From a virus (taxonomy: Duplodnaviria > Caudoviricetes), in IMG/VR virus record IMGVR_UViG_3300036802_000049, positions 1 through 27,612 of that record: DNA of 27,612 nucleotides, one strand, 5' to 3'. A program made the position numbers and the translations under genes. Below are positions 1 to 27,612 of this stretch, piece after piece; position 1 is the first letter of the stretch; every line of letters starts with the position of its first letter. A model generated the notes under the pieces. It saw only the letters and a program-made list of their open reading frames with translations. It searched no databases and was not told where the DNA came from.

Positions 1-251
1 CAAGCGAAGACGATTTAAATCAATTTTTAGGAGCTGAACTAAAGGAGATAAACCTTACAGATACGGCTTTAAATCAACAGGAATTCGAAGAAAGTGGCTA
101 TTATGATGATGGCGGCGGAATACAGTTTGTTGACTTTGTTACTGATAAAGGTGTTTTTCAATTAGCTGTTTATAATGCACATAATGGTTATTACGGACAC
201 GGGATATTAGTCGCGAAAGATAACGAAATACTTCTAAACGAAACACTGTAG
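1..251 (+). CDS. Hypothetical phage protein, 5'-partial (…FQLAVYNAHNGYYGHGILVAKDNEILLNETL*)
   Basis: Frame 3 open from the window start to TAG at 249-251; translated by hand. Confidence 0.75.
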   Translation, partial: SEDDLNQFLGAELKEINLTDTALNQQEFEESGYYDDGGGIQFVDFVTDKGVFQLAVYNAHNGYYGHGILVAKDNEILLNETL

Positions 252-281
252 TTATATGAAGCACATAAAACAGGTGATCTT

Positions 282-2720
282 ATGAGTATGCAATATGACA
301 GACAAATAGTAATATCCGCAGCTGGAAGTCGCAAGGCAACTCAGTGGCCAGCTCAAACTCTTTACTGGTCAGACATGGTGGAGCGTTTGCGGACGGCTGT
401 ACGCGGCACGGAAACATTAGACGAGTATCTTAAGATGCCAAAGTCTCAGCAAGCGGATTTAAAAGATGTCGGGGGCTTTGTAGGGGGCACGCTAGCAGGC
501 AGTCGTCGTAAGGCATCCAGCGTCATTGGCAGGGACCTGATTACCCTTGACCTTGACAATATACCTGCAGGTGGCACCGCTGATGTGATACGCCGCCTTG
601 AAGGATTAGGGTGCGCCTATGCCTCCTACAGCACGCGAAAACACGAGGAAGGCAAGCCGCGTTTACGTGTGCTTGCCCCACTATCACGGACAGCAACGGC
701 GGACGAATATGAGCCATTGGCGCGGAAGTTAGCTTCAATCATAGGAATGTCCTTAGCGGATCCTACGACGTTTGAAGCGTCTCGATTGATGTACTGGCCA
801 AGCTGCTGCAGTGATAGTCAATATGTTTTCCAATTTGCGGACATGCCATTCTTAGACACAGATGGATTGCTTTCGATGTATGGGGATTGGCGGGACATAA
901 GCCAGTGGCCAGAGGTTCCAGGTGCTAGTCAAACTCATGTCAGGCTGGCGGCCAAGCAGGGTAACCCAACTGAAAAGCGCGGGGTCGTTGGGGCATTCTG
1001 CAGGCAATATGATATACATTCAGCTATTGATACTTTTTTGCCTGGCGTTTACACCGGTACCGATGATGGCAGCGGCCGTTATACCTTTGTCGGGGGTTCT
1101 ACGGTAGGCGGGGCGGTCATTTATGACGATGGGCTTTTTCTCTATTCTCACCATGCGACGGATCCCTGTAGCGGTCGATTAGTCAATGCTTTTGACCTGG
1201 TACGGCTGCATAAATACGGCGAGCTTGACGATGAGGCTAAGCCTGATACGCCAGTTAACAAGTTGCCATCATTTACACAAATGGCTGCCTTCGCTCTTAA
1301 TGATGCAGGAGTTGCCGCGATTATCAACCAGGAGCGCTATGAGCAGGCGGTAACCGCCATGCAGGATTTTGGCGAGCCAGATACACAAGTACAGGCAACG
1401 GAAGGGGATAATAGCTGGCGGCAAAAGCTGCAGTTCAATCCAAGTACCGGGCTTTATTCCAAAACAACGGACAATGTGCTGGTCATCTTAGAAAATGATC
1501 CCTTAATAAAGGGAAAGCTGGCTTTCGATGAATTTGCCAACAGAGGCCTTGTTCTTGGTCCGCTTCCATGGGATCCAAGCGCAGAGCGTAGGCAATGGAC
1601 CGATATCGATGACGCCGGTTTAAGACATTTCCTTGAACGGGCATACAATATTACAGGTAAAGAGAAGATTCTGGACGCTGTTGCTCTGTGCGCCCACAAG
1701 CACACTTTTAATGATGTTAGGGAGTATTTATCAGGATTAAAATGGGACGGGATTAAACGGCTTGATACAGCCTTCATCGATTACCTTGGTGCGGTAGATT
1801 CCGTATATTCGCGTGCAGTTACGAGAAAATCTATCGTCGCTATGATCGCAAGGGCAATGGTTCCCGGATGCAAATACGATTACATGCCAATCTTAGCCGG
1901 TCCGCAGGGGCTGGGAAAAAGTACATTTTTTAGTATTCTTGGCCATCGCTGGTACAGTGATTCACTGCAGACTTTTGAAGGGAAAGAAGCAAGCGAGATG
2001 ATCCAGGGCGTTTGGTTGAATGAAATAGGCGAATTAACAGGGATGACAAAGTCAGAGACCAACGCTATTAAGCAGTTTTTAAGTCGTCGGGAAGATATCT
2101 ATCGAGAGCCGTTTGGCAGAAGGACAAAAGCTTTTCCGCGGCGATGCGTGTTTTTTGGGACGACCAATGATAGTGAGTTTTTGAAGGATAAGACCGGTAA
2201 CCGCCGATTTTGGCCGGTTGATGTCGGGATCCTGGAGCCCTCTAAAAGTGTATTTAATCAGTTAGAGGATGAAGCGCCGCAGATTTTAGCGGAGGCGTTT
2301 GTTTATTGGCAGTTAGGAGAACCTTTATATTTATCCGGAGATGCAGCGGAAGCGGCAAAAGTAGTGCAGGAAAGTCACCAAGAGAGTAATCCTAAAGAGG
2401 GTATTATCCGCGAATTTTTGGAACGACGTGTACCGATAGGGTGGGAAAAAAGAGATGTAGGTGAACGACGTCTATATTGGTCGGGCGAGTTCGGGAAGGT
2501 AGAAACAGAGACAGTGGAACGGGATCGTGTGTGTGCAGCTGAAATATGGGTTGAATGTTTTAGCACAGATATTAAGTACATGAAACGATCTGATGCTTTA
2601 GAAATTAACGGGATTCTTTCGTGCTTACCAGGATGGACAAAACACAATTCCAACATGAGATTCGGTTGTTACGGTAGGCAAAAAGGGTTTATAAAAGCGT
2701 CAACTTTCTCTGTCAACTAA
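282..2720 (+). CDS. Phage primase-helicase, VapE/VirE-type P-loop ATPase with N-terminal primase-like region
   Basis: 812 aa; Walker A GPQGLGKS, Walker B WLNEIGEL, FFGTTN and TGNRRFWPV motifs typical of VapE; N-terminal LDLD and YSTRKH primase-like motifs. Confidence 0.9.
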   Translation: MSMQYDRQIVISAAGSRKATQWPAQTLYWSDMVERLRTAVRGTETLDEYLKMPKSQQADLKDVGGFVGGTLAGSRRKASSVIGRDLITLDLDNIPAGGTADVIRRLEGLGCAYASYSTRKHEEGKPRLRVLAPLSRTATADEYEPLARKLASIIGMSLADPTTFEASRLMYWPSCCSDSQYVFQFADMPFLDTDGLLSMYGDWRDISQWPEVPGASQTHVRLAAKQGNPTEKRGVVGAFCRQYDIHSAIDTFLPGVYTGTDDGSGRYTFVGGSTVGGAVIYDDGLFLYSHHATDPCSGRLVNAFDLVRLHKYGELDDEAKPDTPVNKLPSFTQMAAFALNDAGVAAIINQERYEQAVTAMQDFGEPDTQVQATEGDNSWRQKLQFNPSTGLYSKTTDNVLVILENDPLIKGKLAFDEFANRGLVLGPLPWDPSAERRQWTDIDDAGLRHFLERAYNITGKEKILDAVALCAHKHTFNDVREYLSGLKWDGIKRLDTAFIDYLGAVDSVYSRAVTRKSIVAMIARAMVPGCKYDYMPILAGPQGLGKSTFFSILGHRWYSDSLQTFEGKEASEMIQGVWLNEIGELTGMTKSETNAIKQFLSRREDIYREPFGRRTKAFPRRCVFFGTTNDSEFLKDKTGNRRFWPVDVGILEPSKSVFNQLEDEAPQILAEAFVYWQLGEPLYLSGDAAEAAKVVQESHQESNPKEGIIREFLERRVPIGWEKRDVGERRLYWSGEFGKVETETVERDRVCAAEIWVECFSTDIKYMKRSDALEINGILSCLPGWTKHNSNMRFGCYGRQKGFIKASTFSVN

Positions 2721-2955
2721 CTATTTTTTGTCAACTTTCTCTGTCAACCGTGTCAACTTTAAAAATATAGAAAGTTGACAAGAAAGTTGACGCTTAAACC
2801 GTTCATATAACTGTATCTATTATATATGTCAACTATGTCAACTTTAAAAGTATATATAAATAAATAATAAAGAGATTAGGCATATACGTAATTACCTAGC
2901 ACGCCTAATACGCCTAATAATATACGTATAAGAGAAAAACGTTGAATAAGTTGAC
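2695..2955. repeat. Iteron cluster, putative phage replication origin
   Basis: GTCAAC at 2699, 2712, 2730, 2743, 2752, 2828, 2837; inverted GTTGAC at 2774, 2786, 2950; AT-rich tract at about 2845-2870; directly after the primase-helicase. Confidence 0.75.
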
Positions 2956-2974
2956 AAGCCTAGGAGGTTTGAAA

Positions 2975-3259
2975 ATGCGAGAACGAGACATCGAAACCTA
3001 TTTACGAGATAGGGTTAAAAAAGCGGGCGGAAAGGCTTATAAGTTTGAATCACCTGGAAATGACGGTGTGCCTGACCGTTTGGTTCTTTTTCCAGGTAAC
3101 CGAATCTACTTCATCGAATTAAAAGCACCGGGTAAAAAGCCGAGGCCTTTACAAGTAAAACAAATGCGAGACATATCGGCATTCGGATGCGACGTTCGAG
3201 TGATTGACAGCAAAGCAGGGGTAGATGAGTTTATTGCAAGGGTAGGTGATGCCAAATGA
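2975..3259 (+). CDS. VRR-NUC domain nuclease
   Basis: GGAGG RBS before ATG 2975; GVPDRLVL…FIELKAPG PD-(D/E)xK motif. Confidence 0.9.
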   Translation: MRERDIETYLRDRVKKAGGKAYKFESPGNDGVPDRLVLFPGNRIYFIELKAPGKKPRPLQVKQMRDISAFGCDVRVIDSKAGVDEFIARVGDAK

Positions 3260-4647
3260 AGTTCATACCTCATAGTTACCAACGATACTGTATTAACCGC
3301 GTTTTAGTTACACCAGCATTAGGGTTGCTGTTGGATATGGGCTTGGGTTGAGGAAAAACGGTTATCACCTTAACCGCAATCATGGACCTGAAATATAACC
3401 AATTTGCGGTAAATAAGATACTGGTCATCGCGCCTAAGAAAGTAGCAGAAAGCACCTGGGCAAGAGAAGCGAGTAAATGGGATCACCTGCAGCTATTAAG
3501 GATTTCCACCGTGCTTGGATCCGCAGCAAAAAGAATTAGAGCATTAAACACACCTGCAGATATCTACGTGATCAATCGTGAAAACGTACCGTGGTTGGTC
3601 GAGCATTACCGAAATGCATGGCCGTTTGACATGGTTATCGTGGATGAGTTTAGTAGTTTCAAAAATCATCAGGCTAAGAGGTTTAAATCATTATCCTGGG
3701 TACGGCCACACATCAAACGGATAGTAGGATTGACTGGTACACCAGCACCAAACGGATTGATAGATTTATGGGCACAGGTATATTTACTTGATAGCGGGGT
3801 GCGGTTAGGCAAGACTATCGGCGGTTTCCGAGAAAGATACTTTGAGCCTGACCAGCGTAACCGAGATCGAGTTTTCTCCTACGCACCAAAAGCAGGAGGA
3901 GAGGAAGCCATCCAGCAACTGATCGGAGATATATGCGTCAGCATGAAAGCAGAGGATTATCTGGAGCTTCCGGATATCACATACAATACGATTCCAGTTG
4001 TTCTGGATAGCAAAGCCCAAAAAGCTTATGAAAAGCTGGAAAAGGAAATGTTACTGCAGGTGGATGAATCAACCATCGATGCTGGATCCGCAGCAGTCCT
4101 TACAAACAAGTTACTACAGCTGTGCAATGGAGCCGTGTATGACGAAAATCGAAACATTGTCGAGATACACGATTGCAAGATTGAAGCATTTATGGAACTT
4201 GTCGAGGGGTTGAATGGTAAGCCAGCATTAGTCTTTTATAACTTTCAGCACGATAAGCAGCGGATCAAGAAAGCCTTGGATAAATCAGGACTACGGATAA
4301 GAGAATTGAAAACTCCGCAGGACGAAACGGACTGGAATGCCCGACAGATTGACATCCTATTAGCACATCCGGCGTCAGCAGCGTATGGATTAAACTTGCA
4401 GCAAGGTGGAAATCATGTAATCTGGTTTGGGCTTAATTGGAGCCTTGAGCTATACCAGCAAGCCAACAAGCGGTTGCATAGGCAAGGTCAAATAGAAAAA
4501 GTCATCATCCACCATCTAACCGTAGACGGTGGGGTAGACGAGGATGTCGTGGCAGCATTAGCAAATAAGACAAGCACGCAAGACCAGCTGATGTTCGCAT
4601 TAAAAGCAAGAATTGAAAAGGTTCAGAAAGATGGTGAGCACACATGA
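3256..4647 (+). CDS. SNF2-family helicase with in-frame TGA (3349-3351) inside motif I; recoded gene or pseudogene
   Basis: ATG 3256 (ATGA overlap with VRR-NUC) is in frame with ORF 3382-4647 and reads MKFIPHSYQ…LLLDMGLG*GKTVITL. Downstream VDEFS (motif II), GLTGTP, GLNLQ and QANKRLHRQGQ motifs are intact. Confidence 0.85.
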
Positions 4648-5174
4648 AATTAAACGAGAAACACTTAGAGGTTATTTCAAATGCCGCTGTGCAAGCTGCA
4701 ATGGATTATTTAGAAAATGACAAGCAAAAAAATCAAAGAGTGAAAAGAGATCGGCGTCTACGGAATACCAGACTTTTATTAAAAAATTACCGCATTTTTA
4801 AAATCCATGCAAGAGAATTAAAAATGGAGATTGGTTTGCTGAATGACGAGGCTTTCTTGGAGGATTTAGATTCGGATGAATTTGCAGTAGAAGCAATAAA
4901 GAAAAGCAAGGCAAGAACGATTATCATGATTACTTTTATTGATCAGATGCTGGAAGTTTTTCGTGTTCTTTCCGAGAAGTCTGATAAACCGGGAGATAAA
5001 AGACGGTACCAGGTCATATACTTGCTTTACATTGCAGATGAGAAACTTACGATTGAAAAGGTAGCGGAATGTCTCAATGTGGCTCCGAAAACGATTACCA
5101 GAGATATAAAAGATGCTGTGAAAACATTGTCAGCACTGATATTTGGCGTCGACGGCATACGAATTAATGATTAA
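4644..5174 (+). CDS. ArpU/RinA-like late transcription activator (sigma-70 region 4-like HTH)
   Basis: C-terminal HTH LTIEKVAECLNVAPKTITRDIKDA; position between replication and packaging modules. Confidence 0.75.
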   Translation: MKLNEKHLEVISNAAVQAAMDYLENDKQKNQRVKRDRRLRNTRLLLKNYRIFKIHARELKMEIGLLNDEAFLEDLDSDEFAVEAIKKSKARTIIMITFIDQMLEVFRVLSEKSDKPGDKRRYQVIYLLYIADEKLTIEKVAECLNVAPKTITRDIKDAVKTLSALIFGVDGIRIND

Positions 5175-5180
5175 TAAAAA

Positions 5181-5225
5181 TGTCCTAACAGTGTCCTTGC
5201 CATAGGGTATTTAAAATAATAAAAT
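5181..5225 (+). promoter_or_regulatory. Late promoter with tandem activator-binding repeats
   Basis: TGTCCT repeats at 5181 and 5192 (11-bp period) abutting TTGCCA(5197)-17 bp-TAAAAT(5220). Confidence 0.6.
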
Positions 5226-5254
5226 GATAGTGTGAAATAATTATAGATTTCTAA

Positions 5255-5287
5255 AAAAAGCATCCGTTATCTTAGCGGGTGCTTTTT
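5255..5287 (+). terminator. Intrinsic terminator-like hairpin
   Basis: AAAAAGCATCCGTTA-TCT-TAGCGGGTGCTTTTT. Confidence 0.6.
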
Positions 5288-5308
5288 ATATTGTCAGGAG
5301 GTATGGGC

Positions 5309-5551
5309 ATGAAATGTGATAAGTGTGTAGGGGCTGAGAAACGAACTGGCACTAAGACTTTCTGTCCGTTTCCTGCCTGCATAATAAAGCCGAGCATTAA
5401 AGACAACATCTTGAGAGCAATGGAATCGAGGATGGCAGCCTTGCAGGATCATATCGATCGTGATTACAATGGCGGAATGTCCGGTTACCTTGAAGCTTGG
5501 CGAGAGGTCAAGTACTGGAAAGAAGCTATTGAGCGCGGAGAGTTTGATTAA
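5309..5551 (+). CDS. Small Cys-rich hypothetical protein
   Basis: AGGAGG RBS before ATG 5309; CDKC…CPFPAC. Confidence 0.65.
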   Translation: MKCDKCVGAEKRTGTKTFCPFPACIIKPSIKDNILRAMESRMAALQDHIDRDYNGGMSGYLEAWREVKYWKEAIERGEFD

Positions 5552-5599
5552 TTTAATAATCGTAATCGCTTGGGAAAATAAAAAAGGAGTTGTTGTGAC

Positions 5600-5983
5600 A
5601 TGGCTGAAAAGCGCGAGTCAAACACAAAGTATGTATTGGAATGCGGAAGATGCAAAAGTGAATTACATGTATCAAAACAAAGAATGGTTGAAGGCAAGGA
5701 TTGTCCTTTTTGCAAAGGCCCTTTAATTCATAAGTATGTAAGTGGAGTTGATTACTCTTCTAGTAATGATGTTACTGTTTCCCAATTAAGAGTTGATATA
5801 GAAGTGTCAGATGCTTTAAAAGGTTTAAAGGCAGTAACCAGAGCAGCGAAGAAAGCAACTGCGGCATTGAATGAGTTAGAAGAGCAACAGAGTAAACTAT
5901 CAGGTATTTCAGTTACTTTCAGTAGAGAGTTGATCGAGGGCGAACCTGTTGATGGCTGGAAGACATTTGAATATGCCAAGTAA
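5600..5983 (+). CDS. Zn-ribbon plus coiled-coil hypothetical protein
   Basis: AAGGAG RBS; CGRC…CPFC followed by a helical segment. Confidence 0.7.
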   Translation: MAEKRESNTKYVLECGRCKSELHVSKQRMVEGKDCPFCKGPLIHKYVSGVDYSSSNDVTVSQLRVDIEVSDALKGLKAVTRAAKKATAALNELEEQQSKLSGISVTFSRELIEGEPVDGWKTFEYAK

Positions 5984-6335
5984 ACCCAAGAGGTTCTGCA
6001 AGAAAGCTGGATGTCCTAACGTATCTAGTGAACCATACTGTGCTGATCATAAGCACTTGGCAAGAACTTACGATGAACATCGTGGGACAGCTGCACAAAG
6101 AGGTTACGATAGCAAGTGGCGTAAGGCAAGACTTGGGTATCTCAAGAAGCATCCGCTTTGTGTACAGTGCGAATATGATGGTAAGCATATACCAGCTACT
6201 GTTGTTGACCACATCATACCGCATAAAGGTGATAAGGATTTGTTTTGGGATTCAAAGAATAACTGGCAGCCTTTATGCAAGAGGCACCATGATATCAAGA
6301 CAGTAAGAGAGGATGGAGGGTTTGGTAATAGATAA
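5973..6335 (+). CDS. HNH endonuclease (HK97 gp74-like terminase cofactor)
   Basis: HPLCVQC…VVDHIIPHKG…NNWQPLCKRHHDIKT; immediately upstream of terS. Confidence 0.92.
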   Translation: MPSKPKRFCKKAGCPNVSSEPYCADHKHLARTYDEHRGTAAQRGYDSKWRKARLGYLKKHPLCVQCEYDGKHIPATVVDHIIPHKGDKDLFWDSKNNWQPLCKRHHDIKTVREDGGFGNR

Positions 6336-6375
6336 ACCGTTTAATTGTGCTTGAAATATAAACAATTCCAACAAT

Positions 6376-6465
6376 TAGGGTAGGGGGTATAAAATCCTTC
6401 AGACCTTTTTGCACGGAGACCGCGTATCCACAACAACGCAGGATTTTTTCGCAAAATGAAATTTT
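6376..6465. other. Putative cos / packaging initiation region
   Basis: Non-coding gap between HNH and terS with a G-run (GGGTAGGGGG) and a GC-rich GACCGCG patch. This is the usual cos position in HNH-TerS phages; exact cut site not determinable. Confidence 0.5.
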
Positions 6466-6486
6466 TATGAAAGGAGGACCCGATTT

Positions 6487-6984
6487 ATGGCAGGAAGACC
6501 ATCAAAACCAGTTCAGTTGATCAAACTCGAAGGAAATAAGGATCGAAGGACAAAAGCAGAATTAGAACATCGAGAAAAATTTGAAAAGTCTCTTTACACA
6601 GGAACCAACTTTAAAGAGTCTACTGCTGTAAAATCGGATCCTGTTGCTCATAAAGAATTTTTAAAGTTAAAAAAGTTGTATAAGAAAATTCAGTACGTAG
6701 ATGGGCTAGACGAACAGATCATCAATCGATATTGCTTGCTGGTTAGCCAGGAAAATAATTTGCAGGAAATTATTAATGCAAAAAAGGACAAGGCAGTGAT
6801 GGATGATTTAATAGAGTGGTATAAGGCCATAAATAAGACAAGGGACTCACTTCTTAAGTTAGAGGATAGGCTATTTCTCAATCCGACTGCTAGGATAAAA
6901 GCAATCCCTAAAAAGCCCGAAAAAACCGAAACTAGTAAAATGTCGTCCTTTTTACAAAGACGCGGTGTAGGAAATGGCTCATGA
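6487..6984 (+). CDS. terS: Terminase small subunit (P27-like)
   Basis: MAGRPSKP start, LFLNPTARIK end motif, AGGAGG RBS, position. Confidence 0.85.
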   Translation: MAGRPSKPVQLIKLEGNKDRRTKAELEHREKFEKSLYTGTNFKESTAVKSDPVAHKEFLKLKKLYKKIQYVDGLDEQIINRYCLLVSQENNLQEIINAKKDKAVMDDLIEWYKAINKTRDSLLKLEDRLFLNPTARIKAIPKKPEKTETSKMSSFLQRRGVGNGS

Positions 6985-8554
6985 TCCTAATAGAGCGCTG
7001 GATGTTATCGAGTTTATCCAGCTGCTTAATCTTACAGATGACTTTTACGGGCAGCCTTTTGTGCTCCAGAAATGGCAGCATGACTTACTTTGGGATGTTT
7101 ATGGCACCGTAAACGATAGAGGCTATCGTCAGTACAGATACGCCTACCTTGAGATCCCTAAAAAAAACGCGAAGACAACAACTATTGCTGCACTGTCACT
7201 AAAACACTTGGTCTTAGATCCACCTGGTGGACAGATATATTGTTGTGCAGCTGACAAAGACCAAGCGAGTTTAACTTACAGAGCGGCCAAGCAGATGATT
7301 GAACAGGATGAGGACTTAGACAAGATATTAAAAGTTGTTGACTCTAAAAAAGAAATCATCAATACGGAAACAGGTACTTTTTTAAAAGTAATGTCTGCGG
7401 AAGCTTTTACAAAGCATGGTATTAACCCAACTGTCGTTATATTTGACGAATTACACGCTCAGCCGAATCGCGATCTCTGGGATGTTATGACATTCGGGTC
7501 AGGGGCTGCACGTAAAGAGCCTTTGTACTGGGTAATAACCACAGCAGGTGATGACCCCGACAGAAATTCAATTGGGTGGGAAGTCCATGAATACGCTCGA
7601 AAAGTACTCGAGGGGGAAATTGAAGATCCTTACTGGTATGTAAAAATGTATAATGCTCCTGAAAATGCTGATATTTTTGACGAGAAAATATGGTATGCAG
7701 CTAACCCATCGCTCGGTGTGACAATTGACATCGAATCAGTTCGCCAAGAAGCTATCGGAGCACGTAACGACCTGGCAAAAGAAAAGCTATTTAGATGGTT
7801 GCGCCTTAATCAGTGGGTATCGCTTAAATCTGTTGGGTGGCTGCCTCTCACTCTATGGGATACTACGGTGTCTAAGATTAAAAAGAGCGACCTAGTCGGT
7901 AAACGATGTTACCCAGGATTGGACTTATCATCAACTACAGACCTAACAGGTTTGACTTTGGTATTTCCACCGCAGGAAGGACTCGATAATTGGTATTTTT
8001 TCAGCGAAGGATGGATCCCCGAAGAAAAAATGAAGGAGAGAATCAAACGTGACAAGGTACCGTATGATCGTTGGGTAGACAAGGGATTTATGCATGCAAC
8101 ACCAGGCGATGTCATCGATTATGAGTTTGTCGAGGCGAGGATCTTACAGTACAACAAACAATATCAGTTTGAAATACTGGGAACGGATCCTTGGAATAGT
8201 CGAATGTTGACCCAAAGACTGATGAATCAGCAAATTGAAGTCCTGGAAATAGCTCAAACGATGGCTGGAATGTCTCCGGCAATGAAAGAAATAGAGAGAC
8301 TTTTGCGGATCGGTAGCAATGAAAACGGCACTGTCGGTATGGAACATGAAGAAAACCCAGCGGCAAGATGGTGTTTTGGTAATGTCAGTATTGCGGTCGA
8401 CGGTAATGAAAACATAAAACCAATGAAAAACAAGTCGATTGACCGCATTGACTTAACAGTTTCTCTCGTAAATGCGATGGCGGTCGCTGTTTTGAAGGAA
8501 CAAATCGATACAAAAACAGTTTATGAAAAACGCGGAATGCGATCTCTATCGTGA
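6974..8554 (+). CDS. terL: Terminase large subunit
   Basis: IPKKNAKTT Walker A variant, IFDELH Walker B, ITTAG, GLDLSSTTDLT nuclease motif, RIDLTVS. Confidence 0.95.
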   Translation: MAHDPNRALDVIEFIQLLNLTDDFYGQPFVLQKWQHDLLWDVYGTVNDRGYRQYRYAYLEIPKKNAKTTTIAALSLKHLVLDPPGGQIYCCAADKDQASLTYRAAKQMIEQDEDLDKILKVVDSKKEIINTETGTFLKVMSAEAFTKHGINPTVVIFDELHAQPNRDLWDVMTFGSGAARKEPLYWVITTAGDDPDRNSIGWEVHEYARKVLEGEIEDPYWYVKMYNAPENADIFDEKIWYAANPSLGVTIDIESVRQEAIGARNDLAKEKLFRWLRLNQWVSLKSVGWLPLTLWDTTVSKIKKSDLVGKRCYPGLDLSSTTDLTGLTLVFPPQEGLDNWYFFSEGWIPEEKMKERIKRDKVPYDRWVDKGFMHATPGDVIDYEFVEARILQYNKQYQFEILGTDPWNSRMLTQRLMNQQIEVLEIAQTMAGMSPAMKEIERLLRIGSNENGTVGMEHEENPAARWCFGNVSIAVDGNENIKPMKNKSIDRIDLTVSLVNAMAVAVLKEQIDTKTVYEKRGMRSLS

Positions 8555-8566
8555 GGAGGTGAGATA

Positions 8567-9826
8567 GTGAAATTAAGTCAGAGATTACGGCTTGCCCTTG
8601 CTCCAAAAAATGCAATTAACGATATTTTACAGCAATATGCAGATGACTTTTTAAAGGGAGAAGATGTCCCGACTACGAGTAATCAGGTATACGGCTCATC
8701 TGCTTTGAAATTAACATCCGTCTTTGCGTGTAACAGGGTCCTCGCCGAAACCCTAGCGAGCTGCCCTGTTTTTTTATATGAAAAGGATGATCAAGGCAAT
8801 CGAAAACAGGCAAGCACAAATGTATCTGAGCTTTTAAGATATGCCCCTAATCCGGATATGACGCCAGTCCAATTTAAAGAAAGTGGCGTGACCAATATCA
8901 ATTTAGGTGGCAATTTTTTCGCCCAGAAAATAAAGAATTCCATGGGCGACGTCATCCAATTAAGGCCAATTCCCTGGAGCCAGGTTACAGTCAAATTTAA
9001 TTCCACGACTAATCGTTTAGAGTATGACGTAAACGGTGTCCCAACGATGACGAGAGCTGATATTTTGCATATACCAGGGCTCACATTTGATGGGTATATT
9101 GGAGTAACGCCAATTACTTATGCTCAAAATGCACTGAAAACAGGTAAAAATCAGGATGAATTTACCAATAACTTTTACAACAACGGGGTCACTACATCTG
9201 GGGTATTTGAAATTGAAAATGAGTTGAGTGATGCTGCATATGCGCGATTAAAAGCAGATATAAAGACAAACTATCGTGGACTTAAGAACGCAGGTACCCC
9301 ACTCCTACTCGAGGGTGGTGGTAAATACAAAGAAGTCACGATGAAACTCTCAGATGCACAATTTATCGAGAGTAGGAGATTTTCTGTCGAAGATATTTGT
9401 AGATTGTTTAGAGTGCCTCTTCACTTGGTGCAGGATCTAAGTCGGTCCACTAACAACAATATTGAACATCAGAGCCTTGAATTCGTAATGTACACCATGC
9501 TCCCGATATTTAAACGGTGGGAAGAGAATCTCAACTTGCAAATGCTAACTCCCGAAGAAAAGAAAAAGGGCATGTATTTTGAATTTAAGATCGATACTTT
9601 GCTTCGTGGTGACATGAAAACAAGGGCAGATTCTTACGCAGTTGGAAGGCAGTGGGGGTGGTTGTCCGTCAACGACATTAGGCGCATGGAAAATATGAGC
9701 CCTATACCGAATGGCGATGTGTATCTGCAGCCGAGCAACATGTTTGAAGCTGGTAGTCAGCCTCAGGCTCACGCTCAATTGGTTGAAGAGATTTATAACA
9801 TGATCAATGAAAGGAGGGTAGGATGA
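8567..9826 (+). CDS. HK97-family portal protein
   Basis: ILHIPGLTFDGYIGVTPI, ICRLFRVP, NNIEHQSLEF, LSVNDIRRMENM motifs. Confidence 0.95.
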   Translation: MKLSQRLRLALAPKNAINDILQQYADDFLKGEDVPTTSNQVYGSSALKLTSVFACNRVLAETLASCPVFLYEKDDQGNRKQASTNVSELLRYAPNPDMTPVQFKESGVTNINLGGNFFAQKIKNSMGDVIQLRPIPWSQVTVKFNSTTNRLEYDVNGVPTMTRADILHIPGLTFDGYIGVTPITYAQNALKTGKNQDEFTNNFYNNGVTTSGVFEIENELSDAAYARLKADIKTNYRGLKNAGTPLLLEGGGKYKEVTMKLSDAQFIESRRFSVEDICRLFRVPLHLVQDLSRSTNNNIEHQSLEFVMYTMLPIFKRWEENLNLQMLTPEEKKKGMYFEFKIDTLLRGDMKTRADSYAVGRQWGWLSVNDIRRMENMSPIPNGDVYLQPSNMFEAGSQPQAHAQLVEEIYNMINERRVG

Positions 9827-10620
9827 TGACTAAATTTTGGAATTTTATTAAAAATGCTGCAACCGAAGTTGTAGAGCTCCGTATCGATGGTGACATCAAG
9901 ATGGAGCAAGACTTTTGGGACATGCTCTTCGGTATTGAGAGTTTTACAGCAAAAGGATTTATCGCGGCGCTGAATAATTATAAAAACCAGGACTTAACGG
10001 TCTGGATCAACTCTTATGGCGGCGAAACCTATGCAGCCTCTTGCATTTACACCGCTTTAAAAGAGCACAAGGGTAAGATATCCGTGAAAATCGATGGCGT
10101 TTGCATGTCGGCAGCCTCTGTTATTGCGATGGCTGGTGATGAAATAAGCATGTCACCGACTGCTATTATGATGATTCATAATCCTTGGATGGGCAGAATA
10201 CAGGGAGAATCAAAGGATTTTAGGCATTATGCGGATGTCCTTGATGAAGTAAAGAGCACGATTTTGGACGCATACCAGTCAAAAACAAAACGGTCTGCGG
10301 AAGAAATTAGTGCTTTGATGGACGAAGAAACCTATATGGGAGCTAAAAAGGCACTTGCTGAAGGTTTTATTGATAAAATCCTTTATCAAGACGAAGCAAG
10401 CAATGAACTCACCGGTGCTGTCGCATTTTCTGGTTTACGAGTACAAAATACTTTGAACCAGTCAACGCGAGAGTTTTTTGCAGAGCTGCTAGAACGATCA
10501 AAACAATATCAGAATCAGAATCCACAGGATCCACCTGAAAAGGGTGCGGTAACTGTGGATTTTAATTTATATAATAACCTAATTCTCAATAATGAAAGGC
10601 GGAAAAAACTATGGGTTTAA
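9823..10620 (+). CDS. ClpP-type head maturation protease
   Basis: INSYGGE, MSAASVIAMAG (catalytic Ser), MIHNP (His). Confidence 0.93.
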   Translation: MMTKFWNFIKNAATEVVELRIDGDIKMEQDFWDMLFGIESFTAKGFIAALNNYKNQDLTVWINSYGGETYAASCIYTALKEHKGKISVKIDGVCMSAASVIAMAGDEISMSPTAIMMIHNPWMGRIQGESKDFRHYADVLDEVKSTILDAYQSKTKRSAEEISALMDEETYMGAKKALAEGFIDKILYQDEASNELTGAVAFSGLRVQNTLNQSTREFFAELLERSKQYQNQNPQDPPEKGAVTVDFNLYNNLILNNERRKKLWV

Positions 10621-11891
10621 AATTAATGTTAAAAAACAAGCTAGACCAGCAATCACTTTTAGTAAAAGGAGCAGTTGATGCAAGTAGGGCGATGACAACT
10701 GAGGAGCAGACGCAATTTGACACACTCGAAACGGAGATTAAGAATCTCGAAAAAACAATTGAAGCAGAGGAAAAAGTAGCAAAGGCGCAAGCTGCCGCAC
10801 AACAACCAGCTCCAAATTCGCGCATTATCGTTCCTGCGGTACCGAAGAATCCTGACGATAAAAAGTGGAAAAACATGGGGGAATATTTACAAGCGGTAAG
10901 TAATGCATATAAACCAAACGGGTCCATCGACAACCGTTTAACCTTTCAAAACGCAGGAACTGGTTTAAATGCTGGTGTATCATCTGAAGGTGGATTTTTG
11001 CTCGATAATCAATTTATCGATGGCTTACAGCAAGCCATGACTGCTGAATCACAATTGGCAAAGTTAATTCGGGCTATCCCAATTGGTGATAATACAAACC
11101 GCTTAAAGACACTAGGCGTGGATGAAAACTCCCGTGCAAACGGTTCAAGATGGGGTGGGGTACAGGCATATTGGGTAGCTGAAGCAGATACCGTTACCGG
11201 ATCTAAACCAAAATTTCGCGATATTGACATGAAACTTGAAAAGTTAATGGCCCTTTGCTATACCACAGATGAGTTATTGCAGGATGCTACTGCTCTTGAA
11301 GCAATTATCAAGCAAGCCTACGCGGAGGAAATGGCCTTTAAGGTGGATGATGCTATCCTTAACGGCGACGGTGTTGGCAAACCAACAGGAATCATGAATT
11401 CAGGGGCATTAATAACGCAAAATAAAGAAGCTGGCCAAGCAGCAGGGTCAATTGTACACGGGAACATTACAAAAATGTGGCAGCGTTTGGTGGCAAGAAG
11501 TAGAAGCAACGCTATTTGGCTCATTAACCAAGAGTGCGAGGGTCAATTAACAGATATGACTTTTACATCTGGAGGAAATACAATGCTATCGCCGTATGCA
11601 AAGGAATACGTTGAAAAGGGAACGATTAAAGGACGTCCTGTCCAAACAATCGAGCAAGCTCAGGGGTTAGGTACTGTCGGGGATATCGTTCTAGCGGATC
11701 CATCGCAATACATCGGCATCGATAAGACAAAAGCTCAATCGGATGTATCCATCCATGTACGGTATTTATATGACGAGTCAGTTTTCCGTTTTATTTATCG
11801 CTTTAATGGCCAAACATATCGGACAGCACCAATCGCACCATTTAAAGGGTCAACTACACTATCCAACTTTGTAGCACTTCAAGCAAGATAA
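10611..11891 (+). CDS. Major capsid protein, HK97 fold with delta domain
   Basis: Coiled-coil N-terminus, EGGFLL, AYWVAE, ILNGDGVGKPTGI. Confidence 0.95.
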   Translation: MGLKLMLKNKLDQQSLLVKGAVDASRAMTTEEQTQFDTLETEIKNLEKTIEAEEKVAKAQAAAQQPAPNSRIIVPAVPKNPDDKKWKNMGEYLQAVSNAYKPNGSIDNRLTFQNAGTGLNAGVSSEGGFLLDNQFIDGLQQAMTAESQLAKLIRAIPIGDNTNRLKTLGVDENSRANGSRWGGVQAYWVAEADTVTGSKPKFRDIDMKLEKLMALCYTTDELLQDATALEAIIKQAYAEEMAFKVDDAILNGDGVGKPTGIMNSGALITQNKEAGQAAGSIVHGNITKMWQRLVARSRSNAIWLINQECEGQLTDMTFTSGGNTMLSPYAKEYVEKGTIKGRPVQTIEQAQGLGTVGDIVLADPSQYIGIDKTKAQSDVSIHVRYLYDESVFRFIYRFNGQTYRTAPIAPFKGSTTLSNFVALQAR

Positions 11892-11893
11892 TA

Positions 11894-11918
11894 AAGGCGG
11901 ATCCGTCCGCCTTATTTT
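11894..11918 (+). terminator. Hairpin/terminator after capsid gene
   Basis: AAGGCGGA-TCCG-TCCGCCTT then ATTTT. Confidence 0.6.
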
Positions 11919-11941
11919 AATTAAGAAGGAGACATGATTAA

Positions 11942-12421
11942 ATGAGAACTTTACCAGAAAAATATAATATTGTCCAAGCTGCACAACCTCAGACAACTAA
12001 CGTAGCAATCAACGGCAAGTATGTAAGTTTGAAAAATGCGATTGTTGCTTTTGTAATTGTGCATTTGACACAAGCAGTCGCACATGCGACTACCATTTCT
12101 TTATTTCAGGCACAGGATGTAGGTGGAACGGGTGCGAAGGCACTAGCAAGTAATGTTCCTGTGTGGGCAAACGAGGATGCGGCAGCAACTGATCAATTTG
12201 TAAGGCAAGCTGATGGGGTATCATATGCTGTTGCCAATAATGTTAAAAATAAAACAGTTGTATTCCAGATTGAGCCGTCTCGTTTGGACATTAATAATGG
12301 GTTTACATCACTACAAGCAAGGATCGGAGCAAGTGGTCAGGCGACAAACTTTGGGACGATTGAAATCCTTGTAGACAATAAATATGAGCAATCAAACCCG
12401 CCAAGTGTTTTAGTTAACTAA
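11942..12421 (+). CDS. Putative capsid decoration/accessory protein
   Basis: 159 aa, beta-rich, strong RBS, between capsid and head-tail connector; function inferred from position. Confidence 0.55.
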   Translation: MRTLPEKYNIVQAAQPQTTNVAINGKYVSLKNAIVAFVIVHLTQAVAHATTISLFQAQDVGGTGAKALASNVPVWANEDAAATDQFVRQADGVSYAVANNVKNKTVVFQIEPSRLDINNGFTSLQARIGASGQATNFGTIEILVDNKYEQSNPPSVLVN

Positions 12422-12422
12422 T

Positions 12423-12456
12423 AAAAGGAGACCTATTTGGTTTCCTTTTCCTTTTT
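12423..12456 (+). terminator. Intrinsic terminator-like hairpin
   Basis: AAAAGGAGACC-TATTT-GGTTTCCTTTT followed by a T-run. Confidence 0.55.
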
Positions 12457-12469
12457 GGGGGTGGATTTA

Positions 12470-12778
12470 TTGGATATTACTACCGTAGAAATTAAGAACT
12501 ATTTGAAGCTTGAGGATTTGACTGCGAATGAGGAAGTTTTAATTGATGCAATCGCCAAGGCATCAATTGGTTTTTGCGAAACAAAATTAAATCGTCCTAT
12601 TTTAGACGCTAATATGAATGAAACGAATACATGGACAGTAGCTGAGGAAGTGCGAATTGCCGTTTATTTAGTAGCGTCGCATTGGCACGAAAACCGATCA
12701 CCTGTTGGTCAGGTAACGCAAGAAGTAGACTTTACAGTGAATGCAATTCTCCAGCCGCATCGCTTCCGGAATGTGTAG
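12470..12778 (+). CDS. Head-tail connector (gp6-like)
   Basis: IKNYLKL…AVYLVASHWHENR motif; TTG start after GGGGGTGG. Confidence 0.88.
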   Translation: MDITTVEIKNYLKLEDLTANEEVLIDAIAKASIGFCETKLNRPILDANMNETNTWTVAEEVRIAVYLVASHWHENRSPVGQVTQEVDFTVNAILQPHRFRNV

Positions 12779-12787
12779 GTGATGACG

Positions 12788-13108
12788 ATGAATCCTGGAC
12801 AACTAAACAAGCGTATCACTTTTTTAGAGCAAACAGCATCTCAAAACTCCTACGGTGAATCAGAAAATACCTGGAATGAAATCGCAACCGTTTGGGCAAA
12901 TGTAAAGCCGTTACAAGGAAGGGAGCTATATCTAGCCAAACAGGTCCATGCTGAAATATCGTCTAAGATAACGATTAGATATCGACCAGGCGTATTGCCT
13001 AAAATGCGGATTAAGTATGGAGTAAGAACTCTAGAAATTATAGCTCCTCCTATAGATATCGAAGAGAAAAATCTATTCCTCGAAATCGCATGCAAGGAAG
13101 TGATGTGA
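12788..13108 (+). CDS. Head closure / head-tail joining protein (SPP1 gp16-like)
   Basis: MNPGQLNKRITF, TVWANVKPLQGRE, ITIRYR. Confidence 0.9.
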   Translation: MNPGQLNKRITFLEQTASQNSYGESENTWNEIATVWANVKPLQGRELYLAKQVHAEISSKITIRYRPGVLPKMRIKYGVRTLEIIAPPIDIEEKNLFLEIACKEVM

Positions 13109-13587
13109 TGGATAGAAGCGAAATCAGGGGTTGGAATGAGCTTATTAGGACGATGAAACAGCTAGAAAAGCTACCACAAAAATGCGTAACAAAATCAGCT
13201 AAAGATGGTATGAAAATTGTACTAAAGGCAGCTAGAGTTCTTGCTCCGGTTGATGATGGAACTCTTAGAATAGGTATTAAATTAGTTGGTGAACGTGCGA
13301 GAATCCCTGGTAAAAAAGTTTATCAAGTAGTACCAGACAGCGCCTTAAATCATGTTTTTCGAAAACCAGTCCCGGACCCGAATGCAGAACATCCAAGGGG
13401 AAAAGGCGTATATGGCGGTAAAAACGATACAGCTTATTATCCAGCATCACAGGAATATGGTTTTTTAACTGCCGGTGGTTATGTTCCTGGGTATCATTTT
13501 ATGCGAAATGCTATGGATAACAATTATCGTGCAGTTGAACAAAAAATGATAAGTGTCATGACCAAAGAAATAGACAAAATAAGGTGA
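13108..13587 (+). CDS. HK97 gp10-like tail completion protein
   Basis: APVDDGTLR, QEYG, PGYHFMRNA motifs; TGATG coupling to the upstream gene. Confidence 0.85.
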   Translation: MDRSEIRGWNELIRTMKQLEKLPQKCVTKSAKDGMKIVLKAARVLAPVDDGTLRIGIKLVGERARIPGKKVYQVVPDSALNHVFRKPVPDPNAEHPRGKGVYGGKNDTAYYPASQEYGFLTAGGYVPGYHFMRNAMDNNYRAVEQKMISVMTKEIDKIR

Positions 13588-13591
13588 TTTT

Positions 13592-13972
13592 ATGAACTTT
13601 GAGGAAGCGTTTAGGGCTGAACTTAGCACTATAACAGAATTAACTAATAAGGTGTACCCCTTAAATGCGACTGAGGGAGTAAAGGCACCTTACGTCATTT
13701 ACATGCCTGGTGAGGGATTGCAGGATAAGACATTAGAAGGTTATTTGGCAAGCAAAGAGGTTGAATGTGAGATTAATATTTTGCATGACTCATACGGCAA
13801 TTTAAAAAGCTTAGCAAAACAGGTTTTATCCAAAGTCATATCTTTTCAAAGCCGAATGATCGGCGATAACGGCCCATTTATTCAAAATGTGACTTATGAA
13901 AAACCTGTCGAACTATATGAATCGCAAGTATTTCTTTATCGGTGTGTTATTGATTTGAAATTTAGATTATAG
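13592..13972 (+). CDS. Tail terminator protein (DUF3168-like)
   Basis: KVYP…APYVIY; position just before the tail tube gene. Confidence 0.75.
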   Translation: MNFEEAFRAELSTITELTNKVYPLNATEGVKAPYVIYMPGEGLQDKTLEGYLASKEVECEINILHDSYGNLKSLAKQVLSKVISFQSRMIGDNGPFIQNVTYEKPVELYESQVFLYRCVIDLKFRL

Positions 13973-13983
13973 GAGTTGATCAT

Positions 13984-14688
13984 ATGCCAGCACAAGCGGC
14001 AATGGGTACTAAATTAATGATTGGTGCCAACAGCGTAGCAGACCTCGAGAGTATCGGCGGTCTTGATTTAAAAGCAGATACGATTGAGACAACTACGTTA
14101 GATAGCCAAGGATGGAAAACATTTATTCAAGGGTTAAAGGATGCGGGGGAGGTTAGTTTATCTGGATTTTTTAATCCTGGCGACAGCAACGGGCAAATTG
14201 CTCTTTACAATGCCTTTGGTACTGGTGCGCAGCTAGCGTTTACGATCCTATTTCCATTTGGAGCAAGTTGGGCATTTAATGGAATTGTAACGGGCATTAA
14301 AACGGATGTACAAATGGCAGATGCAGTACCTTTCGAAGCTACAATAAAAGTAAGTGGGCAACCAAGTCTAGGGTTAACACCTTCAGCTGGGCTATCATCA
14401 CTAGCTTTAGTAGGTGTAGCAGGTACGTTGACCCCAACGTTTAGTGTTGGTAATACTCTGTATGCTTTTAGTGGTGTAACAGCCGCATCTGTCACTCTTA
14501 CCGCAACAGCTGCTAACCACACAATCTCTTTATTTGTGGATGGTGTGTTAGCTCAAAACTTGACTAGCGGCGTAGCATCAGCTGCTATTCCAATCACTGC
14601 AGTTGGATCGAAAAAGTTGACAATTGTAGCAAATGAACCGAATAAAGCACCGAAAATCTATGAAATTACACTTGTGAAAACTGCTTAA
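13984..14688 (+). CDS. Major tail tube protein with C-terminal Ig/cadherin-like domain
   Basis: IETTTLDSQGWKTFIQGLKDAGE…ATIKVSGQP tube domain, then LSSL…LTPTFS…Y…VTLTATA beta-sandwich. Confidence 0.9.
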   Translation: MPAQAAMGTKLMIGANSVADLESIGGLDLKADTIETTTLDSQGWKTFIQGLKDAGEVSLSGFFNPGDSNGQIALYNAFGTGAQLAFTILFPFGASWAFNGIVTGIKTDVQMADAVPFEATIKVSGQPSLGLTPSAGLSSLALVGVAGTLTPTFSVGNTLYAFSGVTAASVTLTATAANHTISLFVDGVLAQNLTSGVASAAIPITAVGSKKLTIVANEPNKAPKIYEITLVKTA

Positions 14689-14721
14689 GACTAGGGATTT
14701 ATGTCCTTAGTCTTTTTATTT
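14687..14721 (+). terminator. Intrinsic terminator after tail tube gene
   Basis: AAGACTAGGGA…TCCTTAGTCTT plus T-run. Confidence 0.65.
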
Positions 14722-14743
14722 TGTGAAGGAGGAAGACGAAACA

Positions 14744-15112
14744 ATGAGTGATAAAAACGATGTAATCATTATTAATCTTGATAGACCTCGGGTATTACGG
14801 TTTGGTCATAAGGCATTAAAAAAACTAATGGCAGCAACTGGTAAGGATATCGAAAATATTGAGGTTAACGGTAACAACTTAGAAGAGCTGGAAAAAATCA
14901 TTTTCTTTGGACTAGAGGCAGATGCAAAAGAACACAACGAAACTTTAAAGTTGGAAGACATGGAAGATTTGCTTGATCAAGCACCCGTATGGTCTGAAAT
15001 TATGGAAAAAATGCAGTTAGCATTAAACGCAGCATTTGGTAGTTTTGCTGAAGATGAAAAAAACTTACAGGGGATTGTGGAGATGAGCAAGGCAACCAAG
15101 CCGAAAAAGTAA
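14744..15112 (+). CDS. Tail assembly chaperone (gpG equivalent)
   Basis: AAGGAGG RBS before ATG 14744; position between tube and tape measure; slippery site near the 3' end. Confidence 0.85.
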   Translation: MSDKNDVIIINLDRPRVLRFGHKALKKLMAATGKDIENIEVNGNNLEELEKIIFFGLEADAKEHNETLKLEDMEDLLDQAPVWSEIMEKMQLALNAAFGSFAEDEKNLQGIVEMSKATKPKK

Positions 15113-15414
15113 AATTCTCTTGGGAAAACTCTCTTAAATCTGCAATCCATCTTGGGATAGGTATAAACGAATATAACGATATGACACCGTATGAGTTGAA
15201 CTTATTCATTCAGGATTTTAACGATAAGCAAAAGCTCATGAACGAAGAAAAACTCACTTTAACTTGGTTGGGTGCATACTGGCATCGAGTTGAAAAATTA
15301 CAACCTTTAAAAGAAGTATTGGGAAAACAAGAAGTGAAAAAGCAAATGACAAACGAACAAATGCTTAGTGCGGTCACGAATTTAAATGCCGCATTTGGCG
15401 GGAAAACATACTAA
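15058..15414 (+). CDS. Tail chaperone gpT portion, reached by -1 frameshift
   Basis: A AAA AAC heptamer at 15058-15064; the -1 frame opens right after TGA 15055 and runs through LGIGINEYNDMTPYEL to 15414. Confidence 0.85.
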   Translation, partial: KKLTGDCGDEQGNQAEKVKFSWENSLKSAIHLGIGINEYNDMTPYELNLFIQDFNDKQKLMNEEKLTLTWLGAYWHRVEKLQPLKEVLGKQEVKKQMTNEQMLSAVTNLNAAFGGKTY

Positions 15415-15428
15415 GGAGGTGAGATCAT

Positions 15429-17813
15429 TTGGCAATTGTAAGAAACCTGATTGTTCGTGGTGGCGCTGATTTTAGCGGAATGCGGCGGGGGATGCAGCAA
15501 GCACAGAGTCAATTGAATAATTTCCACCGTAGTATTTCGGGTACCGTCAAAAAAATTGGTTTAACTCTTGCTACGATTGGAGCAAGCTGGGGAATAAAAA
15601 GTTCCGTTGATGATGCTATGAAGTTTGAAGCCCTCATGGGAACGCTTAGTACATCTCTAGGAAACAGTATGAACGATTTTATAAAGTGGCAAAACACAGT
15701 TGGAGCCTCAATAGGTTTTTCTAAGTTACAGTCTGCTGAACTTGCAAACATGTTGTCTTTAAACTTTAAGATGTTTGCTACAAGCCAAAAGGACCTGTTG
15801 GACAAAACAACGAAAATGATGGAGACAGCAGCTGTCATTTCCAGTAAGCGAGGCATGGCAATGACTGAGGTTTCGGACCGTATCCGAAGCGCCATGAACC
15901 AAGAAGCAGATGGTGCTGACGAGTTAGGCGTTAACGTCCGTGTAACAGCTATGCAGCAATCAAAAGCATACAAAGAAATGGCAAACGGAAAGCCTTGGTC
16001 AGAACTTAGCACGAATATGCAAAAGGCAATTTTATATCATCACATTTTAGAATCGGTAAGTACAAATCTTGGCGATTCTTTACAGCATAATACTGCTCTG
16101 AAAATGTCGGCATTTACCGCGACATTAAAAGATGTGGGGCTTGCATTTGGCCAAGCTTTCCTTCCCATTCTGAATATTGCTCTTCCGGTATTAACTGCTT
16201 TTATGCGAAGAATTGAAACTGCCCTCCAATATGTATCAGCATTTAGTCGAGCTTTGTTTGGTGTTAGTACTGGTGGAATTAAAGATCAGGCGAAAGCTAC
16301 TCAACAACAAGCGTCTGCGGTTGGGGGTTTAGGAAACGCTACTGAAAAAGCAGGAAAACAAGCAAAGAAAGCGGGGAAAGATGCAAAGGGTGCGCTAGCA
16401 AGTTTTGATGAGATTAACTCGCTCGCTAATAATTCCTCAAGTGGGGCAGATACAAGCGGAGCAGATGCAAGTGCTATCACTACTCCTGACATGGGACAAA
16501 CCGATAGTGGTATACAACCAATTAATGCAGAAATTCAAGCCTACGCAGACAAAGTGCGGGGCTATTTTAATGTAGTCAAAGACTTTATGAAGGGTGTAGG
16601 ATCATTTATCTCGAAGAACAAAGAAATTATCATTAGTGCCATTGCCGGTATAGCGGCGGGATTTGCTGCCTTTGAAATTATCAGTAAGTGGTCAAAAATA
16701 GTAAAAGCCCTGCAAATAGCTTGGGAAGCATTATCTCTTGCTATCACTGGTATATCATGGCCAATTGTTGCAGTAGCGGCTTTAATAGCCTTATTTGTCG
16801 GAAATCTTGTCTACCTTTGGCAGACAAACGAAAAATTTAGAGACTCTGTACTTGGAGTTTGGCAACAAATTAAAGATTTTGTTACAAAAGTTACCTCTGA
16901 CATGTGGGAAATTTTAAAAGGTACTTGGGATAAATATGGTGCCGATATCGTTAGTGGGGTCGGTGGATTCATGAAGTCAATCCAAAGTATTATCCTGAAT
17001 TTATGGGAAAGCTTTTTGAAGCCGGTCATGAAAAGTGGACTAGAAATGCTCTCTAATTTATGGGATAAGCATCTAAAAGGATTAGTAGCACAGCTACTTG
17101 ATTTTGTTGCTAAGTTGGTGAGTTCAGCCTTGGAAATTTGGAACAAGTTTATATCTCCAATTGTGAACTGGTTGATCCAAACGCTTGGCCCCATTTTTGC
17201 AAGTGTTTTTAGCGGTATTTTTAAAGTTATCGGCACGGTTGTGGGGGTAGCTGCTGACGTAGCATCCGGATTATTTAAAGCTCTTGGAGGTATCCTTGAC
17301 TTTATTACGGGTGTTTTCACGGGCAATTGGTCAAAAGCTTGGAATGGGGTTAAGGATATTTTCGGCGGAATATTTGACAGTTTATATAGCTTGGTTAAAA
17401 CCTCTCTTAACTGGATCATCGATATGGTTAATAAAGTTATTTCAGGTTTAAATTCATTAAGCATTAAGATACCTGATTGGTCACCAGTTGGAGCTGGGCA
17501 AAGTTTTGGCATAAACATTAAACCGATACCGCATCTTGCAAAAGGCGGTATCACAAACGGTCCAACACTTGCTATGATCGGGGATAATCCAGGAGGACAA
17601 GAAGTAGTATCGCCATTGGACAAGCTATCAGATATTGTTGCCTCCGCTGTAGGCACTGCAATGATGCAAGCGATGCAGTATAGCAAGCCTAGCACAACTG
17701 GCGGAGATATTTTATTTAACATCGATGGTAGGACGTTCGGCAGGATCATCAAACCGTTTATTGATATGGAGAATAACCGTGTAGGTAATAATGTTAAATT
17801 GAATCCAATTTAA
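15429..17813 (+). CDS. Tape measure protein
   Basis: 794 aa, Ala/Gly-rich helical, aromatic-spaced repeats (W/F), C-terminal LAKGGITNGPTLAMIGD. Confidence 0.93.
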   Translation: MAIVRNLIVRGGADFSGMRRGMQQAQSQLNNFHRSISGTVKKIGLTLATIGASWGIKSSVDDAMKFEALMGTLSTSLGNSMNDFIKWQNTVGASIGFSKLQSAELANMLSLNFKMFATSQKDLLDKTTKMMETAAVISSKRGMAMTEVSDRIRSAMNQEADGADELGVNVRVTAMQQSKAYKEMANGKPWSELSTNMQKAILYHHILESVSTNLGDSLQHNTALKMSAFTATLKDVGLAFGQAFLPILNIALPVLTAFMRRIETALQYVSAFSRALFGVSTGGIKDQAKATQQQASAVGGLGNATEKAGKQAKKAGKDAKGALASFDEINSLANNSSSGADTSGADASAITTPDMGQTDSGIQPINAEIQAYADKVRGYFNVVKDFMKGVGSFISKNKEIIISAIAGIAAGFAAFEIISKWSKIVKALQIAWEALSLAITGISWPIVAVAALIALFVGNLVYLWQTNEKFRDSVLGVWQQIKDFVTKVTSDMWEILKGTWDKYGADIVSGVGGFMKSIQSIILNLWESFLKPVMKSGLEMLSNLWDKHLKGLVAQLLDFVAKLVSSALEIWNKFISPIVNWLIQTLGPIFASVFSGIFKVIGTVVGVAADVASGLFKALGGILDFITGVFTGNWSKAWNGVKDIFGGIFDSLYSLVKTSLNWIIDMVNKVISGLNSLSIKIPDWSPVGAGQSFGINIKPIPHLAKGGITNGPTLAMIGDNPGGQEVVSPLDKLSDIVASAVGTAMMQAMQYSKPSTTGGDILFNIDGRTFGRIIKPFIDMENNRVGNNVKLNPI

Positions 17814-17825
17814 GGTGGTGGGTAA

Positions 17826-18176
17826 ATGGCGCTAATAGCAATTAACGGGGTGGATTTACCCACTCCATCCGACTATCAGGTGGGAATTCAAGATTTAAGC
17901 AAAGCTGAACGAAATGTCAGAGGTGATATGCTTATTGAGAGGATTGCAACCAAGATAAAAATAGAGCTCGCATGGCCATTTTTAACTGGTGCTCAGTATA
18001 GTCAAATTTTAAATCTAGTGGAACCGGTCTTTTTTTCGGTGTCTTATTTTGATCCTAAAAGTAATGCGATGAAAACAGGTACTTTTTATTGCGGTGATCG
18101 TCAAGCTCCGATGATGCGATTTAATAACGGTGTGGCGAGTTGGAAAGACGTCAAATTTAATATAATCGAACGGTAG
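17826..18176 (+). CDS. Distal tail (Dit-like) protein
   Basis: INGVDLPTPS…RNVRGDM…FYCGDR…FNIIER; directly after tape measure. Confidence 0.7.
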   Translation: MALIAINGVDLPTPSDYQVGIQDLSKAERNVRGDMLIERIATKIKIELAWPFLTGAQYSQILNLVEPVFFSVSYFDPKSNAMKTGTFYCGDRQAPMMRFNNGVASWKDVKFNIIER

Positions 18177-18186
18177 GTGTGTAAAT

Positions 18187-19335
18187 ATGCTGGATGTAAG
18201 TAAAAATTTTAAAGATGCTGTTTACGCACCTATCCGTAAGTTTACAGCTAGATTGACATTTACTCTTTTGGGTTTTCCGTTTGTTTATGACGATAAATAT
18301 ATCATCAGCATAAATGTACTAGAAGAAATGAGCGTACTAAACAATACTATGCCATCCAACGAACTCAAAATAACACTTGATAACACGAATAAAGACTTTG
18401 ACTTTTTAAATCTACAAAACATGCAAGCTATTATTGCAAGTCGTCCGAAAATCGCAATTGAATTTGGAATTGTTTACGAGAACGGAACGATCGAATGGGT
18501 AAAGATGGGTGATTACTATTTAATTGAGTGGAAAAATGAAACAGCAGCCATGAGTATATCTTTAATCGGAAGAGATAATTTAGATATGCTCTCTCAAATC
18601 TCCTATAACAATTTAGTGAGCAATACGCTCTATAATTTAGTGGTTGATATATTTACGAAAGCTGGAATTACAAATTACTCAATCGATGACAGTTTAAAAA
18701 CAATCTCTGGAAAATTTGTTGATCGATTAGATAGCAGATCCGCTTTGCAGCATATTGGAGTTGCTAGTAAAAGTGCAGTTTATCAAGACCGCAACGGTGT
18801 AATGATTATTAAGCCTTTTAAAGTCTTGGATCAAAGCAATAACTACTTAAGTTTTGCCGGAACTCAAAGAAGTGCTCTAGGTGGTATGTATACCGGTGCG
18901 TCAGCATTTCCGGCTGTTTTATCTGGATTCGACATGAAAATAATTAATTATGATAATATCTTTCAGGAGCCAGAAGTCAGCCTATACAAATCAATTTACG
19001 AGGTTGTTATAAATATCTATGAAGCTGCTGGAACACGTGAAGTAGTTTATATCAATAATAGCATTGCAGGAAAAAACGGTGCATCTTTTAAAATAGACAA
19101 TCCTTTAATCAATAATGCAGCACAAGCAGCTGATGTTGCTGCATGGATTATCAGCGAGAGCAATTGGAATGCTGCTTACAAAACAATTTGGAGGCAAAAT
19201 CCCGTCCTAGAGTGCGCCGATATTATTTTAGTAGAGGATAGTTTTCAGGCGAAAAAGCAGACAAGAATTGTTAAGCAGGAGTTTGAGTATGCAGGCTATT
19301 TGAGAGGAAACACAGAAAGCCGAGGTGGTATCTAA
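18187..19335 (+). CDS. Baseplate hub / Tal-like tail protein
   Basis: Position after Dit; VYQDRNGVMII, IDNPLI, WRQNPVLECAD. Confidence 0.7.
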   Translation: MLDVSKNFKDAVYAPIRKFTARLTFTLLGFPFVYDDKYIISINVLEEMSVLNNTMPSNELKITLDNTNKDFDFLNLQNMQAIIASRPKIAIEFGIVYENGTIEWVKMGDYYLIEWKNETAAMSISLIGRDNLDMLSQISYNNLVSNTLYNLVVDIFTKAGITNYSIDDSLKTISGKFVDRLDSRSALQHIGVASKSAVYQDRNGVMIIKPFKVLDQSNNYLSFAGTQRSALGGMYTGASAFPAVLSGFDMKIINYDNIFQEPEVSLYKSIYEVVINIYEAAGTREVVYINNSIAGKNGASFKIDNPLINNAAQAADVAAWIISESNWNAAYKTIWRQNPVLECADIILVEDSFQAKKQTRIVKQEFEYAGYLRGNTESRGGI

Positions 19336-19850
19336 TGGCTTATAGTAAGAAAACTTGGAAGGATAGGATGGTTGAAAAACCATTAACCTTTACCCAGGTA
19401 AATAATCCAGGGGGAACAATAACTTTAACACCAGCAGAGGGAGCAATTGTTGAACCAGGCACACCAATCAGTGCAGCAAACATGAACAATATTGAAAATG
19501 GTGTAGGGGACGTGGATACAAGGCTTACAGCTGTGGAAGGGAAATATGCTGCTGGACCACAGCCAGGTATTCTCATTGATGCCTACACCGCATTTTTGTT
19601 TACGAATGGTAGCTCGGACACCGCTACTGCTAATGTAGCTTTTTCAAAAGCATTTACTACACCACCAAGTGTGGCTCCGGCAAACATAATCCAATCGGCG
19701 TCGTATGCTGACGTAATCAGGTATCCATATATTTACAATGTAACAACCTTAGGGTTTTCGGTGAAAATTACTACACAGGGCAGCGGTAATTTAGGAACGG
19801 TTGGCTCTCCTGTAAATATGTTACTGAACTTTTTAGTACTTGGAAAGTAG
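19335..19850 (+). CDS. Putative tail fibre / receptor-binding protein with H-lectin/gp53-like C-terminus
   Basis: AYSKKTWKD…GTPISAANMNNIENG attachment-type N-terminus; VAFSKAFTTPPSV…NVTTLGFSV C-terminus. Confidence 0.65.
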   Translation: MAYSKKTWKDRMVEKPLTFTQVNNPGGTITLTPAEGAIVEPGTPISAANMNNIENGVGDVDTRLTAVEGKYAAGPQPGILIDAYTAFLFTNGSSDTATANVAFSKAFTTPPSVAPANIIQSASYADVIRYPYIYNVTTLGFSVKITTQGSGNLGTVGSPVNMLLNFLVLGK

Positions 19851-19863
19851 GAGGTATGATGAA

Positions 19864-20202
19864 TTGATTATTGAACATAATGTGATTGGCTCAAAGGAAA
19901 CTAGTTTTCACGATTTTGAAATAGGTGTCAATGACAAGGAAAATAGTGTGACAGTCTCAGGAGGTTCTTATTGGCGTAATGGAACGGAAATTTTTAGGAT
20001 TGATTCTGAATCAACGTTCTCGATTCCCACAACGGACGGCGATATACAAGAAGTCTTTACAAAGTGTGTCTATATAACTCGAAACGGTATCATTATGGCG
20101 CAAGGTGTTGTGCAAGATCTGATTGATAGGTTGGTTTGGTTTACACTATCAGACGATTTCACCGCGGTTAATGTTGATTGTCTTAAGATAATTGAGGAAT
20201 GA
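19864..20202 (+). CDS. Hypothetical tail-region protein
   Basis: GGAGG RBS before in-frame TTG 19864. Confidence 0.65.
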   Translation: MIIEHNVIGSKETSFHDFEIGVNDKENSVTVSGGSYWRNGTEIFRIDSESTFSIPTTDGDIQEVFTKCVYITRNGIIMAQGVVQDLIDRLVWFTLSDDFTAVNVDCLKIIEE

Positions 20203-20226
20203 ATCTTATTTTGAGGAGGTTTTTAC

Positions 20227-20658
20227 ATGCAAGGATATGAAGGTCCACATATACAGGATAACGGAGACGGTACAGTTTCACAGCGTGTGTCACTAACGGG
20301 GAGTAATGTTATACAACCGAGCGATATTCAGAGTCATTATCAACAGACGATTCAGACACATAATGCTGTTAGTGTACCTTTAAATTCTAATTCGGTTGGT
20401 ATATGGCTAGATACAGATGGTTTTTCAGATTTAGCGTTAAACTTTATGAATGATGCTAACACAGCAAACCATGTTGATATTCAATGGTCAAATGACGGTG
20501 CAACAATTCATTCACTTGAAACTCCATTGACAAATGTTGCTAGACAATATGGTGCAGTAAACATACCAACTAAGGCTAGGTATGCAAGAGTTAAGGTTTA
20601 CAACGATGATGCTGCACTCGCACACACTATGTCTGCATGGGCATATCTAAAAGCATAA
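20227..20658 (+). CDS. Hypothetical beta-sandwich protein (tail accessory)
   Basis: Strong GAGGAGG RBS; VDIQWSNDG…KARYARVKVYN jelly-roll-like pattern. Confidence 0.75.
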   Translation: MQGYEGPHIQDNGDGTVSQRVSLTGSNVIQPSDIQSHYQQTIQTHNAVSVPLNSNSVGIWLDTDGFSDLALNFMNDANTANHVDIQWSNDGATIHSLETPLTNVARQYGAVNIPTKARYARVKVYNDDAALAHTMSAWAYLKA

Positions 20659-20665
20659 AGGAGGA

Positions 20666-20911
20666 ATGAACGTGGCGATTAAACAACCACCTAATGTGAA
20701 TGGTGAAATGGAATTAACCGAAGTGCAAAAAACAAATATTAAAGCGAAGTTACTTGTCATACAAGATGCGTTCGTTGAAACTGACGAACAATCAGTATGC
20801 GATACTTTTTATTTAACGGCTACTTATAACAAGGAAAATGCTTTTAAAATAAATGGTGATACGTGCGAAATGCTATTAGCAGAGGAAGAAACTCCTATTG
20901 AGGAGGGGTAA
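20666..20911 (+). CDS. Small acidic hypothetical protein
   Basis: AAGGAGG RBS (start may be GTG 20672); 81 aa. Confidence 0.7.
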   Translation: MNVAIKQPPNVNGEMELTEVQKTNIKAKLLVIQDAFVETDEQSVCDTFYLTATYNKENAFKINGDTCEMLLAEEETPIEEG

Positions 20912-20914
20912 CAA

Positions 20915-22081
20915 ATGGCAATAAATTTATGGAAGTTGGCAGGAAAACCAACAAGTTATAATCCTTTACCTAATGGTTATGGAAATTTTATAAATGTGTT
21001 TGTTGGTAAAACATTTGTTGTAAAATTTAAAGCAAAATCAATTAGTGGTGCATCATTAAGGGTTCAAACATTTTTAACCGCAAATAGTGTTATATTACCT
21101 TTATCATTAGACTTTAAAGAGTATACATTAGAATTAACACCAACAGATTCAAACCCTATGATTGTATTTTATGATCTTAATACAAAAGGCGACATTGTAA
21201 TCCAAGACATAGAATTAGTACAAAAGCCTTTACCTAAATTCACAATTAATGGTATTGATGGCTTTCTAAGTGGTAAGTGGACGTTGCATCCTAATGCAAA
21301 AGTGATTGACGATGAAACATTGGTACTGAATGCGACAGGTAGTCATCAAGTTAGTTATATTGATGTTAATGTCCAACCTAATACTAATTATCTTTTGAAT
21401 ATTGACCATAATGCAAAATTAGGTATTTATGGTGCTTCTCCTGATTTCACTGGAGTATTGGTTGCCTATATAACAGATAAAACATTGTTTTTTAATAGTG
21501 GGGCAAAAACTAAAATTTCTATAAATTTATCAAATTTTTCAATGAGTGCCGGGGTATTCACCTTCAAACGTCCAATGCTTAACTTAGGAACTATTCCTGC
21601 ACCTTATGAGAAGAAAATTGGGGATAGAATAGTAATGCCTGTTCCTAAGAAGAATCTTATTCCAAATGTGCAAATGAATAATGGTTTTGATATTGGTTCA
21701 GGTCTTACGAGTCATACCGATTATAAAAGTATTGTTTTAGACATTCCTATTGGTAAAACTTTTACTTTAAGTTTCAACTCTTCGTATAGAATAAGACTTC
21801 AGGGCAGCGCCAGCATAGAATATTCGGGTGGAGTTTATACTTCATTGCCAATAAAATTTACCTCTATAACAGGTAAACTTTATCTTAATATGGTCAAAAA
21901 TCCAGTTTCTGCATTTGGCGGCAATGTTAATACATCTGATGTTAATTTACAGCTAGAACAAAATACAGTAGCTACACCTTATGAATCCTATGCAGTACAA
22001 CTAAATAAAAAACCGCAGCATACAATTCGATCACCAAAACGAGTTTTAAACAAAAAACGAGTTCTTGAAGCAAAACGATAG
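20915..22081 (+). CDS. Multi-domain carbohydrate-binding-like tail-associated protein
   Basis: Repeated domain-end motifs NLGTIPAPYE and QLEQNTVATPYE plus KKNLIP, typical of phage tail CBM-like modules; AT-rich. Confidence 0.6.
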   Translation: MAINLWKLAGKPTSYNPLPNGYGNFINVFVGKTFVVKFKAKSISGASLRVQTFLTANSVILPLSLDFKEYTLELTPTDSNPMIVFYDLNTKGDIVIQDIELVQKPLPKFTINGIDGFLSGKWTLHPNAKVIDDETLVLNATGSHQVSYIDVNVQPNTNYLLNIDHNAKLGIYGASPDFTGVLVAYITDKTLFFNSGAKTKISINLSNFSMSAGVFTFKRPMLNLGTIPAPYEKKIGDRIVMPVPKKNLIPNVQMNNGFDIGSGLTSHTDYKSIVLDIPIGKTFTLSFNSSYRIRLQGSASIEYSGGVYTSLPIKFTSITGKLYLNMVKNPVSAFGGNVNTSDVNLQLEQNTVATPYESYAVQLNKKPQHTIRSPKRVLNKKRVLEAKR

Positions 22082-22144
22082 TCTAACTAACTGCGGTCCC
22101 AAAATAAAAGGGAAGAATAAATTCTCCCCCCTTACCTAGAATTA

Positions 22145-22360
22145 CTAATAAGTAGAACTTCCTCTGAAACCACCATTTTCAGAGACAACACGCATGTTTT
22201 CTTTGTTACAATCAGTCATTTTGTCACAGTGAGGACATTGTGCTCGGTTACCTTCCATAATTGATGAATCGAATGAATTTATATCTCCGAAAAATATCGG
22301 TGAAGGAAACCAATTATTACAGTTAGTACATTTTATTTCTAAAATCTTAGTCTGATCCAA
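22145..22360 (-). CDS. Zn-ribbon moron protein (71 aa)
   Basis: AAGGGAGGTG RBS before TTG 22360; CTNC…CPHC. Confidence 0.75.
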   Translation of the reverse strand: MDQTKILEIKCTNCNNWFPSPIFFGDINSFDSSIMEGNRAQCPHCDKMTDCNKENMRVVSENGGFRGSSTY

Positions 22361-22388
22361 AAATCCCACCTCCCTTCCAATAACTAAC

Positions 22389-22415
22389 ATTCGACAGGAG
22401 AGTGGAAAATCCTAC
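22389..22415 (-). promoter_or_regulatory. Sigma-H-type promoter overlapping a Spo0A-box heptamer
   Basis: Minus strand gtAGGATTT-11-GTCGAAT fits RnAGGAwWW-N11-12-RnnGAAT; contains TGTCGAA. Confidence 0.7.
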
Positions 22416-22488
22416 AAGTAAAATTGAAATTTAATGGAAAATAATTAATGCAACTAACGGTGTTCTTATGTGAGATAATGAGCCAGAA

Positions 22489-23022
22489 TTAAACCTTGCT
22501 CATTATTTTGGTGATGTTTTCCTGTAAAGTGTTGTATGATCCGAATAATATATCATTGATAATCTTTTCTTTGTGATGCCTAAATGATTTAATACAATAG
22601 TACTGAACACTTTGATACATGGACACAAAAGATGATTCCTCCTGGAGATAAATTAAATTTTGATGCTTAATAGTGTTACAGTAATCAAAAATATATTTTT
22701 TTTCGTGATTTAACTTAAGTAACAGTTCTTTTAATCCTTCGAGTTTATCAGTGCTGTCAAAGAAATCACGTTCCATAATCCAACTGAAGTACATTCTATC
22801 TTTTGAGAAATCAAGATTCCGTTTATCATTTATCAGTTGACCTACGATATCGATAGAGGACTGAAAAGTTAGCATCATCGCTGTAAATTCAGCGGATACA
22901 GCAATTAATCGCGATTCATTAGAATCAAAAAGCCTGGGCCGATCTACTGCTTCAAAACATTTATCTCGATGGTATTGAGCAATTTTGAGTTTAAAATCTA
23001 ACGAGTCATTAAATGATCCCAT
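22489..23022 (-). CDS. HEPN-like (Cthe_2314-type) helical protein, candidate toxin/defence moron
   Basis: AGGAGTGG RBS before ATG 23022; SSIDIVGQLIN and YCNTIKHQ at the position of the HEPN RNxxxH motif. Confidence 0.6.
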   Translation of the reverse strand: MGSFNDSLDFKLKIAQYHRDKCFEAVDRPRLFDSNESRLIAVSAEFTAMMLTFQSSIDIVGQLINDKRNLDFSKDRMYFSWIMERDFFDSTDKLEGLKELLLKLNHEKKYIFDYCNTIKHQNLIYLQEESSFVSMYQSVQYYCIKSFRHHKEKIINDILFGSYNTLQENITKIMSKV

Positions 23023-23051
23023 TTTTATCACCACTCCTTCTAGTTTTTATT

Positions 23052-23076
23052 ATTCGACAAGAGGGTAAGGAACCAT
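23052..23076 (-). promoter_or_regulatory. Degenerate sigma-H-like promoter / Spo0A box
   Basis: Perfect GTCGAAT -10 with TGTCGAA; weak -35 (ATGGTTCC). Confidence 0.45.
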
Positions 23077-23156
23077 TTAAATAAATAGTTAAAATTTTGT
23101 GAACTTTAGAGTCCTCCCATGGGCTCTTATTTTATTTTGATTAAAGAGGTGGATTA

Positions 23157-23453
23157 ATGAACATTAATATTGGAATTTTATCTGTAACAATCGCAGGACT
23201 TGCTTTACTAGTTAGTTTTTTAGGCTTGCAGTTTACTAGACAAAAGGAAGATAAAACAGACACTCAACAGGACGCTCAGATTAAGGCGCAGTTGCAATAT
23301 ATAAGTAAAGGAGTAGATGATATTAGGATTGACCAAAAAGCAAACGAGAAGCAGATTGGGTACATTGGAGAACGTGTTACAAGATTAGAAGAGTCGACCA
23401 AGAGTGCGCATAAGAGGATAGACACTTTAGAAAAGGAGTCGATTTTAAAATGA
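23157..23453 (+). CDS. XhlA/BhlA-like membrane lysis-associated protein
   Basis: N-terminal TM helix, coiled coil ERVTRLEESTKSAHKRID; precedes holin. Confidence 0.7.
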   Translation: MNINIGILSVTIAGLALLVSFLGLQFTRQKEDKTDTQQDAQIKAQLQYISKGVDDIRIDQKANEKQIGYIGERVTRLEESTKSAHKRIDTLEKESILK

Positions 23454-23716
23454 TTAACTGGCGTGTAAGATTTAAAAACCGTTTGTGGGTTGTGGCATTT
23501 ATGTCACAACTTTTTATTTTGGCTGAGGTACTTTTAGTCGGTGCACGCGCTGCAGGAGTTACGGATTTTGTTCTAACTGAGCAAATCAAGGATTGGGTAT
23601 TACTGTTGGTCAATGCGATTTTCGGCGTGCTATCCACACTTGGGTTGGTGCAAGACCCGACCACAGTAGGCATGAAGGATAGTGATAGAGCAAAAGAGTA
23701 TACCGAACCAAAATAA
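23450..23716 (+). CDS. Holin, phi LC3 family
   Basis: INWRVRFKN…LGLVQDPTTVGMKDSDRA signature; two TM helices. Confidence 0.9.
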   Translation: MINWRVRFKNRLWVVAFMSQLFILAEVLLVGARAAGVTDFVLTEQIKDWVLLLVNAIFGVLSTLGLVQDPTTVGMKDSDRAKEYTEPK

Positions 23717-23741
23717 ATTTAAAAGGGAAAGGTGATAAATA

Positions 23742-24725
23742 ATGGCGAATGGATTTGATTGTGCAACGAAATTAAACGCTACGTCTGCAAAAGCTTTAAA
23801 GGCTGCGGGGTTTGAGTTTGTGGCTAGGTATCTCGGTGATAGCTGGAAAACGTTTGACGCTGCCGAAGCTAATGCTGTCCGAGATGCTGGACTAAAATTG
23901 ATTAGTATTTTTGAGGAAAGTCCGCTTAGAGTATCTTATTTTACAAAATCTCAAGGGATAAAAGATGCTCAAGAAGCTTATAAACGGGCGAAAGCAGTTG
24001 GTCAACCAGCGGGGACAGCTATTTACTTTACAGTTGACTATGACGCACAACCTGCAGATATTGGTGCAATCATCGAATATTTATCTGGTATTAAACAATG
24101 CTTTGTTGATTACAAAGTCGGCTTATATGGATCCTATGCTGTTATGATGGCAGTTAAAGGGTGTGTTGATTATTACTGGCAGACATACGCCTGGTCAAAG
24201 GGTAAGGTAGCAGATCATATCCATATTCACCAATACCAAAATGGGGTAACAGTTTCAGGTGTTCAGTTAGATAGAAATGATATCAAAATGGATCCAGGAG
24301 CATGGGGGCAACCGCAGCAAGAAAAACAATCAAACGGCATATTAATGGTTGTTAAAGTGTTGCAAAATACTGACGTAAGGGCAGAGCCAAGTCATTCATC
24401 CGGATATCTTGGGGATGCGCGCAAAGATGAAATGTATAATGTATGGGATCATAAAGGAGATTGGCACTACATTATTCTTGATCCTAAAATAAATAAATGT
24501 GGTTGGGTAGACGGTAATGGTGGAAAAAATCTTTACTGGCTAGATAATCCCGCATTAAAGCAACAATCTTCAGCTCCTCAAGATGTTTATCATAAGGTGG
24601 TAACAGGTGATATCGTTTCTAAGTTAGCGTCAAGGTATGGATCCACAATCGCTCAAATAAAAGCCTGGAATAACTTAGATGACAAGTGTACCATCTACGC
24701 TGGTAAAAGCATCCGAGTAAAATAA
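23742..24725 (+). CDS. Endolysin: DUF1906/GH25-like muramidase + SH3-like + LysM
   Basis: GFDCA, FVARYL, IYFTVDYD, WQTYAWS catalytic domain; C-terminal LysM HKVVTGD…YGSTIAQIKAWN. Confidence 0.9.
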   Translation: MANGFDCATKLNATSAKALKAAGFEFVARYLGDSWKTFDAAEANAVRDAGLKLISIFEESPLRVSYFTKSQGIKDAQEAYKRAKAVGQPAGTAIYFTVDYDAQPADIGAIIEYLSGIKQCFVDYKVGLYGSYAVMMAVKGCVDYYWQTYAWSKGKVADHIHIHQYQNGVTVSGVQLDRNDIKMDPGAWGQPQQEKQSNGILMVVKVLQNTDVRAEPSHSSGYLGDARKDEMYNVWDHKGDWHYIILDPKINKCGWVDGNGGKNLYWLDNPALKQQSSAPQDVYHKVVTGDIVSKLASRYGSTIAQIKAWNNLDDKCTIYAGKSIRVK

Positions 24726-24730
24726 ACAGT

Positions 24731-24761
24731 AAAGCCCCTTGATCAATGAGTAGGGGGCTTT
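24731..24761. terminator. Bidirectional terminator
   Basis: AAAGCCCCT…GGGGCTTT between convergent genes. Confidence 0.6.
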
Positions 24762-24988
24762 ATCTCTTCTAATGCTTGTTTTAACTTATACATTGCCATT
24801 TCCTGCGCCTTTTCTTTTGTTGAACCATAACAATTCAAAACAGAGCAACTACTTGTACTAGCAGATGCCATGTAGCAATCTCCATAATCGTAAAAATTTA
24901 TAATAATATATTTGCCATCCTGATTAATCAGTCGGCTACCTCTTAATAATAAACGAACGGTATATATCCAAAAAAATAAACGACTCAT
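24743..24988 (-). CDS. Small protein with HicB-like N-domain pattern
   Basis: AGGAG RBS before ATG 24988; YMASA…NCYGSTKEKAQEMA…AL pattern. Confidence 0.55.
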   Translation of the reverse strand: MSRLFFWIYTVRLLLRGSRLINQDGKYIIINFYDYGDCYMASASTSSCSVLNCYGSTKEKAQEMAMYKLKQALEEIKPPTH

Positions 24989-25020
24989 ATACACACTCCT
25001 ATAATGTTAATATAGGGTAT

Positions 25021-25047
25021 ATTAGACAAAATTTAGGAAATTCCTTG
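25021..25047 (-). promoter_or_regulatory. Sigma-H-like promoter
   Basis: Minus strand AAGGAATT-11-GTCTAAT; same spacing as the 22389 site, one -10 mismatch. Confidence 0.55.
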
Positions 25048-25064
25048 TGAATAATTTGTGAAAT

Positions 25065-25091
25065 AAAAAACCCCTCAACTTTGATAGGGGT
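25065..25091 (-). terminator. Terminator for the minus-strand 25113-25727 gene
   Basis: ACCCCT…AGGGGT stem with an A-run on + (U-run on -). Confidence 0.55.
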
Positions 25092-25112
25092 AGATTGTAC
25101 TTATTGATAAAC

Positions 25113-25727
25113 TCATCTATTAGTTACTCCTGCGATCACTGTTAAAAGCGCTAACGCAGTGGTAACAATAATTCGCGTCCTTTTGGTAAATTGATTATAT
25201 GTCCACATCCGATATAAGCCAACTGGGAAAAAGAACACTAACCATGCGATAGTACCCGCTATTGATCGCGGACCTTTAGCTTTTGCTTGTTTTGCGTGAT
25301 AAGTATTTGGCTCACTAAAAGAGGCACTTAGAAATTTTTCGTAATGCTCACCATCTAATTTAGCTAATGATTGTTCACCATTGGTAAAATAGATGGCAAC
25401 CGTTACTTCTTTAGTTGTCACTTCTTTTGTCACTGATTTGGTCTTACCTTTTGACGTTGCGACTCCGGCACCAGCCCCAATCAGAGTTCCGATTCCTGGT
25501 GCGATAACTGTTCCGATTGCAGCACCCACCGCGCCTTTTGTGCCTGCTCCAACCATACTCTTTTTAGTATTACCCTTTGTAAAACTGGTAGTGCTGCTAT
25601 TCTCATTCATAACCTCAAAATGATCGATAGTTTCTTTATTAATTTCGATATTCCCAATGATCATTTTGCCCCGAGATACTTTGATTTTTTGACCCTGATA
25701 ATCTCCCGCTACGACCTCATTGGCCAT
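25113..25727 (-). CDS. Glycine-zipper membrane protein (moron)
   Basis: GAVGAAIGTVIAPGIGTLIGAGAG zipper; two C-terminal TM helices (WLVFFFPVGLYRMW). Confidence 0.75.
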   Translation of the reverse strand: MANEVVAGDYQGQKIKVSRGKMIIGNIEINKETIDHFEVMNENSSTTSFTKGNTKKSMVGAGTKGAVGAAIGTVIAPGIGTLIGAGAGVATSKGKTKSVTKEVTTKEVTVAIYFTNGEQSLAKLDGEHYEKFLSASFSEPNTYHAKQAKAKGPRSIAGTIAWLVFFFPVGLYRMWTYNQFTKRTRIIVTTALALLTVIAGVTNR

Positions 25728-25803
25728 TTTATTTCCCCCTGTAGTTTTATATGTATCATTAATTCCATATTACATATAAATTCCAAAATAGGGAATCAAT
25801 TAT

Positions 25804-26025
25804 TTAATCAAGAGGAGCTGCATCTAATTCCATTACTTTTTCAGTTATATCCTCATTGTCCACGATCACTTTCTCAATCTCGCATTCGTAAGGATGCTCA
25901 TTTTTGATCCACTGCCAAAATTCATATGCTGCTTGTTCTTTGATTTTTCCGCGAAGAGGAAATTCCCCTTTTCGCATTACCTTATTTTCATTTGTTATAT
26001 AATCAATCCTGATTAATACGGTCAT
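25804..26025 (-). CDS. Small hypothetical protein
   Basis: ORF track 78 aa; probable start ATG 26025 after GAGG. Confidence 0.7.
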   Translation of the reverse strand: MTVLIRIDYITNENKVMRKGEFPLRGKIKEQAAYEFWQWIKNEHPYECEIEKVIVDNEDITEKVMELDAAPLD

Positions 26026-26167
26026 TTGCCTCGTCCTCATAAAGTTTCTTTATTTTTTCATCGTACGTCATGAACATTTCGTAAGTTTTAACTATTCGTT
26101 GAATGTCATACGGAGTGTAGCCTTTAGACTCAAACTCATCGATCAGTTTCTTCCATTGCTCGTTCAT
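26003..26167 (-). CDS. Unannotated 54-aa protein MNEQWKKLIDEFESKGYTPYDIQRIVKTYEMF…
   Basis: GAGGTGG RBS, ATG 26167, TGA 26003; fills the gap in the minus-strand operon; translated by hand. Confidence 0.7.
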   Translation of the reverse strand: MNEQWKKLIDEFESKGYTPYDIQRIVKTYEMFMTYDEKIKKLYEDEANDRINQD

Positions 26168-26183
26168 CTTATTCCACCTCTAT

Positions 26184-26480
26184 TTATGCGGTATTGACCA
26201 ATCGACTCTTTACAAGATCATACTCTTTCATATTTTGTGACCAAACTTTAAATTGATTTCGTATATCTACAACTTGTTCTTTTTGCTTGATGAGATCGTC
26301 GTATTCAATTTGAGAGGTTCTGAAAGATTGTTCGCGGAATACTTTTTCAATTGAATCTATATAAGAAACGGACTTGAGTCGTTTAAATAAATAATCACTT
26401 CTTTTATCAACTGTTTCAGAGAACAGGATGTTAAAAAGGGCAACGAGCGACTTATAAATTAATAAAATGCTCTTTTTCAT
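26184..26480 (-). CDS. Hypothetical protein
   Basis: AGGAG RBS; 98 aa. Confidence 0.6.
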   Translation of the reverse strand: MKKSILLIYKSLVALFNILFSETVDKRSDYLFKRLKSVSYIDSIEKVFREQSFRTSQIEYDDLIKQKEQVVDIRNQFKVWSQNMKEYDLVKSRLVNTA

Positions 26481-26698
26481 TAATTACCAACTCCTGTATA
26501 TTATTTCCTTTCAATTTACATTAATAATTAGGAAGTAACAACAAAATTGATTCTCCTTTTTGTGACATTCATACGTATTTTTATTTTATTTCGTGACATA
26601 TTTTCAGCATTTGCAAAGTTTCGACAAAATGCAACAAATTTTTTAATTATTCTATGGTATAAAAAAAGCACCAACCAAAATTTCTATTTGGATAGCGC

Positions 26699-26989
26699 CT
26701 ACGAATTAAACTTTTGTTTCATTTCTATGTATATACCTAGTGTTCTAGTCATAAATTCAATTTCATCGTCCGAATAAGATTCTGGATGAATTGGGATATC
26801 AGATCTACCCACAATGTAATCAAGCGATACCTTATAATAATCAGCCAACTTTATCAATAAAATGTAATCCATTTCTCTGTTACCAAGCTCATACATTGCG
26901 TATGCAGATCGACTTACTCCAATAATTTCAGCAACGTCTTCCTGCCTAAGGTTATGTTTATATCTTAATTCACTTAGTTTTAGTTTCAA
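26699..26989 (-). CDS. XRE-family HTH transcriptional regulator
   Basis: LRQEDVAEIIGVSRSAYAMYELGNREM…LADYYKVSLDYIVGRS. Confidence 0.93.
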   Translation of the reverse strand: MKLKLSELRYKHNLRQEDVAEIIGVSRSAYAMYELGNREMDYILLIKLADYYKVSLDYIVGRSDIPIHPESYSDDEIEFMTRTLGIYIEMKQKFNS

Positions 26990-27052
26990 TCACTAGTCAC
27001 CCCTTTACCAACTATAACCATTATAAAATTTTAAGGGATTTTCTAGTGCGAA

Positions 27053-27089
27053 TGTCTCAAAATGTGATAAAAATTTAAAAAATATCACA
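27053..27089. promoter_or_regulatory. Putative XRE operator(s)
   Basis: Imperfect palindrome TGTCTCA-AAA-TGTGATA (27053-27069) and TATCACA (27083-27089) upstream of the xre gene. Confidence 0.45.
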
Positions 27090-27158
27090 AAAAGGAGGTG
27101 TATTTTAAAAAAACTCATTTAAGAAGTCGCTAGTTAATAATGAAAGGGAGAGATTAAA

Positions 27159-27347
27159 ATTACAGAATCACAACTACCTAAATTATTAAGCGCACTACAT
27201 ATTAAAAACATTTTAAAGATTTCTTATTCTGAGGCAAATGATATTATGGATCTGATCCCAGCGGTTAAAATAGGTAACAGCAGGAGAGTGTTACTTGCGG
27301 ATTTTTATAATTGGATTCAATCAAATGACAAAAGAAAGGTGCTATAA
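27159..27347 (+). CDS. Excisionase-like (HTH_17/MerR-type) protein with ATT start, or start-loss pseudogene
   Basis: AAAGGGAG SD 8 nt before ATT. Reads TESQLPKLLSALHIKNILKISYSEANDIMDLIPAVKIGNSRRVLLADFYNWIQ; no 5' in-frame ATG/GTG/TTG. Confidence 0.65.
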   Translation: MTESQLPKLLSALHIKNILKISYSEANDIMDLIPAVKIGNSRRVLLADFYNWIQSNDKRKVL

Positions 27348-27586
27348 AAAGTAACAAAAAAGTAACGCAAGCAAATGAAAAGTGATATTTTACCGTTAAA
27401 GATATTACAGGTCATTTTCTCAAAAACTGCATTGTATAGCTGTTTTGTGAACCATCGTTAAAGACGTTACAGAATAAAGTGGAATGGGCGGCATGATGTA
27501 ATCATGTCCTCTTGAAACCCAGTAAAAATGGGGTTTTTAGTTCCTTATATACTCAGAAAATACCCGAAGAGTAACAAAAGAGTAGC
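27346..27586 (+). other. Attachment site: core 27481-27501 equals groEL 3' end, with flanking arm-type repeats
   Basis: GGA ATG GGC GGC ATG ATG TAA (GMGGMM*) preceded by in-frame TAA 27475; tandem GTAAC/GTAGC repeats with 11-bp period at 27351/27362 and 27571/27582. Confidence 0.8.
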
Positions 27587-27612
27587 ATTTTCTTAAATAA
27601 GGGTATAAATTA

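What the first reader, a model, noticed from the sequence alone, without database searches (positions are those of the whole stretch)
3334..3410. Stop-containing 6-nt insert in SNF2 motif I (DMGLG*GKT): candidate programmed stop-hop/bypass
Seen: GAT ATG GGC TTG GGT TGA GGA AAA ACG. SNF2 motif I is DMGLGKT, so this is not a simple nonsense substitution: it is two extra codons, with UGA flanked by Gly codons (GGU take-off, GGA landing). Hopping over 6 nt would restore the motif exactly. A 6-bp hairpin CGGTTA-TCACCT-TAACCG (3359-3376) begins 7 nt after the stop, where 3' recoding stimulators usually sit. A mutually exclusive pairing ACCGCAA(3373)/TTGCGGT(3404) is also possible. The N-terminus is translationally coupled to VRR-NUC, the rest of the gene shows no decay, and ATG 3382 has no good RBS and would lack motif I. 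Known: matched-codon stop-hopping and T4 gene 60 bypassing. Inference: recoding that limits helicase dose.
Basis: partly seen in the sequence, partly recalled or inferred. Interest (0 to 1): 0.82.

Follow-up and report, generated by a model that had tools for sequence, protein, structure and literature searches.

The report
Ribosome-hop scar in phage helicase
This phage's helicase gene is interrupted in its ATP-binding loop by a short stop-containing insert, and more than 150 distinct related phage genes carry 1- to 11-base inserts at the same spot, so ribosomes likely hop over it: a miniature, bench-untested counterpart of the phage T4 gene 60 jump, probably spread by a selfish DNA-cutting gene.

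Summary
Observation confirmed, and it is not unique. The window reads DMGLG*GKT (GGT-TGA-GGA). In content-blind scans, 91 distinct homologue clusters carry 1-10 nt gaps after this Gly codon. Of these, 70 break the frame and 83 put a stop in the A site. In 90 the gap ends in a triplet giving at least 2 pairs with a Gly GCC anticodon. A sister class takes off from the Leu codon; its landing triplet equals the take-off codon in 11 of 14. Downstream ORFs are intact (105 of 109) with dN/dS 0.04-0.20.

Instead, a covarying helix is predicted between codons 2-5 and the codons before take-off. An HNH_3 endonuclease gene precedes 23 of 109 gapped and 0 of 36 ungapped genes. Bacillus phages Carmen17 (HNH plus 10-nt gap) and Wes44 (neither) form a natural pair.

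Best reading: short programmed bypass left by a homing-endonuclease cassette, whose HNH this phage has lost. It works like T4 mobA/gene 60 but is not a member. No protein or usable RNA evidence. The scan noted similar hops in other helicases; eight literature searches found no report of this family.

The parts
2975..3259 (+). VRR-NUC gene; ends in ...GDAK-stop, the C-terminal tail carried by the HNH proteins of cassette-bearing relatives (likely footprint of a lost HNH)
   Evidence: PF08774 weak hit, E 7.5e-4, below Pfam's cut-off; translation; HNH ends; this tail in 47 of 82 gap-only, 3 of 35 ungapped and 0 of 22 HNH-bearing VRR-NUCs
3244..3259 (+). AGGTGATGCC-NN-ATGA block: ribosome-binding site, VRR-NUC stop and helicase start; shared by gapped genes
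   Evidence: Block in 19 of 23 HNH+gap, 67 of 86 gap-only and 3 of 36 ungapped genes; position profile
3256..3351 (+). ORF1: 31 codons (MKFIPH...DMGLG) plus TGA
   Evidence: the last 29 codons are stop-free in 108 of 109 gapped clusters
3259..3269 (+). 5' strand of the predicted long-range helix (codons 2-5, AAG UUC AUA CC)
   Evidence: Pair probabilities 0.66-1.0 with 3333-3344; family energies and covariation
3333..3344 (+). 3' strand of the predicted helix (G GAU AUG GGC UU), ending just before take-off
   Evidence: GGC at this Gly in 96 of 105 gapped vs 15 of 65 ungapped clusters
3346..3348 (+). inferred take-off codon GGU (Gly31)
   Evidence: GGY in 89 of 91 content-blind clusters; all four GGN in ungapped genes
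3349..3351 (+). UGA stop in the A site at take-off
   Evidence: Stop in 83 of 91 clusters; TGA ends 6 of 16 + strand ORFs checked in this genome, so it is a true stop here
3352..3354 (+). inferred landing codon GGA
   Evidence: Family landing triplets GGA 26, GGC 23, AGC 18, GGT 11, GAC 10, AGT 2, AGA 1
3355..4647 (+). ORF2: resume codon AAA (Walker A Lys) to the end of the SNF2-family helicase
   Evidence: PF00176 and PF00271; best PDB matches are RAD54/SNF2 ATPases, E about 1e-12; 83% identical to an ungapped homologue, L125

Best explanation
The helicase gene holds a 6-base, stop-containing gap in motif I, and ribosomes likely bypass it: peptidyl-tRNA-Gly would let go of GGU (3346) at the UGA, slide 6 bases and re-pair at GGA (3352), giving a normal DMGLGKT helicase. 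The rest would stop after a 31-residue peptide. Shown: the gap, its recurrence with lengths of 1-11 nt, the stop or slow codon after take-off, the match of landing to take-off codon, intact and selected downstream frames, and the HNH neighbour in relatives. Predicted: a helix between codons 2-5 and the 12 bases before take-off, which would form as mRNA leaves the ribosome and push it forward. Inferred: the gap arose because it destroys the target of an HNH homing endonuclease that inserts between VRR-NUC and the helicase, cuts at or near the DMGLGKT codons and spreads the cassette; this phage has since lost the HNH and kept the gap.
For: (1) Content-blind scans (complete for GAC, partial for GAT; analysed): 91 clusters, lengths 1(2), 4(19), 5(39), 6(18), 7(6), 8(2), 9(3), 10(2); 70 of 91 not a multiple of 3; 11-nt gaps. 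(2) A-site codon: stop in 83 of 91, otherwise CCA 4, AGG, CTA, TCG, TGG. (3) Landing triplet gives at least 2 pairs with anticodon GCC in 90 of 91; all 19 four-base gaps end in C; landing is the unique best site from +4 to gap+3 in 156 of 159 gapped clusters. (4) Leu take-off class: landing equals take-off in 11 of 14 loci (CTT 5, CTA 4, TTA 2), near match in 3; the pattern did not specify the landing; one Met take-off, ATG to ATC, in phage Montesquieu. (5) Downstream ORF at least 380 aa in 105 of 109; dN/dS 0.04-0.20 in 19 gapped-gapped pairs vs 0.05 and 0.09 in 2 ungapped pairs. (6) Helix -12.5 (n=98) vs -6.7 kcal/mol (n=46); z -2.0 vs +0.4 against synonymous recoding; follows the gap in 8.8 vs 1.1 of 19 independent pairs, median p 0.02; the predicted pair 3267:3336 has the highest mutual information of the whole 5'x3' scan (AU 56, GC 14 of 100), and K2R changes accompany C at 3343 in 7 of 8. 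(7) HNH_3 upstream in 23 of 109 gapped vs 0 of 36 ungapped clusters, Fisher p 0.001. Of 7 HNH-selected loci with this helicase next door, 5 are gapped and 2 have motif I altered by substitution; none keeps plain DMGLGKT. Carmen17 has HNH plus gap, Wes44 neither, 97% identical over 300 aa. (8) Gapped and ungapped alleles interleave: 27 changes on a 121-row tree.
Against: No protein, ribosome-profiling or reporter data. The window's take-off and landing codons are synonymous, not identical (GGU/GGA: a third-position mismatch for tRNA-Gly GCC), and 31 of 91 landings mismatch at position 1 or 2; one (AGA) gives a single pair. The host and its tRNA set are unknown. The window's 5' region folds no better than shuffles overall (z +0.37). 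Pair 3260:3343 is A-C in 20 of 100, and 22 of 77 gapped genes fall short of -11 kcal/mol while 10 of 44 ungapped reach it. After phylogenetic pairing the HNH-gap link is 4.5 vs 0 pairs, median p 0.125. HNH activity and target site are untested, and 86 of 109 gapped genes, the window included, have no HNH. The window's dS to all eight nearest relatives is saturated, so it has no dN/dS of its own. Four of 109 gapped genes are truncated downstream, and the profile filter would miss very early truncations.
Confidence: 0.75

Rival explanations
1. Stop-codon readthrough: UGA is decoded (for example as Trp), giving DMGLGWGKT, which keeps a GxGKT loop with two extra residues.
For: The window's gap is in frame; 21 of 91 content-blind clusters are multiples of 3; Atkins et al. 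note that readthrough and stop-hop differ by only two residues (PMC5009743, passage).
Against: 70 of 91 gaps break the frame. TAA is as common as TGA in the 6-nt class, and TGG occurs in 0 of 100. The sense-codon scan (NNY) gave 2 hits, neither a helicase by its translation. No in-frame sense insert appeared among 157 SNF2-like content-blind matches apart from one mis-parsed ungapped gene. Codons of the form VNR were not scanned on their own.
Confidence: 0.06
2. The gap is removed at the RNA level (trans-excision, cut and ligation, or polymerase skipping), and the ribosome reads a normal mRNA.
For: Direct repeats (GG...GG, CTT...CTT) flank the gaps, and the long-range helix ends next to the junction, as a guide might.
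Against: No room for a ribozyme in 1-11 nt; ends are not fixed (they end in A, C or T and start at Gly, Leu or Met codons). A stop or slow codon in the reading frame, and landing triplets that fit one anticodon, are translation signatures. One RNA-library contig (depth 2.6, seen in runs X3 and X4, probably one data set, possibly DNA) spans a relative's gap with no deletion, which is weak.
Confidence: 0.07
3. Repeated knock-outs: the HNH cassette inactivates a dispensable or helper-supplied helicase, and the gapped genes are recent pseudogenes with only basal leak.
For: Gapped alleles often sit beside ungapped ones at 91-97% identity, so many are recent; 4 of 109 are truncated; the need for this helicase is unknown.
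Against: All-gapped clades with dS near or above 1 keep dN/dS 0.04-0.13 while changing gap length (43 length changes among 105). Gap content follows strict rules. Synonymous sites are constrained only in gapped genes. Five cultured-phage records carry gaps (phiPaco, Pd_22F, Carmen17, S4-5, Montesquieu).
Confidence: 0.08
4. Split enzyme: the 31-residue peptide and a re-initiated C-terminal chain assemble into a helicase.
For: Phage phiPaco is annotated this way, with a TTG overlapping the stop; split proteins occur in MobA and MobE elements (Manning and Atkins, section read).
Against: Only 4 of 109 gapped genes have ATG, GTG or TTG in the two codons before the Walker A lysine. The window's next start (3382) drops GKT. 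Nothing would then select the landing triplet.
Confidence: 0.04

Closest known systems
Phage T4 gene 60 bypass and the MobA mobile cassette (Manning and Atkins, bioRxiv 10.1101/2022.08.31.505936; Wills et al., bioRxiv 10.1101/2024.12.09.627546; Bonocora et al. 2011 as cited there, not read)
   Same: Gly take-off, stop or hungry codon next to it, matched landing, a 5' RNA structure proposed to drive forward movement, a free-standing homing endonuclease upstream whose site the insert protects, and 'hit and run' loss of the nuclease with the bypass kept.
   Different: Target is SNF2 motif I, not topoisomerase II. The gap is 1-11 nt, not 50. The gene is not split by the nuclease. There is no room for a mini-SD in the gap and no conserved 3' barrier. 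The 5' structure is a 63-nt-loop helix that uses the gene's own first codons. Landing is often synonymous or mismatched, and there are three take-off positions (Gly, Leu, Met). Hosts, where named, are Bacillota, Fusobacterium, an actinobacterium and others. Nothing is tested at the bench.
Synthetic 'stop-hops' (matched codons flanking a stop; described in Atkins et al. 2016, PMC5009743, passages read)
   Same: Nine bases specify one amino acid: exactly the window's GGU-UGA-GGA geometry.
   Different: Those are laboratory constructs. The review says no natural in-frame occurrence was known and that shorter counterparts of gene 60 had long been presumed. Here the arrangement is natural, recurrent and under selection.
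Streptomyces phage Hau3 terminase bypass (Antonov et al. 2023, PMC10732093, passages read)
   Same: Short (10 nt) inserts in an otherwise intact phage gene, triggered by a slow A-site codon; a stop can substitute.
   Different: There the trigger is the rare UUA and a regulatory role is proposed; a different gene; 'helicase' and 'SNF2' do not occur in that paper's main text.
Magnusiomyces mitochondrial byps (as summarised in Manning and Atkins, introduction read)
   Same: Numerous mobile inserts neutralised by matched-codon bypass.
   Different: 27-55 nt, mitochondrial, triggered by an unassigned sense codon, and scattered over many genes.

Membership tests
T4 gene 60 / MobA bypass cassette | Matched take-off and landing codons | tested here: met
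   Gly/Gly in the window (synonymous, GGU/GGA); 60 of 91 GGH and 90 of 91 with at least 2 pairs; identical Leu codons in 11 of 14
T4 gene 60 / MobA bypass cassette | Stop or hungry codon directly after take-off | tested here: met
   UGA in the window; stops in 83 of 91
T4 gene 60 / MobA bypass cassette | About 50-nt gap in a split topoisomerase II large-subunit gene | tested here: not met
   6-nt gap in an SNF2 helicase; family range 1-11 nt
T4 gene 60 / MobA bypass cassette | 5' stem-loop that forms behind the ribosome | tested here: inconclusive
   An analogous but long-range helix is predicted and covaries; function untested; region z +0.37
T4 gene 60 / MobA bypass cassette | Take-off/A-site stem-loop containing the take-off codon | tested here: inconclusive
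   The window can pair 3346-3353 with 3368-3375 in the MFE fold, but downstream synonymous sites show no added constraint in gapped genes
T4 gene 60 / MobA bypass cassette | Mini Shine-Dalgarno 6 nt before landing; 3' forward-slippage barrier | tested here: not met
   Gap too short; 3' hairpin not conserved
T4 gene 60 / MobA bypass cassette | Nascent-peptide signal | not testable with these tools
   MKFIPH is more uniform in gapped genes, but this is confounded with the RNA helix
T4 gene 60 / MobA bypass cassette | Free-standing homing endonuclease gene linked to the insert | tested here: inconclusive
   Absent in the window (record 56% complete); HNH_3 in 23 of 109 gapped vs 0 of 36 ungapped relatives; paired test p 0.125
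T4 gene 60 / MobA bypass cassette | Insert blocks nicking, and the cassette homes in mixed infection | not testable with these tools
   Indirect only: none of 7 HNH-adjacent helicases keeps plain DMGLGKT
Programmed bypass (any) | One polypeptide made across the gap | not testable with these tools
   No proteomic or reporter data
Programmed stop-codon readthrough / selenocysteine | In-frame stop only (UGA only for Sec) | tested here: not met
   70 of 91 gaps out of frame; all three stops used; no SECIS search was run
Group I/II intron or intein remnant that still splices | Catalytic core and fixed ends (features recalled, not from a call) | tested here: not met
   Gaps of 1-11 nt with variable ends; no SNF2 gap of 12-30 nt; gaps over 30 nt were not searched
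SNF2-family helicase | PF00176 plus PF00271, motif I DxGxGKT | tested here: met
   motif I is complete only if the gap is skipped

The most novel reading that the evidence does not exclude
A widespread family of homing-endonuclease cassettes has repeatedly evolved ultra-short ribosome bypasses in the Walker A loop of phage SNF2 helicases, at three neighbouring codons and over a continuum from a +1 shift (1-nt gap) to an 11-nt hop. The drive is a zipper helix between the gene's own start region and the bases leaving the ribosome. Its 11-12 pairs would set the longest hop, and since it can form only when no second ribosome sits on the start codon, bypass would be gated by initiation rate: a built-in one-ribosome-at-a-time control of helicase synthesis.
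Probability: 0.3. Interest if true: 0.93.

Novelty: new variant of a known kind. Interest (0 to 1): 0.86.

Why it matters
Programmed bypassing rests on very few natural cases. The 2016 review says shorter matched-codon counterparts of gene 60 had long been presumed and that no natural in-frame stop-hop was known (PMC5009743, passages). This family gives over 160 natural Gly-type variants plus Leu and Met types. They vary gap length, A-site codon and landing match independently, so they form a ready-made allelic series for asking what a ribosome needs in order to hop. It would be a second, independent case of a homing endonuclease paired with a bypass. It is directly testable with a cultured pair 95% alike, Carmen17 and Wes44 on Bacillus thuringiensis (PMC6430321). 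Practically, 18 of 120 sampled genes of this type carry a gap, and databases annotate them as truncated or split helicases.

Tried and rejected
3' hairpin as stimulator: not conserved.

Alternative genetic code: TGA ends 6 of 16 ORFs checked in this genome, and all three stops occur in the gaps.

RF2-only and 'TRA-GG as Shine-Dalgarno' ideas from the first scan: dropped once TAG (33 of 91) and gaps such as TGAC and CCAGC appeared, and because no start codon follows.

Pairing of GCC (3251-3253) with the take-off codon: 85-94% can pair but there is no covariation; left open.

Longer inserts: all matches of 11-35 nt were unrelated genes (profile E not significant) and were dropped. Also dropped as non-SNF2 were 46 of 104 matches, 21 of 120 and 107 of 120. 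One match (L530) was a mis-parsed ungapped gene.

RNA test on relative L005: three raw RNA runs gave 0 reads, which is no test; contigs X1 and X5 keep the gap but are probably DNA.

HNH-first search: 45 of 48 IMG/VR loci and phage Javan616 have no helicase of this family next door, so distant HNH relatives are not all part of this cassette; NatCom_23091 was not opened.

A careful ML tree did not finish; FastTree was used, so deep branches are approximate.

No structure prediction or large protein search was run.

Literature searches (open-access PMC and bioRxiv only) found no report of bypass in phage SNF2 helicases. The Carmen17/Wes44 announcement (whole text) and the Montesquieu paper (term search) do not mention it. 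Subscription papers and the supplements of the bioRxiv preprints were not seen and could list such cases.

Full report
OBSERVATION. The window is a 27.6-kb phage fragment (virus record, 56% complete) with the order VapE-like primase, VRR-NUC, SNF2 helicase, then packaging and head genes. From ATG 3256, which overlaps the VRR-NUC stop, the frame reads MKFIPH...LLLDMGLG, TGA (3349-3351), GKTVITL... and stays open to 4647. TGA is an ordinary stop in this genome (6 of 16 ORF ends checked).

RECURRENCE. A pattern for D-M-G-L-G-(TRR)-G-K-T found 100 IMG/VR loci: 53 TGA, 47 TAA, no TAG or TGG. All 80 with full flanks are open for 415-470 codons after the stop. The same pattern with any codon ending in C or T gave 2 hits, neither a helicase. 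A scan allowing 0-30 nt of any sequence gave 102 ungapped and 18 gapped loci of 120 sampled, from about 2600 in the collection. Prophages in named genomes (Streptococcus, Succiniclasticum, Ruminococcus and others) carry it too.

RULES OF THE GAP. Two scans blind to gap content were pooled: complete, 58 of 104 matches SNF2-like, partial, 99 of 120. They give 91 clusters at 90% identity. Lengths are 1 (2), 4 (19), 5 (39), 6 (18), 7 (6), 8 (2), 9 (3) and 10 (2); 11 nt occurs. Seventy of 91 break the frame. The codon after Gly31 is a stop in 83 (TGA 41, TAG 33, TAA 9); otherwise it is CCA (4), AGG, CTA, TCG or TGG, which I take from general knowledge to be slow or rare codons. Take-off is GGT 76, GGC 13, GGG 2, whereas ungapped genes use all four codons. 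The triplet before the Lys codon is GGA 26, GGC 23, AGC 18, GGT 11, GAC 10, AGT 2, AGA 1, so 90 of 91 give at least two pairs with anticodon GCC. In 4-nt gaps the landing overlaps the stop, and the one free base is C in 19 of 19. TAA, which could give only one pair, never occurs at that length. Over all gapped clusters the frame-restoring triplet is the unique best match from +4 to gap+3 in 156 of 159. The two 1-nt cases are GGG-T-AAR, a +1 shift at a TAA. Phage S4-5 then showed a gap one codon earlier, CTT-TAA-ATC-CTT. A scan for this class, which left the landing free, gave 13 helicases among 120 matches. With S4-5, landing equals take-off in 11 of 14 (CTT 5, CTA 4, TTA 2; two pairs are near-duplicates) and is a near match in 3. 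Phage Montesquieu has a Met version, ATG-TAG-CTA-ATC. A landing triplet that follows the take-off codon across three amino acids is what re-pairing of a retained peptidyl-tRNA predicts. Short duplications could create such ends but would not explain the stop, the GGY bias or the AGC/GAC class.

SELECTION. The downstream frame is at least 380 codons in 105 of 109 gapped and 35 of 35 ungapped clusters (the profile filter would miss very early truncations). dN/dS is 0.04-0.20 in 19 gapped-gapped pairs and 0.05 and 0.09 in two ungapped pairs. The window's own dS is saturated against its eight nearest relatives, the closest being ungapped L125 at 83% identity. On a FastTree of 121 C-terminal parts, gapped and ungapped alleles interleave: 27 changes, 19 forced by well-supported branches, 36 expected if shuffled. 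Gap length changes 43 times among 105 gapped rows.

RNA SIGNAL. Upstream they do: AAG at codon 2 (G 91 vs 39%), TTC at codon 3 (92 vs 43%), GGC at codon 29 (94 vs 30%) and TTR at codon 30. These bases are complementary: 3259-3269 pairs with 3333-3344 with probabilities 0.66-1.0 in the window, though the region as a whole is not unusually stable (z +0.37). The duplex averages -12.5 kcal/mol in 98 gapped and -6.7 in 46 ungapped genes, z -2.0 vs +0.4 against synonymous recoding. It follows the gap in 8.8 vs 1.1 of 19 independent pairs, median p 0.02, range 0.001-0.34. The pair 3267:3336 has the highest mutual information of all 5'x3' position pairs (AU 56, GC 14, unpaired 26 of 100). At 3260:3343, 7 of 8 genes that changed Lys2 to Arg have the matching C, but 20 of 100 are A-C mismatches. 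Shuffle p-values there ignore relatedness. Several lineages with other N-termini form register-shifted helices with the same 3' strand. Twenty-two of 77 gapped genes have a weaker helix, so it is not universal. By analogy with the 5' stem-loop of gene 60, which is proposed to form on exit and propel the ribosome (Manning and Atkins introduction; Wills et al. abstract and first part of introduction), I infer that this helix zips up behind the stalled ribosome. Its 11-12 bases match the longest gap seen, which may be coincidence.

ORIGIN. In 30 of 34 ungapped loci VRR-NUC abuts the helicase, and the intervening ORFs in the rest had no HNH hit. In gapped loci an HNH_3 protein, often with an N-terminal zinc-finger-like hit, frequently lies between them and ends on the helicase start. 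With a profile built from those HNHs the count is 23 of 109 gapped vs 0 of 36 ungapped clusters (p 0.001), and 6 of 14 Leu-class loci. After phylogenetic pairing it is 4.5 vs 0, median p 0.125, so this test is underpowered. Searching from the HNH side, 7 loci examined have this helicase next door. Five are gapped (one is the query's own locus, one was already known) and two, phage StAB and L684, have motif I changed to GLGMGKT and AMGMGKT; none keeps DMGLGKT. Most other HNH hits lie elsewhere. The HNHs end in GGDA-x-stop, encoded by the GGTGATGCC block, which is found in 19 of 23 HNH-bearing, 67 of 86 gap-only and 3 of 36 ungapped genes. The window's VRR-NUC ends in the same GDAK tail, as do 47 of 82 gap-only VRR-NUCs. 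I read this as deletion of the HNH with its 3' end left behind. Carmen17 has HNH plus a 10-nt gap; Wes44 has neither, and the two are 97% identical over 300 residues of the helicase and 95% alike overall (PMC6430321, whole text). This parallels MobA, whose bypass insert blocks self-nicking and persists after the nuclease is lost (Manning and Atkins, section on the MobA element). That comparison was prompted by earlier notes of this scan; the association itself was tested here.

WHAT IS NOT SHOWN. No protein product, efficiency, nuclease activity or target site. RNA data are nearly absent: one low-depth RNA-library contig keeps a relative's gap, and three raw RNA runs had no reads. For the window's in-frame allele some readthrough cannot be excluded.

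VERDICT. A real, conserved feature. It works like the T4 mobA/gene 60 cassette and has the geometry of the synthetic stop-hop, but fails membership on gene, gap length and signals, so it is a new variant of a known kind. Eight searches of open-access literature found no description. This scan has noted comparable short hops in other phage helicases, including a Val/Val one in an SNF2 Walker A; I did not check those. Confidence is about 0.8 for the hop, 0.7 for the homing origin and 0.6 for the helix as driver. Interest 0.86.

Noticed in passing
window 2699-2955: Ten of the window's 22 GTCAAC/GTTGAC hexamers cluster, in both orientations, in the AT-rich spacer between the primase and VRR-NUC; likely a replication origin with iterons.
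   Followed up: no
window 14723-15414: A 129-aa ORF is followed by a -1-frame ORF that is open from before its stop, just ahead of the 794-aa gene at 15429; resembles the usual tail-chaperone frameshift pair (label recalled). No slippery site was identified.
   Followed up: no
window 5949-6335: An HNH (PF01844) beside the small terminase; a different Pfam family from the cassette HNH_3, probably the packaging nuclease.
   Followed up: no
L515 and L669, motif I: 1-nt inserts, GGG-T-AAR: a +1 shift at a TAA formed with the Lys codon; the only GGG take-offs in the content-blind set.
   Followed up: partly
L677 (phage StAB) about 2200-2260; L684 about 2240-2300: HNH present, no gap, but motif I changed to GLGMGKT and AMGMGKT: a possible alternative way of destroying the nuclease site.
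   Followed up: partly
L383, motif I: A TGAGGG gap (GGG landing, not seen in the content-blind set) is followed by a frame truncated at 228 aa.
   Followed up: no
L013:1907-2629 (-), L174:974-1705 (+), L379:1739-2428 (-): Other genes occupy the slot before the helicase: N6/N4 DNA methylases and an ORF6N protein.
   Followed up: no
L604, L623, L643, L665, motif I: Four clusters use CCA-GC (Pro codon in the A site, AGC landing) with no stop at all.
   Followed up: no
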